NCBI GenBank assembly: GCA_963798915.1
Contig: CAWCVB010000001.1
Span: 64,001 to 128,000 of the forward strand
Source of the DNA: an uncultured Gemmatimonadales bacterium
GTDB taxonomy: Bacteria; Gemmatimonadota; Gemmatimonadetes; Gemmatimonadales; GWC2-71-9
Length of the DNA: 64,000 nucleotides
Direction of reading: 5' to 3'
Shown: piece after piece, positions 1-64,000 of the stretch
How positions within the stretch are numbered: position 1 is the first letter of the stretch
How the letters are laid out: each line of letters opens with the position of its first letter
Position numbers and translations under genes: made by a program
The notes under the pieces: generated by a model
The model's database searches: none
What the model was told of the DNA's origin: nothing
Seen by the model: only the letters and a program-made list of their open reading frames with translations

Positions 1-188
1 CGCTGGGCATGGCGGAGGATCAGATTGAACGGGTGGAAACGGAAGTTGAGGCGGCTCGCTCAGCACTGGCCTGGGCCGAGGCCGGCGACCTCCTGATCCT
101 GCTGGTGCACGAGCGGCGGGATCAGGTCACGACGCTGCTCGACACGCTGAGGCAGGCAAGCTGGCGGGTGGGAGCGGCGTTGCCATAG
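1..188 (+). CDS. 3' end of a CDS truncated by the window edge; Mur-ligase/cyanophycin synthetase-like C-terminus
   Basis: Frame from nt 3 reads LGMAEDQIERVETEVEAARSALAWAEAGDLLILLVHE...LP* (TAG 186-188). The A..GDL.L pattern resembles the Mur ligase C-terminal domain. Confidence 0.45.
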   Translation, partial: LGMAEDQIERVETEVEAARSALAWAEAGDLLILLVHERRDQVTTLLDTLRQASWRVGAALP

Positions 189-233
189 GGCAGGACGGGC
201 AGGACGGGCGGGACGGGCGGGACGGGCGGGACG
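189..233. repeat. 9-mer tandem run (GGGCRGGAC)n
   Basis: About 5 copies directly after the stop codon. The same 9-mer recurs at 10062-10100, 14095-14150, 18060-18086 and 53428-53466. Confidence 0.85.
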
Positions 234-260
234 AAGTTCGCCACGTCCATTGTCAGAAAT

Positions 261-335
261 TGCCATCACGCGAGTGCAGCGAGCGAAGCAACCTTGACCG
301 CTCCGGGAATCTGGCAAGCAGATTCCTCATGGCGA
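261..335. repeat. Degenerate GTCAT-type REP-like element
   Basis: tgccatcacgcgagtgcagcgagcgaagcaacc...agattcctcatggcg resembles the arms at 31162 and 51383. Confidence 0.45.
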
Positions 336-343
336 CCCGGTGT

Positions 344-1741
344 TCACCGGGGCGAGGGCAGCCGGCGAGTGTCCGTTCGCGCTGCCAGGGGCTTCGCCCT
401 AGGCTGCACCGTCGTCCCGTCATCCCGTCTTCCCGCCTTCGCGTCTCTCTCCGCCACCAGCACCTCGAACCGCTCCGTCAGTTCCCGCTGCCGCCGTCGC
501 AGCTCGCGCACTCGCCCAGGATGGCGTCGCAGCACCAGGTAGCGGCGCACGTCGCGCCAGGCGGCGTACCACCGTTCACGAACCCAGAGGCCGGCGACGC
601 CCAGCGCGGGAGCGCCGAAGAGCATGATGACTGCCCAACCAGCGCCTCCCATGGCGCTGGCGGCAATGACCAGAACCAGCAGCCATGCGCCGTACAGCAC
701 GATCCCGCCAAAGAGCTTGTAGGTGGAGCGCACGTCGCGTTCGCCGTGAATGCCTTCTGCCACCAGGCCGGTGAGCCGGTATGGCAGCCACCACAACAGG
801 AAGCCGGTGGCTGCCACCGCAAACACTGGTAGCAGCAGAAGGGGCAGGCGCTCGATGCTCCAGCGCACCGCCGTGTCCGCACGAAGCTCTGATTCCAGGT
901 CGGCCGGGGCCAGATCGAGACGGGCAAGCGACCGGGCGTGATGGCGCACGGCCCGAGCCAGTGGCACCCACCTGCTTTGCGGGTTGCGCCGGATGTGGCT
1001 CAGCAGCTCCGACGCGATGCGGAGCCGCTCCAGCCGCTCGTGCGGCTCATCCGACCCGCCGCGCTCCGCTCGCCAGACTGCTTCGGCGCACTCGACGACC
1101 GGCGCGTCCTCCCAGCGTTCGACGTTCAGGGTGACACCGCGCAAGGCCGTATCCATGCGCGCCGTCAGCTCACGCACCGCCTCGGCGTCATCGGGCCCGC
1201 GTCGCGCCAGGTCATCCCAGAGAACCGGCGCGCCGATCAGGATCAGTGCTTCGGAGCGGAAGGTTTCCTTTTCCCGCATGTTGAGACCGACGGGCAGAAT
1301 GGGCACCGCCTGGCCAAGCGACCCGGCGGCGAGCAGCGCGATCCGGGCGGCGCCAGTCTTGAGCGGCGCGAGCGCCGGTTCATTGTGGCTCTTCCCCTCC
1401 GGAAACACCGCAATTGCGGCGCCCGATGCGAGCGCCCTGGCCACAGCGCCAAGCGCCTCCGCGTTCTGCGCCAGCCTGGAGGGATCGTCCTGCGGCCGGT
1501 ACACCGGCACGGCACGAACGGCGCGGAGCAGCCAGGCAATGCGGAAGTCCTCGAACAGCGGGGCCTTGGCTAGAAAGCGCACCGGCCGCTCCGCGGCAGC
1601 GAGCACCAGTACGGGATCCATCAACGAATTCGGGTGATTGGCAATCAGCAGCGCCGGCCCCGTATCCGGAAGTGCACCGTCACGCGAGAGGCGGTAGAAC
1701 AGCGACGCCGCAAGGCGGGCCAGCCGGGGCGCGACGTTCAT
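344..1741 (-). CDS. Lysophospholipid/glycerol-3-phosphate acyltransferase family protein with C-terminal TM helices
   Basis: NHPNSLMD (HxxxxD) and FPEG motifs; hydrophobic C-terminal helices. Confidence 0.85.
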   Translation of the reverse strand: MNVAPRLARLAASLFYRLSRDGALPDTGPALLIANHPNSLMDPVLVLAAAERPVRFLAKAPLFEDFRIAWLLRAVRAVPVYRPQDDPSRLAQNAEALGAVARALASGAAIAVFPEGKSHNEPALAPLKTGAARIALLAAGSLGQAVPILPVGLNMREKETFRSEALILIGAPVLWDDLARRGPDDAEAVRELTARMDTALRGVTLNVERWEDAPVVECAEAVWRAERGGSDEPHERLERLRIASELLSHIRRNPQSRWVPLARAVRHHARSLARLDLAPADLESELRADTAVRWSIERLPLLLLPVFAVAATGFLLWWLPYRLTGLVAEGIHGERDVRSTYKLFGGIVLYGAWLLVLVIAASAMGGAGWAVIMLFGAPALGVAGLWVRERWYAAWRDVRRYLVLRRHPGRVRELRRRQRELTERFEVLVAERDAKAGRRDDGTTVQPRAKPLAARTDTRRLPSPR

Positions 1742-3399
1742 CCACGCATGAGCCGATCGAGCCGCTCGCGAAGGGGCTTGATAACGCTGTCTGACGCCGG
1801 CTGTTTCACGCGGGCCAGCGCCCGGCGGTCGCTGCCATAAACATCATCACGGAACTGGACCTGGCCGTCACGGGAGAATGCCGTCAGATACAGCAGGTAG
1901 ACCGGCAATCCGTGCTCAAGGTGGACCTGCTTCTGCACCGTGTCCACCAGGGCGGCATGGATGCGCTCTTCATCCCACTCCTTGTCCGGCTGGAGTACGA
2001 ATCGCGCGAATGCTTCGGGTTGCTCCAGACGGACACAGCCGTGACTCGCGGCACGATCCCGGGCCTTGAACAACGACGTGGCCGGCGTGGCGTGCATGTA
2101 GACGGCAAACCGGTTGGGAAAGAGAAACTTGATGTTACCCAGGGCGTTGCGCTCACCCGGCCCCTGCCGGATGAGGTAGTGAAAATCGGCGGTGTCCGCA
2201 TCCCAGTCCACATCGTCGGGATCGAGCGGCGTGTCTGGATGCTCGCGGTCCACGACTTCGTACCCGTGCTCGGCCAGGTACTCCTTGTCGTCCCGCACCA
2301 GCGGAATAATTTCGCGAGTCGCGATACTGTGCGGCACGTTCCAGTCGGGGTGAAAGATCACCTCGCTGATGGTGTCGGCAAACACCGGGGTGGCGTGCTC
2401 GTAGTCCTTGCCCACGACGACACGCATGGAGAGGACTTCCTTGCCCCCATCGAACGCGTGGAGCTGAAACTCGGGAATGTTCACCAGCACATATCGGTCG
2501 CCGAAAGCGTTGGGCACCCAACGAAGGCGATCAAGGTTCAGCTCGATCTGTTCCACCCGGCGGCTGGCCGGAACATTGAGCGCCGCCAGGGTCGCCTTGT
2601 CCACGCCACGCCCCGCCGGCAGGTCGTGGCGCGCGCGGAAGCGGTTTACGGCGTCATTCAGCTTCGCGTCGAACACCGAGTCGCCGCTGGAATCGGATAG
2701 ATCGCCAGTGGCGGCCAGCCGCGCCCGCAACAGCAGGATGCGCCCGCCTTTCTCACCCGGCTTGATGGGGCTGCCTGGAATCGGTTTCCACCCGCCGCTG
2801 TCGGCAATCTCGCGATAGCGGCCGAGCTGCTCGAGCAGCGCACCGTACTGCTCGGAACGGGGACGGAGCTCGCCGATCATGTCGCCGAAGTGCGGCTTGG
2901 ACGCCGCCGCCACCAGGATGCTGTCTGCCGTCCTGCGACGGGTCTTCACCAGGAACCCGTCATTGATGACGGTGGGATCCACCCGGCCGGTAAGCATGTC
3001 CGACCCATATTCCAGGTAAAGGCCAGTCAGCCGGAGCTCAAGCTCCGCCAATTCCCGCGCGGTCGTCTCGCCCGAATCGTAGGTTTCCCGAAGTGCATGG
3101 CTCAATCCCTTCAGGTCATAATCGGCCGCACGTAATCCTTCCTGGTCTGCTGATGCCACGGCATCCACCAGCGCCCGGGCGTCGGCGCCGGGCCGGTCTC
3201 CATCGAGCCAGAGCGGATGCCCATCCCGCGCCTTGTAGATCTCGCGTGCGGCGTCCCAGTGCGCCGCCGGGATGGTGGCAGGCGGTTTCTTGTTCGACAA
3301 CTGATGACCAAGCTCGGCGGTGATATCCTTGGTCGAGACGCCGCCGCACCCGAGGACGGCCAGCGCCAGACTACCAAGCAGCAGATCGCGATTGCGCAT
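1738..3399 (-). CDS. L,D-transpeptidase (YcbB/LdtD-like) lipoprotein
   Basis: Lipobox-like VLGC; LNLDRLRW, VNIPEFQL and YMHATP...SHGCVRL catalytic motifs; GAGG RBS before ATG 3399. Confidence 0.9.
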   Translation of the reverse strand: MRNRDLLLGSLALAVLGCGGVSTKDITAELGHQLSNKKPPATIPAAHWDAAREIYKARDGHPLWLDGDRPGADARALVDAVASADQEGLRAADYDLKGLSHALRETYDSGETTARELAELELRLTGLYLEYGSDMLTGRVDPTVINDGFLVKTRRRTADSILVAAASKPHFGDMIGELRPRSEQYGALLEQLGRYREIADSGGWKPIPGSPIKPGEKGGRILLLRARLAATGDLSDSSGDSVFDAKLNDAVNRFRARHDLPAGRGVDKATLAALNVPASRRVEQIELNLDRLRWVPNAFGDRYVLVNIPEFQLHAFDGGKEVLSMRVVVGKDYEHATPVFADTISEVIFHPDWNVPHSIATREIIPLVRDDKEYLAEHGYEVVDREHPDTPLDPDDVDWDADTADFHYLIRQGPGERNALGNIKFLFPNRFAVYMHATPATSLFKARDRAASHGCVRLEQPEAFARFVLQPDKEWDEERIHAALVDTVQKQVHLEHGLPVYLLYLTAFSRDGQVQFRDDVYGSDRRALARVKQPASDSVIKPLRERLDRLMRG

Positions 3400-3485
3400 G
3401 ATGCCTCTTCTATGTTGGACAGGCATGGCGCCCGAAGCGCCGGTGCCTGCTATTTTCGTCGCATGTCCTGCCCCAATGGTTCTGT

Positions 3486-5060
3486 GTGAACATTCGCGCC
3501 GCCAGGCGAATCCTGCAAATCGGCGGCCTGCTTGTCGTGCTGGCGGTCATCCGCGGACCCCTGTTCGACCTGGACCGGTTCCTGGTGCCCAAGGAGCTGG
3601 TGCTGCACCTGGCAGCATTCGGGGCCCTCGTGATCACCCTGCGCCTGGTCCGGGGACTCTCATTCGGCGTGGTGGACTGCCTCCTCATCGCCTTTGCGCT
3701 GGTGAGTTCAGTCTCGGCTCTGGCGGCACCGAACGGCTGGCTGGCATTCCGTGCGGTCGGCCTCACGTGGGCGGGACTGGCCTGCTTCTGGAGTGGACGC
3801 GCCGTGGCCGAGGCAGGGATCGGTCGCCCACTGATAGCGGCGCTGGCCACCGCCACGGTGGTCGGCTCGGCAATCGCGCTGCTTCAGGCGTACGACCTGG
3901 CCGTGCCCCTGCTGGCATCGTCACGCATGCCTGGCGGCAGCTTCGGCAATCGCAATTTCATGGCGCACATCGCTGCGATCGGGCTGCCGCTGATTCTCTA
4001 CCTCACACTCACCAGCCGGAGCCGGGTGGGCGCATCAGCCGGTGCCCTGGGTGCTGCGATTTCGGCGGCGGCCCTGCTGTTGTCTCGTACCCGGGCGGCC
4101 TGGGTCGCGGTCGCCGTGGGTCTAGCGTTTCTTGCCGTGGAAGGAGTCTGGGTCAAGGGGCTCTGGCGTGAGCGCGCGACGCGGGGCCGGCTGGCCATCC
4201 TGCTGGCCGCCGCCAGCGCGGGTGTGGTCGTCGCGCTGCTGCTCCCCAATGGGCTGCAATGGAAGTCCGACACACCGTACTTCGACTCGCTGGTGGGAGT
4301 CGCCAACTTCCGGGACGGCAGTGGCCGCGGGCGACTGGTGCAGTGGAAGAACACGCTTCGGATGGCACGGGATCACGCCGCTATCGGGGTGGGTCCCGGA
4401 AACTGGCAGGTCTATTACCCGCTCTACACGACGCCCGGCGATCCGGCCTTTGATCGGGGCGATCCGATTCCGACCAACCCTTGGCCGTCCAGTGACTGGA
4501 TGGCCCTCCTGGCCGAGCGTGGTCTGGTGGCAAGTGCCTTGCTGGTGGCGGCACTGGGCGGACTCATTGTGGTGGGCTGGAAGCGTTCGCGCCAGCACGG
4601 CGCCGGGCCGGAAGGACTGGCGGGCCTCGCCATGGTATCGGTCCTGATCGTGACAGTAGTGACCGCCGGCTTCGATGCGGTGCTGCTGCTTGCTGCGCCG
4701 ACCTTTATCATGTGGACGGCCGTCGGGGCGCTTCGGCCCACGCCGCGCCGGCTGGTTACGCTGCCCGAAGGCGCGGCGCGCGGCCTCATGTGGGGTGCGG
4801 GCGCCATCGGCCTGCTCTTCGCCGCCCGAAGCGCCCTGACTGCACTTGCCATCCTGGTGGCAGGAACAGGTTCAAGCCGCACCGCGCTGGTCTGGGCCAG
4901 CCGCCTCGATCCGGGCGACTATCGCCTGCACATGCTGCTGGCGCGAAAGCCCGGCCGAGAAGGTGCATGCGCCGCGGTTCGGGAGCATGCGACGGATGCA
5001 CATGATCTTTTTCCGTATCATGACGCGCCGAGTCGGGCGCTCAGGGTGTGTGGGCGATGA
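3486..5060 (+). CDS. O-antigen ligase (Wzy_C) family membrane protein
   Basis: Multi-TM; GSFGNRN, SRTRAAW and GVGPGNW motifs. Confidence 0.8.
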   Translation: MNIRAARRILQIGGLLVVLAVIRGPLFDLDRFLVPKELVLHLAAFGALVITLRLVRGLSFGVVDCLLIAFALVSSVSALAAPNGWLAFRAVGLTWAGLACFWSGRAVAEAGIGRPLIAALATATVVGSAIALLQAYDLAVPLLASSRMPGGSFGNRNFMAHIAAIGLPLILYLTLTSRSRVGASAGALGAAISAAALLLSRTRAAWVAVAVGLAFLAVEGVWVKGLWRERATRGRLAILLAAASAGVVVALLLPNGLQWKSDTPYFDSLVGVANFRDGSGRGRLVQWKNTLRMARDHAAIGVGPGNWQVYYPLYTTPGDPAFDRGDPIPTNPWPSSDWMALLAERGLVASALLVAALGGLIVVGWKRSRQHGAGPEGLAGLAMVSVLIVTVVTAGFDAVLLLAAPTFIMWTAVGALRPTPRRLVTLPEGAARGLMWGAGAIGLLFAARSALTALAILVAGTGSSRTALVWASRLDPGDYRLHMLLARKPGREGACAAVREHATDAHDLFPYHDAPSRALRVCGR

Positions 5061-5270
5061 CGGGATGGGCGAGATGGGCAGGATAGGCGGGCGAAACTCG
5101 CCATCTCGTCAGCCCGGCGAACGCTGGGGTCCATGAGGGCCTCACGTATGGCACTTCACCACGGGTGAGCCCTCATGGATTCCCGCTTGGGCGGGAATGA
5201 CAACCCGACGACACCTGGCCATCTCGCCCATCCCGCCCATCTCGCCCATCTCGCCCATCCCGCCCATCAT
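5060..5270. repeat. Composite palindrome: 9-mer runs (GGGCGAGAT / ATCTCGCCC) flanking a CGTC-type REP-like element (5107-5202)
   Basis: Left gggatgggcgagatgggc and right (catctcgccc)n are reverse complements. The centre cgtcagcccggc...ggattcccgcttgggcgggaatgac lies between convergent genes. Confidence 0.85.
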
Positions 5271-6109
5271 GTCTCGACTGGCAGGTTGGTCCTCGCGCCC
5301 CACTCGCTCCACGACCCGTCATACACCGCGGTTCGATCATTGCCGAGCAGGTGCAGCGCGTGCACCAGCGCGCAGGCGGTGACGCCGGAGCCGCAGGTGG
5401 AAGCGACCGGTTGAGACGGATCGAGGCCGGCGGCGACAAAGAGCTCCCGCAACTCGGGCAGCGACTTCATGGTGCCATCGGGATTGAGCAATGAGGTATA
5501 CGGCACGTTGCGCGCGCCGGGTATGTGCCCCGAGCGGAGGCCCGGCCGCGGTTCAGGACTGGTGCCGCCGAACCGACCGGCGGAGCGCGCATCCACCACC
5601 TGTTCGCGCGGGCGAGAGATGTTGGTGAGCATGTCGGCGGCCGAGCGCACCTGCGACTGATCGAGCGACGCCGAGAAGGCGCCGCCCCGCTCCTGGGGCT
5701 CGCCCGATTCAACGGGACGGCCTTCGCGCTTCCATTGCTGGAAGCCGCCATCCAGCACGGCCACATCCTCATGCCCGAACACCCGGAACATCCACCAGAC
5801 CCTGGGCGCACTCAGGTTGACGCCGGATCGATCGTAAACAACGATCGTGTCGTCATCACGAAGCCCCAGCATCGCCATTTCGGCGGCAAAGCGCGCTGAC
5901 ACGGGCAGCATGTGGGGGTAGGGCGAACGCCCCTCGGCGTGTGCTTCCAAGTCGAAGAAGTGGGCGCCCGGAATGTGCTCCGCGAGGTACTCCGCGTGGC
6001 CATCCCTGCCCGCCGACGGCAGGTACCAGGAGCAGTCGAGCGGTACGACGCCCGGCTCCTGCAGCCGCGCCGCCAGCCATTCGGTCGTTACCAGCGCCGG
6101 CACTGCCAT
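5267..6109 (-). CDS. sseA: 3-mercaptopyruvate sulfurtransferase (tandem rhodanese)
   Basis: HIPGA twice, CGSGVTA active-site loop, YDGSWSEW. Confidence 0.9.
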   Translation of the reverse strand: MAVPALVTTEWLAARLQEPGVVPLDCSWYLPSAGRDGHAEYLAEHIPGAHFFDLEAHAEGRSPYPHMLPVSARFAAEMAMLGLRDDDTIVVYDRSGVNLSAPRVWWMFRVFGHEDVAVLDGGFQQWKREGRPVESGEPQERGGAFSASLDQSQVRSAADMLTNISRPREQVVDARSAGRFGGTSPEPRPGLRSGHIPGARNVPYTSLLNPDGTMKSLPELRELFVAAGLDPSQPVASTCGSGVTACALVHALHLLGNDRTAVYDGSWSEWGARTNLPVET

Positions 6110-6111
6110 GT

Positions 6112-7200
6112 TCAGCCCTTCTGCTTCTCGAAATCCTTCATGAATGCGACCAGTGCTTCCACGCCGGCCCGCGGCATCGCGTTATAGATGCTCGCGCGCA
6201 TGCCCCCCACGGACCGGTGGCCCTTGAGCCCACTCAGCTTGCGCTTTCCCGCGGCCTCCAGGAAGGCGGCATCCAGTTCGGCGCTGGGACTGCGGAAGCA
6301 GATGTTCATCAGCGAGCGGCTGCCAGGCTCGGCCGTCCCCCGATAGAAGTCGCTTGCATCCAGCAGGTCATAGAGCAGCGCGGCCTTGGCTGCATTGTGT
6401 TCCGACATGGCCTGCAGCCCGCCGCCGTCCTTGATCCACTTGAACACCTCACCCATCACGTAGATCCCGAAGGTCGGCGGCGTATTGTAGAGTGATCGAG
6501 CCTTGGCGGCTGTTCGATATTGCAGTACCGCCGGGAGCGACGGGTTACCGCGCTCGACGAGGTCCTTCCGGATGATGACGAGAACCACGCCGGACGGCCC
6601 CAGGTTCTTCTGCGCTCCGGCGTAAATCAGGCCATAGCGGCCCACGTCTATGGGCCGGCTGAAGATGTCGCTCGACGCATCGCAGATGAGCGGAGCGTCG
6701 GCCGGCGGCACCGGCTCGCTGCGCCACTGGGTGCCGAAGATGGTGTTGTTGGACGTGAAATGGACGTAGGCGGGGTGGTCGGAATATCTGATGGCGTCGC
6801 CGGCGGGAATGTAGGTATGCTCACGATCGGCGCTGGAGGCGGCTTCGTGCACTTGGCCCACACGCCGGGCCTCGGCGATCGCCTTCTCCGACCAGACGCC
6901 GGTGACCAGGTAATCCGCCGACCGGTCGTCCGGCAGCAGGTTCATCGGCACCATCGCGAACTGCAGCGACGCGCCCCCCTGCAGGAACAGCACGTCGTAG
7001 TCGTCGGAGATGCCCGCCAGTTCCCGGCAATTGGCTTCGGCCTGGGAGATGATGGCGTCAAAGACCTTGCCACGGTGGCTGTGCTCCATGATGCCAATGC
7101 CGCTCTCGCGCACGTTCCAGATGTCGCGCTGGGCGCTCTTGAGCACGCTCTCCGGCAGCACCGCCGGTCCCGCGCTGAAATTGAAGCTCCGGTCATTCAT
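6112..7200 (-). CDS. serC: Phosphoserine aminotransferase
   Basis: [39 protein letters not shown]. Confidence 0.96.
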
Positions 7201-7215
7201 TTCGATGATCCCTGG

Positions 7216-8433
7216 TCAGGCGCCGTCTTCCAGGCGCGAGAGGTCGACCTTGATGACGTCGGCATTCCCGGAGGCGATCGCGTCGAGCGCCGCCTCGTCG
7301 GGCGCAGCATCGAGGTGGATGCGGGCGAGCGTGGCCTGGGCACCGTGGTAGATGATGTTCTCGACCTCTTCCACGTTGATCGCCCGCCTGGCCAGCACGT
7401 CAAAGACATGGGCCAGCACGCCAGGCCGGTTGCGGTGGCGCACCGACAGCACGTGCGTGGCACTGCTCCTTGCCTGGCGGTTGACGCAGTTGGCTACGGC
7501 GCCATGCTCGATGAAGCCCTGGACGATGCGAATGACTTCATGCGCGATGGCCACCTGCGCCTGCTCGGTCGATGCGCCCACGTGATGGGTCACGTAGATG
7601 CCCGGCTCCGTCACCAGCGCGTTCTCGACGGTGCCGCTGCCACCAGCCGGCTCCTGCTGGAAGACGTCCAGGCCGGCACGGATGCCGCGTGTCCGGACCG
7701 CATTGAGCAGCGCCGCTTCGTCGACAACCGACCCGCGCGAGGTATTGATGAAATAGGAACCGCGATGCATCGCGGCGAAGAACTCCGCGTCGATCAGCGC
7801 CCTGGTGTCCGCCGTCCCGGCGACGTTGACGCTGACCGCGTCACTGAGACGGGCGACGTCGATAGGAGACTCGCAATAGGTCACGCCGAGTTCGTCGGCC
7901 AGCTCCTGGGTGAGGTTGCGCGACCAGGCGGCCACCCGCATGCCGAACGCCTGCGCGCGCCGGGCCACCTCGCGGCCGATCTGGCCCAGGCCGACGATGC
8001 CGAGCGTGCGGCCGTGGAGCCCGCGGGCCTTCGCGTACTCACCCTTCTTCCACTGGCCCGCGCGAATGTCGGCAACCTGGTCCGGGATGCGCCGGTCGCA
8101 CGCGAGCAGCAGGCCCAGGACCAGTTCGGCGACCGCAATCGAGTTGCGGCCCGGACAGTTGGCGACGAAGACGCCGTGCGCGGATGCCGCCGCCACGTCG
8201 ATGGTATCGATCCCGGCTCCCGCCCGGATGATGAGCCCCAGACTCTTGCCAGACTGGATGGTGGCCGAGGAAACCTTGGTCCCTCGCACGATCAGCACGG
8301 CAGGATCCGTTTCGGCCACGGCCCGGGGCAGGTTCTCCGCGCTGAGATCCGGCTGATGGACAATCGAGCAGCCCAATTCCTTGAGCCCGTCCAGTCCAAC
8401 CCGTTCGAATTTGTCGGCGATGAGGAGTTTCAT
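7216..8433 (-). CDS. serA: D-3-phosphoglycerate dehydrogenase with C-terminal ACT domain
   Basis: RAGAGIDTID, GLGQIG, NTSRG, HVGASTEQAQ and HRNRPGVL (ACT); adjacent to serC. Confidence 0.85.
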   Translation of the reverse strand: MKLLIADKFERVGLDGLKELGCSIVHQPDLSAENLPRAVAETDPAVLIVRGTKVSSATIQSGKSLGLIIRAGAGIDTIDVAAASAHGVFVANCPGRNSIAVAELVLGLLLACDRRIPDQVADIRAGQWKKGEYAKARGLHGRTLGIVGLGQIGREVARRAQAFGMRVAAWSRNLTQELADELGVTYCESPIDVARLSDAVSVNVAGTADTRALIDAEFFAAMHRGSYFINTSRGSVVDEAALLNAVRTRGIRAGLDVFQQEPAGGSGTVENALVTEPGIYVTHHVGASTEQAQVAIAHEVIRIVQGFIEHGAVANCVNRQARSSATHVLSVRHRNRPGVLAHVFDVLARRAINVEEVENIIYHGAQATLARIHLDAAPDEAALDAIASGNADVIKVDLSRLEDGA

Positions 8434-8439
8434 GAAGTG

Positions 8440-8542
8440 GGGCTAGGGGCTAGAGGCTGAAGGCGAACGGCTGCAAGAAGATAACGTCATCCAGACCGGC
8501 TTTCAGCACTCAACCCTTCAGCCTTCAGCCTTCAGCCTTCAG
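8440..8542. repeat. Inverted heptamer runs (GGCTGAA / TTCAGCC)
   Basis: ggggctaggggctagaggctgaagg ... cttcagccttcagccttcagccttcagc. Confidence 0.7.
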
Positions 8543-9765
8543 CTCAGCGTATGCACAAACAGGCCGCTGCGCAGCTTGGGCTCGAACCACGTGCTCTTGG
8601 GAGGCATCACGGCGCCGGCATCCGAAACCGCCATGAGCTGGTCCATGGTGGTGGGATGGAGCACGAAGGCAGCCGCCGCCTTGCCTGAGCGTACCCGCCG
8701 CTCCAGTTCGTCGGTGCCCCGCGAACCGCCCACGAAGTCCACCCTCGGGTCCGAGCGCGGATCGCCGATGGCCAGCAGCGGACCGAGGACGCGCTCGTGA
8801 AGGAGGCTGACATCGAGCGAGGCGATCGGATCGCTCCGGTCAATGGAGTCCGCCGGCAAGCGAAGCAGGTACCAGCGGTCACCGACGAAGATGCCGAGCG
8901 ATCCCGCATGGGGCGCGGGCGCCGCATCGAGCGGCTTGAGGTCGCCGAGCTGCTGCAGGCGTTCTACGAATTCGGCCGGACTCAGCCCGTTGAGGTCCCC
9001 GACCACCCGGTTATACGGCAGAATTTCCAGCTGGTCTGCCGGGAAGAGCGCCGCCAGGAACCAGTTGTACTCCTCGGCGCCATGGTGTGCTGCATTGGCG
9101 GTCCGCCGTTCCCTGCCCGCGCGCCATGCACTCGCCGAACGATGATGGCCGTCGGCAACGTACGCGACCGGAATGGTGCCCACGAGTGCCACCCAGGGAT
9201 GGGTGTCCTCGATGCGCCAGACGGTGTGCCGCACCCCGTCGTCCGCGGTAAAGTCGTACAGCGGATCCTGCCGTGTCACGCGGTCGGCGAGCCGGGCAAA
9301 TTCGGGGTCTGGCGGGATGGCCAGAAAGACCGGCTCGGCGTTGGCGTTCAGGGTAAGGACATGCCGCGTGCGATCGTCCTCCTTGTCGCGCCGGGTCTTT
9401 TCATGCTTGCGGATGACATCATGCTCGTAGTCATCCACGTGCACACAACCGACCAGCCCGGTCTGCGGCCGTCCGTTGCGAACCAGCCGATAGAGGTAGA
9501 AGGCAGGCTCGGGGTCACGCACCAGCGTGCCCTCCGCCTCGAAACGGTCCAGCGCGGCACGCGCGCCATCATACACCCGGTCATCATGCGGATCGGTGTC
9601 GGCGGGCAGGTCGATATCGGAGCGCCCAACGTGGAGAAAACTGCGCGGCTTGCCTTCGGCGAGCCGGGCCGCCTCGTCGCGGTCCACCACGTCATACGGC
9701 ACCGACGCGACTTCGGCGACATAGAGCGGGTCGGGCCGGAGCGCCCGGAAGGGATTCAGTCGCAT
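8539..9765 (-). CDS. DUF1015 family protein
   Basis: PYDVV, HEKT, ADGHHRSA, MPPKSTWFEPKLRSGL; commonly found next to serA/serC. Confidence 0.9.
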   Translation of the reverse strand: MRLNPFRALRPDPLYVAEVASVPYDVVDRDEAARLAEGKPRSFLHVGRSDIDLPADTDPHDDRVYDGARAALDRFEAEGTLVRDPEPAFYLYRLVRNGRPQTGLVGCVHVDDYEHDVIRKHEKTRRDKEDDRTRHVLTLNANAEPVFLAIPPDPEFARLADRVTRQDPLYDFTADDGVRHTVWRIEDTHPWVALVGTIPVAYVADGHHRSASAWRAGRERRTANAAHHGAEEYNWFLAALFPADQLEILPYNRVVGDLNGLSPAEFVERLQQLGDLKPLDAAPAPHAGSLGIFVGDRWYLLRLPADSIDRSDPIASLDVSLLHERVLGPLLAIGDPRSDPRVDFVGGSRGTDELERRVRSGKAAAAFVLHPTTMDQLMAVSDAGAVMPPKSTWFEPKLRSGLFVHTLS

Positions 9766-9856
9766 AGGCAGGGAGAAGATAGACCGCTGGACGGCTGGAC
9801 GGCTAGCGGCTCGGCGGCTCGGCGGCTCGGCGGCTCGGGAAAGGGTTCAGGGCATT

Positions 9857-9913
9857 CTCACGCGGCTGAGAGCCGCTGCTCGGCAAATGTCGCCTGCGGC
9901 GACAATGCCTGAG
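9857..9913. repeat. Dispersed hairpin repeat (family C), inverted copy of 25852-25908
   Basis: Reverse complement ctcaggcattgtcgccgcaggcgacatttgccgagcagcggctctcagccgcgtgag matches 25852-25908. Confidence 0.8.
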
Positions 9914-9930
9914 GCAGATCTCACAGCAGG

Positions 9931-10020
9931 TGTCATCCAGAGGCCGCACCGCGGCCGAAGGATCTACTGGTCCGGGTCCCGACGCCGGTGAGAAGGTCCT
10001 TCGCTTCGCTCAGGATGACA
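9931..10020 (-). repeat. 90-bp GTCAT-type REP-like element, single copy of the array unit at 50160, inverted
   Basis: tgtcatccagaggccgc...cggccgaaggatc...tccttcgcttcgctcaggatgaca. Confidence 0.9.
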
Positions 10021-10142
10021 GATCGCGCGGACCGACGACCGACGAGACGACGAGACCACTGCGCCTGCCCGCCCTGCCCGTCCTGCCCGTCCTGCCCGCC
10101 CTGTGTTATCCTATCTCAACACCTCAGCAACGGCCCCGTCCC

Positions 10143-11444
10143 GTGTATCTGATCCGGCTCGCCTCAGGCGAGGAACGCACATTTGCCACGATCGAAGAGC
10201 TCGCCGCTGCGGTCCAGAGCGGCGAGGTCGAGCGTGATGCGGCGATATTTCATCGCCGCACCAAGCAATGGCTCCCCTTGGAACATCATCCGTACTTCAC
10301 GTTTGCCACTGGTGAGTACAAGGCGCCCAGCGCACCCGATCGGCCGGAAACCAGATCGCCGCCGGGCGACGAGGCACCAGCGCCGGCCTCGCTGCTGGAT
10401 GAAGAAGAGCGGCTGACCTCGACACCCTCCAATGTCGCACCGCTGCGCCCGGGGCCCCCCGCCGCGCCACGCGCCGCACCGCCGCCCGTGAACGAGCCCA
10501 TCGCTCCGACCCCTCTCCGGATGGGGCGGACGGAGCCGCGCCCGCCGGAGCCGGCCCGGCGCCCCGAATCCAGGCCCCGCATCGAGACGGCCCCGCAACG
10601 AAGCGAGGCGCCGGCCGGGACCAGGCCGGCCCGGCGCCGCACCGGACTGGTCATTGCCATCATCATTATCCTGGGCTCAGCCATCGGGATATTGCTCGGC
10701 CTCAAATTGCGGAACAGCGCGGGCGGGAGGATCGCTGCCGAGGGGCCGTCGTTCCGGCCGGCGCCACCGCCGTCGTCAATTCTGGGCGACAGTGCTGGAG
10801 CGGCCGCCGCGGACAGTCTGACAAGGGGCCGAGCCAGGCCGGGCGCAACCCGGCGGATCGATCCCACCGCGCCAGTCAACTCCGACCAGCTGATGGATCG
10901 CCGGGAGCAGACGTTCCTGAATGCCCAGGCCCAGCTTGGGCGCGACCTGGCCGCGGTGGACTTCAACGGGATCTTCGGCGTGAGGGCACTCAGCTCGCCG
11001 GATGGTGCACGCGCGGCAAGGCGGGTGGTGGCTTCGGCACTCAACGTGGTGGGCCAGTTCCACCGGCGCGAAGTAATGGCGGACCGGGCCTACGAGGACA
11101 CGGCGGCCTATCAGACCACCCGCGCCGGCTGGACCAGGGACCAGATCACCGCATGGGACCATCGGCCCACCCTGAAAGAGCCGTACCAGTCCGCCGACCT
11201 GGCCGAGTCGCTGCTGGCGGACGCCGACAGCCTGCTCAGCATTCTCGGGTCTGGCACACAATGGACTGTGGAGGGTGACAGTCTGCGTTTCGTGGAGAAC
11301 GACCGTGCAGCGGCGTATCGCGCCCAGCGCCAAAGAATTACGCAACGCGCGGGGCCGCCGGTGGTGGATACCGCCGCGCGGCCGGCGCTTGCCTACGTGC
11401 GCGGCGCGGTGAACCCTGCATTACTGCCACCGGCCACAGAATAG
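10143..11444 (+). CDS. Hypothetical membrane protein: GYF_2-like N-domain, Pro-rich linker, single TM, helical C-domain; paralog of 20177-21625
   Basis: GTG start at 10143 (the upstream part of the track ORF is repeat-derived). TM GLVIAIIIILGSAIGILLGL. Both domains align by eye with the 20177 ORF. Confidence 0.7.
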   Translation: MYLIRLASGEERTFATIEELAAAVQSGEVERDAAIFHRRTKQWLPLEHHPYFTFATGEYKAPSAPDRPETRSPPGDEAPAPASLLDEEERLTSTPSNVAPLRPGPPAAPRAAPPPVNEPIAPTPLRMGRTEPRPPEPARRPESRPRIETAPQRSEAPAGTRPARRRTGLVIAIIIILGSAIGILLGLKLRNSAGGRIAAEGPSFRPAPPPSSILGDSAGAAAADSLTRGRARPGATRRIDPTAPVNSDQLMDRREQTFLNAQAQLGRDLAAVDFNGIFGVRALSSPDGARAARRVVASALNVVGQFHRREVMADRAYEDTAAYQTTRAGWTRDQITAWDHRPTLKEPYQSADLAESLLADADSLLSILGSGTQWTVEGDSLRFVENDRAAAYRAQRQRITQRAGPPVVDTAARPALAYVRGAVNPALLPPATE

Positions 11445-11447
11445 AAT

Positions 11448-12830
11448 TCAGGGCGCGGGCGCGTGGTCAATCAACACGCGCGCCATCTCCCGGTTCAGTC
11501 GATGGCGCACCCGCAATACCAGCAGTGTCGCGACGACACCAAGCCCTGCCACCAGACCCCACCAGAGTCCCTGTGGGCCCATTCGCATGGGAAACGCCAG
11601 CCAGAGACTGATCGGCAGGCCTACGAGCCAGAATCCGACCAGACCGATGATCATCGGATACCGCGTGTCTGCCACCCCCCGCAGGACACCGGCCGAGACC
11701 GCCTGCAGCCCGTCGAAGACCTGAAAGACGCCGGCGATCGGAATCAGGGTGGCGGCAAGCGTGACGACCGCCGCATCCCGGGAATAGAGCTGGGCGAACA
11801 GCGTTGGCAGGCTGACGAACGTGAGTGCCGTGCAGCTCATGAAGCCGACACCAAGCAGGAGTGATGCGCGCGCCGCCGCGCGCACCTGCTCCGGCCGGCC
11901 CTGGCCGACGGCGCGGCCGACCAGCACCGTGGCAGCGGCCGAGATACCGAGCGGGACCATGAACGTGAGCGACGCGAGGTTCAGTGCCACTTGATGCGCG
12001 GCCACCGCATCGGTGCCCAGACGCCCCATGAGCAGCCCGACTCCGCCGAACACACCGAACTCCAGCGCCATATGGATACCAATGGGCGCGCCGATCGCGA
12101 CCATGCGACGCAATGGCGCCGTGCGGAAAACCTCCGGGTGCAGTTCGCGGAGGTGGCCGTGGAGCTCGGGCCAGGCAGCCACCAGCAGCCCGAGCACTAT
12201 CACCCAGCGGGACGTGGTCGTGGCCCAGGCGGCGCCATTGGCACCCAGCGGCGGCATGCCCAGGTGTCCATAGACCAGACTCCAGTCGAGGAGCGCGTTG
12301 AGCAGGTTGGCCAGGAGCGTGAGCCAGACGATGGGTGCGAGCCGGCCCATGGCCTGGAGCGTCTGACGGAAAACCAGGAAGGCAAAGAACGGGAACACAC
12401 CCGGGATGATCCGCAGGGTATAGGCGTGGGCAATGACGACTGCGTCCGCGGGCTGGCCCAGCAGGGTCAGCGCCGGCCCGGCAAAGAAAAACGGGATGGA
12501 GACTGGCACCGTCAGTACGAGGGAAATCAGCAGCCCACGCTGCACCGCACGCGCAATTGCCTGCTCATCGCCAGCGCCCACTGCCTGCGAGACCACCGGA
12601 TCCAGCGCCATCACGATGCCAGTTCCGAAGATGGCAAAGGCAAAGAAGTACACATTGCCGAGCGCCACTCCCGCCAGCGCAGCGGCCGAGACCCGGCCCA
12701 CCATGATGGAGTCCACCACACCCATGAGCATGAGCCCGACCTGGACCACGACCACCGGAAGGGCCAGGCGCAGCAGCTCGCGGAATTCGGACCCGGCTGA
12801 CAGGCGTGGGTGGATTGGTTGGCGTAGCAT
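11448..12830 (-). CDS. MATE family efflux transporter (NorM-like)
   Basis: LALPVV...VDSIMVGR, FQVFDGLQ...GVLRG; about 12 TM. Confidence 0.92.
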   Translation of the reverse strand: MLRQPIHPRLSAGSEFRELLRLALPVVVVQVGLMLMGVVDSIMVGRVSAAALAGVALGNVYFFAFAIFGTGIVMALDPVVSQAVGAGDEQAIARAVQRGLLISLVLTVPVSIPFFFAGPALTLLGQPADAVVIAHAYTLRIIPGVFPFFAFLVFRQTLQAMGRLAPIVWLTLLANLLNALLDWSLVYGHLGMPPLGANGAAWATTTSRWVIVLGLLVAAWPELHGHLRELHPEVFRTAPLRRMVAIGAPIGIHMALEFGVFGGVGLLMGRLGTDAVAAHQVALNLASLTFMVPLGISAAATVLVGRAVGQGRPEQVRAAARASLLLGVGFMSCTALTFVSLPTLFAQLYSRDAAVVTLAATLIPIAGVFQVFDGLQAVSAGVLRGVADTRYPMIIGLVGFWLVGLPISLWLAFPMRMGPQGLWWGLVAGLGVVATLLVLRVRHRLNREMARVLIDHAPAP

Positions 12831-12940
12831 GGCGGCGGAATCTAGCGAGTGCAGAAGTCTGCAACAGCGCGCCGGCGGCTGGCACGGAATTTGGAAATGG
12901 AAGGTGCAACCCCCGGAATCGCGCCGTTTTCTCCTGTTTC

Positions 12941-14092
12941 ATGGCGGTGAAACGCGACGCCGACGGAGTTTCTGCAAGCGACCTCCAGCGCCAAAGGATC
13001 CGACCCGTGACCGCAGCCCTCGAGCCTGATGTCATTCCAGCGGAGCCCGCCCTGCCTGAAGTACCTGTCGTTCGCGGCCGCACCTGGAAGCCGGCTCGCC
13101 AGATTGCGGTGGACCTGGGAACGGCCAATACGCTGGTGCTGGTTCGGGGCGAGGGCGTGGTGCTCGATGAGCCTTCGGTGGCCGCGATGGACCAGGCCAC
13201 CGGCCGGATTCTCGGTGTCGGACACGAAGCCAAGCGGATGCTGGGTCGTACACCTGATGGCATCCGGGCGGTGCGCCCGATGCAGGACGGGGTGATCGCC
13301 GACTTCAGCGTTGCCGAGCAGATGCTGCGGCTCTTCCTGAAGAAAGTGCTCGATCGCCACATCCTCCGGGTCAAGCCGACCGTGCTGGTCTGTGTTCCCT
13401 CCAGCATCACTGAAGTCGAGCGGCGCGCCGTGCGCGATTCGGCGGAAGGCGCCGGCGCCAAGCGCATGTTCATGATCTCGGAGCCGATGGCCGCCGCGAT
13501 CGGTGCCGGGCTCCCGGTGGATGCCCCGACCGGATGCATGATCGTGGACATCGGCGGCGGCACCACCGACATCGCCGTGATCGCGCTCAACGGCATCGTC
13601 TGCGATGCCAGCGTCCGCACCGCCGGCGACGAGCTGGATCAGTCGATCGTGCAGTACATGCGCAAGACCTACAACGTGCTGATTGGCGAGCCCACCGCGG
13701 AATGCATCAAGATGCGCATTGGCAGCGCCATGCCGCTGGAAGACGAACTGTCGATGGGGGTCAAGGGGCGCGACCTGGTCTCGGGACTGCCCCGCACGGT
13801 AGTGGTTGATTCCGCCGGCATTCGCGATGCCCTGCAGGAGTCCCTCCAGAAGATCATCAACGGTATCCGTCAGGCGCTGGAAGTAACCCCTCCTGAACTC
13901 GCCAGCGATATTCTCGATCGCGGCATCACGCTCACTGGGGGTGGCGCCTACATCCGCCGCATGGCGGAACTCATCACCTTCGAAACCGGCCTGCCGGTCC
14001 ACATGGACTCCAACCCGCTGACCTGCGTGGTGCGCGGGACCGGGCTGGTCCTGGATGACCTGGCCCGCTGGCGGAGCGTGCTGACGGTGTAG
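12941..14092 (+). CDS. mreB: Rod shape-determining protein MreB/Mbl paralog (start uncertain)
   Basis: DLGTANTLV, EPSVAA, RPMQDGVIADF, EPMAAAIGAGL, DIGGGTTD, LTGGGA. Confidence 0.85.
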   Translation: MAVKRDADGVSASDLQRQRIRPVTAALEPDVIPAEPALPEVPVVRGRTWKPARQIAVDLGTANTLVLVRGEGVVLDEPSVAAMDQATGRILGVGHEAKRMLGRTPDGIRAVRPMQDGVIADFSVAEQMLRLFLKKVLDRHILRVKPTVLVCVPSSITEVERRAVRDSAEGAGAKRMFMISEPMAAAIGAGLPVDAPTGCMIVDIGGGTTDIAVIALNGIVCDASVRTAGDELDQSIVQYMRKTYNVLIGEPTAECIKMRIGSAMPLEDELSMGVKGRDLVSGLPRTVVVDSAGIRDALQESLQKIINGIRQALEVTPPELASDILDRGITLTGGGAYIRRMAELITFETGLPVHMDSNPLTCVVRGTGLVLDDLARWRSVLTV

Positions 14093-14242
14093 ACAGGACG
14101 GGCGGGACGGGCTGGATGGGCTGGATGGGCTGGATGGGCGGGATGGGCCGGCCGGCAGGGCGCGGACGCGCCTGGCAGCCCGGCCCGGCGCCGACCCGTC
14201 CTGCCGACCCCCGCCTCCCAACCCTCCCGTCTAGATTCAGAC

Positions 14243-15697
14243 ATGTCGTACCTCTCCGAGGATCAGCGCGGCCCCGGCTGGTGGCCGATTCCCCGACTGG
14301 CAGACGTCGCGCACGACGCCCGCACCAGGGAAGTCGTGGCGATCTGGCTGGTGGCTGGCCTGGTGGCCGTGCTCACGGCCGTGCTGGAGGCCCGGCTCAA
14401 CTGGAGTGGTATCCCGGTCCACCTGGGCTTCGTGACGGTGCCCCTCTCGATCTATCCTCCGCTCGCCATCACGCTCCTGCTGACTCTCTGGGTTGGTCCG
14501 GCCTGGGGTGCGATTCCCGCCTGGCTCGCTACGACGGTGAGCGGGTTGATGGCTGGGGTGACGCTCCCAGCCGCCATGCTTTTCGGCCTGGCGACACCGA
14601 TCGAGCTCGTCATCGTATGGGGAGCCATGGTGGTCCTGAATGCGCACCCCGACCTCGAAGACAGCGCCGATGTCGGGAAATTCCTGCTCGCCGGCGTCAT
14701 CGCCGCCACGGCGTCATCACTGGCGGGGCTGATCTGGATCACGACTCGCCAGCTGGACATGATGGAGGCCCAGCGGGTCTGGCGCGGATGGATTGTGGGC
14801 GACGTGCTTCAGCTCGTCGCGCTGGTGCCGGTGCTGCATTACATCGGCCACCCGGTCCGGAGCTGGGTTGACCGGATGGCGGCGAATCCGCCGCGCCACG
14901 CCTTTCGCTTCTCGCGTGCCGTCATGCTGGTTGCCGGCGTCGTCACGGTGCTCGCCGTGCTGGTCTTTGTCGGCGTGCGCCTCAGTGTCCATGCACTGGA
15001 CCTGGCGCCGGGGACCCTCACCGCCGGCGGACAGGCGCTGGTACCCCGCCTCCAGGAACTGGGCCTCTTCGTCGGGCTGCTTTTCGCCGTCACGGCCCTG
15101 ACGACCACCAGTTTTGCCTTCGCGCTGGCCCGCATCGGCGAGCGCGAACGGGGCGCCGCCCAGCGGGACCCGCTCACCGGCTGCTTCAACCGGCGGGCCT
15201 TTGCCACCTTGTTCGAGCGCGAAGTGGAGCGCAGCAAGCGGCTGGGACGCGGCCTTTCGCTCATCTATTTCGATATCGATCACTTCAAGCGCATCAACGA
15301 CACCCATGGCCACGACGTCGGCGACGCGATGCTGCGGCACCTGGTGAGCGTCACCCAGGCCGAAAGCCGGGAGCACGATATCCTCTTTCGGTGGGGTGGT
15401 GAGGAGTTCGTGCTGCTCTTGCCCCATACACCGCCCGACGAGGCGCTCGCCCTTGCCGAACGGCTGCGGCAGCGCGTCGCGCTCTCGCCGCTGCAGCGCG
15501 CCTCAGGAGCGGCCATTGCCGCCACCATCAGTCTCGGCACCGCCGGCAGCGCAGCGCTGCCGGTCACCGCGTCAACCATGATTGCCGTGGCGGATGCGGC
15601 GTGCTACCTGGCCAAGCGCGCCGGACGGAACCGGGTGGAGGATGGCACCAGGCTCACGGCAGAGACCGCGGAGCTGCCGGTGCTGGAGCATGCATGA
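14243..15697 (+). CDS. Membrane-bound diguanylate cyclase (MASE1-like TM region + GGEEF)
   Basis: DPLTGCFNRR, DIDHFKRINDTHGH, RxxD I-site (REHD), RWGGEEF. Confidence 0.9.
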   Translation: MSYLSEDQRGPGWWPIPRLADVAHDARTREVVAIWLVAGLVAVLTAVLEARLNWSGIPVHLGFVTVPLSIYPPLAITLLLTLWVGPAWGAIPAWLATTVSGLMAGVTLPAAMLFGLATPIELVIVWGAMVVLNAHPDLEDSADVGKFLLAGVIAATASSLAGLIWITTRQLDMMEAQRVWRGWIVGDVLQLVALVPVLHYIGHPVRSWVDRMAANPPRHAFRFSRAVMLVAGVVTVLAVLVFVGVRLSVHALDLAPGTLTAGGQALVPRLQELGLFVGLLFAVTALTTTSFAFALARIGERERGAAQRDPLTGCFNRRAFATLFEREVERSKRLGRGLSLIYFDIDHFKRINDTHGHDVGDAMLRHLVSVTQAESREHDILFRWGGEEFVLLLPHTPPDEALALAERLRQRVALSPLQRASGAAIAATISLGTAGSAALPVTASTMIAVADAACYLAKRAGRNRVEDGTRLTAETAELPVLEHA

Positions 15698-17862
15698 AGA
15701 TCGGGGAGGTCACCCGCCGGTGCCGTAGCGCCGCCGAAAGGGCGGGCGCCTGGATACGGGCCGCCGGCCGGCGCGCGGCGGCCACGCCGCAGGGCCAGTG
15801 GGTGCGGGCCCACTGGCTGGCATCGACTCTCATCGTGGTGCTGTTTGGCACCACCGTCACCGCCGGCTACGCCTTCTCCTGCGGCTTCCGTGGCTGCCCG
15901 TCCACCGAGAGCATCCAGGCCTTCCAACCGCGCGAGGGAAGCAAGGTCCTGGGCCGATCAGGGCAGCTGATCGGACGGCTGGAGTACGTGCGCCGGGTGA
16001 ACCTGCCACTCGACAGCGTTCCGCTTCGGCTGCGGCAGGCCTTCATCGCGGTCGAGGACCGCCGCTTCTACCAGCACCATGGCGTGGACTGGCGCAGCGT
16101 CTTCCGCGCCGCGTTCCGCAACGCACGCGCCCTCGGCGTCTCCGAGGGATTCAGCACCATCACCATGCAGGTCGTGCGTAACGCCTTCCTTCCGGACATC
16201 GCCCAGGAACGGACCCTCCGGCGCAAGCTCATCGAGGTGGTGCTGGCGCGCCGGCTCGAGCACAGTCTCTCGAAGGACCAGATCCTCCAGCTCTACCTGA
16301 ACATCATTTACCTCGGCGGCGGGGTGTACGGGGTCGAAGCGGCGAGCCGGGACTTCTTCGGAAAGCATGCGAGTGAACTGTCGCTACCCGAGATGGCCAT
16401 GTTGGCCGCCCTGCCCAAGGGGCCAAGCGCATATGACCCGCGCCGGCACCCGGAGCGCGCGCGCTCTCGGCGAAACCTGGTGCTGGCGCTGATGGCGCAG
16501 GAGGGATTCATACCGGAGTCCACCGCCACGGCGGCGGAGCATGCGAAGCTCATCGTGAAAAAGCAGGGCTGGTATCCGGACGTGGCCCAGATCGACGCGA
16601 TCGATCCGGTGCGTGTCATGGTGGATTCGGTGCTTGGGGACGACGTCGACCGGTATGGTGACATCATCGTCCACACGACGCTCGATCCCCGGGCGCAGCG
16701 GGCCGCCGAGCGAGCGGTGCGCCGGCACGCCGCAGCCATTGAGCGGCAGGCTGAATCAGGCGGTCGGAAGCGGCAGGAGGCCGTCGAGGGCGCCATGGTG
16801 GCGCTGGACCCCGAGACCGGCGGCATTCTGGCCCTGGTCAACGGCAACCACTATGAGCGTGGCGGCTTCATGCGCGCCTACGCGGCGCACCGCCAACCGG
16901 GCTCGGCCTTCAAGCCATTCGTCTACGGGGCCGCGCTGGCGGAAGGCTACACGCCCGCCACGGTGCTGGATGATTCCCCGGTGGAACTCGAGCTGGCCTC
17001 GGGCGAGACCTGGGAGCCCGATAACTATGGCGGTGAGTATTCGGGCCAGCTCACCATGCGCCGCGCCCTCATGCTGTCGGCCAACGCAGCTGCGGTGCGC
17101 ATGGCTGACCTGGCGGGCCGCCCCAACGTCATCACCTTTGCGCATCACCTGGGCATCAGCAGCCCCCTGCCGGACGTTCCTTCCCTGCCGCTTGGCTCGG
17201 CCGAAGTCACTCCCCTGGAGCTGGTACGAGGGTACGCGCCGTTTGCCAATGGCGGATATCGGGTCACGCCGCGACTGGTCACCAGCATCACCCAGCGCAA
17301 TGGCGAGATCATCTGGCAGGAGGATTCCACCATGCGCGCGCGGGTCCAGGTGATGGATCCGCGCGAGGCATTTCAGCTGACCTCGATGCTCCGCTCCGTG
17401 GTCGATCACGGGACGGCATTCGAGATCCGCCGGGAAGGGGTGCGCGGGCCCATCGCGGGCAAGACGGGGACGACCAATGATGGCAAGGATGTCTGGTTCG
17501 TGGGCCTCACACCAACTGTGGTGGCCGGTTTCTGGTTCGGCTATGACGTGCCGCAGTCACTTGGCTACGGCGCTACGGGCGGCCACATGGCGGCGCCCGC
17601 CTTCGCCGATTTCTATCGCGAGGGCTGGGCTGGGAGGGATACCACTGACTGGTCCAGGCCACCGGGCATGGTGAGCCGGGTCATCGATTCGTACAACGGC
17701 GAACTGGCCAACGAATACTGTCCGGTCACCCACCAGGAATGGTTCAAGGCGGGCACGGAGCCAACGACGGTCTGCCAGGAGCACAGTGGCTCGTTCTGGG
17801 ACGCGCTGGGCGAGATCGGCGGCGCCATCGGGAAGGCGTTCAAGAAGGCGTTGGGGTTCTGA
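15694..17862 (+). CDS. Class A penicillin-binding protein (PBP1A family)
   Basis: EDRRF, GFSTITMQ, RKLIE; SAFK, SAN and KTG motifs; ATG overlaps the upstream stop (ATGA). Confidence 0.92.
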   Translation: MKIGEVTRRCRSAAERAGAWIRAAGRRAAATPQGQWVRAHWLASTLIVVLFGTTVTAGYAFSCGFRGCPSTESIQAFQPREGSKVLGRSGQLIGRLEYVRRVNLPLDSVPLRLRQAFIAVEDRRFYQHHGVDWRSVFRAAFRNARALGVSEGFSTITMQVVRNAFLPDIAQERTLRRKLIEVVLARRLEHSLSKDQILQLYLNIIYLGGGVYGVEAASRDFFGKHASELSLPEMAMLAALPKGPSAYDPRRHPERARSRRNLVLALMAQEGFIPESTATAAEHAKLIVKKQGWYPDVAQIDAIDPVRVMVDSVLGDDVDRYGDIIVHTTLDPRAQRAAERAVRRHAAAIERQAESGGRKRQEAVEGAMVALDPETGGILALVNGNHYERGGFMRAYAAHRQPGSAFKPFVYGAALAEGYTPATVLDDSPVELELASGETWEPDNYGGEYSGQLTMRRALMLSANAAAVRMADLAGRPNVITFAHHLGISSPLPDVPSLPLGSAEVTPLELVRGYAPFANGGYRVTPRLVTSITQRNGEIIWQEDSTMRARVQVMDPREAFQLTSMLRSVVDHGTAFEIRREGVRGPIAGKTGTTNDGKDVWFVGLTPTVVAGFWFGYDVPQSLGYGATGGHMAAPAFADFYREGWAGRDTTDWSRPPGMVSRVIDSYNGELANEYCPVTHQEWFKAGTEPTTVCQEHSGSFWDALGEIGGAIGKAFKKALGF

Positions 17863-17873
17863 GGGGCGGAGAG

Positions 17874-18086
17874 CGGTCGACGGTCGACGGTCGACGGTCA
17901 ACGGTCAACGGTCAACGGTCAACGGTCAACGGTCGACAAGGCTCGCCCCATCGTCACCCCGGTGCAAACCGGGGTCCATGAGAGACTCGGGCACGGCAAC
18001 GACGCACAGATGAGCCCTCATCGATTCCCGCGTGCGCGGGAATGACGGTCCGACAAGAACCTGCCCGCCCGTCCTGCCCGTCCTGT
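17874..18086. repeat. Heptamer run (CGGTCRA)n + CGTC-type REP-like element (17952-18047) + 9-mer run
   Basis: About 9 heptamers, then cgtcaccccggtgcaaaccggggtccatgag...gattcccgcgtgcgcgggaatgacg, which is homologous to 5107-5202. Confidence 0.85.
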
Positions 18087-18644
18087 CTACTTCGCCCGCT
18101 CCAGATACTGCCCTGAACGCGGGTCCACCTTGACCCGGGCGCCTTCCTCGAGGAATTCGGGTACCGTGACGGTCACCCCGTTGCTCAGCTTGGCGGGCTT
18201 GCCGCTGGACGACTTGGTTGCGCCCCGCATGGCGGGAGCCGTTTCCATGATTTCCAGCTCGATTACCGCCGGCAGGCTGATGCCGATGGGCTTCCCCTCC
18301 AGCCACTCGGCCTGGAACACCATCTCGGGCTCCATCCAGGCAGCGGCCTCACCCACAATGTCGTTGTCGAGCGTGTACTGGTCGTAGGTGGAGGCATCCA
18401 TGACGTGCACGCCGTTCGCATCCCGGTAGAGCACCTGGAGTTCCTTGGTGTCGAGCCGGGCCGTCTCCACGTTTTCAGTGGACGAGAACCGTGTGTCGAA
18501 GGTGTTGCCGGACACCAGATTACGCAGACGGACCTGGACGAACGCGCGCAGGTTGCCGGGCGTACGATGCTGAAAATCCATCACACGGCAAGGCGCGCCG
18601 TCCACGATGACGACGTGGCCCTTGCGAATTTCAGATGCCTTCAT
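18087..18644 (-). CDS. efp: Elongation factor P
   Basis: 185 aa; HRTPGNLRAFV loop, KPAKLSNG, VPEFLEEG, VDPRSGQYLERA. Confidence 0.9.
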   Translation of the reverse strand: MKASEIRKGHVVIVDGAPCRVMDFQHRTPGNLRAFVQVRLRNLVSGNTFDTRFSSTENVETARLDTKELQVLYRDANGVHVMDASTYDQYTLDNDIVGEAAAWMEPEMVFQAEWLEGKPIGISLPAVIELEIMETAPAMRGATKSSSGKPAKLSNGVTVTVPEFLEEGARVKVDPRSGQYLERAK

Positions 18645-18787
18645 GTGGGCGGAGCTCCGATGCGAGAACGTGAGACGGGGCGGAAGATAAGACGGGAAGA
18701 CGGGAAGACGGGAAGGCGGGAAGCCCGCTGTCGATATAACTTCCCTTCCTCCTGTCCTCCCGTCATCCCGACTTTCGCGGAGCGAAC

Positions 18788-19039
18788 ATGTCCGACCCGT
18801 CCATGCGTACCGAAGAACACAAGGTCTCTGGCGAAGGCCTGGTCGCCAAGGTCAAGGAACTGATCCGGGAAGGAAACGTGCGCCGGGTGCGGGTCAAGAA
18901 CGACGAGGGGCGGACGCTGCTCGAGTTTCCGCTTACCATCGGCGTGGTGGGTGTGGCGCTGATGCCGGTCTGGGTGGCCCTCGGCGCCATCGCGGCGCTC
19001 GCCGCGGACTACACGGTGGAGATCGAACGCCGGTCGTAG
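18788..19039 (+). CDS. DUF4342 domain protein
   Basis: KVKELIREGNVRRVRVK...LLEFPLTIG signature. Confidence 0.85.
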   Translation: MSDPSMRTEEHKVSGEGLVAKVKELIREGNVRRVRVKNDEGRTLLEFPLTIGVVGVALMPVWVALGAIAALAADYTVEIERRS

Positions 19040-19066
19040 GGGCGCACGACTGTACGCCCCTACGAC
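19033..19066. repeat. GTAG-type REP hairpin between convergent genes (possible bidirectional terminator)
   Basis: gtcgtaggggcg-cacgactgta-cgcccctacgac. Confidence 0.7.
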
Positions 19067-19072
19067 GGCCGC

Positions 19073-19822
19073 TCACCTCACCTTTCGCAACAGCCTCAGA
19101 ATCTCGGTATACAGCCAGATCAGCGTCACGACCAGCGCAAATGCTGCGTACCACTCGATGATTTCGGGCGCGTGGCCCACGTTGTTCTCGATAAAATCGA
19201 AGTCCAGCAGCAGGTTGAATGCGGCCAGCGCGGTCACGAACACGCTGAACCCGATCCCGATGACGCCGCCCTCGGTGAGCATCGGGATGCTCACGCCGAA
19301 CAGCGCGCCGGCAAAGGCAAGAATGTAGAACAGGAAGATGGCCAGCGTGCAGGACACCACGATGGTCTTGAGCCGCTCGGTGACCTTGATGGCGCCAGTG
19401 CGGTAGGCAATGAACATCACGGCCAGGGTCGCCACCGTGAGCACGGCCGCTGTCATTGGCAGCCCGTGATACCTGGGATTCTGCGAGATCAGCAGCGTGA
19501 GCATGCCGAGCACCAGTCCCTGGACGCCCGCGTAGATGGGCGCCGTTGCCCGCGCCATTTCGGGGTGCCGGGCGGTGTAGAGGAGCAGTCCCACGCCCAC
19601 GACAAACCCCACAATGAACAGGCCGTACATCGCTTCCTGGCTCAGGCCGATGCCCGGCATGCCCTGCCAGACGTACAGCATCCCAGCCGACATGATTGCC
19701 AGCAGAATGAATGTCTTGCGCATCGTGCCGCCTACTGTCATGACGGCGCCGTCTTCGGCGGCAACGACGTTGCTGAAGTCGGCCCGGCGAAGGGCAGGAT
19801 TCCGGGTGGCGCGAGCGGCCAT
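19073..19822 (-). CDS. Bax inhibitor-1/YccA family membrane protein
   Basis: NPAL, MTVGGT, AAFNLLLDFDFIE, EWYAAFALVVTLIWLYTEILRLL. Confidence 0.88.
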   Translation of the reverse strand: MAARATRNPALRRADFSNVVAAEDGAVMTVGGTMRKTFILLAIMSAGMLYVWQGMPGIGLSQEAMYGLFIVGFVVGVGLLLYTARHPEMARATAPIYAGVQGLVLGMLTLLISQNPRYHGLPMTAAVLTVATLAVMFIAYRTGAIKVTERLKTIVVSCTLAIFLFYILAFAGALFGVSIPMLTEGGVIGIGFSVFVTALAAFNLLLDFDFIENNVGHAPEIIEWYAAFALVVTLIWLYTEILRLLRKVR

Positions 19823-20176
19823 GCAAAAGCTCCGGTCTATGCGTTGGAACGGGGACGAACTGGTCGTCCTGACGGGCGTGAGAACGAGGTAACATCGTGC
19901 ACCCTGTGCCTTTCGTCCAGACTGCATCACGTTGCACGACGTTCCAGCGCGCACGATGTCTTGAAGATCGCGAGAGCTGGCCGACAGCAGGGCCTCGCAG
20001 TGGGCTTGCCATGATCCCTCGACACATGCTGCAAGACCCGATTTTACAAGGACTTATGCAGGTACATGATGACCGGCGCCGACCCACGGCGGACAGGCAC
20101 GAAAATCGCCCGTCAGCGGGTGAATCCACCCCTCAGGCGGTTCGTCAGAGCCATCACGCAGCAACCGGGTCTTGCC

Positions 20177-21625
20177 ATGTACCGTATCGAGCTTCGCGCC
20201 GGCGAGGAAGCCAGCTACAACACCTTCGATGAGTTCGCCAGCGCGGTCAGAAGTGGCGTGATCGGTGCCAACGCCAAAGTCTGGCACGGTGCGTCCTCCA
20301 AGTGGCTGCCGGTCACGGTCCATCCCCATTACAAGCGGGCCCATGCGGCGCCCGCTCCGACTGCTCCGGCCCCGACTCCGGTGACAACGCCAGCCGTGGA
20401 AACACCCAGGCCGGCAGCCAGCGCACCTCACGCCCGATTCGCGCCGCCAGCGCCCGTTGCAACTGCACCCTCGGGTGACCTCGAATTCCTGGAAGTGCCC
20501 GATCTGCTTCCGCGCGCACCCCGTGCGGTGGCCGGTTCGCTCTTTGGTCCTCAGCCCGCCACGCCGCGTCACATCGAGGCACTGGTGGCAGCCGCTGACC
20601 TGGTGCCCGCACCGGAGCTGGCAGCACAGCAAGAGGACGAGATCCTCATCGACATCAGCCGGCCCCGGCTGCTCCGACTCAATTGGAACTTCAATTGGCG
20701 CATCAACTGGCGCATCAACTGGCGCGTGGCCGGCATGGCAGCGGGCATTCTGGCCGTAGCCGGGATCAGCGCCATTGTGCTCACCCGCACACCCAAGCCC
20801 GACACCGTGGAGGCATCGGACTCCACGTCGATGGCCTCGACTTCGCTCGCCGCCACGCCGAGCAGCAGTTTTGAAGTGTCGGCACCGGCGGTGGTGCCGA
20901 ACGTGGGCAGTGGTGCCAGCACAGCAGCGGATGAACCCACTGCATACATGGACATGCCGGTCATTCCCGAGGGGCCGGCCACGACCGCAACGGACACCAC
21001 CAGAGTGCTGCCTGCCGCGCCGCGACTGGGTGCACTGAAAGCCGGTCCGGTGACCGCGACCGGTTCATCGCCTGCTGCACTGGGCGCGCGGTACAGCGCA
21101 GCCCACGATGCAGCCGAAGCCGCCCTCGAGAACCGGCTGCGCGGAAGCGGCATCGCCGCACTGTTCAGCGACGCCCGCCTGGCCTCGGGCAGCGTCAGCG
21201 ACAGCCGCCTTGCCGTCTCCGGCATCGCCAATTACATCCGCACCTTCCGGATGCAGGATGCCGCCATCGAGAGCGCCTACCGGGACAGCGCGGCGCAGCT
21301 GGATGCCAAATGGAATGATGCCGACGCTGCCGCGTGGGCGGCGCTCATGACCCGCGGCGAAAGCAGCCAGGCCGCCCGGGCAACCGACCAGCTGCTCTCC
21401 GATGTGTCGTCGCTGCTCGGCGTGCTGGAGGAACAGGCCGGTGCCTACGCGCTCGCGGGCGGGAAGGTCACCTTCCGCGATGCCGGCGCAACGCTCCGCT
21501 ACAGCAACCTGCGTCGCCGGGTGGCCGACCGGCTGGCGGCGGGAGACTCGGCATCGCCGGTCGCCGCAGCGCTGCGCAGGGTAATCGGATCCGGGCTTCC
21601 GCCAGTCGAGACCTTCTCGGAGTAG
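20177..21625 (+). CDS. Hypothetical membrane protein, paralog of 10143-11444
   Basis: MYRIELRAGEEASYNTFDEFASAVRSGVI...KWLPVTVHPHY; single TM; shared C-domain. Confidence 0.7.
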   Translation: MYRIELRAGEEASYNTFDEFASAVRSGVIGANAKVWHGASSKWLPVTVHPHYKRAHAAPAPTAPAPTPVTTPAVETPRPAASAPHARFAPPAPVATAPSGDLEFLEVPDLLPRAPRAVAGSLFGPQPATPRHIEALVAAADLVPAPELAAQQEDEILIDISRPRLLRLNWNFNWRINWRINWRVAGMAAGILAVAGISAIVLTRTPKPDTVEASDSTSMASTSLAATPSSSFEVSAPAVVPNVGSGASTAADEPTAYMDMPVIPEGPATTATDTTRVLPAAPRLGALKAGPVTATGSSPAALGARYSAAHDAAEAALENRLRGSGIAALFSDARLASGSVSDSRLAVSGIANYIRTFRMQDAAIESAYRDSAAQLDAKWNDADAAAWAALMTRGESSQAARATDQLLSDVSSLLGVLEEQAGAYALAGGKVTFRDAGATLRYSNLRRRVADRLAAGDSASPVAAALRRVIGSGLPPVETFSE

Positions 21626-21700
21626 CCGAACGGACTCTTGCGCAAACGCGTCATCCTTCCTACGGTATAACTACCTAACTCTTTCATTGTCAACGACTTG

Positions 21701-21762
21701 TGTTGACAACTCGGTGGAAAACCAGCCCCCGCCCGTGGAAAAGGCGGGGAGCTGGTGGATAA
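21701..21762 (-). promoter_or_regulatory. Cluster of DnaA-box-like 9-mers
   Basis: Minus-strand TTTTCCACC (21713-21721), TTTTCCACG (21734-21742), TTATCCACC (21754-21762) and a weaker TTGTCAACA (21701-21709). Confidence 0.5.
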
Positions 21763-21792
21763 CCGGGCTTTCTTCGTCACTGCGCGGGGACG

Positions 21793-22659
21793 ATGCCGGG
21801 ACGCAGAACCGAACCGATGCGCGACCACCTGGCGCTGGCCGCTCCACCGCCCTCCTGGATCGAACCGATGCAGGCGGTGGCTGGCGATCCGCCAGCCAGT
21901 TCAGGTGCCTGGCTCTGGGAGCCGCGCGTGAAGGGACTGCGATGCCTGGCGTTCGTCCTCGACGGGCAGGCGCAACTCCGATCAGCCAGCGGCACGCTGC
22001 TCAACTCCATGCTGCCCGCCCTGTCAGTGCTTCTTCCGGCCTTGGTGCGGGGGAATGCGGTCCTCGACGGCGTCTTCGCGAGGGGAGTGCTTCACCTGTT
22101 CGACTGCCTGCATTACGAGGGAGTGTCGCTTGAGCCACTCCCCCTGACGGACCGGAGAGCAGTGCTGCGGGATGCGGTCTGGTTTGACGATGCCGTGCGC
22201 TGCGTTCCCGTCTGCCGCTCTCCGGGCGGCGCAAGCGCACAAGGACACCAGAGCGCGGGCCTGGTCGCCAAGCGCGCCGACAGCAGGTACCTGAGCGGCC
22301 CATCGCGCGACTGGCTCGATGTCGCAAACGCGCAAGCCAGCACCTTCCTCATCGGCGGCTACGTCCATCAGTCATCGAGCGATGTCCCAGAAGCACTGCT
22401 GATCGGTGTGAACCAGGGCGGCCGGTTGACGTATGCGGGCCGCGTGGCCCGCGCGTGCGAACCGGGAGCATTCGATCAAGTCGGTGGCCTGCTGCGGAGA
22501 CTCCGGCGGAGAACCACGCCATTTGACAGTGCGGTGCCGCAGGGTGAGAACATCCAGTGGACCGCGCCCGCGCTGGTCGCGCAGATCGGCTTTGCCGACT
22601 GGACCCGCGGTGGCCTTCTGCGGCAGCCGCGATTTATTGGGCTGAAGGCTGAAGGTTGA
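21793..22659 (+). CDS. LigD/LigC-type ATP-dependent DNA ligase-like protein, catalytic residues substituted
   Basis: AVLDG, FDCLHYEG..L..LPL..RR, GLVAKRADSRY, FLIGGY, YAGRV, WTRGGLLRQPRFIGL; the motif I Lys is absent. Confidence 0.75.
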   Translation: MPGRRTEPMRDHLALAAPPPSWIEPMQAVAGDPPASSGAWLWEPRVKGLRCLAFVLDGQAQLRSASGTLLNSMLPALSVLLPALVRGNAVLDGVFARGVLHLFDCLHYEGVSLEPLPLTDRRAVLRDAVWFDDAVRCVPVCRSPGGASAQGHQSAGLVAKRADSRYLSGPSRDWLDVANAQASTFLIGGYVHQSSSDVPEALLIGVNQGGRLTYAGRVARACEPGAFDQVGGLLRRLRRRTTPFDSAVPQGENIQWTAPALVAQIGFADWTRGGLLRQPRFIGLKAEG

Positions 22660-22692
22660 GGGCTGCAGGCTGAGTGCCGGAAAAGGGAGGAA

Positions 22693-22717
22693 GAACGGGC
22701 GCCTGGAGCGCCCGTTC
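22693..22717. terminator. Putative intrinsic terminator hairpin between convergent genes
   Basis: gaacgggcgc-ctgga-gcgcccgttc, with a pyrimidine-rich tail on the minus strand. Confidence 0.4.
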
Positions 22718-22900
22718 CCGCGAGATATGTAGAAAAGATGGGATGTATTGAGGGACTATCATGACAAGCAGCAAATCGAGCTGGCATCCGGCCGCCTGAC
22801 GGGGGGTCAGTGGCATTCTCGGATCTCTCGCGCGTCACGCCCGCTCACCGCCTGCCAAGGTCCAAGATATCCTGCGCCTGACCAGCATCTGTGCGATGGA

Positions 22901-23983
22901 TCACACTCTCCGAAGTATCGCGCTCATCACATCCAGCAGCTGGTCCAGATGCGCCAGGGTGAGGTCCCCCATGTGGCCGATCCGGACATGCCCTTGCCTC
23001 AGCGGAGGCAGGCCCGCTGCGATCCGGAAGCCCTCATTCGCCACCGAGGCGATAAACCACTCGGCATCCAGGCGGTCATCCAGGCGGAGCACGGATACGG
23101 TGGGAGACCGGCAGCCGTCCGGCGCCAGCAGCGTGACCCGCTCCTCGCCAGCGCTCCATTCCGCCACCCGGTCCGCCATCTCCTGGTGCCGTGCAAAGCG
23201 CGGCTCCAGCCCGCCCTCCTTCTCAATGCGCCGCAACTGTTCGGCCAGGGCATAGAGCTGCGGCAACGCCGGCGTCTGAGTCGGGAAGTGCTCGCGGGTG
23301 GCCCGCTCGAGCCGTTCGAAATCGCCATACCAGCCGCGATACGAGAAGTGGCGCGCTCGTGCCATGAGGCGGGGCGACGCGACGCCCAAGGCAAGTCCCG
23401 GCGGGAGGCCCAGAGCCTTCTGGCTGGCGGTGAAGACAAAATCGAGATGATGCAGGTCTGACGAGAGCGGAACGGCACCGACGGACGAAACGGCATCGAC
23501 CAGTGTCACGACATCGGCACGGGCACGGACAACCGCCGAGAGCTCGGCGAGCGGCGCGAGGACCCCGGTGGAGGTCTCCGAGTGCACGATGGAGACGGCA
23601 TCGATCGGTGGGCCCTGCAGGAAACGCTCGAGATGTTCCGGTGTGAGCGTGCCGCCGGGCGGGACGATGGCGCGCACCACATGACGACCGCAGGACTCAG
23701 CGACCCGCGCGAAACGCTCACCAAAGAAGCCGCCGACCACGGCGAGCATCCGCTCGCGCACACCATTCCGCACCGCCGCTTCCATGAAGCCGGTGCCGGA
23801 GCAGGTCCCGATCAGGACCGGCCTGACCGAGCCGAAGAGACGCCGCAGCGGCGCCTCCATTTCCTCCAGCAGTGCGCCCATGCCAGGCCAGCCGATGGTA
23901 GGGCCAAGCATGGCGTGGCGAAGGTCGGGGTGCACATCGACTGGGCCGGGCAGGAAGCTGCGGCCGAACGGCATGGAACTCAT
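22901..23983 (-). CDS. Class V aminotransferase (alanine/serine-glyoxylate type)
   Basis: FLPGP, SGTGFMEAA, HSETSTG, DAVSS, SQKALGLPPG, RIGHMG. Confidence 0.88.
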   Translation of the reverse strand: MSSMPFGRSFLPGPVDVHPDLRHAMLGPTIGWPGMGALLEEMEAPLRRLFGSVRPVLIGTCSGTGFMEAAVRNGVRERMLAVVGGFFGERFARVAESCGRHVVRAIVPPGGTLTPEHLERFLQGPPIDAVSIVHSETSTGVLAPLAELSAVVRARADVVTLVDAVSSVGAVPLSSDLHHLDFVFTASQKALGLPPGLALGVASPRLMARARHFSYRGWYGDFERLERATREHFPTQTPALPQLYALAEQLRRIEKEGGLEPRFARHQEMADRVAEWSAGEERVTLLAPDGCRSPTVSVLRLDDRLDAEWFIASVANEGFRIAAGLPPLRQGHVRIGHMGDLTLAHLDQLLDVMSAILRRV

Positions 23984-24627
23984 TCGATGATCGAACCCGC
24001 CAGCACGTCCTCGACCCTGATCATCCGCACGCCGCGTTCCTTCCATTCCTCGAGCAGGGGAGCCACCGCGTCGGGGTCAATGGCCCTGGCGGCGTCCGTC
24101 ACGAACCAGATGCTGGCCTCCGGCTGGTGCTGCAGGAGTCCCTCGATGGCGTAACGGTCACACACATCGAGGGCCACGCCGTAGAGCACGATCTGGACCG
24201 GCTGCAGCGTGTCCAGCAGGACTCCGATGTTCGCATTGGTGAATACGTCGAACCAGTGCTTGAGCAGGAGAAAGTCGCCATCGTGCGCCGCCACCCGGGC
24301 GGCGAAACTCGCCGGCTCTTCCGGCTCCGGCGGGATGATGAGCGGGTTACGAAGCGTCGTCTCCGGGATCTTGGCCTGCCCGGGCGTGCCGTGCATGCAG
24401 TGCAGCGGAAAGGTGGTCCGAAAATCGGGCTCGGCACTCAGCTCCCGATGGCCGGGCTCGTGATCGTCGGCGCTGGCAACGATGGGAATCCGGGCCTGAT
24501 GGGCATGATCGGTGAGCTGCTTGAGCTGCGGGATGATGCTCTCGCTGTCCGGCACATAGAGGCTGCCGTCCTGCCGCATGAAATCGTACTGGGTATCGAC
24601 GTCCCAGAAAAGGAGCTCAGTAGACAT
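23980..24627 (-). CDS. pncA: Nicotinamidase / isochorismatase-family cysteine hydrolase
   Basis: DVDTQYDF, FPLHC, YGVALDVC; co-transcribed with the NAPRTase. Confidence 0.7.
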   Translation of the reverse strand: MSTELLFWDVDTQYDFMRQDGSLYVPDSESIIPQLKQLTDHAHQARIPIVASADDHEPGHRELSAEPDFRTTFPLHCMHGTPGQAKIPETTLRNPLIIPPEPEEPASFAARVAAHDGDFLLLKHWFDVFTNANIGVLLDTLQPVQIVLYGVALDVCDRYAIEGLLQHQPEASIWFVTDAARAIDPDAVAPLLEEWKERGVRMIRVEDVLAGSIIE

Positions 24628-24636
24628 GAATGGAAG

Positions 24637-25704
24637 TTACAGCACTCGCTCCAGCCTCGGGTTGGGGAGGTACTCCCGTCCCACCTTGGCACAGGGTTCG
24701 CCGTTGACGAGCACGACGTCAGCGGTAAAGTCGAATCTCCCCTGAAAGAGCGAAGAACCGACGCCGTAGGCATCCACCGGCACCCGGGCCGATTCGAACT
24801 GCTGGATCTTCTCGACTGTAAAGCCGCCCGACACGACGATCCGCACGCCGCTGAAGCCGGCGGTATTCAGCGCGGCCCGCACGTTGTGTACCAGCTGCGG
24901 CGTCACGCCGGTGGGCTTGAAATGCCCCATCTGTGGCAGCACCGAGCGGTCCACCAGCATTTCGCTGGTGTCGAGCCGGACGCCGTAGAGTCGCTCGCCC
25001 AGCTCGCGGGCCACCGCCAGCGAGGTCGCCACGCAATCATTGTCGAAGTCCACCAGCGTGATCAATCGCACGTCGGGGTCGCTGTAGTCGGCAAACTTGC
25101 GGGTGGCTCGCACGGTGTCACCACCGTAGGCGGCGATGAGCGCGTGAGGCACGGTGCCGATGCCGCTGCTGCCCCACCACGACGCCTGGGCATCGGTGGA
25201 AACGCCGATGGCGCCGGCAATGTGGGCCGCATAACCATCGCCGGTCTGCACCAGCCAGTGGTCGTGGCGCGCCGGGAAGAACATCACTTCCTTGGGCGCA
25301 GCGGCCTCGACCACGCGGCGAGTGTTGCTGCCGACCCGGGTGCGCCGCGCCAGCACGCCCAGATACAGGGTCTCCAGGTGAGCAAAGGCGTCGTAGGGTC
25401 CTTCGATGAGGAGGATCGTCTCCCAGGGCACGATCTCGTCGCCATCGTAGAGCGCGTGCACGGTGAGCGCATCCCAGTCGGTGGAACAGAGCTTCAGGAT
25501 GGCAATGGCTTCGTCGATGCCGCCGAGAAAGGCGTGCTGCTTGCCGAACACCTGCATGGTGACGTGGGGGTGATACGTGTCCGCCAGCAAGATCTCGCGC
25601 GCCCGCACGAAGTATTTGTCCGAGTAGTACCCGTCCCGCATCTTGTCCACGGGCAGGTTGAAGATCTCGGGATCGAGCCGAGGACGACGTGGCATGTGGG
25701 CCAT
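24637..25704 (-). CDS. pncB: Nicotinate phosphoribosyltransferase (QAPRTase-like short form)
   Basis: SDKYF, FFPARHDH, GTVPHALI, VRLDTS, VSGGF, YGVGS, DFTADVV. Confidence 0.8.
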   Translation of the reverse strand: MAHMPRRPRLDPEIFNLPVDKMRDGYYSDKYFVRAREILLADTYHPHVTMQVFGKQHAFLGGIDEAIAILKLCSTDWDALTVHALYDGDEIVPWETILLIEGPYDAFAHLETLYLGVLARRTRVGSNTRRVVEAAAPKEVMFFPARHDHWLVQTGDGYAAHIAGAIGVSTDAQASWWGSSGIGTVPHALIAAYGGDTVRATRKFADYSDPDVRLITLVDFDNDCVATSLAVARELGERLYGVRLDTSEMLVDRSVLPQMGHFKPTGVTPQLVHNVRAALNTAGFSGVRIVVSGGFTVEKIQQFESARVPVDAYGVGSSLFQGRFDFTADVVLVNGEPCAKVGREYLPNPRLERVL

Positions 25705-25851
25705 GGGTCGCGAGTCATGGGTCGTGAGCTGGAGTGCTCCAATCTAAGGGGAGGCGAACAGACGGACAGTGGTCGACGGTCGACGGTCGACGGTCGACGA
25801 TTCAATGCAGGGACACGGCATGCTGCCCCCTCCCTTTTGTCATCCCGAACA

Positions 25852-25908
25852 CTCAGGCAGTGTCGCCGCAGGCGACATGAGCCGAGCAGGGGCTCTCAGC
25901 CCCGTGAG
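25852..25908. repeat. Dispersed hairpin repeat (family C), copy of 9857-9913
   Basis: tgtcgcc-gca-ggcgaca hairpin plus gccgagcag..gctctcagcc.cgtgag. Confidence 0.8.
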
Positions 25909-26000
25909 GCCGCCGAGCTCACCAACCAATTGACTTCCTTCCGGAACCCGAATAAATCCCCCATCCTTCCTGTCCCGTCCATTGCGGAGGCTCGACGCCA

Positions 26001-27047
26001 GTGACCGACCGACTTTCACGCCGGACCTTCATCGGGACCGCTGGCGCCGTGGCCGCGGCGGCCGCGGTGCCTGGTGCCGCGCTCGCGGCCATGCCCTCCC
26101 CGGCGATCATCCGCCCGGGCGCGAGCCGGTTTGCCGCCGTCTCCTCCGGCAATGGACTGCGCGCCGTCCAGAAAGCGTTTGACCTCTCCTCGCAGGGCGC
26201 CGACACGCTGGACGCGGCCGTCGAGGGCGTCAAGATCCAGGAGCTCGACCCCCGCGACCAGTCGGTCGGCTACGGCGGCTTTCCCAACGAGGACGGCGTG
26301 GTGCAGCTCGATGCCTCGTGCATGCACGGCCCCACACGGCGGGCCGGAGCGGTGGGCGCCATCGAGGGCATCAAGACGCCAAGTGAGGTGGCACGTCTGG
26401 TCCTCAAGTACACCAATCACATCATGCTGGTGGGCGAAGGCGCCAAGCGGTTTGCCCTGTCGTACGGCTTCAAGGAAGAGGAGCTGCTCACGCCCGAGAC
26501 GCGGGAGGCCTGGCTCAACTGGCGCGCCAATCGCGGCGGCAAGGATGACTGGCTGGACGTGCCCGATGCCGAGAAGATGGTGCACCGCCCCACCGGCACC
26601 ATCAATCTCGATATCGTCGACACCAAGGGGGACCTTTCCTCGATCACGACCACCAGTGGAACGGCCTTCAAGATTCCGGGCCGGGTCGGCGACTCTCCGC
26701 TGATCGGTGCCGGGCAGTACTGCGACAATGCGATCGGTGCGGCGGGTTCGACTGGCCGGGGCGAATCCAACATCATGGCATGCGGCGCATTCCTCACGGT
26801 GGAGGAGATGCGGCGCGGCGCCAAGCCGACCGACGCCTGCATGGCGACCCTGAAGCGGGTGCTGGCCCTCACGCCACCCCGCCTGCTCACGTCCGACGGG
26901 CGCCCCGATTTCGGCCTCACCTTCTACGCCGTCAACAAGCGGGGCGATTTCGGGGCAGCGTCATTTTATCCCGTGCGCTACGCCGCACACGATGGCCGGG
27001 AAGGCGCGCTCCGCGATGCCGCCACCATGTACGAGGGCGGTCCGTGA
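26001..27047 (+). CDS. N(4)-(beta-N-acetylglucosaminyl)-L-asparaginase family Ntn hydrolase, Tat-exported
   Basis: SRRTFI Tat motif; SVGYGG, LDASCM, GTI nucleophile, GRVGDSPLIGAG, TGRGE. Confidence 0.9.
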   Translation: MTDRLSRRTFIGTAGAVAAAAAVPGAALAAMPSPAIIRPGASRFAAVSSGNGLRAVQKAFDLSSQGADTLDAAVEGVKIQELDPRDQSVGYGGFPNEDGVVQLDASCMHGPTRRAGAVGAIEGIKTPSEVARLVLKYTNHIMLVGEGAKRFALSYGFKEEELLTPETREAWLNWRANRGGKDDWLDVPDAEKMVHRPTGTINLDIVDTKGDLSSITTTSGTAFKIPGRVGDSPLIGAGQYCDNAIGAAGSTGRGESNIMACGAFLTVEEMRRGAKPTDACMATLKRVLALTPPRLLTSDGRPDFGLTFYAVNKRGDFGAASFYPVRYAAHDGREGALRDAATMYEGGP

Positions 27048-28219
27048 CGCGAACCGCCCGGCTCGGCGCGCTGCTGATAGTGCTGTGCGCCGCTCACAGG
27101 GTGGATGCGCAGGATTCGGTGGTCCCGCTCCCCGTCCCGGCCGACACCATGGCAGTGCAGCAGTCGCCCTGGCTGCTGAGCTATTTCCCCTATGTCGCCG
27201 GCGGGGCCGGTGGCGGCCCCGTGCTGATCGGACGGATCCGCTATTTCCAGCCGGCCACATGGCAGAACCGGGTAACCTATCGCGAGGCCGTGGCAGTCGA
27301 GGCCGGCATCGGCCTGCACGGCTCGCACCTCGCCCGGGTGGTCGCGAACGCCCCGCTGCTTGCGCCTGGCTGGCGCGCCACCGCCCGGCTGAGCGCGGTC
27401 CGAAACACCCGGGCCAGGTTCTACGGGCTGGGCAACGACACCGAGCGAAGCGACGCTCGGCTGGCCGCCGATGAATTTGCCTACCAGAACCACCACACCA
27501 GCTACGCCGGCGAGGCGGAACTTTCCCGGCGCATCACGGGTCCGTTCTGGGCCGCAGCCGGCGGTGGCGTTGCCCACGACCGCTTCTATTCCCTGTCGGA
27601 CGGCTCGGAATTCGCCACCGCGTTTGGCAGCCAGCTCACCAGCACCGACGTGCACGGCAAGCTCGAGCTGGTGCTCGATACCCGTGACACCGAATGGGAC
27701 CCGATGCGCGGCGTGGTCGCCGAGGCGGGCGTGGAACAGGGTTCGGGTGGCGATGGATACACCCGGCTGTTCGGGGCCGTGCGCGGCTACTACGACATCT
27801 TGCCTGGCACCGTGTTCGCCGCGCGAGTGGCCGCCTCCGACCTGCACGGTTCCCCGCCGCTTGCCGCGCTCCTCCAGCTCCCCACCTGGGAATCCCCTCT
27901 TGGCGTGTACGGCGGCAGCCACACCAACCGTGGCCTGGATCGGCACCGGCTGATCGGCACCGGCGTGCTCATGGGAAGCGCTGAAGTGCGCCAGCATCTG
28001 ACGACGATCAAGAACGCGGTGGGCATCGGTCTGGTTGGCTTTGTGGATGCCGGGCGAGTTTTCGAGGGCGAGCGTCTGCGGCTCACGACCGACGACCTTG
28101 CCGTGTCAGGGGGCGGCGGTGTGGTGCTTCGGATCCTGCGCGCCAACATGGTGGTCTTCAACCTGGCCGCTGGCCCGGACGGGGCCCGGTTCAGCGCCTC
28201 CGGGGGCTGGGCGTTTTAG
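27044..28219 (+). CDS. Omp85/BamA-TamA family outer-membrane beta-barrel
   Basis: Signal peptide; FYGLGN, DTRD, NRG...R, FVDAGRVF, terminal F. Confidence 0.75.
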   Translation: MTRTARLGALLIVLCAAHRVDAQDSVVPLPVPADTMAVQQSPWLLSYFPYVAGGAGGGPVLIGRIRYFQPATWQNRVTYREAVAVEAGIGLHGSHLARVVANAPLLAPGWRATARLSAVRNTRARFYGLGNDTERSDARLAADEFAYQNHHTSYAGEAELSRRITGPFWAAAGGGVAHDRFYSLSDGSEFATAFGSQLTSTDVHGKLELVLDTRDTEWDPMRGVVAEAGVEQGSGGDGYTRLFGAVRGYYDILPGTVFAARVAASDLHGSPPLAALLQLPTWESPLGVYGGSHTNRGLDRHRLIGTGVLMGSAEVRQHLTTIKNAVGIGLVGFVDAGRVFEGERLRLTTDDLAVSGGGGVVLRILRANMVVFNLAAGPDGARFSASGGWAF

Positions 28220-28355
28220 AAGGCGGGAAGTCGGGAAGGCGGGAAGCCATTCTCTTCACCTTGCGTTCACGATTTCTTCCCCATGGCCGGGCCATTTTGT
28301 CACCATGGCAAGCTGTGTGACAGACCTCGCCTTTCCGGCGCTCTGGGCATCGGCC

Positions 28356-28832
28356 ATGGAGTTTGACCGCTTCGTGGACGAGGCATCCACCCGGCAGGAC
28401 CTCTGGCGGGCGGTGTATCGGCTGGCGCGGATCCCGGATTGGGCGCTGGATGAAGCCCGGGAACGGGCCGGCCTGCACCTGCTGGTGCTGGCAGAAGACT
28501 GGTGCGGTGACGCGTTCAACAGCATCCCGGTGCTTGCCCGCCTGGCCGACCTGTCCGGTCACATCGACCTGCGGCTTCTCCGCCGCGACGAGCACCCTGA
28601 CCTGATGGACCGCTACCTGACCGACGGAACCCGGTCGATTCCGATTGTCATCGTGCTGGATGAGGAATTTCGAGAGCTGGGACACTGGGGACCGAGGCCG
28701 TCCGAACTGCAGTGCTGGGCGCTGGAGCATGCCTCGATGCCGAAGGACGAAAGTTACCCGCTGATTCGTCGGTGGTATGCGCGGGACAAGGGTGAGACGA
28801 TGTTGCGGGAGGTGTTGGGGGTTAGGGGTTAG
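28356..28832 (+). CDS. Thioredoxin-family protein (WCGD type)
   Basis: LAEDWCGDA, RSIP, WGPRP. Confidence 0.85.
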   Translation: MEFDRFVDEASTRQDLWRAVYRLARIPDWALDEARERAGLHLLVLAEDWCGDAFNSIPVLARLADLSGHIDLRLLRRDEHPDLMDRYLTDGTRSIPIVIVLDEEFRELGHWGPRPSELQCWALEHASMPKDESYPLIRRWYARDKGETMLREVLGVRG

Positions 28833-28926
28833 GGATTGGGGAATAGGGCAGAGGGATTAGGGATAGGGGTTGGGCGGCGCGTCAACCCTGGCCCCTAACC
28901 CCCCAATTCCTAACCCCTATACCCTA
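28817..28926. repeat. Inverted heptamer runs (TAGGGGT-like / ACCCCTA-like) between convergent genes
   Basis: ggggttaggggttagggattgggg...cccctaaccccccaattcctaacccctatacccta. Confidence 0.75.
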
Positions 28927-30066
28927 CACCCGCTCTTCAATCACGATCCCCCGCTTGGCCAGCGCTTCCACGTAACCCTTGAACGGCATTGCTTCATCGG
29001 GCGTATGCACGCCTTTGAGCGTGACGCGGCCGTCGGCCTGCATCTGGCCGGTGACGGACAGCGAGTAGCCGGTGGTGCGCTCCATGGCGCTGATGCCGTG
29101 CTCCTCATCGTAATAGTCCAGCAGCTGGAAGACCGTGCTGGCCGGTTCCCCATTCTTGATCCCCGAAACACTTACCCGCAGCGCCACCAGGTCGCGCCCT
29201 TCCGGCTTGAACAGCTTGGGACGGACCGCGGCGATGAAGACATCGCGCGGGACAATCCTGGTGCCCTTGACGTCAATCGGCTCGTTGCTGATGAGACCCA
29301 ATTCGCGAATGGGCCGCATCACATCGACGTGCCCGGGATAGCGGAGTGTCTTGTATTCCATGACGTCCACCTTGCCTTCATAGGCAAACGGCATGGTGCT
29401 GATGCCACCGCCGGTGTGGAACGCCTCCAGTTGGCCGACCGGCTGGGGAAATTCGACCGTCTCCAGTTCACTGAGCGCATCCACCTGCACCGGCTTGCCG
29501 CCCCGGAGTACCCATGACGGCGTGGTGTAGTAGTCCAGCGCGCCCTCGAGCGAATACACGATCTGATAATTGAGCGGTGGCTCGGGATGCTGCGGCAGGC
29601 CTCCGACAAAGATCTTGACCTTCTCCGCGCGGTCCAGCCGCCGAATCCCCTCGGCGGCGAGGATGTTGACCATGCCCGGCGCAAGGCCGCAGTCGGGAAT
29701 GACCGAGAGGCCCTTGGCTGACGCCGCGCCATCGAGCTTCTTCTGCTCCATGACAATTTCGGTGTTGCCGCCGAGATCCGAAAAATGGCAGCCGGCCTCG
29801 ACCGCGAGCCGAGCCATGGTGGCGTTGAAGTAGTATGGCAGCGCGCTCATCACCGAGTCGTGCCCCTGCATGAGCGCCAGCGCCGCACGCTCATCATTGG
29901 CGTCCAGCTTCACGGTCATGAGTCGCCGGTCGCGGGTCCCGAGCCAGGAAGGAAGCTTGTCCGGCATGATGTCCGCGATGGTCACCGACTCGACTGCCTG
30001 GTTGTGCAGCAGATCGAACGCGCAGGCGGAGCCCTGAAGCCCACCACCCAATACCAGCATCTTCAT
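28924..30066 (-). CDS. Saccharopine dehydrogenase / lysine 6-dehydrogenase family
   Basis: VLGGGLQG, DLGGN, DCGLAPG, VGGLPQ, YKTLRYPGH, AMERTTG. Confidence 0.88.
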   Translation of the reverse strand: MKMLVLGGGLQGSACAFDLLHNQAVESVTIADIMPDKLPSWLGTRDRRLMTVKLDANDERAALALMQGHDSVMSALPYYFNATMARLAVEAGCHFSDLGGNTEIVMEQKKLDGAASAKGLSVIPDCGLAPGMVNILAAEGIRRLDRAEKVKIFVGGLPQHPEPPLNYQIVYSLEGALDYYTTPSWVLRGGKPVQVDALSELETVEFPQPVGQLEAFHTGGGISTMPFAYEGKVDVMEYKTLRYPGHVDVMRPIRELGLISNEPIDVKGTRIVPRDVFIAAVRPKLFKPEGRDLVALRVSVSGIKNGEPASTVFQLLDYYDEEHGISAMERTTGYSLSVTGQMQADGRVTLKGVHTPDEAMPFKGYVEALAKRGIVIEERV

Positions 30067-30306
30067 CAATGGCCTCGGAATTCCGGTTTCTGAAGCAGCG
30101 TCAGCGGCGCGAAAGCCCCGCAAGATAGCGGCCCCCCGGGCCGGCGTTCAACCCGAGGAGATAGCATCGTAAATTGTGGCATGGAGCGCGCTTCAGGGCC
30201 CCGGCGGATGCGGTCGGCGGCAGCCGCGGGAGACGATGCCGAGCGAACAATCAAGCGGAACTGCGATGCGCGCCCGGCGCAGGGCGGAATAGCGTAGTTG
30301 CAGGTG

Positions 30307-31086
30307 CTACTCAACCGTGCCCGGGAAATAGGTGACTGAGATGGGACTCGCTGCGTCACCCTCAAGCCGCAGCACCCGCGCCGCCCCGCCGCCCAGGGGC
30401 CTGATCTCGAGCTTGTCATTACGGATCAAGGCCAGCGAGTCGCTGCCCCAGCGCGCTGGCGCCGACGCGCCCGGCGCGAGCGGCGCCCGCCGCCCATCGC
30501 GGGTCTCCACACAGAAGCGACTCCCTGCGGTGTCGCACGAAGTGATGCTGGCAAACACGGGCGATCCCAGCAGGACGCGGAGCGCCGAGTCGGCGCGGGC
30601 CCGCTCCCCCGGCGGCACCCGCTCTGCCACCGCTGATGCCGGCGGCGCCGGCCAGTGCCAGAGTCCCGTCGCGGTCTCGGCGTAGATCGTCCGGCCGTCG
30701 CTCGACCAGGCGACCTGCCGCAGTGTTTCGTCCACCGAATCGGGAAGCGCCAGCTCACGCTCGCCGCCACCCAACAGGTTGATGACCCAGATGCTTGCGC
30801 GTCCCGACTGGCCTGCTGCCGGCCCGCGGATAAAGGCCAGCATGCCGCCTTCCGGCGAGAGCGCCGGCGCCGATTCGCGGACCGGGGTCCAGGTCAACCG
30901 CACCACTTCATTGCCGGCGCCTACCACCGCGTAGAGGTCGCCCCCGCCGGCTCCGTCAGCCGCGACCACGGCGTACGGGTCCTTGCCCACCTGCGCCTTG
31001 CCGCGCAGCGGCGGGAGGGAGCAGGCGGTCAGCAGGGTCGCGGCGGTGAGGAGAAGAGCACGGAGTGGTTGACGGTCGACGGTCAA
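30307..31086 (-). CDS. TolB/PD40-like lipoprotein (start uncertain)
   Basis: LLTAC lipobox; PALSPEGGMLAF and AWSSDGRTIY repeats. Confidence 0.6.
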   Translation of the reverse strand: MTVDRQPLRALLLTAATLLTACSLPPLRGKAQVGKDPYAVVAADGAGGGDLYAVVGAGNEVVRLTWTPVRESAPALSPEGGMLAFIRGPAAGQSGRASIWVINLLGGGERELALPDSVDETLRQVAWSSDGRTIYAETATGLWHWPAPPASAVAERVPPGERARADSALRVLLGSPVFASITSCDTAGSRFCVETRDGRRAPLAPGASAPARWGSDSLALIRNDKLEIRPLGGGAARVLRLEGDAASPISVTYFPGTVE

Positions 31087-31336
31087 CGGTCGACGGCGGA
31101 GGACCGGTGGAGGGCGACCCGCGGGCCGCCCGTACGAGGCCGAGCGAAGCTTGCCACACGGTGTCATTGCGAGCACGCCCTTCGGGCGTGCGAAGCAATC
31201 TTGCGGCCCGACCGCGATCTTCGGGCCGATGTCGGCTCGCACCACCGCTGCCATCCTAGACTCATCTGGACTCCGTCGGGACATTCTTTTGGGGCGGCAA
31301 GCTTTGGTCGACCGTTGACCGTCGACCGTCGACCGA
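31070..31336. repeat. Inverted heptamer runs enclosing a GTCATTGCGAG-type REP arm (31162-31200)
   Basis: gacggtcgacggtcaacggtc ... tgtcattgcgagcacgcccttcgggcgtgcgaagcaatc ... gaccgttgaccgtcgaccgtc. Confidence 0.75.
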
Positions 31337-31341
31337 TCCCA

Positions 31342-32169
31342 TCAATGCCCCAGGTGCTCCCGATAGAAGTTCAGGATACGGGTCCAGGCACGATCCACCT
31401 CGGGGCCATCGGAACCGATCCGGCCCGGCTTGAGGAATCCGTGGCCGGTGCCGGGATACACCTCGGTGACGTAGCGCTTGCCCGAGTTGCGCATGAACGC
31501 TTCAACCCTCGGCAGGTCCTGATTGATGCGCCCGTCCTTCTCACCGTACACGCCGAGCACCGGCGCCTTGATGCGGACGAGGCCGGCGCTGTCGGGCGCC
31601 GGGCCGTAGCAGACCACCACGGCCTGGAGCTTCGGGTTGTTGGTGGCATAGCGGAAACTCTGGCCACCACCCCAGCAGAAGCCGATCGTGGCTACGTCGC
31701 CGGGACGCACCGCCGGCTGGTCATTGAGCCATGCGTAGGCGGCATCGAGATCAGCCGTGATGCTGTCCGGATTGAGCTGGGCGATGAGCTTGCGGCCCGA
31801 GTCGGGATCGGTGGGGCTCATGCCGAAGCGTCGCGAGAGCAGGTCGGGCACGATGGCGACATAGCCATTGCCGGCAAGCTTGTCGGCCACCGTCGGCTCC
31901 CAGTCGGTGAGGCCGAAGATTTCATGAATGACGATGATGGCCGGGGCACGGTCGGAGCGCTCGGGATAGGCCACGTAGGCGCGGACCGAATCGGCGCCGC
32001 GCGGAATCCAGCGCCATTCGCCGTGCGTAGTCACCCGGTCCATGAGATTGCCCTGGGCCACGAACCAATAGCCAAGGGCGCCGGCACCCATGGCCAGCAG
32101 CGCCACGACGAGATAGGACGCCATGCCGGCTCGCGACCGCCTGGCTCCTTGACCATGAAGAAGCGACAT
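31342..32169 (-). CDS. Dienelactone hydrolase family protein
   Basis: HEIFG, GFCWGG, GHGF; AGGAGG 5 nt before ATG 32169. Confidence 0.9.
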   Translation of the reverse strand: MSLLHGQGARRSRAGMASYLVVALLAMGAGALGYWFVAQGNLMDRVTTHGEWRWIPRGADSVRAYVAYPERSDRAPAIIVIHEIFGLTDWEPTVADKLAGNGYVAIVPDLLSRRFGMSPTDPDSGRKLIAQLNPDSITADLDAAYAWLNDQPAVRPGDVATIGFCWGGGQSFRYATNNPKLQAVVVCYGPAPDSAGLVRIKAPVLGVYGEKDGRINQDLPRVEAFMRNSGKRYVTEVYPGTGHGFLKPGRIGSDGPEVDRAWTRILNFYREHLGH

Positions 32170-32191
32170 GTACACCTCCTGCGGTATCTGG

Positions 32192-33334
32192 TCAGCGGCG
32201 GCGGCGGAACAGCCGGGCGATCGGGCCTCGGCGCACCACCCGTTCGAGCGCAGCAGCCAACTCGTTCATTGTCTGGTAGCGGTCTTCGGGCGCGAGCGCC
32301 AAGGCGCGCGCCAAGACCGACTCCAGGCGGCCGGGCAGGTCGGGCCGGTACTCCCGGAGCCGGCGCGGCAGGCCGCGGAGCCGCGCCATCATGGTCTCCT
32401 GCGCGTCCTTGCCAACAAACGGAAGCTGGCCGGTAAACAGTTCGAACGCCAGCACGCCCACCGCATAGATATCGCTGCGACCGTCCAGCGACCGGCCACG
32501 GATCTGTTCCGGGCTCATGAACTCGGGCGTACCCAGGACAATGCCGGTCTGGGTGAGCTTGACCACCTCGGCACTGGCGCGACGCCGCTTGGCAAGGCCG
32601 AAGTCCATGACGACGGCGCGGGGGGACGGTCGTCGGTCGTCGGTCGTCGGTCGTCGGTCGTCGCTTGATTGATGACTGACGTCTGACGACGGACGACCAT
32701 CCCCCACCAGCATCACGTTCTCGGGCTTCAGGTCGCGATGAATGATGCCGAGATCGTGCGCGTGCTGGAGGCCCCGGCAGACCTGCACCAGGATGCGCAC
32801 GCCCTCTTCCAGCGTCACGGCGCGGGTCCGGATTTCGTAGTCGGAAAGGGTTTCGCCGGCCAGGAATGGCATGACCAGGTAGATGGTGCCGTCCTCGGTG
32901 TGACCAAAGGCCAGGATGGGGCAGACGTTGGGGTGCTCGAAGCGGTCGGCGATGTCGGCTTCGCGGCGGAGCCGCTCGACGGCGGCGCCATCCTTGGCCA
33001 GGCGGGGCGGCAGCAGCTTGATCGCGACGACCTTCCCGGTCTCGATGTCATCCGCCTGATAGACCCACGACATGCCGCCCTCGCCCACCTTGGTGCGAAT
33101 GCGGTACTTCCCGTCCAGCACGGTCCCGGCAAGGGCGCCGTAGCGGGCCGACTCCTGCGCGGTGGACCGGGGCGCGTCCCGGGCGGAATTGCGCACGCGC
33201 GATTCGCTGGCATGCAGCGGAATGGTGGTCAGTGCCGGCGGGGCGAATTCGACCAGGGGCGTGCCGCAGCGCGCGCAATAGCGCGAGGGCGGATCATATT
33301 GCGCCTGGCAGCGCGGGCACCGGCGGTTGGTCAA
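32192..33334 (-). CDS. Hanks-type Ser/Thr protein kinase with N-terminal zinc ribbon
   Basis: Two CxxC; GEGGMS, VAIK, HRDLKPEN, DFG, GTPEFMSPE. Confidence 0.92.
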   Translation of the reverse strand: MTNRRCPRCQAQYDPPSRYCARCGTPLVEFAPPALTTIPLHASESRVRNSARDAPRSTAQESARYGALAGTVLDGKYRIRTKVGEGGMSWVYQADDIETGKVVAIKLLPPRLAKDGAAVERLRREADIADRFEHPNVCPILAFGHTEDGTIYLVMPFLAGETLSDYEIRTRAVTLEEGVRILVQVCRGLQHAHDLGIIHRDLKPENVMLVGDGRPSSDVSHQSSDDRRPTTDDRRPSPRAVVMDFGLAKRRRASAEVVKLTQTGIVLGTPEFMSPEQIRGRSLDGRSDIYAVGVLAFELFTGQLPFVGKDAQETMMARLRGLPRRLREYRPDLPGRLESVLARALALAPEDRYQTMNELAAALERVVRRGPIARLFRRRR

Positions 33335-34761
33335 TCGCGCACGCGATTGCGGCCGTCGCTCTTGGCGCGGTACAGATTGTGATCGGCCAGCCGAAGTAAT
33401 GACTCGCCGTTGGTCACCTTCTCATTGGGGTACGCTGCCAGGCCGATGCTGATGGTGACCCGCACCGGCCGCCCGGTCTCACCAAAGTCGTAGTTGGCCA
33501 CGCGCTTGAGCACCCGCTCGGCAAAGTTGCGGCTCTCGGTGGTGGTGGTTTCGGGCAGCAGCACCACGAATTCCTCACCGCCGTAGCGCGCCACGGTGTC
33601 GGGGGAGCGCAGCTCCCGCTTGAGCAGCGTGGCCAGCTGCTTGAGGATGCGGTCGCCCGTCAGGTGGCCGTAGGTGTCGTTGATCTGCTTGAAGTTGTCG
33701 ATGTCCACCATCAGGAGCGTCAGCAGTGACGCGTAGCGCGCGGCACGATCCATCTCCTGCTCGATCTTCTCGGACAGAGCCCGGCGGTTGAGCACGCCGG
33801 TCAGCGAATCAGTGGAGGCGAGATGCCGGAGCTGTTCCTGTCCGGTCACCGCCTTCTGCAGGTCATACGCGCGCTCCAGCGAACTCACGGCCGCGGTAAT
33901 GATCTGGTTGGCAAACTGGACATCCTGCTGGTTGAGCGGCACGTCCTCATCGGTGGTGCGGAGAAAGAAGACGCCCGCCGGCTTGTCGTTGAGCTCAAAA
34001 CGCATGGCGATGGCCGAGCGACAGGGAATGGCGCGCCCTTCCTGCTGCCAGGCCTCGCGGATCTGGTCGTACAGCGAATCGGTGGCCACGTCCTGGGCCA
34101 GGACCAGCTCGCCGGTGTCGAGCGCGTGGCGGATTTCGGGGTAGCGCGCCAGATCCACGCGCAGGTTGCGGAGGGTGGGGTTCTCGAATGCCGCCACCAC
34201 CGTGCCGGTCACCTCGCCGGGCTCGGCCAGGATGATGGAGCAGCGCGAGATCCGGAGTCCCTGCGCCACCCGACGCACCAGCACCTGGAAAATCTCTTCT
34301 GGCGTGAGACTCGAGGCCACTTCCTGCAGAATGTCCACCAGCTCCGAGCGGGAGCGCGCCTCGGTGCGGGCCTGATTCAGCTCCCGGCCCACCCGGAGAT
34401 GCGCCTTGACCCGGGCCAGCAGCTCGCGCACCCGGAAGGGCTTGGGGATGAAATCCTGCGCGCCCAGCCCCAGCGCCTTGACGGTGGCGTCCTCGGGCGG
34501 CATGGAGGAAATCATCAGCACCGGCAGGTCGCGCCAGCGGGGATCGGCGCGCACCTTCTGCAGCAGCTCGAGCCCATTGACCCTTGGCATCATGATGTCG
34601 AGCAGCAGCAGGTCGAACGTATCGGCCGCGAGATGATCGAACAGGTGTTCACCGCCGGGTATGGCAACCACGTCGTACCCGTTCTCGCGCAGGATCCACG
34701 ACAGGGTGCGCGAGAGGGTCTGGTCATCATCCGCGACAAGAATCTTCGGGGCGAGCCCCAT
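33331..34761 (-). CDS. Response-regulator diguanylate cyclase (REC-GAF-GGEEF)
   Basis: ADDD/LDIMMP/KPF receiver domain; GAF-like middle; RSPD I-site, RYGGEEF. Confidence 0.92.
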   Translation of the reverse strand: MGLAPKILVADDDQTLSRTLSWILRENGYDVVAIPGGEHLFDHLAADTFDLLLLDIMMPRVNGLELLQKVRADPRWRDLPVLMISSMPPEDATVKALGLGAQDFIPKPFRVRELLARVKAHLRVGRELNQARTEARSRSELVDILQEVASSLTPEEIFQVLVRRVAQGLRISRCSIILAEPGEVTGTVVAAFENPTLRNLRVDLARYPEIRHALDTGELVLAQDVATDSLYDQIREAWQQEGRAIPCRSAIAMRFELNDKPAGVFFLRTTDEDVPLNQQDVQFANQIITAAVSSLERAYDLQKAVTGQEQLRHLASTDSLTGVLNRRALSEKIEQEMDRAARYASLLTLLMVDIDNFKQINDTYGHLTGDRILKQLATLLKRELRSPDTVARYGGEEFVVLLPETTTTESRNFAERVLKRVANYDFGETGRPVRVTISIGLAAYPNEKVTNGESLLRLADHNLYRAKSDGRNRVRD

Positions 34762-35691
34762 CTAGTTCACCAGTGACTGGAGAAGGTCCGGATCAATGTT
34801 GCCGCCGGTTGCGATCGCCACCACCGGCGGCTCCGCCGGGACCGCGCCTGAGAGCATGGCGGCGGTCGTGGCAGCGCCCGACGGTTCGATGGTGAGGCCG
34901 GCCTCGTGAAGAAAGCGGACGGCGGCGCGAATGGCGTCATCATCCACCTGCACGGCGTCCTTGACGGTGTCGCCGATGGCTGAAAAGGGCAAGTCTCCCA
35001 GCATGGCGGGGAGGAGACCGTCAGCGAGACTGTGCGGGTGGGGCACCGGCGTGGGCCGGCCGGCGGCGAGCGCGGCGCTGAGCTTGGGTGCGCCGGACGG
35101 CTCGACGCCAATGATGCGGACGTGGGGCGCTTCCGAGCGGATCCAGGTGGCCACGCCACCGAGAAGACCGCCGCCGCCCACCGGCACAAGCAGGGTCCGG
35201 ACGCCGGGGCATTGCTCCAGGATCTCGAGCGCCACGGTGCCCTGCCCTGCAATCACGTCGGCGTGTTCGTAGGGCGGCACCATCGTCATGCCGCGTTCGG
35301 CGGCGATGGCGCGGCAGGTGGGGTCGCGCTGGCTCCGGTGCTCGACGAAGACGATCTCGCCGCCGTAGTGGCGCACGCCGGCGATCTTGATCCTGGGGGC
35401 GTCCGCCGGCATGACGATGACGGCCGGCATGTCCAGCCGCCGGGCGGCGAAGGCAATGGCCTGGGCGTGGTTGCCGCTGGAATGCGTCACCACGCCCCGG
35501 CGGCGGGTGGCCTCGTCCAGGCGGGAGAGCGCGGTCCAGGCGCCCCGGATCTTGAAGGCGCCGATGGGCTGGTCCTGCTCGCACTTGAGGAGCAGGGTGG
35601 CGCCGTCCGGAAGGGTGAGGGGCAGGAGCCGGCTGCGGACGGCCACCCCGGCAAGCGCCGAGGCGGCCTCGCGAATGGACTGGGCGGTCAC
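34762..35691 (-). CDS. Threonine/serine dehydratase (PLP fold II)
   Basis: GAFKIRGA, SSGNHAQ, VGGGGL, EPSGA, GGN. Confidence 0.88.
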   Translation of the reverse strand: MTAQSIREAASALAGVAVRSRLLPLTLPDGATLLLKCEQDQPIGAFKIRGAWTALSRLDEATRRRGVVTHSSGNHAQAIAFAARRLDMPAVIVMPADAPRIKIAGVRHYGGEIVFVEHRSQRDPTCRAIAAERGMTMVPPYEHADVIAGQGTVALEILEQCPGVRTLLVPVGGGGLLGGVATWIRSEAPHVRIIGVEPSGAPKLSAALAAGRPTPVPHPHSLADGLLPAMLGDLPFSAIGDTVKDAVQVDDDAIRAAVRFLHEAGLTIEPSGAATTAAMLSGAVPAEPPVVAIATGGNIDPDLLQSLVN

Positions 35692-35692
35692 G

Positions 35693-38188
<2,496 letters not shown>

Positions 38189-38343
38189 GGGGCTCGCAGG
38201 ATGTCAGACACGGGTGGCCGGCGGACGGGCCGGGGAACGCTGAAATGTAACCGGACGCGGGTAGGGAAGCAACCGGTCAGAGGCACCGTAAGTGTCTTCT
38301 GAACAACGGGTTAGGTGTCGCGACCGGGTGGGTGGAAAGATGG

Positions 38344-38695
38344 ATCCGTAGATTGCACCGATTGCCCAGACCTATCGATTCAGTCTGTGCGCTTTGGGAC
38401 CTCGGTCGATCTGCAGAAGTTGTCGAGCATCGAGACGGGCTAGGTCGTCAATCATCTCAAGGCCAGCGGGCTCGAGCGCGCATTGCTGCTCAACTTCGGT
38501 GCGCCACCGCTGGAGTACCGGCGCCAGGTGTCGACGGATTATCTCGATGAATCCACAGATTGCACCGATTTCACAGATGCGTCGGGGTAATCGGCGTCAT
38601 GTGCGGACGCATCAACGTACAGCGAACCCGCTAAGGGCGTTCGCCGAGTCTCCGGAGTTCGCTGGTAAATCTGGGCAATCAGTGAAACCTGTGGA
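38344..38695. repeat. CACAGAT-type element with imperfect terminal inverted repeats enclosing a GxxExxY remnant
   Basis: tccgtagattgcaccgattgcccaga (38345) versus the reverse complement of atctgggcaatcagtgaaacctgtgga (38669-38695); internal arm at 38551. Confidence 0.7.
38414..38545 (+). pseudogene. C-terminal remnant of a GxxExxY protein (PD-(D/E)XK superfamily)
   Basis: Manual translation QKLSSIETG*VVNHLKASGLERALLLNFGAPPLEYRR matches the AQ.xNYLKA.....GLLLNFG...L..KR C-terminus. In-frame TAG at 38441. Not in the ORF track. Confidence 0.75.
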
Positions 38696-38749
38696 CCCGC
38701 CAAGGGCTGTCCGGCCATGGTGCCGGAGCAGCCGGCCGTTGGCGTCGCC

Positions 38750-39017
38750 CTAGGACTCGTCGCGCTGGCCCGCCGAGGCGAAGCGCTCTGTGAGCGAGTC
38801 GGCGGGCCTGGCGCCCTCAACCGTGACCTTGAATCCTTCGGATGTCGTGAGCGCAGAAACCACCCCTCCGGTCGCACTCACAACACGTGAGGCAACACCA
38901 CCTGCTCCAAGTAGGCCGCTCGAAGAAGCTCGAAGAGCGCCTCCCGCATCAAGAGCTGCCCCGCTGACACCTCCAGCCATGCCAGCTGCCATCGGAGCCA
39001 TAACCAAGGCCTCCGCA
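38750..39017 (-). pseudogene. Orphan fragment resembling an Rhs C-terminal (pre-toxin/toxin) region
   Basis: Gly/Ala-rich AAGMAGGVSGAALDAGG...GGVVSALTTSEGFKVTVEG; many T/A-ending codons unlike core genes; same strand as and downstream of the Rhs core. Confidence 0.4.
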
Positions 39018-39027
39018 GGCCGCCGAC

Positions 39028-39600
39028 TCACCTCCCTCCTGCGGGCCGGTGGCCTCGTTGTGCCTCCTCCCATTCTGCGGTCAACCCGAGGACGGCGACC
39101 CAGCCCTGGATGTAGGCCAGGTCCAACTCCGCGCCGCGGACCTCGAGGAGTCCGGTCACGTCCTCGATCTGCCGTCGTGACCCGCCCAGCTTCGCCCACT
39201 CCAGTTTGGCCAGGAGCACATCCTCCGCCGTGGCGACATAAAGAGACAGGCCCTCGAGGTTCGCCCGGACTCGACGGTCGAACTCCGTCCGGCTGAAAGG
39301 CCGGGACTTCCGGCAGATGAAGTCGATCTTCCATCCGGTCGACATGTCGATCACGTTGAACTGCGATTCCTGTCGGTGGGCCTCGAGCGCGGCCGCCTCA
39401 TCGGCGTAGTACTCGCTGGGTGGCAGCGAGCGGATGAGAGCGCGGAGCTGGTCGGGGGACGGCGCTATGACGAAGTCAATGTCCTGAGTGGCGCGCGGGC
39501 GCCCGTGGTAGGCGCTCGCAAACGACCCGGTCAACATGTACGGGATGTCGGCGTCCTCTAGCCGGGCGACCATCCGCCCGAAGAAATCAGCCGCCGCCAT
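39028..39600 (-). CDS. Pol-beta-superfamily nucleotidyltransferase-like protein
   Basis: YMLTGSFAS..HG.PRATQDIDFV, KIDF, EDVLLAKLEW, RQIEDV. Confidence 0.75.
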   Translation of the reverse strand: MAAADFFGRMVARLEDADIPYMLTGSFASAYHGRPRATQDIDFVIAPSPDQLRALIRSLPPSEYYADEAAALEAHRQESQFNVIDMSTGWKIDFICRKSRPFSRTEFDRRVRANLEGLSLYVATAEDVLLAKLEWAKLGGSRRQIEDVTGLLEVRGAELDLAYIQGWVAVLGLTAEWEEAQRGHRPAGGR

Positions 39601-39826
39601 TCGGGTGGGGACGGAGGTCGGCACCCACCAGGGTCAGGCGGAGGGCCTGACGGTGCACCCGGGCCTGCGGCCACTCGGGATGCTCGGTCCGGAGCCGGGC
39701 GGCGAGCAGCGCCCGGGCCGCGAGGCTCATGTCCACGGCAAGTTCCAAGCGGCGCTCGGGTAGCAGGCGGCGAAGCACGCCCACTTGCGCCTCGGCCGCC
39801 GCCAGCGAAGTGTCGGTTTTCGGCAT
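39587..39826 (-). CDS. Small (79 aa) helical protein overlapping the nucleotidyltransferase; possible TA partner
   Basis: MPKTDTSLAAAEAQVGVLRRLLPERRLELAVDMS...HPEW; GGAG upstream; its stop overlaps the NTase start. Confidence 0.65.
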   Translation of the reverse strand: MPKTDTSLAAAEAQVGVLRRLLPERRLELAVDMSLAARALLAARLRTEHPEWPQARVHRQALRLTLVGADLRPHPNGGG

Positions 39827-39853
39827 GGGGTCAGGCTCCTCCGCGAGACAAGC

Positions 39854-40081
39854 AATATACCCCTCCGCAAGGCCCGCGTCCTCACCCAGAAGGCCCTGGC
39901 CGCGCTGGTCAACCTCTCCCTCAGCCAGATCCACCGCTACGAGGCCGGCACCGCCCAGCCTGCCCTGAACGGCATCCGAAAGCTCGCCCGCGCCCTCCGG
40001 GTCTCCGCCGACAGTCTCGTCTTCGGGCAAGATGAGGGTGGCCCCGACGAGGAGCTCCGGCTTCAGCTCGAGGCCGTCAAT
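39854..40081 (+). pseudogene. XRE-family HTH regulator fragment, truncated at both ends
   Basis: LRKARVLTQKALAALVNLSLSQIHRYEAGTAQPALNGIRKLARALRVSADSLVFGQDEGGPDEELRLQLEAV; no proper start; the 3' end runs into the Rhs end. Confidence 0.75.
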
Positions 40082-40358
40082 CCGGCGGACACAGTCCAAA
40101 GGGATCCGTGAAGGTACGGGATTATTCCCGGCGTAGGCGTAGAGATTCACCCCGCCGGCCAAGCCGATCGGATCCTGGCTGAGGAACCGCCCGGTCTGGG
40201 GATCATACCACCGGTTCCGCAGGTAGACATAGCCCCCACCGCCCGCACTGGTGGGCGTGCCGGCGCCCGCGAAGCCCAGGCCCGTATGCGTCTCCAGGCT
40301 GCTTGCGGCCGTGCTGCCACTCTCCAGCTTGCCAAACGCGTTCCGGAGGTAGAAGCCG

Positions 40359-40486
40359 ATCCGCAGATGACACAGATGAAAACAAGCGATGACGCAGATG
40401 GCTCGGGAGTAAGTCCGGCACAATCTGCGTCATCTTCTCGCCATGAAATGAAACCCGCTACCTCACTTCTGCGGCATCTGCGGAAT
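40359..40486. repeat. CACAGAT-type palindromic element inside the Rhs gene
   Basis: atccgcagatgacacagatg...gacgcagatg / atctgcgtcatc...ctgcggcatctgcgga. Confidence 0.8.
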
Positions 40487-40824
40487 CACGTAGCGCTGCT
40501 GGATCCGCCAGGTGGTCCCGGTCGAGGGGCGGACCAGGGTAAAGGCGACGTCATTGCCGTCGTACACATAGTAGGTCCGGAAGCCCACCGTGCTGTCGGG
40601 ATTGGCCCCGTCCAGTGCCCGGGCAGTGGTGGTGGCGAGATGGGTCATGAAGCGCCGGCCGCTGCCATCGTACCAGGTCCAGACGTGGTCATAGGGCCCG
40701 GTCACTGCCTCCGGCGTCATGCTGTAATACAACTGGCCCGCCGCGGTCCAGCTGCTCACGCCCCAGAGGGCGAAGAGGCCGGTGCCGCGGTCCAGCGTGG
40801 CCAGCCGCTGCCCCGCCTGAGTCG

Positions 40825-40945
40825 ATCACAGATGGCACAGATGAAAAACAATGACGCAGATGACGCAGGGCGGATCCCGAGCCATCTGCGTCATCCTCTC
40901 ACCGGGGCACCGTCGCTCTCGGGTCACAGCTGCGTCATCTGTGGA
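40825..40945. repeat. CACAGAT-type palindromic element inside the Rhs gene
   Basis: atcacagatggcacagatg...gacgcagatgacgcag / catctgcgtcatc...ctgcgtcatctgtgga. Confidence 0.8.
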
Positions 40946-43900
40946 CCCGCTACCGTTCCCGGCCACGCCGTCCGAACTGCTCAGGAGCCGCCGGGTCCAG
41001 CTGGTCGAGTCGTAGTTGAAGCGCACCGGCCCCATGTTGGCTCGCCGGGTCTCGTCGGCACTCCGGATCTCGCCCAGGGCCGAGAAGACCGGGTTGCCAA
41101 AGGAATAGCGGATGGTGCTCCCCACCTTTTCCACCACATGGTCCACCCAGCCGTGGCTGTCGTAGTGGGTGCTCCGGGTGACCGGGGCCGAGGTGCCCTT
41201 GAGCTTGACGGTGCGGAGGGTGTCCCGCCCGCCCTTGTCATAGAGGAAGCTCACGCTGGCCAGGCTGTCGGTGGCTCCGGTGCTGGTGGTCACCAGATGG
41301 ACCAGCGGGTGAGCCGGGCCGTGAGCGAGTCGTACACATAATGAATGGCGCCGCCCTTGTCCCCGCTGAATTGCTGGCCGCTGGCCAGGGTCACGGCATC
41401 CGTCTCCCCGGTCCGCTGGCCCCGGCGGTTATAGGTCAGGCTCCGGGTGGCCGTCGCCAGCCCGCCCTCGAACACCACCGTGTCGCCGGTGAGCTGCCCC
41501 ACGGCACTCCAGCCATGATGCCGGAGCAGCCGGTAATCGCCCAGGTACTCGTCGTGCATCACTTCATCCAACAGCCGGCCCTTGGCGTCGTAGTAGAACT
41601 CGTAGCGCTGCCCCGCCGAGCTGAGCCGGCCCATGCCCACGCCCAGGGAATCCCAGGCCGCCTCGACCCCCGGCTCGGCGAAGCGCTCGTCATCCACCGC
41701 CAGCCCGCCGCCCACATGGACAGGAATTTCTGGTAGGGCCGCCCCTGCCAGTCATACAGGATGCCGACGTAACTGCCGTTCCCTACGAAGGCGTAGACCG
41801 GCTGGCCCAGCGGGTCCCGGATCCAGCTCTGCTTGCGGGAGCGGTTGATGCCGTGGTGGTCCGGCTCCCCGGCCCGATCACGGAGTCCGGCTGGCCCAGG
41901 AGGTTGTACCAGGTGCGGGTCTTCTGGACAAAGCTGTCCAGCGGTATGAGCAGCGCCGACACCGCATCAGCCGAGGCATAGACGTGCACCGAGTCCACCA
42001 GCCCGCCCTTGCCATAGAACATCCGGGTGGTCGGCGCGTTGCTGCCGGTGCCGGTCTTGGAGGCCAGCACTCGGCCCAAAGGGTCTCGCTTGAACCGGGT
42101 GGCGATGCGAGCGGGTCTATGGTCGAGTCGGGTCGGCCATAGCTGTCGTAATAGACGTGCGTCTGTGGCCCGCCCGGCGCCGTGACGATGCTGGTATTCC
42201 AGGTGGCGCTTTCATAGGCCACGCTGGAGAGGAGGCTGTTCCCGTCCCGCACTGAATCGGACGGGTGGCCGAGGGGATTCCCGCTGTTGTCAGCGCACCA
42301 TAGGTGAAGACCGTCGTGTCCCCGCCAGGCGCCACGATCTTGCACGGGCAGGCATTTGGCCGCGCCCGTTGCCGTCCCGTACACGATGGTGGTGGGCACC
42401 TTGAGCGCGTCCTTGGACCAGAGCAGCCGGGAACACCAGGCGCCACTGGTCAAGGTGACCGAGTCGTACGCGAACGTGAGCGTATCGAGGGTGATGCCGG
42501 TCGGCGCCGGATACGCCAGCGTGTTGCGGCGCACCATGGTGACCCGGCTGAGGGCGTCATAGCTGTACATCACCGAGTCCGGCGTGGTGACCACCGGATC
42601 GCCATGCACGATCTTGGTCACCCGTCCCAGCGTATCCCGCTCGATGCTGCGGATGTCATCGGCCGCGGATGAGGGGATGTAGAACCCGCCCGGGAACTGG
42701 CCGTCCGGAGACCATCCGGACCCAGGTGGGAGAGCCGAACCGGTCCACCTGATAGTCGGTGGCATGGTTCCCGGCATCCACGAGCGTTCCGCGGACCTGA
42801 TTGGGAAACAGCAACCGCTCGAGTGGCTGGCCATTGTGGCCATACGCCATCCGGGGCGCCGCTCGCCGGGTGGCGTCGCGGAAGTTGGCGAAATTCTGCA
42901 GTCCCGGCCCGGTAAAGCCGGACGGCGTATGTAGCGAGTCGTCAAACTGGAATCGCTGCGCGATGAGCGCCGTTCCCTGCCGCCTGGGCGAGATGACCGA
43001 GTCGATCATGGCGCGGTTGAGGGCGTCGGTCTTGTAGGTGAAACGGGTGGTATCCGGCTAGTCGCGTCGGTGCAGAATCAAGTGCGTGAGCCGGCAGGCA
43101 AAGGCGCCACCGACAGCAGACGGACAGTACACGCGAAGGTCCGCCACGGTCGTGGTAGAGCCACTGAGCGTTGGATACACATCGACCGCTGCCACCTGCC
43201 AGCTGCCCGTGAAGTACCGGAACTTGAACGCCGTCCGCTCGGGTCCACCACGTAGCCGATGCGCGCCGTGGTTCCCGAATACAGGAAGTCGGTGTAGTTG
43301 CCGACCAGGTCCTTGGTCCAAAGCTGCCAGCCATCGCTCGGAACCCGACCGTTGCGCCGTTATCAAGGTAGAGCGCCCAGCTGCTCCATGCTCGGTGGTG
43401 GCTGCAGCGCCCGTTCTCACCCGGCGGCGGCTGCCAGGCGCCGCTGCCGGTCTTCCGGTACACCGAATACGAGCCATCGCCGCTGACTAGCACCGCAGCC
43501 GAGTCGGTGCCCATCATCAGTCCGGTGGCCAGGCGCGACAATTCGGCCAGTTGCCAGCCGGTGCCGAACCGGGTCATCGCCGTATCCACGAGCGACGTCT
43601 GCACGATATACTGGGTCACCGTGTCAGTGATGGGCCCGGAGAGGTAGTAGGCCTGAACCGCCACCTTCACTTGCCGAATGGTGGCCGGCGCGGTGGTATT
43701 CATATTGTCCACCACGGCGCTGAAGACCCGCGACTCATTCGCGTTCTCCCACAGGTTCAGGGCGCCGGCGCCGGCGACACTTCCCTTGGTGCCGGCATAA
43801 TGGAGGACGGGGCCAGCCACCACGCCGTTCACGCGGGGTGTGACGACGATCGAATCGGGCGCGGCGATCTGGCGCGGGATGTCTACCCGGATCGGCAGGA

Positions 43901-45875
43901 TGGTCTGCACCCGCTGGGACCCCGAGCGATAGACCAGATGCAGATCCCTCGGCTTGTCACGCGTGACAAACCCCGGGATGGTCTGAGTCAGGAAGGTCTC
44001 GCCGCATTGGAAGGGTCCGAAGGCGGCGCACTCGCCCATGTCGCGCTTGAGGAAGCTGGCGAGCGGGGTGAGCGCCAGGTGCGTGGGCGGACCCGTCGGC
44101 AGATGGACAAAGCGGGCACGCACGGATGACCGATGCCCCGTCGAGTCGGCAATGCTGGCCACGATCTCGTTCCAGCCGCCGGAGTCGGCAAAGGGACAGC
44201 CCTCCACGTAGGCATGCAGCAGGGAGCTGCTGTTGGGCAGGGTGACCGTCGATTGCAGCTGGGTCAGCGAGGCCACCACCACGCCGCTGGCCACGCTCTG
44301 GCCGTTGTTGACGATCAGCGTGTCGTTGAGCCAGATCTTGAGCGTTGCCGTATTGATAGCACCGGGATCGGGCACCCGCGCATTCCATGTCGCCGGCTGC
44401 AACGCCTTGCCGAGTTGCCCTCGCGATTCGGCTCCGCCAGAGCGGGGTCGGCTCGGCAGTGCCGGTCACCGGCCGGGGCCAGTTGATCCCTGGCTGCAGC
44501 GGCGGCCACATCCCTCCATCCGGCACCGCATCGAACGCCAGGTCTCCGTAGGGGTACCCGGTCCAGAGCGTGTCCGTCGGGCTCGTGCCGGTCCACCAGT
44601 TGTAGTTGAAGTCCTCGCCATCGATGTAGCCGTAGTCCGCACACGTCGTGGGATCGGTGTCGCTGTGATCGACCGTGATCGTCTTGATGCTGAGGAGATC
44701 ATTGGCGCTGACCGATGCCGCGAAGACCAGGCCCCCGGGCAAGCCATTCGCGGCCGGTTGGGACAGAAAGCTGGACGGCTGATCGATCCTGATCTCCGGT
44801 GCACTCTGCTGCTCGGGACAGCCACGCAGTTCGGGCGGCGGCAGCGGCAGCCCGCCGAGCAGGCCCACAATACCGAAACCGTCAGGAAGCGGGAGCGAAT
44901 CGTCCAGCTCCCAGGTGCTGGAGCCGACCTGGTAGAAACCTGTCTGGAAGTATTCGCACCGGGCGACCGTAGCCTTGCAGGCGTACGTCTTCCAGGTGTA
45001 GGTGCCGCCCGAGAGCCGGAGACGCGGAATACCCAGCCGCCGACTTGGTGATCGAACTGGTCACCTCCTGGGTCCCCATCCAGACCCGGACTGATGCGAG
45101 GTTGACGGGCTGCTGTGAACGACGCCTGCATGGGAACGTTGAAACTGCGCACGCCATCGTCAGCAGGGATCACGTGGGCCACGATCGGCTCGCCAATGAC
45201 CGAGAAGCTCCGGAGCTCGGTATCATCCAGCACCTCGGTGCCGCCGCCGGATGACGGCGACATCTGCGGCGATACCTGCGATGTGGACTGCGCCACCAGG
45301 GGATCACCACCACTGCTCACGCCGTAGAGCTTGACGGTCACCGACCCGGTGCCGAGGCCGTAGCCATGCACCGTAATCGAGGCATTGGAATACCCGCCGG
45401 CGCCGAGCGGCTTGAGGTCGCCGGGCGACGCATCGGTACACCGTACCTGGCTGGTGGCCGTGCAGGTAATGCGGAAGGAGCCGGCCGTCGCCGTGTAGTT
45501 GTGGACCTGGACGGTGACGACCAAGGTGCTTTCGACCGCGATCGTCTTGGGCGGATTGAACAGGCTGACATTGAAGTGCGCCTCAGTGCCGATGATCTGT
45601 GGCGCTGCCACTGCCATGCCCTTTACCCTGCCCGCCGGCCTGCGCCCGTGCCGCGGACGGTAGGACAATGCTGAAGAGCGCCAGCGCCAGAGCAGGCTTC
45701 CTGAACGGACCGGTCACACGGGTCTCCATGGAGAGGATGCCCTTGGAAGGGCAGAGCCCGTACCACACCATCGACGTGCCTATGGCCTTGATTCACAACG
45801 ACTTCAGCCAGCCAGCCTGTCGCATTTGTCGCAATTGTCGCATCCGCTGACGGGTGGAATGCGACGTTTGCAACA

Positions 45876-45944
45876 ATCCACAGATGCACCGATTTCACCG
45901 ATGAATTCCGCAAACCGATCGGCGCAATCGGTGTCATCTGTGGA
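45876..45944. repeat. CACAGAT-type palindromic element upstream of the Rhs gene
   Basis: atccacagatgcaccgatttcaccgat ... atcggcgcaatcggtgtcatctgtgga. Confidence 0.8.
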
Positions 45945-46139
45945 CCAAACTGCGTAATCAGTGCACCCGCCGTATACTGTGGGATACCCGCGCTCAGGGC
46001 AAGCTGCAGGTCGCTGGTCGATGACGACTGACGACTGACGACTGACGACTGATAACCGTCGACCACCTACGCCCCATGCCCTGCTTATAATCCCATAGTC
46101 GCGTCACCCCTGGCGCAGCCATTCTGCCACGGACCTCGC

Positions 46140-47051
46140 ATGCCTGCACTGCGCTCCATTCTCGACCCGCTCTGGCGGGCACTGAACGCCCCCATCGCCA
46201 ATTCGCCCTTCACGCTGCTGAAGCTGCTGATCATCCTGCTCGCCCTGGGTCTGCTGATCTGGGCGGTGGGGCGGGCGACCCGCTGGCTGGTGGAACGCAT
46301 CTTCGTGCGCCGAGGGGTGGATCCGGGCGTGGCTCAGGCGGTCGGGACGCTGATTCGCTATGGCGCGGTCACCATCGGTTTCGTGGTCATCCTGCAGAGC
46401 GCCGGCATCGACCTCACCGCCTTCACGGTGCTCTTCGGCGCCCTGGGCGTGGGCATCGGCTTCGGCCTCCAGAACATTGCCAACAATTTTGTGAGCGGGC
46501 TGGTGCTGCTGTTCGAGCGTCCGGTCAAGATCGGTGACCGGGTGGTGGTGGGCGACGTGACCGGCACGGTCCGCCAGATCGGCGCCCGGGCCACGGTCGT
46601 AGTGACCAACGACAACATCGCGATCGTGGTGCCCAACTCGGAGTTCATCTCCGAACGGGTGATCAACTGGAGTCTCACCGGTGCGCTGGTCCGGCTCAGC
46701 ATCAACGTCGGGGTGTCCTACGCCGCCGATCCGGAGCAGGTGCGGGAGGTGCTGATGCGGGTGGCCCAGGCGAGTGATGTGGTGGAACAGTCGCCGGCGC
46801 CGGAGGTGCGCTTTCTCGAGTTCGGCGAGAGCTCGCTCAATTTCCAGCTGCTGGTCTGGACCCGGCAACATATCGCGACCCCCGACGTGCTCCGGAGCCG
46901 GATGAATTTTGCCATCGCCGCCGCCTTCCGCAGTGCGGGCGTGGAAATCCCCTTCCCCCAGCGGGATCTGCATATCCGGTCAGGGGTGCTGGAGGTGAGG
47001 CTCGACAGGACGCGCATGGCGGGCGGGACGGGCATGACGGGCGGGAGCTGA
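46140..47051 (+). CDS. Small-conductance mechanosensitive channel (MscS family)
   Basis: GALGVGIGFGLQNIANNFVSG, ERPVKIGD, VPNS, IPFPQRDL. Confidence 0.93.
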   Translation: MPALRSILDPLWRALNAPIANSPFTLLKLLIILLALGLLIWAVGRATRWLVERIFVRRGVDPGVAQAVGTLIRYGAVTIGFVVILQSAGIDLTAFTVLFGALGVGIGFGLQNIANNFVSGLVLLFERPVKIGDRVVVGDVTGTVRQIGARATVVVTNDNIAIVVPNSEFISERVINWSLTGALVRLSINVGVSYAADPEQVREVLMRVAQASDVVEQSPAPEVRFLEFGESSLNFQLLVWTRQHIATPDVLRSRMNFAIAAAFRSAGVEIPFPQRDLHIRSGVLEVRLDRTRMAGGTGMTGGS

Positions 47052-47240
47052 GAGTTGAGGGTTACGACGTGAGGTTCGGCGAGATGGACGGGCCGAAAGT
47101 AACAGCATGTCACCCGAGCAACGCACCGTGTCGTCCAGAGCAAAGCGAGGGAGGACACACCGCCCCGCCCGTCTTGCCCGCCCTGCCGAGCCGGATCTGG
47201 CGAAGCGCTCAGCCGGGGCGTAGGTTGGGGGGCCATTTAT

Positions 47241-47399
47241 GGTCGTCAGTCGTCGGTCGTCGGTCTTCATTGCGAGGCAGCGTCAGTCTCCTTCAGCGAG
47301 CACCGCGAGCGAAGGGCCGGACGCCCGAGTGAGCTTCGGTCCCCTCACTATGCTCGGATGACATGCCGCGACGACCGACGACCGACGATCGACGACCTC
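47241..47399. repeat. Inverted heptamer runs enclosing a degenerate GTCAT-type element (47267-47363)
   Basis: ggtcgtcagtcgtcggtcgtcggtc-tcattgcgag...ctcactatgctcggatgaca-gacgaccgacgaccgacg. Confidence 0.75.
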
Positions 47400-47421
47400 C
47401 CAGCCCTCAACGCTGAGCCAC

Positions 47422-48654
47422 ATGACTAAGTCCAAGCTCTCCACCATGATGTTCCTGCAGTACTTCGTCTGGGGCGCCTGGTTCGTCACCATGGGTACTT
47501 ATCTGGGCCAGACGCTGCACTTCACCGGACGCGAGGTGGGGCTGGCCTACGGCGCCACGGCCATCGCCGCGCTGGTGTCGCCCTTCTTTATCGGGATCGT
47601 GGCCGACCGGTTCTTCGCCACCGAAAAGCTGCTCGCCATCCTGCATCTGGCCGGCGGCGTGATTCTCTGGTATGCCTCGACGCTGACGACGTTCGGCACC
47701 TTCTACCCGGTGCTGATTCTCTACGCCCTCTGCTACATGCCGACGCTGTCGCTGTCCAATTCCATCTCGTTCCACCACGTGCAGGATCCCGCCCGCGAGT
47801 TCCCCTTCATCCGGGTGCTCGGCACCATCGGCTGGATCGTGGCGGGCATCCTGATCGGCAAGGTGCTGCACGCCGATGCCCTGGCCCTGCCCATGCGGGT
47901 GGCCGCGGGCGCGTCCATCCTGCTGGGGCTCTATTCGTTCGGCCTGCCCCACACACCGCCCAGGGCGGCCGGCTCACCCTTCAGCGTGCGGGACGCGCTG
48001 GGGCTCGATGCGCTGGGCCTGCTCAAGGACCGCTCGTTCCTGGTCTTCGTGCTGGGCTCGTTCCTGCTCTGCATCCCGCTCCAGTTCTACTACACCTTCG
48101 CCAATCCGTACCTCAACGAGGTGGGCGCCCCCGATCCAGCGTTCATCCAGACCTTCGGCCAGATGAGCGAGCTGATCTTCATGCTCTTCCTGGCGTTCTT
48201 CCTCAAGCGATTCGGCATCAAGGTGATCATGCTGGCCGGCATGGCGGCGTGGGCGCTCCGCTACCTGGCCTTCGGTTATGGCGCGTCGGGGCCAGTGATG
48301 CCGCTGATCTACATCGGCATCCTGCTGCACGGGATCTGCTACGATTTCTTCTTCGTGAGCGGGCAGATCTATACCGATGAAAAGGCCGGGCCGAAGATCC
48401 GGGCCGCGGCCCAGGGCTTCATCAACTTCGTGACCAACGGCGTGGGCTACTTCATCGGCGCCTTTGTGAGCGGCGCCGTGGTGGACCGCTACGCCAGCTG
48501 CCAGGGCGGAGGCGCGCTCGAAGGATGTGCCGCCGTGACCCACGACTGGCACGCCATCTGGCTGGTGCCGGCTGCCGGTGCGGCGGTGGTGTTCGTTCTT
48601 TTCGCGCTGACGTTCAGGCCATCGAGACGGCTGGAGCCCGAAGGCAAGAACTAG
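47422..48654 (+). CDS. MFS nucleoside permease (NupG/XapB-like)
   Basis: [48 protein letters not shown]. Confidence 0.9.
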
Positions 48655-48720
48655 CCGTCTCGCCGTCTTACCGTCTAGCCGTCACTTGACGATCTATGAC
48701 ATTCCAAGGAGCTCCCTCGC

Positions 48721-50061
48721 ATGCCCACCAAGCCCCTCTCCCGTCGCACCTTCGTCGGCACCTCGGCCGCCGCGGCCAGTGCCTTCACCATCGTGCCGCG
48801 CCATGTGCTGGGTGGCCCCGGATTCATCGCGCCGAGCGACAAGCTCAATGTGGCGTGCATCGGGGTGGGCGGCATGGGCCGGAACGACGTCGACGGGATG
48901 AGCGGCGAGAATATCTACGCGCTGTGCGATGTGGACTGGAAGGCCGCCGAGGACGCCTTCCGCAGCTTTCCCAAGGCCAAGCGGTTCAAGGACTATCGCG
49001 AGCTGTTCGACAAGGAAGCGCAGAACATAGACCTCGTCACCGTCTCGACGCCCGACCACAGCCATGCGCCGGCCGCCATGCTCGCGCTCAAGCACGACAA
49101 GCCGACCTACACGCAGAAGCCGCTGGCACGGACACTCCACGAAGTGCGTGCACTGGGCGACGAAGCGCGAAAGCGGAAGCTGCACACCCAGATGGGCAAC
49201 CAGGGTCACGCCGGTGACGGCATGCGGGTGCTGCGCGAGATGGTCGAAGCCGGACTGATCGGCACCGTGCGCGAGGTGCACTACTGGACCAACCGCCCCA
49301 TCTGGCCCCAGGGACTGGACCGCCCCACCGAGCTGCACGCGCCACCCTCGACCCTCGACTGGAATCTCTGGCTCGGTCCCCGTCCCGATCGGCCCTACAA
49401 CCCGGCCTACATGCCGTTCAAGTGGCGCGGGTGGTGGGACTTCGGCACCGGCGCGCTGGGCGACATGGCCTGTCACGGCATGGACGCGGCCTTCTGGATT
49501 CTGGACCTCGGCTTCCCCGATCGCATCATCCCGGAATCCACCGAGCTCTACACCGAGTCGGCACCCAAGTCGGAGCGCATCGAATATCAGTTCGGCGCCA
49601 AGGGGGGACGCGGCCCCATCAAGGTGGTCTGGCGCGACGGCGACCTGCGCCCGCCCCGTCCGGTGGGCTACGCCGACGACGCGGACTGGCCCTTTGCCGA
49701 TATCGGTGGGCAGCTCTGGATCGGCGACAAGGGTGGGATCCTGGCCGGCATCTACGCTGAAAAGCCCCGGCTGCTCGACGAGAAACGGCAGAAGGAGCTC
49801 GAAGCCAATCCGCTGCCGCAGAAGTATCCCCGGTCCAAGGGCGTGTACGCCGAGATCATTGATGCGGCCAAGGGTGGCCCGCCGGCGCTCTCCACCTTTG
49901 ACGGCCACGCCGGCGCACTGACCCAGATGGTATTGCTCGGCTGCCTCGCGGTGCGGGCGGGCAAGACGCTGGAACTGAACAGCAAGACCGGCATGATTAC
50001 CAACGTGACGCTGCCGGAAGAGTGGGTGAAGCCGGGGTTCAGGGACGGGTGGATGGTGTAG
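48721..50061 (+). CDS. Gfo/Idh/MocA family oxidoreductase, Tat-exported
   Basis: SRRTFV; GVGGMG, STPDHSH, QKPL, QMGNQG, GTGALGDMACH. Confidence 0.9.
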   Translation: MPTKPLSRRTFVGTSAAAASAFTIVPRHVLGGPGFIAPSDKLNVACIGVGGMGRNDVDGMSGENIYALCDVDWKAAEDAFRSFPKAKRFKDYRELFDKEAQNIDLVTVSTPDHSHAPAAMLALKHDKPTYTQKPLARTLHEVRALGDEARKRKLHTQMGNQGHAGDGMRVLREMVEAGLIGTVREVHYWTNRPIWPQGLDRPTELHAPPSTLDWNLWLGPRPDRPYNPAYMPFKWRGWWDFGTGALGDMACHGMDAAFWILDLGFPDRIIPESTELYTESAPKSERIEYQFGAKGGRGPIKVVWRDGDLRPPRPVGYADDADWPFADIGGQLWIGDKGGILAGIYAEKPRLLDEKRQKELEANPLPQKYPRSKGVYAEIIDAAKGGPPALSTFDGHAGALTQMVLLGCLAVRAGKTLELNSKTGMITNVTLPEEWVKPGFRDGWMV

Positions 50062-50067
50062 GAGAGA

Positions 50068-50150
50068 GGTCGTCGGTCGTCAGTCAGTCAGGTCGACGGT
50101 CGTCGGTCGTCGGTCGTCGGTCGTCGGTCGTCGGTCGTCGGTCGTCGGTC
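50068..50150. repeat. Heptamer run (CGGTCGT)n
   Basis: About 7-8 perfect copies at 50097-50150; inverted counterpart at 51472-51498. Confidence 0.9.
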
Positions 50151-50159
50151 TGCGAGATC

Positions 50160-50992
50160 TGTCATCCTGAGCGAAGCGAAGGATCTACCCGCCCTGATCC
50201 GGAAGCAGCCAGGCCGATCCTTCGGCCGCTCCGCGGCCTCTGGATGACAGCAGGTGACGTCCACGGGCCGACGCCGCGCCGATGTCATCCTGAGCGAAGC
50301 GAAGGATCTACGCGCCCCGATCCGGAAGCAGCCAGGCCGATCCTTCGGCCGCTCCGCGGCCTCTGGATGACAGCAGGTGACGTCCACGGGCCGACGCCGC
50401 GCCGATGTCATCCTGAGCGAAGCGAAGGATCTACGCGCCCCGATCCGGAGGCAGCCAGGCCGATCCTTCGGCCGCTCCGCGGCCTCTGGATGACAGCAGG
50501 TGACGTCCACGGGCCGACGCCGCGCCGATGTCATCCTGAGCGAAGCGAAGGATCTACCCGCCCTGATCCGGAAGCAGCCAGGCCGATCCTTCGGCCGCTC
50601 CGCGGCCTCTGGATGACAGCAGGTGACGTCCACGGGCCGACGCCGCGCCGATGTCATCCTGAGCGAAGCGAAGGATCTACCCGCCCCGATCCGGAAGCAG
50701 CCAGGCAGATCCTTCGGCCGCTCCGCGGCCTCTGGATGACAGCAGGTGACGTCCACGGGCCGACGCCGCGCCGATGTCATCCTGAGCGAAGCGAAGGATC
50801 TACCCGCCCCGATCCGGAAGCAGCCAGGCCGATCCTTCGGCCGCTCCGCGGCCTCTGGATGACAGCAGGTGACGTCCACGGGCCGACGCCGCGCCGATGT
50901 CATCCTGAGCGAAGCGAAGGATCTACCCGCCCCGATCCGGAAGCAGCCAGGCCGATCCTTCGGCCGCTCCGCGGCCTCTGGATGACAGCAGG
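50160..50992. repeat. Tandem array of seven 90-bp REP-like palindromic elements with identical 33-bp linkers (123-bp period)
   Basis: gtcatcctgagcgaagcgaaggatc starts at 50161, 50284, 50407, 50530, 50653, 50776 and 50899. Each unit ends gatccttcggccgctccgcggcctctggatgaca. Confidence 0.97.
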
Positions 50993-51068
50993 CGCTCCGC
51001 CGTCGCTGCGCTCGAATGCCACCATGGCCCTTTGACACCGGTGGGACGCCCGCCGGCCATGCTTCGGC

Positions 51069-51371
51069 ATGGCGAAGACCTATTACGTCTATCTCCTGGC
51101 CAGCCACTCACGTGTCATCTATATCGGCGTGACAAGTGACCTGCGGCGACGCATCTGGGAGCACCGGCATGGCATGCGGAGCGGCTTCGCGTCCCGTTAC
51201 CGAGCAACCCATCTGGTCTACTTCGAAGCGACCAATGATGCTCGGAGCGCGATCAGGCGTGAGAAGGAGATCAAGGGTTGGTCGCGCCGCCGCAAGATCT
51301 CGCTGATCGAGACGGCGAATGCCGGCTGGCTCGACCTCGCCGCCGACTGGTTTGGACCTGAGGGAGGTTGA
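51069..51371 (+). CDS. Stand-alone GIY-YIG nuclease family protein (100 aa)
   Basis: YYVYLL...IYIGVTSDLRRRIWEH...AIRREKEIKGWSRRRKISLIE; conserved Tyr, Arg and Glu present. Confidence 0.92.
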   Translation: MAKTYYVYLLASHSRVIYIGVTSDLRRRIWEHRHGMRSGFASRYRATHLVYFEATNDARSAIRREKEIKGWSRRRKISLIETANAGWLDLAADWFGPEGG

Positions 51372-51382
51372 TCCCCGGGAAA

Positions 51383-51498
51383 TATCATTCCGAGTGCAGT
51401 AGGGAATCTTACAGGCCAGGTTCGGACATCGGGCGAGCAGATCCTTCGCTACGCTCAGGATGACACGCTTCGACGACCGACGACCGACGACCGACGAC
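51383..51498. repeat. GTCAT-type REP-like element (51383-51465) followed by an (ACGACCG)n run
   Basis: tatcattccgagtgcagtagggaatct...agatccttcgctacgctcaggatgaca. Confidence 0.85.
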
Positions 51499-53337
51499 TC
51501 ACCTGTCCGCCCGTCCGCCCGTCCGTCTGTCCGTCTCCCACACCTCCACCCCGCCCCCGCTCCCCCCTAAGAGGAGTTCCGGCGTCCCGTCGCCGTCCAT
51601 GTCGGCCACCGCGGGAATGGCGTTGAACGAACCTTGCAGCACAAACGACTGGTCGAGCCGGAAATCCGGCGCGGTGCGGGTGCCGCCATTGCGATAAAGC
51701 TTCACGTCTCCATTCTCGTTGGCAACCAGCAGGTCCAGGTCACCATCGCCATCGATATCCAGCAGCGCCGGCGCGCTGCGCCGCCCACCCGATACACCGG
51801 CATACTCATCCGACACCAGCGCAAATCTGGGATGCTGCCGAGTGCCGTCGTTCCGGTAGAAGTTGATGCTGCCGGACCCCTCGCCCACGAAGAGATCGAG
51901 GTCGCCGTCGCCATCGACATCCGCCAGCGCCGGCGTGGCGTTGCTGCCGCGAGTGAGCGTGACCACGGCGCTGTCCGCCAGCTCGAAGCGCGACGCGCCA
52001 GCGGCTCCCGTGTTCCGGTACCAGGCCAGAACGTTACGCCAGGTGCCCAGCATCATGTCGGGCCGCCCGTCGCCATCGAGGTCACCCAGCGCCGGCGCGT
52101 AGTTGAAGGTGCCACGGATGGCGAGCGGACCGGCATCGTACCAGTCGGGATGGGTGGCGCTGCCCCGGTTCTCGAAATATTCCAGCGCGCCGGTCCGCGG
52201 ATCATGCTGCGAGAGGCGATTCCCCAGAATCAGGTCGAGGTCGCCGTCCCCATCCACGTCCGCCACTGCCGGCGCGCTCTCCGCACCGATGTCCAGCGAC
52301 GAGAGATAGGTGGTGCTCCGCAGCGCGAAGGCCATGGGCGCCGTCTGCTCGAGATAATACAAGTTGCCGATTGACGTGGTATTGGCGTTGAAGGCGCCGC
52401 CCAGGACGCCCATCAGCACATCCAGATCGCCATCGCCATCGAGATCGCCCACCACCGGCGCGTTGTAGCCGCTGGTGCGGAGCGGTGCGCCCGGCGGGAA
52501 TGACACCGAGTCCTGTCCGATGAGGGGCGACGGGCAGGTGCCGGTGTTCTTGAGCCAGAGCAGCCCCGGCTCGAAGTAGTCGCCCCAGAGGATGTCAGGA
52601 TCGCCATCCCGATCAATGTCGGTGACGATCATGGTGTTGGCGCCATGCATCGAGGGCGCCGGCCCCACGTTGCCGATGATCTGGATGTGCTGGAAGGTGT
52701 CGCTCACGAAGTGAAAGACCGGAATGCCACGCTCGTTGAGCGACGCTGCCCGGTAGTGGGTGACCATCCCGCTGGTCCGACCCATCAGCAGGTCGAGCTT
52801 GCCGTCGCAGTCGATGTCCACCAGCTGGGGAATGTTCTGCCGATCGTTGAAGATGGCTCCGCCCTGGTCGTCCCGCAGAGTGTCAGCGGCAAGGACGTAC
52901 CGCGCCGCCTTGGCCGTCCCGTCGTTCCGGTAGTAGCGGATGTAGCTGAACGGCGTCTCCGCCACCAGGTCGGCGTCGCCATCGCCATCCACATCCACGA
53001 ACCGGCTCCACTCCCCGATGTCGAGATCCTGGTAGCGGTCACTGCGCCAGGCGAACGCCGGCGTCCTGGCGCTGCCAGTGTTCTCGAAGAACATCTGGCG
53101 ACCGGTGTATTCCTGGAGGAAGAGATCCAGGTCGCCATCGTCATCGATGTCCACCAGCTGGGGCCGGGGATTATTGAGACCGCCGAGAAAGGGGAACTGG
53201 TATGGATGGCCGGCGGTGTCATGAACGGGAAAGGCGTCCACCACCCGCGTGAAGACCGCGTCCCGGCGACTTGGCATCGCGGCGGCAAGGAGAATCCCTG
53301 CCGCCGCGGTGAGGAAGAGTGGAAAACGCGACGTCAC
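51499..53337 (-). CDS. Secreted FG-GAP/VCBS repeat beta-propeller protein
   Basis: Signal peptide; more than 10 DxDGDGDxDL repeats. Confidence 0.9.
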   Translation of the reverse strand: MTSRFPLFLTAAAGILLAAAMPSRRDAVFTRVVDAFPVHDTAGHPYQFPFLGGLNNPRPQLVDIDDDGDLDLFLQEYTGRQMFFENTGSARTPAFAWRSDRYQDLDIGEWSRFVDVDGDGDADLVAETPFSYIRYYRNDGTAKAARYVLAADTLRDDQGGAIFNDRQNIPQLVDIDCDGKLDLLMGRTSGMVTHYRAASLNERGIPVFHFVSDTFQHIQIIGNVGPAPSMHGANTMIVTDIDRDGDPDILWGDYFEPGLLWLKNTGTCPSPLIGQDSVSFPPGAPLRTSGYNAPVVGDLDGDGDLDVLMGVLGGAFNANTTSIGNLYYLEQTAPMAFALRSTTYLSSLDIGAESAPAVADVDGDGDLDLILGNRLSQHDPRTGALEYFENRGSATHPDWYDAGPLAIRGTFNYAPALGDLDGDGRPDMMLGTWRNVLAWYRNTGAAGASRFELADSAVVTLTRGSNATPALADVDGDGDLDLFVGEGSGSINFYRNDGTRQHPRFALVSDEYAGVSGGRRSAPALLDIDGDGDLDLLVANENGDVKLYRNGGTRTAPDFRLDQSFVLQGSFNAIPAVADMDGDGTPELLLGGSGGGVEVWETDRRTGGRADR

Positions 53338-54428
53338 TGGGCGTTCAACACAGCCATGCCCACGGGATCGACGTCGGTCTCGATCACCTTGACGATCTTG
53401 CGGGTCTTGCGCTCAATCACCACGACCGTGCCCGTCCCGCCCGTCCCGCCCGTCCTGCCCGTCCTGGGAACGTAGACGCCCTGCAGATTGTGGTTCGAGA
53501 CAAAGACATACTTCTGGTCCGGGCTGATCGCGATGCCATGCGGCTCGGCCAGTCCGTTGCCCTTGATGACATCGGCCACCTTCCAGGTCCTGGTATCCAC
53601 GACGGTCACCGAATTGTCCTTCTGGTTGGGGAACCAGAGCTCGCTGCCATCGCGGGTCCACGCCTCATGCCAGGGCTGGCTGGGCACGCTCAGCGTCCTG
53701 GCCAGCGACAACTTGCCGGGCGTGGTCGCATCATAGACCTGCAACTGGCTGGTCATCTGCGTGGTGGCGGTGACCCACTTGCCATCGGGCGAGCTGGAGA
53801 GCGCCACGTACATGTGGCCCATGTCTCCCGGCACCTGGGTCAGGCTCACCTCGCCGGTTGCGCCATTCACGGTGGCAATCTCGTTGTCCACCATCCCGCC
53901 CACGTAGGCAAAATGCCCCCGCGGATCCGCGGTGACGCCGTGCGGACGTCCCAGCACCACGTCCACCACCTCGGCGGGACCCATGCTGCTGCGATGGATG
54001 ATGCCGATACTGGACGGCGCATTCACCGCCGACATCGATCGGGTAGCGTAGAGCAGGTCGCTGGTCGGGTCCACCGTGAGCAGACCCGGGGTCACCATGG
54101 CTGCCTTCCCCACCACCCGGTTGTTGCGATCGAACTTGACCACGTAGCCGTCGCCCACCAGCGACACGTACCAGGCCGAGCCATCCGGCTCGGCGGTGAT
54201 GTGGTGGGGCTTGGCCTTGGCGGTAAAGCCCAGCTGCTGAAGGTCGAGCGTCTCCACCAGCTCCTGACTCCGGACATCGATGACGGAGATGGTGGCGGCG
54301 CTCTGGTTGGCCACGTAGAGACGCGCCCCGTCGGAGGCGGGCGCCGGTGGCGCCCCTCCCGGCGCTCCCCCCGAACAGGCGAGGAGCACCGGCAGGAGTC
54401 CGGCAACCAGCATGACGCGTGGGTTCAT
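53334..54428 (-). CDS. YncE/YVTN-type beta-propeller lipoprotein
   Basis: LLAC lipobox; LYVANQ...ISVID, PHGIAISPD repeats. Confidence 0.85.
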   Translation of the reverse strand: MNPRVMLVAGLLPVLLACSGGAPGGAPPAPASDGARLYVANQSAATISVIDVRSQELVETLDLQQLGFTAKAKPHHITAEPDGSAWYVSLVGDGYVVKFDRNNRVVGKAAMVTPGLLTVDPTSDLLYATRSMSAVNAPSSIGIIHRSSMGPAEVVDVVLGRPHGVTADPRGHFAYVGGMVDNEIATVNGATGEVSLTQVPGDMGHMYVALSSSPDGKWVTATTQMTSQLQVYDATTPGKLSLARTLSVPSQPWHEAWTRDGSELWFPNQKDNSVTVVDTRTWKVADVIKGNGLAEPHGIAISPDQKYVFVSNHNLQGVYVPRTGRTGGTGGTGTVVVIERKTRKIVKVIETDVDPVGMAVLNAQ

Positions 54429-56779
54429 GGCACCGGCTGCGAGTTGTGCTGCCGAACGATGAACAGCCCTTCCTCGCCGCTGGTCATGAGGACATTACCG
54501 CTCTTGAAGAATGGGAAATTGCTCCAGCTCCCGCCGAAGCCGGGGGCGTCCGGCCCCACCGGGACGGTGTCGAAGAACGCGATCTGCTTGGGATTGAGCC
54601 GGTCGCTGATGTCCAGCACCCGGAGCCCGCTCACGTAATTCGACTGGAAGACGGTATTCCCCACGATATAGAGATTGTGGTCGCTGGCCTTGTTCTTGGA
54701 AATGTAGGTGCCGGCGAGCACCGGATCATCCAGCTTGCTGACGTCCCAGATGAGCGTGCGCGTGCCGTCCACCAGGCCCTGCAGCTCATCGAGTTCGTCA
54801 TCCATGTAGAAGTACTTCTGGTCCGGCGTCAACCAGCCCTGGTGGGCGTAGCCCACGTTGGGATAGGCCTGGCGCGAGAGCGCCACCGGCTTGGACTTGT
54901 CGCTGACGTCGGCGATGCTGAGCGCCGTCTCGGCCGCGTTGAAGCAGATCTGGTGCCCGTCATACTTCTTGTCGGGACCATGGTACACGGTACACTGCGC
55001 GTCATGGATGTAGCCGGTGCCCGCGCGCCCCGTGGCGGGATCGGCAAAGCAGCCGGCAAACTTGGGCACGTCCGGATTGCGGATATCAATCATGTACAGC
55101 CCGCCGCCACAGGACTCGCCGCCGCCGTTGCTGCCCACCGCGTAGGCATAGCCCGATACGGTGTCGATCACGATATTATGGACGCTGAAGAGGTCCATGT
55201 AGGTGGTGTCGGCGGTGAAGGTCTCCGGCGCCTTGGCCGTGCGGAGCCGGGTCAGGTCGAAGACCTGCATGCCGTGGTGGCCCGAGCCGTCCGAGACGAT
55301 ATAGGCGTGGTTCTTGTACGTCTTGATGTCGCGCCAGGGTGCTGCGCTGGCGCCTTCAGTCATCGGCAGGCTGCCGACCAGACGGGGATTGAGCGGATCG
55401 GTCACGTCCACGAATGCGGTGCCGTCGGTCCGGCCCACCAGCGCATACTCGCGACCGGAGCCGGGATCGGTCCAGCCCCACATGTCGTTGAGGTTGACGC
55501 CACGCTTGCCGCCCAGTTCACGGACCGGAACGAACGCCATCAGGTCCATGCTCTCGCAGTCGAAGAGACCGATCTTGTTCTTGCAGTCGCGCTTCTTCCC
55601 GGTCATGGCGTCAAGCCCGAAGACCTGGCCGGTGAGCATGTTCCCGACCTTCCAGTCGTTGCCGGTCCGGTTCAACACCGCGATGCGCCCTTCGCCCCCA
55701 TCAGCGAAAGGCATGGTAGCGACGCCCGTGTTGCCGGCCAGTACCATGCCCGCGCCGAAGAAGGTGCGGCTTTCCGCCGAATCGGGCTCCAGCTTGGACG
55801 CCGACGTAACGTTGTTGTCCTTATCGTACGCCATGCGGTAGATGCTGCCGGCCCCACGGTTCACGCCCGGCGCGCTCACCCATGCCTCATTACCGACAAA
55901 AGCGATGGACGTGCCGAAACGGCCGGCTGATGGACCGTCGAACGCCTGCAGCCGGTCCCGGCTGAACCAGCGCTTCCGGGCAGTGTCGTGGGTGAAGATG
56001 GCCACCGCGCCGGCAAAGCCATAGGCCTGCGGCATGCCGACGAACACACGGCCGTCCTTGATGGCGACGGCCGTGCCCATCGCGGCAGGCCGTTCGAGAT
56101 TGGGAACCGATAGCCGGGCCTCCTGGCTCCAGCCGCCGCCACTCTTGCGGAAGACGTACGCGGTGCCGATGCCCGAGTCCGCACCGGTGGCGCCGATAAC
56201 CATGAGATCGCCGTCCATGGCGATGCTGGTGCCGAATCGCGAGCGAGGCGCCAGGTCACTGGGCTGGACGATCGTGTCACGGACCCAGCCGGTGCCGGCC
56301 CGCTTGAACAGGTACACCGCACCCTTCTGTCCGCCGACGCCAGTGGCGCCGATAGCCGCCATGTTGCCGTTCACCAGAATGGCCGAGCCCAGACCGGCTG
56401 AGTCTTCCGCCACGGTGAGCTTGGTGCCCGGCTTCCAGCTGGTGCCGGACCCGGAGAAGGTGTAGACCGTGCCGCCACCATTGTTGCTGTTGGTGCTGCT
56501 GACGAACAGGGTGCTGCCTTCGAGCGCTATCGCCGTGCCGAAGCCGTCATTCCGGGCCGAATCCGGGGCGGCCAGCCGCCCCGCCTGGGTCCATGGCCCC
56601 TGCCCCGCGGTCCGGTAGATGTACACCATCCCGGGCGCGTATTGATTGCGCGACTGGCCCACGAAGGCGACTCCGTCGCCCATGGCCACGGACGACCCGA
56701 ACCCCTGGGCGGCCAGCGGTGCGGTCCCCAGCGCGGCCAGCGCCGCGACCAGGAAACCAGTACGACCATGCATGATCAT
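54425..56779 (-). CDS. Choice-of-anchor B family protein (FG-GAP N-terminus, LVIVD-like C-terminus)
   Basis: FGSSVA/FGTSIA repeats; NDMWGWTDP, WRDIKTY, HNIVI, HDAQC, HQGW, DELDE, DHN, WSNFPFF. Confidence 0.85.
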   Translation of the reverse strand: MIMHGRTGFLVAALAALGTAPLAAQGFGSSVAMGDGVAFVGQSRNQYAPGMVYIYRTAGQGPWTQAGRLAAPDSARNDGFGTAIALEGSTLFVSSTNSNNGGGTVYTFSGSGTSWKPGTKLTVAEDSAGLGSAILVNGNMAAIGATGVGGQKGAVYLFKRAGTGWVRDTIVQPSDLAPRSRFGTSIAMDGDLMVIGATGADSGIGTAYVFRKSGGGWSQEARLSVPNLERPAAMGTAVAIKDGRVFVGMPQAYGFAGAVAIFTHDTARKRWFSRDRLQAFDGPSAGRFGTSIAFVGNEAWVSAPGVNRGAGSIYRMAYDKDNNVTSASKLEPDSAESRTFFGAGMVLAGNTGVATMPFADGGEGRIAVLNRTGNDWKVGNMLTGQVFGLDAMTGKKRDCKNKIGLFDCESMDLMAFVPVRELGGKRGVNLNDMWGWTDPGSGREYALVGRTDGTAFVDVTDPLNPRLVGSLPMTEGASAAPWRDIKTYKNHAYIVSDGSGHHGMQVFDLTRLRTAKAPETFTADTTYMDLFSVHNIVIDTVSGYAYAVGSNGGGESCGGGLYMIDIRNPDVPKFAGCFADPATGRAGTGYIHDAQCTVYHGPDKKYDGHQICFNAAETALSIADVSDKSKPVALSRQAYPNVGYAHQGWLTPDQKYFYMDDELDELQGLVDGTRTLIWDVSKLDDPVLAGTYISKNKASDHNLYIVGNTVFQSNYVSGLRVLDISDRLNPKQIAFFDTVPVGPDAPGFGGSWSNFPFFKSGNVLMTSGEEGLFIVRQHNSQPVP

Positions 56780-56842
56780 CGCGAACAACTCCTGAGGGTG
56801 AGGTGTGTAGTAGCGACGTAGATTGCCCGGACCGGGTTTCAG

Positions 56843-58080
56843 TCAGGGCCGCCACTTGCCACGGGCGACGGCTGGGACGTAGCGGTCCAGGCCCCGCGGG
56901 GGAAACGACAGGGTGGTACCCTTTTCGGCGCTCATGTAGGCAGCCATGAGTATACGCACAACGTCCAGCCCGTCGTTGAAGGTGAGCCGGGGTTCCTCCT
57001 TGCCCAGGAAGGCCCGGACAAAGTGGCGGTTCTCAGCCTCATATCCGTAGGCCACCGCCTCATCCGCCACGACCGGCATGAGCCCGGTCTCGGCGTTCTG
57101 CTTCTCGACCAGGTCCTCGCCCGCCTTGCCGCGCACTTCCCGGCTGAAAAAGAGCTTGAGTCCGGTGTCCAAGGTGTTCCAGGCCATGGAATACTCCGGT
57201 CCCAGCAGCTCGGCCGAGAGCCGGAGGCCGGCGCCGACATAGCTCCAGGAGGTGGTGGCCTCCCCCAGCACGGTCTGGCCGTCGGCGGTCTCGAATTCAA
57301 TGGAGACGCTGGCAAAGTCCTCCGACGGCCGCCGCCGGTAGTCCACCGCCTTGCCCATGGTCTTGCGGAGCCGCCGGGCATAGGCGGGCTGGGACCACTT
57401 GAGACTGGCAATCCGGGCCGACAGGCTACCGGCCGGACAGTGTCGTAGGACTCGCCGGGCCGGGTGAGGAGGTGGCGGACCACCAGCGCCGAATGGCACA
57501 TCATGTCGTTCAGGACGCCGCCACCCTGCAGTTTCCCCTGCCAGAACCAGGGCATGTGCGGTCCGCTGTGCTCCTCAGCTGCGCGGGCCAGGTAGGGCCG
57601 CCCGGTGAGCCGGGCGCCTCTCGACCAGAGCAGGTTGCGGCCGTGCTCCACCTCGGGCGCAAACAGCTGATTCTCGAGATATCCGGTCCGGAGCCCCGCC
57701 TTCTTTGCCAGTTCGGTGACCTCGAGTGCCTCGGCCACATTGCGCGCCAGCGGCTTCTCGCAGGCAAGCCCGGCGAGTTCGCCCCGGCCCCGCGCAATGG
57801 TGTCCACGATCTCTTCCACGTTTTCGATGCGGGCCTGATTGGGCCCGCAGAGCCAGATCGCATCGATGGCCGGGTCGGCCACCATCTCGGCGATGGACCG
57901 ATACGGCTTGGCCCGGCCGACATCGAGCTTCCGGGCATAGCGCGCGGTGGCCGCCGCATGGTCCTGATTGGGACTCCACACACCCAGGACGTCGCTATCG
58001 CGCACGCCGGTCCAGGAACGGATGTGAAACTGGGCATTGAAGCCGCTGCCGATGAAGCCGATGCCGAGGGGAGGGGTCAT
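56843..58080 (-). pseudogene. Gfo/Idh/MocA oxidoreductase with a single frameshift near 57425
   Basis: The N-part (GSGFNA, CEKPLARN, GGGVLNDMMCH) and C-part (IASLKW...YGYEAENRHF) are in different frames and can be joined by one added base. May be a sequencing error. Confidence 0.7.
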
Positions 58081-58102
58081 GGTGAGTGGGTGAAATGGTT
58101 TA

Positions 58103-58384
58103 TGGTCGTCGGTCGTCGGTCGTCGGTCACGGGTCGCGGGTCGCGGGTCGCGGGCCGCGGGTCGCGGGTTACGGGTCGCGGGTCGCGGGTCGTGGGTTGC
58201 GGGTCGAGGGTCGCGGGTCGAGGGTCGGGGTCGCGGGTCGCGGGTCGTGAGACGTGTCATCCTGAGGTCGCGCAGCGGCCGAAGGATCTACTTGCCCGCT
58301 CCGAGAACGGGGCCAGAAGATTCCTCGCTACGCTCGGAATGACACATCTCTCACACGACCCACGACCCACGACCCGCGACCCCT
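58103..58384. repeat. Long (GGGTCGC)n run + 90-bp GTCAT-type element (58255-58344) + inverted (CACGACC)n run
   Basis: About 20 heptamers on the left; tgtcatcctgaggtcgcgcagcggccgaaggatct...gattcctcgctacgctcggaatgaca; 4 inverted heptamers on the right. Confidence 0.9.
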
Positions 58385-58976
58385 ACCCATACTCCACCCC
58401 CAGCTTGTCCAGCTGCGGCTTGGGGCAACCGTCCCATCCCTGCATATAGGCATTGCCCTTGTAGCCCAGGTCCTCGATCCCCATGCGGCTGGACCAGAAC
58501 CCGCTCGCCGTGAGATTCCGGAAGTTGGAAAAGAAGCTGGCGGGCTCCTTCAGCATCTCGTTGCCCTTGACCTTGTCGGGCCAGGCAATCTCGTTGATGA
58601 GCGCGAGTTGCTGTTCGCCAGTGGCCGAGGGAAAGGCGGACTGGAAGCGGGCACGTGATTCACGATTGAGCCAGGCCAGGCCCAGCCGCATCTTCTGCTG
58701 GCTGCCGGAATTTTCCTGCATCATGAAATCCATGAACTGCGGCACGCCGGCGTCGGTGGCGCTGCCGGAGCGGTCGTCCTTGGGAATGATGATGTCCACC
58801 AGGACGTTGACCGTCTTCCATTCTTCAGGCGTAAAGAAGCCGGGCGTATAGTTGCCGGTGGAGGCGGCGACGTGGTTGGCGGCGCGCTGGACGTCGTCGG
58901 CCTTGCAGCCGAAGGCCGTGGCCGTGGTGGCTAGGCCCAGGAGTCCCACCATTTCGCGGCGGCTGAGGCTGCTCAC
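58383..58976 (-). CDS. Gluconate 2-dehydrogenase subunit 3 family protein (Tat)
   Basis: SRREMV; DIIIPKD.RSGSATDAGVPQFMD, TASGFWSS..G..DLGY.GN. Confidence 0.88.
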   Translation of the reverse strand: MSSLSRREMVGLLGLATTATAFGCKADDVQRAANHVAASTGNYTPGFFTPEEWKTVNVLVDIIIPKDDRSGSATDAGVPQFMDFMMQENSGSQQKMRLGLAWLNRESRARFQSAFPSATGEQQLALINEIAWPDKVKGNEMLKEPASFFSNFRNLTASGFWSSRMGIEDLGYKGNAYMQGWDGCPKPQLDKLGVEYG

Positions 58977-60670
58977 AAGGCACCCGCCTTCCGGAGTTCG
59001 CTGATGTGATCTGCCGTGCGCCAGGCCAGTGCGAGGATGGTCCAGGTGGGGTTCTTGTCGGCCTGGGACACGAAAGGCGCGCCGTCAGTGACAAAGAGAT
59101 TCCTCACGTCATGCGCCTGGTTCCACTCGTTCAGCACCGAGCGGGAGCGGTCCTTGCCCATGCGCGCGCCGCCCAGCTCATGGATGATGCTGCCGCCACT
59201 GGAAATACCGTAGCCCTGGGCTTCGGGGGGCATGGGTGAGAAGACCGTGCCGCCCATCGCATCCACCAGGGCCCGGAAGGTTTCCTGCATGTGCTTGACC
59301 TGCTTGTACTCGTGGTCGGTCCATTTCCAGTGGAACCGCAGCGCCGGGATGCCCCACTGATCCTTGACCTCCGGATCGATCTCGCAGAACGATCCTTCGT
59401 TGGGGATCATCTCGCCCCGGCCCGAGAAGCCGATGGTGGTGCCGTACAGCCGGCGGTAGGAATCCTTGAGCGCCTGACCATAGCCGCCGAATTCGGGGTA
59501 CTTGTCGATGCCCCACATGAAGCCATACGACGGCATGCCTCGTCCCCCCCACACCTCGATGTGATAGCCCCTTGGAAAATCGAGCTTGCGGTTGTCCAGC
59601 CACCACGGGCTGTAGACATGACCGCCGCCCACGCCATCCTCGTTGTGGGAAAGGCCGTTCATCAATTTGGGAATGAATCCGGCCACGTCCGTGCCGGTGG
59701 TGTCGGTCAGGTACTTGCCGGCCATTCCGCTGGAGTTGGCGAGGCCATTGGGGAACGTTCCGCTCCTGGAATTGAGCAGCAGGCGGGCGGTTTCGCAGGC
59801 GCTCGCTGCCAGCACTACGATGCGCGCGCCCACATGCTGGTCGGTGTTGGTGGTCTTGTCCACGTAGGCGACGCCATTGGCGAGCCCGTCGCTTCCCAGG
59901 GTAACCTCGCGCGCCATCGCGTTGGTGAGGAGCGTCAGCCGGCCGGTCTTGAGGGCCGGCGGAATCAGCACATTGGCGGACGTGAAGTTGGAGTTGGTCC
60001 GGCAACCGCGGTTGCACTGCCCGCAGTAGTGGCAGGCGGCGCGGTCGTGGATCGGTTTCGTGAGGATGGAAAGCCGAGCCGGGATGCAGGCAACATTGAG
60101 CTTGTCGGCGGCCTGCTTGACCAGCAGCTCGTAGCAGCGCGGCTTGGGCGCCGGCAGGAAGCGGCTGTCCGGCGCATTGGGAAAATTCTCGTGGCTGCCG
60201 AAGACGCCGATCAGGTCATCCACGCGGTCGTAATACGGCGCCACGTCATCGTAGGTGATGGGCCAGTCATCGCCCAGCCCATCCAGCGACTTGCGGCGGA
60301 AGTCGTCCGGGCCAAAGCGGAGCGAGATGCGGCCCCAATGATTGGTGCGGCCACCGACCATGCGGGCCCGCCACCAGTCGAACTCGGTGCCCTTGGCGCG
60401 GGTATAGGGTTCGCCCGGAATGTCCCAGCCGCCGATGCAGGCGTCGAACTCCCCGAAGGGGCGCTCCTTGGTGGATGCGCCTCGCCGGGGTGAGTCGTAG
60501 GACCATGTGAGCATCGCGGAATCGGTCATGTTGTTCCACGGACCGCCGGCCTCGAGCAGCACCACGTCGGCGCCAGCCTGGGTCAGCACGTAGGCCGCCA
60601 TGCCGCCGCCCGCGCCCGAACCGATAATGGCCACGTCGTAGACCTTCCGGGTTCCCTGGGATTGCGTCAC
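58973..60670 (-). CDS. GMC family flavoprotein oxidoreductase (glycoside 3-dehydrogenase-like large subunit)
   Basis: GSGAGG, GGRTNHWGR, CHYCGQCNRGC Fe-S motif, HELGGARMG, NPTWTI. Confidence 0.92.
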   Translation of the reverse strand: MTQSQGTRKVYDVAIIGSGAGGGMAAYVLTQAGADVVLLEAGGPWNNMTDSAMLTWSYDSPRRGASTKERPFGEFDACIGGWDIPGEPYTRAKGTEFDWWRARMVGGRTNHWGRISLRFGPDDFRRKSLDGLGDDWPITYDDVAPYYDRVDDLIGVFGSHENFPNAPDSRFLPAPKPRCYELLVKQAADKLNVACIPARLSILTKPIHDRAACHYCGQCNRGCRTNSNFTSANVLIPPALKTGRLTLLTNAMAREVTLGSDGLANGVAYVDKTTNTDQHVGARIVVLAASACETARLLLNSRSGTFPNGLANSSGMAGKYLTDTTGTDVAGFIPKLMNGLSHNEDGVGGGHVYSPWWLDNRKLDFPRGYHIEVWGGRGMPSYGFMWGIDKYPEFGGYGQALKDSYRRLYGTTIGFSGRGEMIPNEGSFCEIDPEVKDQWGIPALRFHWKWTDHEYKQVKHMQETFRALVDAMGGTVFSPMPPEAQGYGISSGGSIIHELGGARMGKDRSRSVLNEWNQAHDVRNLFVTDGAPFVSQADKNPTWTILALAWRTADHISELRKAGAL

Positions 60671-61551
60671 CCTGACTCCGCTCCTTTCGCCTGCACGTCA
60701 CACAGATGAACGGCCTGCTCCAGTGAAGTGCGCCATGGCCGCGAGGGCACAAACTCGTGCGCCAGGAAGCCGGTGAATCCGGTGTCGGCGATGGCCTGGG
60801 CGATGGCGCGGTACTGCAGCTCCTGGGTACCGTCGAGTTCGTGCCGGCCGGGCACACCGCCGGTGTGATAGTGGCCGATGTCCGTTGCGTGGGTCCGGAT
60901 GGTCCGGATCACGTCGCCTTCCATGATCTGCATATGATAAATGTCGTACAGCAGCTTGACCCGGGGGGACCCGACCGCCTGAATGACTGCCGAGCCGAAG
61001 GCTGTATGGTCGCCCTGATAGTCCTTGTGGTCAACCTTGCTGTTGAGCAGCTCGACGCAGACGGTGGTCTGATGGCGTTCCGCCAGCGGCGCGATCCGCC
61101 GGAGGCCGGCCGTGGCATTGGCCATCCCCTCGGCGTCCGATCGGCCTTGCCGGTTGCCGAACATGACGATCAGGTTGGGCACGCCCGCGGCTTTGGCCAG
61201 GGGCAGCGTCGTTTCCACCTCGTGCACAATGGTATCGTGCATGGCGGTATCGCAGAGGCCCCGGGTGAGAAAATCGTCGCGCGTGCTGCAGTAGCCCATG
61301 GAACAGGTGAGGCCGTGCCGAGCCGCCACCGGCCATTCCTCGGGCTGGAGCAGGTCGACCCCGGCGAGGCCGATGGCCCTGGCCGCCTGGCAGAACCGGT
61401 CGAGTGGCACGTCGCCGTAGGGCCAATAGCACACCGACTGGGCCAGCTTGAGGCCGAGTGACGCGCGCGGTTCATGGGTCGAGGGTCGAGGGCCCGGCGC
61501 GAGGGCGGCGACCCCGGCCGCGATGGTGCCTATGGCGGTGCGTCGGTGCAT
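60667..61551 (-). CDS. Hydroxypyruvate isomerase-like TIM-barrel protein (Tat-like leader)
   Basis: ELLNSKVDHKDY, LLYDIYHMQIMEGD, HYHTGGVPGRHE, HEF. Confidence 0.88.
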   Translation of the reverse strand: MHRRTAIGTIAAGVAALAPGPRPSTHEPRASLGLKLAQSVCYWPYGDVPLDRFCQAARAIGLAGVDLLQPEEWPVAARHGLTCSMGYCSTRDDFLTRGLCDTAMHDTIVHEVETTLPLAKAAGVPNLIVMFGNRQGRSDAEGMANATAGLRRIAPLAERHQTTVCVELLNSKVDHKDYQGDHTAFGSAVIQAVGSPRVKLLYDIYHMQIMEGDVIRTIRTHATDIGHYHTGGVPGRHELDGTQELQYRAIAQAIADTGFTGFLAHEFVPSRPWRTSLEQAVHLCDVQAKGAESG

Positions 61552-61657
61552 GGGGAGAGGGATTAGGGTTTAGGGCATAAGGTTTGGGGATTGGGGCTCG
61601 GCGCCTCGCCTTGGCGTGGACGAGCTTCATCTTCCCGCCGTCTCGCCGTCTAGCCGT

Positions 61658-62494
61658 CTAAAACCTCAACGCCCGCAGATACCGATAGCTCCGTGCAATA
61701 CTCGCCATCGGGTCGGCCGGCTCGTCGTGCTCCACGAAATAATGCTGGATGCCGGCGTCTTCGTGCTTCGAAAAGATCCGGGCCCAGTCGATCTGACCCT
61801 GCCCCACGTCCACCATCGTCTGGCCCCTGGCCATGTCCTTGACATGCACCAGTGGAAACCGCCCCGGGTACTTCTCGAAATAGGGGACGGGATCCTGGCC
61901 CCCCTTGGTGATCCAGAAGAGATCCATCTCGAAGACGACGTTTTCGGGATCGCACTCGGCCAGCAGCACGTCGTACGGCATGCGGCCCTCGATCTTGCCG
62001 AACTCGAAGTCGTGGTTATGGTAGGCAAAGCCGATGCCCCGCTTCTTCGCTTCTGCGCCGGCCCGGTTGAACTTGGCGATGGTTGAACGTAGCGCCGGCA
62101 GCGTGGCGCGGTCCTTCTCGTCGAGCCAGGCGACCACGAGATAATCGTGCCCCAGCGCTTCCGCCGCATCGAGGGTCCGCTGCCAGTCATCGCCCAGGGC
62201 CTCGAGCCCGATATGGGCCGAGGGTGCGACCAGCCCCAGGGCATCGAGCTGCCGCCTGAGCGCGGCCGGCGTCCGGTCATAGTAGCCGGCAAACTCCACC
62301 TCGCGATAGCCGATCTTCGCCACCTGCTCCAGCGTGGCATCGAAATTCGTCGCGAGCAGCGAACGCACGGTATAGAGCTGCAGGCCAATGTCGCCCAGCT
62401 GGTCACGGGTGCAGGCACGCAGCGCCCCGGGCAGCGCCAGTGCCAGTGCGCCTGCACTGGTCGCGCCGAGAAATTCGCGTCGGTCAAAGTTCAT
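61658..62494 (-). CDS. Sugar phosphate isomerase/epimerase (xylose isomerase-like TIM barrel, Tat)
   Basis: DRREFL; GLQLYTVR, YHNHDFEF, EMDLFW, HVKD, VEHD. Confidence 0.9.
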   Translation of the reverse strand: MNFDRREFLGATSAGALALALPGALRACTRDQLGDIGLQLYTVRSLLATNFDATLEQVAKIGYREVEFAGYYDRTPAALRRQLDALGLVAPSAHIGLEALGDDWQRTLDAAEALGHDYLVVAWLDEKDRATLPALRSTIAKFNRAGAEAKKRGIGFAYHNHDFEFGKIEGRMPYDVLLAECDPENVVFEMDLFWITKGGQDPVPYFEKYPGRFPLVHVKDMARGQTMVDVGQGQIDWARIFSKHEDAGIQHYFVEHDEPADPMASIARSYRYLRALRF

Positions 62495-64000
62495 GGCGGT
62501 TCAGCAGCTCCACGGCATGATCCACGGCGCGCGCAGTGAGCGCCATGTAGGTGATGGACGGATTCTGACAAGCCGAGGACGCCATGCACGCGCCATCGGT
62601 GATGAACAGGTTGGGAACGTCCCAGGCCTGGTTCCACTTGTTGAGGACGCTGGTCTTCGGGTCCTTGCCCATCCGCGCTGTCCCCATCTCGTGGATGGTG
62701 CGTCCCGGTGGCGTCTTCTCGTCGTAGGTGGTGATGTTCCGCACCCCCGCCGCTTCCAGCATCTCGGCGGCGCTCACCTGCATGTCTTCGACCAGCGCCA
62801 GTTCGTTGGGACCCCACGTCATGTTGACGTGCACCGCCGGAATGCCCCACTTGTCCTTCACCTCGGGATCCAGCGTCATGTAATTGCCCGGCTGCGGCAG
62901 GCACTCGCCAAAACCATAGAAGTCCATGCCCCACGGACCAGGGTCGAAGAGCGACTGCTTGAACTCGGGCCCGAAACCGGGCAGGGATGCGCCGCGTCCC
63001 CAGCCGGAGCGGCCGGCGCCGCCCTGGAAGGCGTATCCACGGAGGAACCTGGCTGTCTTCTCCGTCGCATTCTTGAAGCGGGGCACGTAGATGCCGTTGG
63101 GACGGTGGCCAAAGGTCGAGCGATCCAGGAAGCCGTCCACCTGGCCACGCGCGCCGCCGCCCATGCAGTGGTCCATCAGGTTCCGGCCCACCTGCCCGCT
63201 GGAATTGGCCAGTCCGTCAGGAAATTCCCTGCCGGTGGAATGCAGCAGGAGCCGGGCGCTCTCCAGCGTGGAGGCGCAGAGGAAGACCAGCTTCCCCTCG
63301 AATTCGATCGCCTCCATGGTGTCGGCATCGATGACGCGAACGCCCCGCAGCCGGTTGGTGGCCGGGTCATGGAGCAACTGTTCCACGATGCTGTTGGGGC
63401 GCAGCGTCATGTTGCCGGTCTTCTGCGCCGCGGGCAGGGTGCTGCCGACGCTGGAAAAGTAGGATGCGGTAATGCATCCCCGCTCGCAGGGGCCACAGTA
63501 GTGACAGGCGGCCCGGCCGTTGTGGGCCTGGGTCAGCACGGCACAGCGACCGATGGTGAGCACCCGCTTCCGGCCGAACGCGCGCACCATGCGATCCCGC
63601 ACCTGCGCTTCGGCGCAATTGAGCGCCATGGGCGGAAGGAACTCACCGTCCGGCAACTGATCGAGCTGCTCCCGGTTGCCGCTGATGCCGATGAATGTTT
63701 CGACGTAGGAGTACCACGGCGCGATATCCCGGTACCGGATGGGCCAGTCGACGCCGTGGCCATCTCGGGCATTGGCTTCGAAGTCGAGATCGCTCCAGCG
63801 ATAGACCTGCCGGCCCCACATCAGGGATCGGCCGCCCACCTGCCGCCCGCGCAGCCACTCGAATCGTTTGCCTTCATCAAAGGTGTAGGGATTGTCGAGG
63901 TCGTTGACGAAGAACCTGGAACCCAGCTCGTCGCAGGCGTAGCAGTTGCGCTGGATGGGCTGCTCCCGCTCCAGCCTGGCACGATCGCCCCAGCCGCGGA
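62484..64000 (-). CDS. Second GMC family oxidoreductase (5' end outside the window)
   Basis: GGRSLMWGR, CHYCGPCERGC, HEMGTARMG, QNPSITYMA. Confidence 0.92.
   Translation of the reverse strand, partial: RGWGDRARLEREQPIQRNCYACDELGSRFFVNDLDNPYTFDEGKRFEWLRGRQVGGRSLMWGRQVYRWSDLDFEANARDGHGVDWPIRYRDIAPWYSYVETFIGISGNREQLDQLPDGEFLPPMALNCAEAQVRDRMVRAFGRKRVLTIGRCAVLTQAHNGRAACHYCGPCERGCITASYFSSVGSTLPAAQKTGNMTLRPNSIVEQLLHDPATNRLRGVRVIDADTMEAIEFEGKLVFLCASTLESARLLLHSTGREFPDGLANSSGQVGRNLMDHCMGGGARGQVDGFLDRSTFGHRPNGIYVPRFKNATEKTARFLRGYAFQGGAGRSGWGRGASLPGFGPEFKQSLFDPGPWGMDFYGFGECLPQPGNYMTLDPEVKDKWGIPAVHVNMTWGPNELALVEDMQVSAAEMLEAAGVRNITTYDEKTPPGRTIHEMGTARMGKDPKTSVLNKWNQAWDVPNLFITDGACMASSACQNPSITYMALTARAVDHAVELLNRHEL

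Follow-up and report, generated by a model that had tools for sequence, protein, structure and literature searches.

Two related palindromic elements, E1 and E2, stand in place of conserved coding sequence in a dead Rhs toxin-delivery gene of an uncultured soil bacterium of the Gemmatimonadales. The best explanation, to which we give a somewhat better than even chance, is that they are gene-less hairpin cassettes of a nuclease-linked family, which would spread by breakage and copying while neighbouring target DNA is lost. Nuclease-linked hairpin repeats (e.g., REP/RAYT and NTS/Ssn) are known shapers of bacterial genomes, and the present family, referred to here by its CACAGAT/CGCAGAT arms, looks like an unpublished branch with a nuclease of another fold. 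The new observations are a measured replacement of coding sequence, a decayed parent copy nearby, a pattern at Rhs edges in four genera, and a slot in an AddB-like gene. The window is the whole stretch of 64,000 nucleotides that was analysed (G000:C1:64001-128000), from an assembly of 3.3 Mb in 17 contigs with 66% G+C and 84.8% completeness; coordinates without a contig or locus name are window positions.

The host gene and its surroundings comprise the following features:
40083-45106, minus strand: Rhs pseudogene, collinear with full-length Rhs proteins, with at least eight frame changes
40115-40357, minus strand: Rhs-associated core domain TIGR03696 (E 2.8e-17), beginning directly after E1
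40487-40819, minus strand: open Rhs piece of 111 codons lying between E2 and E1, in a frame common to both neighbouring pieces
38699-38801, minus strand: orphan Rhs fragment, 83-86% identical in DNA to parts of 41498-41620 and ending flush with the E3b right arm
39031-39826, minus strand: toxin-antitoxin pair that follows the truncated Rhs; context, outside the elements

Rhs proteins of 1711-2055 aa align collinearly over the whole stretch from 45.1 to 40.1 kb on the minus strand, in frame-changing pieces. The YD-repeat profile TIGR01643 matches the pseudogene upstream of the TIGR03696 core, and the gene possesses YD repeats, an Rhs-associated core and a DPxGL end. An intact frame and a C-terminal toxin tip were also looked for in the host gene and were absent, given its frame changes and the three stops within the elements. 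The frameshifts are single-base events outside long homopolymers. The DPFGL end motif was found past one of them, with a stop four codons later; the frame closes as ..DPFGLCPPD and a stop codon, and the toxin tip has therefore been lost. Because the remaining genes in the window have long, open frames, the damage is local and the Rhs gene is a dead pseudogene.

Four elements and one gene remnant were delimited in and around this pseudogene:
40358-40486, no strand assigned: E1, 129-bp gene-less hairpin with CGCAGAT/CACAGAT arms, 43 codon positions, two in-frame TGA
40820-40951, no strand assigned: E2, 132-bp non-Rhs stretch (element proper 40825-40945), 44 codon positions, one in-frame TGA
38342-38698, no strand assigned: E3, a composite in which a left arm and what remains of a nuclease gene are combined with E3b (38549-38698), itself a complete gene-less copy
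38411-38539, plus strand: GxxExxY/PDDEXK_3 nuclease remnant inside E3, C-terminal third only, with an in-frame TAG
45877-45944, no strand assigned: E4, gene-less hairpin copy of 68 bp, located upstream of the Rhs start

E1, E2, E3b and E4 all possess inverted arms of units of about 9 bases with a conserved heptamer core, the arms being arrays of such units that end in ..ATCTGTGGAYC. When folded as single-stranded DNA, the elements gave z-scores of -5.4 (E1), -2.7 (E2), -5.7 (E4) and -3.2 (E3b). The arm motif ATCTGTGNNATCTGTGGA, allowing up to three mismatches, matches the window 11 times where 0.42 matches are expected, always within 38345-45944; none of 100 shuffles reached 11, the largest count being 4. 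The matches of an Rfam scan of 37000-47000 were all look-alikes of microRNAs and snoRNAs and scored 21.7-26.4 bits, below the gathering scores of 50-70. A reading of the arms as DnaA boxes or operators was rejected by reasoning, since the copies reach hundreds and form inverted pairs, and only TGTG..A fits a DnaA box.

E1 and E2 are identical in 81 of 129 aligned columns and have one layout, namely two outer units, then a gap of 10 bases, a pair of inner units and, in the right arm, a gap of 34-37 bases. This odd shared layout disfavours separate fusions of two insertions, and E1 and E2, judged by their sequences, are sister copies.

The replacement of Rhs sequence can be measured at both sites. 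Read on the minus strand from 41428 to 39590, with TGA translated as X, the gene is a single open frame whose sole three stops fall inside E1 and E2. The two related palindromic elements that the preliminary description had placed within Rhs frames were recovered at the same positions. The junctions read ..RIQQRYV/E1/GFYLRNAFG.. and ..GVAGNG/E2/(ST)QAGQRL... A phmmer search with the window Rhs covered 1.84 billion representatives and yielded 34,948 hits; P0002, the best homologue, aligns in one continuous stretch at 60% identity (query 43-445 to target 42-456). YD-repeat sequence is conserved at the E1 and E2 sites in all nine homologues of a 10-sequence alignment (A1) and is absent at these sites in the window, as had been suspected. 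Identity to P0002 is 82/114, 77/112 and 68/79 in the three Rhs pieces, and 5/40 (E1) and 7/42 (E2) across the element-encoded residues. At the E1 site, 43 codon-equivalents occupy the place of 45 residues in P0002 (about 135 bp of Rhs absent); at the E2 site, 44 stand for about 56 residues (about 168 bp absent). Alignment to the closest homologue, which the preliminary description had proposed as a check, therefore puts the loss at 45 and about 56 codons.

The element sequence does not occur in the coding DNA of the intact homologues. Direct repeats and target duplications were sought at the E1 and E2 junctions and none flanks either element, in agreement with the first inspection; with codons lost and no duplication, these are not clean insertions of the standard kind. 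The earlier proposal that insertion was accompanied by deletion is upheld as regards the absent coding DNA, but not as regards simultaneous loss, since a later deletion fits equally well. Two insertions alone do not account for the state of the gene, which is a pseudogene with at least eight frame changes.

The net length change is -6 nt at E1 and about -36 nt at E2, both multiples of three. The chance of the frame being kept at both sites is about 1 in 9, and the retention of frame and near-equal length by both replacements is most likely a coincidence in an already dead gene. Recoding of TGA was dropped as an explanation, as the TGA codons in the elements follow from the arm sequence and the genome is a 66% G+C genome with normal genes.

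E3 sits 1.7 kb away from E1/E2, and its E3b right arm abuts the orphan Rhs fragment. Its nuclease remnant has 70% identity over 43 aa to an intact gene of a same-genus genome. As E3 holds this GxxExxY remnant, it is a decayed nuclease-bearing copy, and E1, E2, E3b and E4 are gene-less derivatives. TIGR04256 matches the genome in two places, the E3 remnant and an intact gene at C15:59592-59939 (TIGR04256, 140 bits; PF13366 PDDEXK_3, E 1e-39). The latter is framed by inverted CGCGGAG/CGCAGAG unit arrays, and no other intact GxxExxY gene was found in the genome. This second arm type has 20 double-unit matches genome-wide against 6 for a reversed control. An intact CACAGAT-type nuclease gene was sought in the 84.8%-complete genome and none was found; the copies may therefore be fossils.

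Five related genomes contain 22 GxxExxY matches, of which the 15 full-length ones were inspected. A unit array lies within 130 bp downstream of every one of these 15 genes, and matching inverted arrays are found on both sides of 7. The heptamer varies from gene to gene, 8 of the 15 being of the CACAGAT/CGCAGAT/CACGGAT class. The full-length form of the cassette thus carries a small PD-(D/E)XK nuclease gene (GxxExxY, PDDEXK_3). The heptamer type co-varies with the gene, and the nuclease may act on its own arms. The preliminary description had favoured cut-and-repair over classical transposition; the link to GxxExxY and the decayed copy in the island fit that idea, and the mechanism is plausible but unproven.

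The data can also be accounted for by an ordinary clean insertion into an already dead Rhs gene, with codons later lost by palindrome-stimulated slippage or by recombination between copies and with the nuclease uninvolved. We regard this as rather unlikely, although a pseudogene with at least eight frame changes is under no selection against deletions, the nuclease gene of E3 has itself lost internal sequence, and junction positions vary among related sequences. Against this, both ends of E1 and of E2 are intact arm ends flush with coding sequence, the two elements have one architecture and neither resembles a two-copy recombinant, and arm-flush Rhs truncations recur in three other genera (see below).

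A member of the family also resides within an open gene. The element at C5:25206-25327 (L252, L265) falls, in frame and free of stops, within an AddB-like gene whose open frame spans 1037 aa and has a PDDEXK_1 domain at its C-terminus. In congeners, the same slot, with constant boundaries, holds different inserts: one CGCAGAT-type copy in G006, two in G002, and in G008 a hairpin of another heptamer type that encodes 28 aa. The AddB-like frames are open in all four congeners with inserts (G000, G006, G002 and G008), and two outgroup genomes have in the slot a linker of some 25 aa whose hairpin potential is weak (z -0.8 and -1.8). Inserts are thus exchanged at a fixed slot. The family can reside in coding sequence because 9 bases make three codons.

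A direct parallel to this AddB-like case is offered by the Rickettsia palindromic elements, which, in the parts of the published account used here, are about 150 bp long, lie inside protein-coding genes and are read in frame, their insertions adding peptide (PMC10969869). The AddB-like residence extends this Rickettsia-type phenomenon to another phylum. The Rhs sites differ from the same portion of that account (PMC10969869) in that conserved coding sequence is missing and the elements carry stops.

It has to be asked whether E1 and E2 were themselves translated inserts under selection, that is, Rickettsia-like in-frame replacements of similar size in a functional Rhs, with stops and frameshifts arising later. 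Frame and approximate length are kept at both sites, the unit is a multiple of three, and the AddB-like gene provides an in-frame example in four congeners. However, there are three in-frame TGA codons, one of which is tied to a 1-base arm loss whose repair would shift the frame; the replaced segments belong to the YD-repeat shell conserved in all nine homologues; and the reading phase of the arms is unlike that in the open AddB example. Such a history is therefore very unlikely in our judgement.

Across the genome, the CACAGAT/CGCAGAT family gave 20 double-unit matches and its reversed control none. Seven lie within C1:102554-109927, 7.4 kb around the Rhs gene, and the others are on C1, C2, C5, C6, C11, C14 and C16. 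The early impression that all copies are confined to the island therefore holds for the window (11 of 11 arm matches) but not for the genome, where 13 of 20 double-unit matches lie elsewhere. Within the bacterial family, 33 of the 201 genomes contain the arm motif, at 0-88 matches per genome with 0-1 for the reversed control; the family is thus dispersed and variable in copy number, in agreement with the earlier view that the elements are mobile. An empty-site comparison at C2:14508 found no conservation of the flanks at the DNA level in nine congeners. The solo arm at C1:131355 keeps its position among congeners and is hence uninformative on insertion; no pair of empty and filled alleles came to light.

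A scan of one genome per prokaryote species returned at least 126 stretches; single matches mean little, because about 280 are expected by chance in the collection. The matches listed include inverted pairs with a spacing of 40-250 bp from Alpha- and Gammaproteobacteria, Bacteroidota, Verrucomicrobiota, Planctomycetota, Lentisphaerota and Acidobacteriota, and such pairs cannot be of chance origin. Five distant genomes were checked, four of which have 92-257 arm matches and the fifth 9, with controls of 0. The literature yielded no account of the family in a text search with arm strings, which returned primers only and no paper containing the 16- and 17-base strings, or with the nuclease name, which occurs in three papers, two of them without it in title or abstract. 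The CACAGAT/CGCAGAT hairpin family is widespread and apparently undescribed.

Tandem arrays were seen in G094, with five 98-bp units each ending in a right arm (L034, 4043-4453) and three 288-bp units each consisting of a complete element and spacer (L035, 3331-4084). In a Prevotellaceae MAG (L104, 1200-1370), two hairpins lie inside a CACAGAT-arm element, and their core is the ATTCCCGCG..CGCGGGAAT of the published NTS/dRS3 repeat. Since these NTS-like hairpins are nested within CACAGAT arms, the two systems coexist and are not identical.

Rhs genes are mostly not a special target of the arms. Only 1 of 30 sampled arm loci adjoins an Rhs gene, and arms were found at none of 47 metagenome Rhs loci (scanned with P0005; loci mostly about 50% identical), at no point in the other Rhs array of the genome (C6), and not at a TGA-containing Rhs fragment in G084. 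None of the same-genus genomes has the window Rhs. Nevertheless, arms are joined to Rhs elsewhere. Among 149 non-self library hits, four have arm-encoded peptide abutting Rhs at positions other than E1/E2 (P0007, P0042 at both ends, P0072 and P0077); the identity of these four to the window Rhs is 68-88%. As the arms join this Rhs lineage at several other positions, later end-anchored deletions or independent hits fit equally well. Arms or GxxExxY genes lie within 1.5 kb of Rhs in 3 of 21 other Rhs-bearing genomes of the bacterial family.

Three other genera (G193, G094 and G087) also have 5'-truncated Rhs pieces with an arm flush against them. In G193 (L015), a right arm runs straight into an orphan Rhs piece that starts WYDAAG, and in G087 the sequence after a right arm reads ..NLYDGDGTRL. 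In G094, 9 of 12 GxxExxY matches lie inside an orphan-tip array downstream of an Rhs gene of full length, and four of six inspected orphan tips, with different C-termini, begin at an identical arm/WYDP junction. The array is partly a segmental duplication, and the four shared junctions are therefore not independent events. This G094 region (C3:1488800-1511000; L303, L304) contains the full-length Rhs gene and then at least seven orphan tips, interleaved with nine GxxExxY genes or fragments on the opposite strand. Separately, an odd tRNA-like gene of 93 nt whose anticodon has 2 bases was called by ARAGORN at L015 1413-1505 in G193; the 3' end of this gene enters the first of three left arms preceding the orphan Rhs piece.

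These junctions also bear on the possibility that the three Rhs pieces of the window are separately acquired cassettes, each with a 5' hairpin that would be no insertion but a recombination site for Rhs tip exchange. The order of arm and then Rhs C-terminal piece in P0007, P0072, P0077, L015 and G087, and the single arm/WYD junction shared by four G094 tips with different C-termini, are in keeping with it. We nonetheless consider it highly doubtful, as the window pieces are collinear, in one frame and 72, 69 and 86% identical to one homologue, the G094 junctions may be copies from segmental duplication, and no recombinase was found.

A broader proposal, which we consider unlikely and put forward only tentatively, is that GxxExxY cassettes of Gemmatimonadales might supply breakpoints or portable recombination sites for Rhs truncation and for the stacking or exchange of toxin tips. 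It is prompted by the arms flush with Rhs in four genera, the one recurring G094 junction and the concentration of GxxExxY matches in the tip array. If true, a nuclease-repeat system would help to drive the diversification of polymorphic toxins; the recurrent tie to toxin-tip arrays in four genera could bear on their reshuffling.

Rhs orphan modules and C-terminal displacement were reportedly treated by Jackson et al. in 2009. We know of no description of Rhs orphans in which the 5' edge is marked by a hairpin repeat or a nuclease cassette. Here, the 5' edge of the orphan coincides with an arm in four genera. In the portion of the source drawn on, a locus of orphan toxin modules has a main rhs gene, behind which lie core fragments that are 5'-truncated and bear alternative tips, and it is a rearrangement hotspot (PMC3150448); the present case is alike in this.

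The favoured explanation, of nuclease-linked cassettes that move by breakage and copying, rests on several observations, namely exact arm ends, missing target DNA, the lack of duplication, a nuclease gene as the only cargo of the family, turnover at a fixed slot, and variable Rhs-side endpoints beside constant arm ends. A break at or beside a hairpin would be repaired by copying from another copy, such that the cassette spreads or is rewritten. The element end would be kept precisely, while resection or deletion would remove neighbouring target DNA, upon entry or during later rounds. The outcome would resemble the adjacent deletions known for insertion sequences, which remove neighbouring DNA while the element end stays exact. 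Cut-and-repair with loss of target DNA is thus plausible, and deletion after insertion explains the data equally well. That the elements stand in for coding sequence constrains how they move, given their exact ends, the lost target DNA and the lack of duplication.

Comparable systems are known. REP and REPIN sequences are dispersed short palindromes present in tens to hundreds of copies, one or a few of which frame one small gene, RAYT (TnpA-REP). The RAYT gene is thought to act on REPs, and gene-less REP copies dominate. RAYT is a HUH Y1 transposase, and a REP is a single extragenic repeat with a GTAG head. The CACAGAT family is similar in comprising dispersed palindromes that are mostly gene-less, with some framing a small gene. 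However, that gene is a PF13366 PD-(D/E)XK (GxxExxY) gene with no HUH Y1 gene associated, the arms are arrays of three 9-base units, and E1 and E2 lie inside coding sequence.

Like MITEs, the CACAGAT elements have terminal inverted repeats, no coding region and many copies. A target-site duplication, a MITE trait, was absent at E1, E2, E3b, E4 and canonical G094 copies. A parent insertion sequence or transposase was sought between arm pairs 1-2.5 kb apart and at two loci of genus g61, and only ordinary genes were found.

The second comparable system, according to excerpts of its published description, is that of NTS/SRM hairpins, which occur in hundreds of copies and often flank a gene for the Ssn GIY-YIG single-strand nuclease across phyla (PMC11893778). 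In the same excerpts, Ssn cuts at its own NTS repeat and affects genome dynamics (PMC11893778). The CACAGAT family shares with this system, as far as it is outlined there, the association of hairpin repeats with a small nuclease gene across phyla. The two differ, on the same partial account (PMC11893778), in their repeats (an ATTCCC..GGGAAT core against CACAGAT unit arrays) and in fold (GIY-YIG, cd10448, against GxxExxY), and GxxExxY, compared with Ssn, is a predicted nuclease. Altogether, the CACAGAT family resembles REP/RAYT and NTS/Ssn in how it works but lacks the defining features of both, and those of classical MITEs.

Two further observations concern the surroundings of the window Rhs. 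The toxin-antitoxin pair at 39031-39826 consists of an AbiEii-like nucleotidyltransferase gene and, ahead of it, a small gene whose match to an Rv0078B-like antitoxin is weak. It occupies the place expected for an Rhs toxin tip and immunity gene, and a close homologue of the AbiEii-like gene adjoins family elements in L019. On the other side, TGACGAC-type tandem heptamer arrays lie at 46021-46057, 47241-47270 and 47370-47397; they are inverted about 1.2 kb apart (29 nt, 90% complementary), and this 7-base repeat style is also found elsewhere in the genome.

Follow-up and report, generated by a model that had tools for sequence, protein, structure and literature searches.

The closest described systems are two. 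Single-domain GIY-YIG proteins whose genes are flanked by hairpin repeats, known as NTS or SRM, make up the Ssn family (Chenal 2025, PMC11893778). According to the main text of that paper, the members tested cut only single-stranded DNA, a few bases upstream of the hairpin tag, and not double-stranded DNA; they are described there as the only reported site-specific ssDNA endonucleases. The role shown in Neisseria is to limit the integration of incoming DNA, and the same text already draws the IS-like layout NTS-ssnA-NTS and the parallel to REP/BIME repeats and their transposases. Four Ssn proteins only are assayed there, all with plain-stem hairpins or close variants. The second system is the CGTC-tagged REP superfamily, which in the text of Di Nocera 2013 (PMC3733652) comprises four families with continuous stems of 8-9 bp and loops of 4-5 bases, and for which that text knows no dedicated transposase.

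Here we describe a locus from a window of 64,000 nt, the whole stretch of DNA analysed, to which all positions refer unless another contig is given. The source genome is designated G000, and the relatives compared at this site are G001, G002, G004, G005, G008 and G009. The locus at 50068-51498 is that of a putative Ssn-type nuclease with an SRM-like hairpin missed by the published pattern. Its features are collected in Table 1.

Table 1. Features of the locus and its two neighbours, in window coordinates.
Feature	Position	Strand	Description
Tandem array	50160..50987	.	7 head-to-head hairpin dimers of 90 bp and six identical 33-bp linkers, period 123; units start at 50160, 50283, 50406, 50529, 50652, 50775, 50898
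Unit 1, left arm	50160..50186	+	TGTC tag, 5-bp stem, tandem G·A mismatch, 2-bp stem, GAA triloop
Unit 1, spacer between arms	50187..50215	.	Family consensus resembles coding 3' end of a same-genus ssn gene
Unit 1, right arm	50216..50249	-	TGTC tag, stem, G·A mismatch, longer inner stem, GGA triloop (from sequence and fold)
Linker, example after unit 1	50250..50282	.	33 bp
Degenerate arm	51001..51023	-	Just upstream of nuclease gene; similar remnant at same place in G005
ssn-type gene	51069..51371	+	100-aa single-domain GIY-YIG nuclease; Y8, Y18, R28, E65 intact
Downstream dimer	51383..51465	.	Left arm decayed; right arm intact and facing gene
Heptamer run, left	50068..50150	.	Generic intergenic repeat of G000
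Heptamer run, right (inverted)	51471..51498	.	Generic intergenic repeat of G000
Left neighbour	48721..50061	+	Gfo/Idh/MocA oxidoreductase, context only
Right neighbour	51499..53337	-	FG-GAP repeat protein, context only

The first-pass annotation of this DNA had reported seven near-identical 90-bp units with identical 33-bp linkers, ending about 75 bp upstream of an intact 100-aa GIY-YIG gene, with a degenerate half-unit at 51001-51021 before the gene, a further family member at 51383-51465 behind it, and unrelated convergent genes on either side. All of this is borne out. TRF finds a period of 123 with 6.8 copies, 98% matches and a score of 1624, and direct comparison finds 0-2 substitutions between units, one of them common to units 2 and 3 and another to units 1 and 4; five of the seven units can be told apart. 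The linker is the same in all six array copies and has no further occurrence in G000. From the end of the last unit (50987) to the ATG (51069) the distance is 81 bp, or 76 bp from the TRF end (50992). The half-unit and the downstream member are both present, and the oxidoreductase and FG-GAP genes do converge.

The same annotation had called the unit a palindrome with GCGAAGC in each copy. It is a repeat, but not a single palindrome: two different TGTC-tagged hairpins stand head to head about a spacer of some 30 bp, each reading from its tag through a 5-bp stem, a tandem G·A mismatch and a short inner stem to what is usually a triloop. The left arm of unit 1 recurs, identically built, in all seven units. 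GCGAAGC belongs to the left arm and is missing from the right, and the loop varies across the family. As single-stranded DNA, one array unit folds far better than its shuffles (z -3.35 and -3.24), while the downstream dimer folds no better than shuffles (z -0.03 and 0.31). Rfam gives only 2 weak matches, both on the heptamer run and far below gathering scores, and thus no RNA family; a consensus scan returned 0 promoters and 0 terminators. Reading frames of 337 and 339 aa that run across the array were regarded as probable by-products of its 123-bp (41-codon) period.

Three smaller observations concern the edges of these features. A -10-like hexamer (window 51033-51069) stops 5 bases short of the ATG, as it does in G005, and a ribosome-binding site is not evident; together these suggest that the transcript of the ssn-type gene may be leaderless, although the promoter consensus scan does not call the hexamer. 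The 5 bases after the right tag (window 50249-50256) run in inverted orientation compared with the flank that this dimer subfamily usually has, a putative micro-inversion fixed before the array expanded. The last codons of the FG-GAP gene (window 51499-51540) cross a short repeat tract to the heptamer run, and the gene stops earlier in the relatives.

The repeat is dispersed in G000, with 36 dimers at 28 loci; the arm pattern has 36 exact matches there and the reversed pattern 0. Of 40 relatives, 10 carry the arm pattern; these all belong to the same family and, as kin, are not independent. By a crude parser, 45 of the 96 distinct arms of G·A type that lie near homologues have a three-base loop, which is GNA in 35; for G000 the figure is 9 of 17. 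GCGNAGC is described as a stable DNA mini-hairpin in the abstract of PMC13037366, and such stability fits recognition of the repeat as ssDNA, although the loop is not invariant.

Other repeats of G000 were noted in passing. A second palindromic family flanks the best match to a Y1 (IS200-like) transposase (G000:C2:384349-384693), and the same family directly follows many 88-bp dimers (for example window 9860-9931, C1:195613-195680), giving composite mosaics. Plain-stem hairpins of the canonical SRM type are present at window 17952-17979, C2:627048 and C2:758121; a gene of the plain-stem hairpin branch was not found in G000, which is 85% complete. A further dimer lies in long inverted heptamer runs at window 58104-58343 and overlaps an oxidoreductase ORF at its 5' end as called.

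The 100-aa protein is a putative Ssn-family nuclease. Its only domain is PF01541 (E 1.3e-13), and its AlphaFold model (pLDDT 89) has 1zg2 as best fold match. Like Ssn proteins it consists of a single GIY-YIG domain under 150 aa with the catalytic Tyr/Tyr/Glu. For the family limit of E < 1e-10 to SsnA we used the gonococcal counterpart as a proxy, not meningococcal SsnA itself: the 94-aa product of the N. gonorrhoeae gene is 46.5% identical over 101 columns (E 4.9e-27). That gene lies among exact NTS copies and has Y6, Y17 and E64 at SsnA's numbers, which align to Y8, Y18 and E65 here; a tblastn search of 7.3 Gb matches an NTS-flanked gonococcal gene at E 2e-17. Identity to E. coli YhbQ is 29.8%, and FastTree groups the protein with the Neisseria protein against YhbQ with support 97, on one long outgroup and 97 columns. 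NCBIfam has no family match for the nuclease. It is the only ssn-type gene found in G000 (85% complete), and its nearest named relatives are Gemmatimonadales. Homologues are patchy in same-family genomes, numbering 0-6 per genome and present in 15 of 24; among the 40 relatives, all 15 genomes with a match belong to that family. Two of the N. gonorrhoeae records encountered (L129, L131), each of 2.17 Mb, are filed as plasmids and have the size of chromosomes.

Association between nuclease and hairpin was assessed in the 80 best of 509 GTDB loci, using a relaxed tagged-hairpin pattern designed after the homologue flanks had been inspected. A tagged hairpin lies within 300 bp of the homologue at 55 of these 80 loci, on both sides at 34 and inward-facing at 29, and 25 have none by the relaxed pattern. 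Hairpin density is 3.03 per kb near the homologues versus 0.19 per kb at distances above 1 kb in the same loci, a 16-fold difference. The enrichment within 300 bp that the first-pass annotation had put forward as a check is thus found, and the part of its proposal that makes a GIY-YIG nuclease rather than a Y1 transposase the partner of the repeat is supported. Y1 transposases were considered as partners and rejected: none of the 3 matches in G000 has such an arm within 1.5 kb.

The published SRM pattern finds a hairpin within 300 bp at 13 of the 80 loci. It has 0 matches in 50068-51498 and 2 elsewhere in the window; because the locus fails to match this degenerate pattern, we file the repeat as SRM-like and not as SRM. 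Tagged hairpins do occur on both sides of the gene as well as dispersed through the genome, as expected of SRM. Different paralogues within one genome have different hairpin types (G001, G004, G005 and G009, all of the same genus), which argues against genome background as the cause of the association. On a protein tree of 187 rows (99 typed, 88 untyped; two duplicates and weak or partial matches excluded), 55 G·A-type and 44 plain-stem labels require 4 changes versus 32.7 when shuffled, at weak support over 97 columns; since kin share hairpin labels, this amounts to clustering and not to proof of co-evolution. The window protein is placed, at weak support, among the G·A-type loci and outside the branch of Neisseria and Azospirillum proteins. 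In G009:C148 (L115, L029), the same oxidoreductase gene is followed, 1.9 kb further downstream and in opposite orientation, by a nuclease gene of another branch with another hairpin type.

Both neighbours are kept in five relatives (G001, G002, G004, G005 and G008), and G009 has another gene order. In G005 the site lacks an array; the nuclease gene is there at 80% identity, accompanied by a single short hairpin, by the upstream remnant seen in G000 and by a downstream dimer. G008 and G002 lack the nuclease gene and each carry a single dimer, the two being of different types. In G004 there are inverted heptamer runs alone, with nothing between them, and in G001 (L114:2148-2507) a gene for a 119-aa four-helix-bundle protein (PF05635, E 4e-38) replaces the nuclease cassette and sits between inverted short-repeat runs. 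With five different kinds of content in six genomes, the intergenic site is a turnover hotspot. In the comparison with an empty site suggested by the annotation, the array is missing in 5 of 5 syntenic relatives, and genomes as distant as these yield no clean pair of filled and empty site. Between G000 and G005 the nuclease gene has dN 0.126 and dS 1.21 (70 synonymous sites), similar to the FG-GAP gene with dN 0.125 and dS 0.86; by these rates it is under purifying selection and as old as the split of the two genomes, and such selection fits either host use or long-term maintenance of an element. Given 0-2 differences between units, no array in the relatives and a gene divergence like that of its neighbour, the gene is old and the array a recent addition. 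With G005 and G002 as sisters (96/98), the nuclease gene must have undergone either at least one loss or two gains.

The annotation had further described the whole cassette as bracketed by inverted heptamer runs. The runs are present, yet G000 has 629 of period 6-10, among them 42 of the type seen at the locus and 21 inverted pairs within 1.5 kb. A run of heptamer type lies within 150 bp of 24 of the 28 dimer loci, and only 46 of the 629 runs have a dimer nearby. As ends of an element they were rejected on the genome-wide count and on the inverted runs of G004 that enclose nothing.

With sequence, family, association and order of ages as described, we consider it probable that an Ssn-family gene and its cognate hairpin have long resided between the convergent genes, and that one gene-less dimer was recently duplicated in tandem. 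By analogy with the Neisseria and Wolbachia enzymes, the nuclease would bind the tagged hairpin in transient single-stranded DNA, as during replication, repair or uptake, and would cut a few bases 5' of the tag. The tags of a dimer face inward, which would place the cuts immediately beyond its two ends, one on each strand. GIY-YIG enzymes hydrolyse DNA and cannot rejoin it, and spread would therefore need host recombination, which may mend the cuts in a way that leads to turnover and spread of the family. That the nuclease spreads the repeat is plausible, with indirect support from the hairpin enrichment beside homologues and from the likeness of spacers to gene ends described below. The array most likely formed by slippage or unequal exchange, to which the repeat family is prone genome-wide. 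Because no arm matches the SRM pattern and the protein falls outside the gonococcal branch, both activity and specificity are extrapolated.

A stronger reading, largely compatible with long residence and recent duplication, adds active mobility: the arm-gene-arm units would be autonomous mobile elements, and the gene-less dimers MITE-like internal-deletion derivatives of them, still moved by nuclease and host. We regard it as possible, and the less likely course. By the strict G·A pattern, 16 of 186 loci are tight arm-gene-arm units with an interior of 311-402 bp. When 22 distinct G000 spacers are reduced to a consensus over their last 22 nt, 17 of these 22 nt agree with the coding end (W-F-P-E-T-G-E-stop) of one such unit, L017, from a same-genus genome. 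In anchored comparison the spacers match this end at a mean of 13.2 of 19 positions versus 5.9 when shuffled (highest null 7.15), and the spacer of an array unit at 14 of 19; the opposite end of the spacers agrees with the beginning of L004 and L017 at 5.8 and 5.1 of 11 positions versus about 3.0. Gene-less copies thus share both inner ends with gene-carrying units, as MITEs do with their parents, whichever derived from the other. The patchy homologues and the changing content of the intergenic site also speak for mobility.

Against it, L017 was picked as the best of 16 units, and the spacers are one family, so the match to gene ends counts as one observation; by local alignment only 3 of 26 spacers are significant, with p 0.35-0.73 for the array units. 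As that one family-level observation, the spacer pattern agrees with what a gene-carrying unit would be predicted to leave after internal deletion, and a half-dimer captured at a gene end and then read into would look alike. The dimers show no target-site duplication, the longest direct repeat at their flanks being at most 2 bp in 29 of 32, 3 bp in two and 4 bp in one. The nuclease gene here looks vertically kept, and we know of no joining chemistry for the GIY-YIG fold. Stated in full, and held tentatively, the proposal is that arm-ssn-arm units are minimal elements (~400 bp) that would move by a hairpin-guided hydrolytic ssDNA nuclease plus host repair, without transposase or target duplication; that the dimers, the amplified unit included, are internal-deletion derivatives retaining the last nuclease codons; and that G·A hairpins identify a large branch of the family which the published motif fails to capture.

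The first-pass annotation had also allowed that the nuclease drives local amplification; repeated cuts in the linkers followed by repair synthesis would be one such route. The largest arm-containing array of G000 does lie beside its only ssn gene (a chance of about 1 in 28 loci), a tandem repeat of a tagged unit is found near 23 of 186 homologue loci (up to 5.5 copies, the window array being the largest), and the predicted cuts fall in the linkers. We nevertheless judge the idea unlikely: a diffusible protein has no reason to act locally, G005 has the gene and no array, and G000 has 4 other arm-containing tandem duplications, of 2-3 copies, far from its sole nuclease gene. These make amplification a habit of the repeat family that needs no adjacent gene. 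Most likely, then, the 7-fold array reflects this general tendency to slippage or unequal exchange, and the system does not depend on it. Long tandem arrays that lack these arms also occur in G000, at C17:46843-47438 (68 bp x 8.8) and C1:234144-235068 (150 bp x 6.1).

An artefact of assembly seems very unlikely. No sequencing run was found with reads across the array, one run (share 0.08) having been examined; set against this are the distinguishable units with variants shared in pairs, the position of the array inside a 334-kb contig, and the further arrays of the same repeat family in G000. Also very unlikely is a chance meeting of a general repair nuclease with a terminator-like repeat that is abundant and tends to accumulate where genes converge. 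Although the repeat is dispersed and fills the same spacer without the gene in G008 and G002, the enrichment extends across many phyla and comes with inward orientation, paralogue-specific hairpin types and the published biochemistry of Ssn relatives (main text of PMC11893778).

The pairing of nuclease and hairpin as such is already published, in that same text, as the Ssn/SRM system (PMC11893778). Our literature search, with most subscription journals outside its reach, found no paper on dimers derived from gene-carrying units and none on the G·A-type hairpin, of which the figures and three supplements of the Ssn paper may show examples. It likewise found no paper joining GIY-YIG with repetitive extragenic palindromic, no follow-up on Ssn, and cd10448 in one paper only. 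What the locus offers is a candidate natural enzyme-substrate pair from another Ssn branch with a differently built hairpin, which would widen the toolbox. It also shows that the published motif undercounts the system (13 versus 55 of 80 loci). The likeness of dimers to gene-carrying units bears on what spreads the CGTC-type repeats described in the text of PMC3733652, and makes that question testable. The array and the heptamer runs themselves carry little weight.

Compared with known systems, the locus resembles REP, REPIN and BIME repeats with their RAYT in that an enzyme gene is flanked by its hairpins, gene-less dimers are dispersed, and tandem mosaics occur. It differs from a RAYT REPtron in its GIY-YIG enzyme and its TGTC rather than GTAG tag, and no Y1 gene of G000 is accompanied by these arms. 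RAYT are HUH, Y1 transposases, and GIY-YIG enzymes are hydrolytic with no covalent tyrosine intermediate. UPF0213/YhbQ and Slx1-like GIY-YIG proteins have the same fold as the window protein (1zg2, Slx1), which is 47-49% identical to the Neisseria protein versus only 30% to YhbQ. With the CGTC-tagged REPs, as described in the text of PMC3733652, the repeat shares a TGTC/CGTC/CCTC tag, an AT stem start, head-to-head dimers and a place between convergent genes; unlike families 1-4 of that text, it has a 5-bp stem, a G·A mismatch pair, an inner stem and a triloop. The closest likeness is to Ssn (SsnA, cd10448) as presented in the main text of PMC11893778: a single-domain GIY-YIG protein of ~100 aa with catalytic Tyr/Tyr/Glu, and (C/T)GTC-tagged hairpins that stand on either side of its gene and are scattered elsewhere in the genome. 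The SRM pattern published there misses the arms of this locus, whose stems are interrupted by a tandem G·A mismatch and which mostly close with a triloop; the protein falls outside the branch of the gonococcal enzyme (weak support, 97 columns). The near-perfect 7-fold tandem array has no counterpart in that main text, where the word 'tandem' occurs 0 times, and the host here is a Gemmatimonadales-like soil bacterium, not a symbiont.
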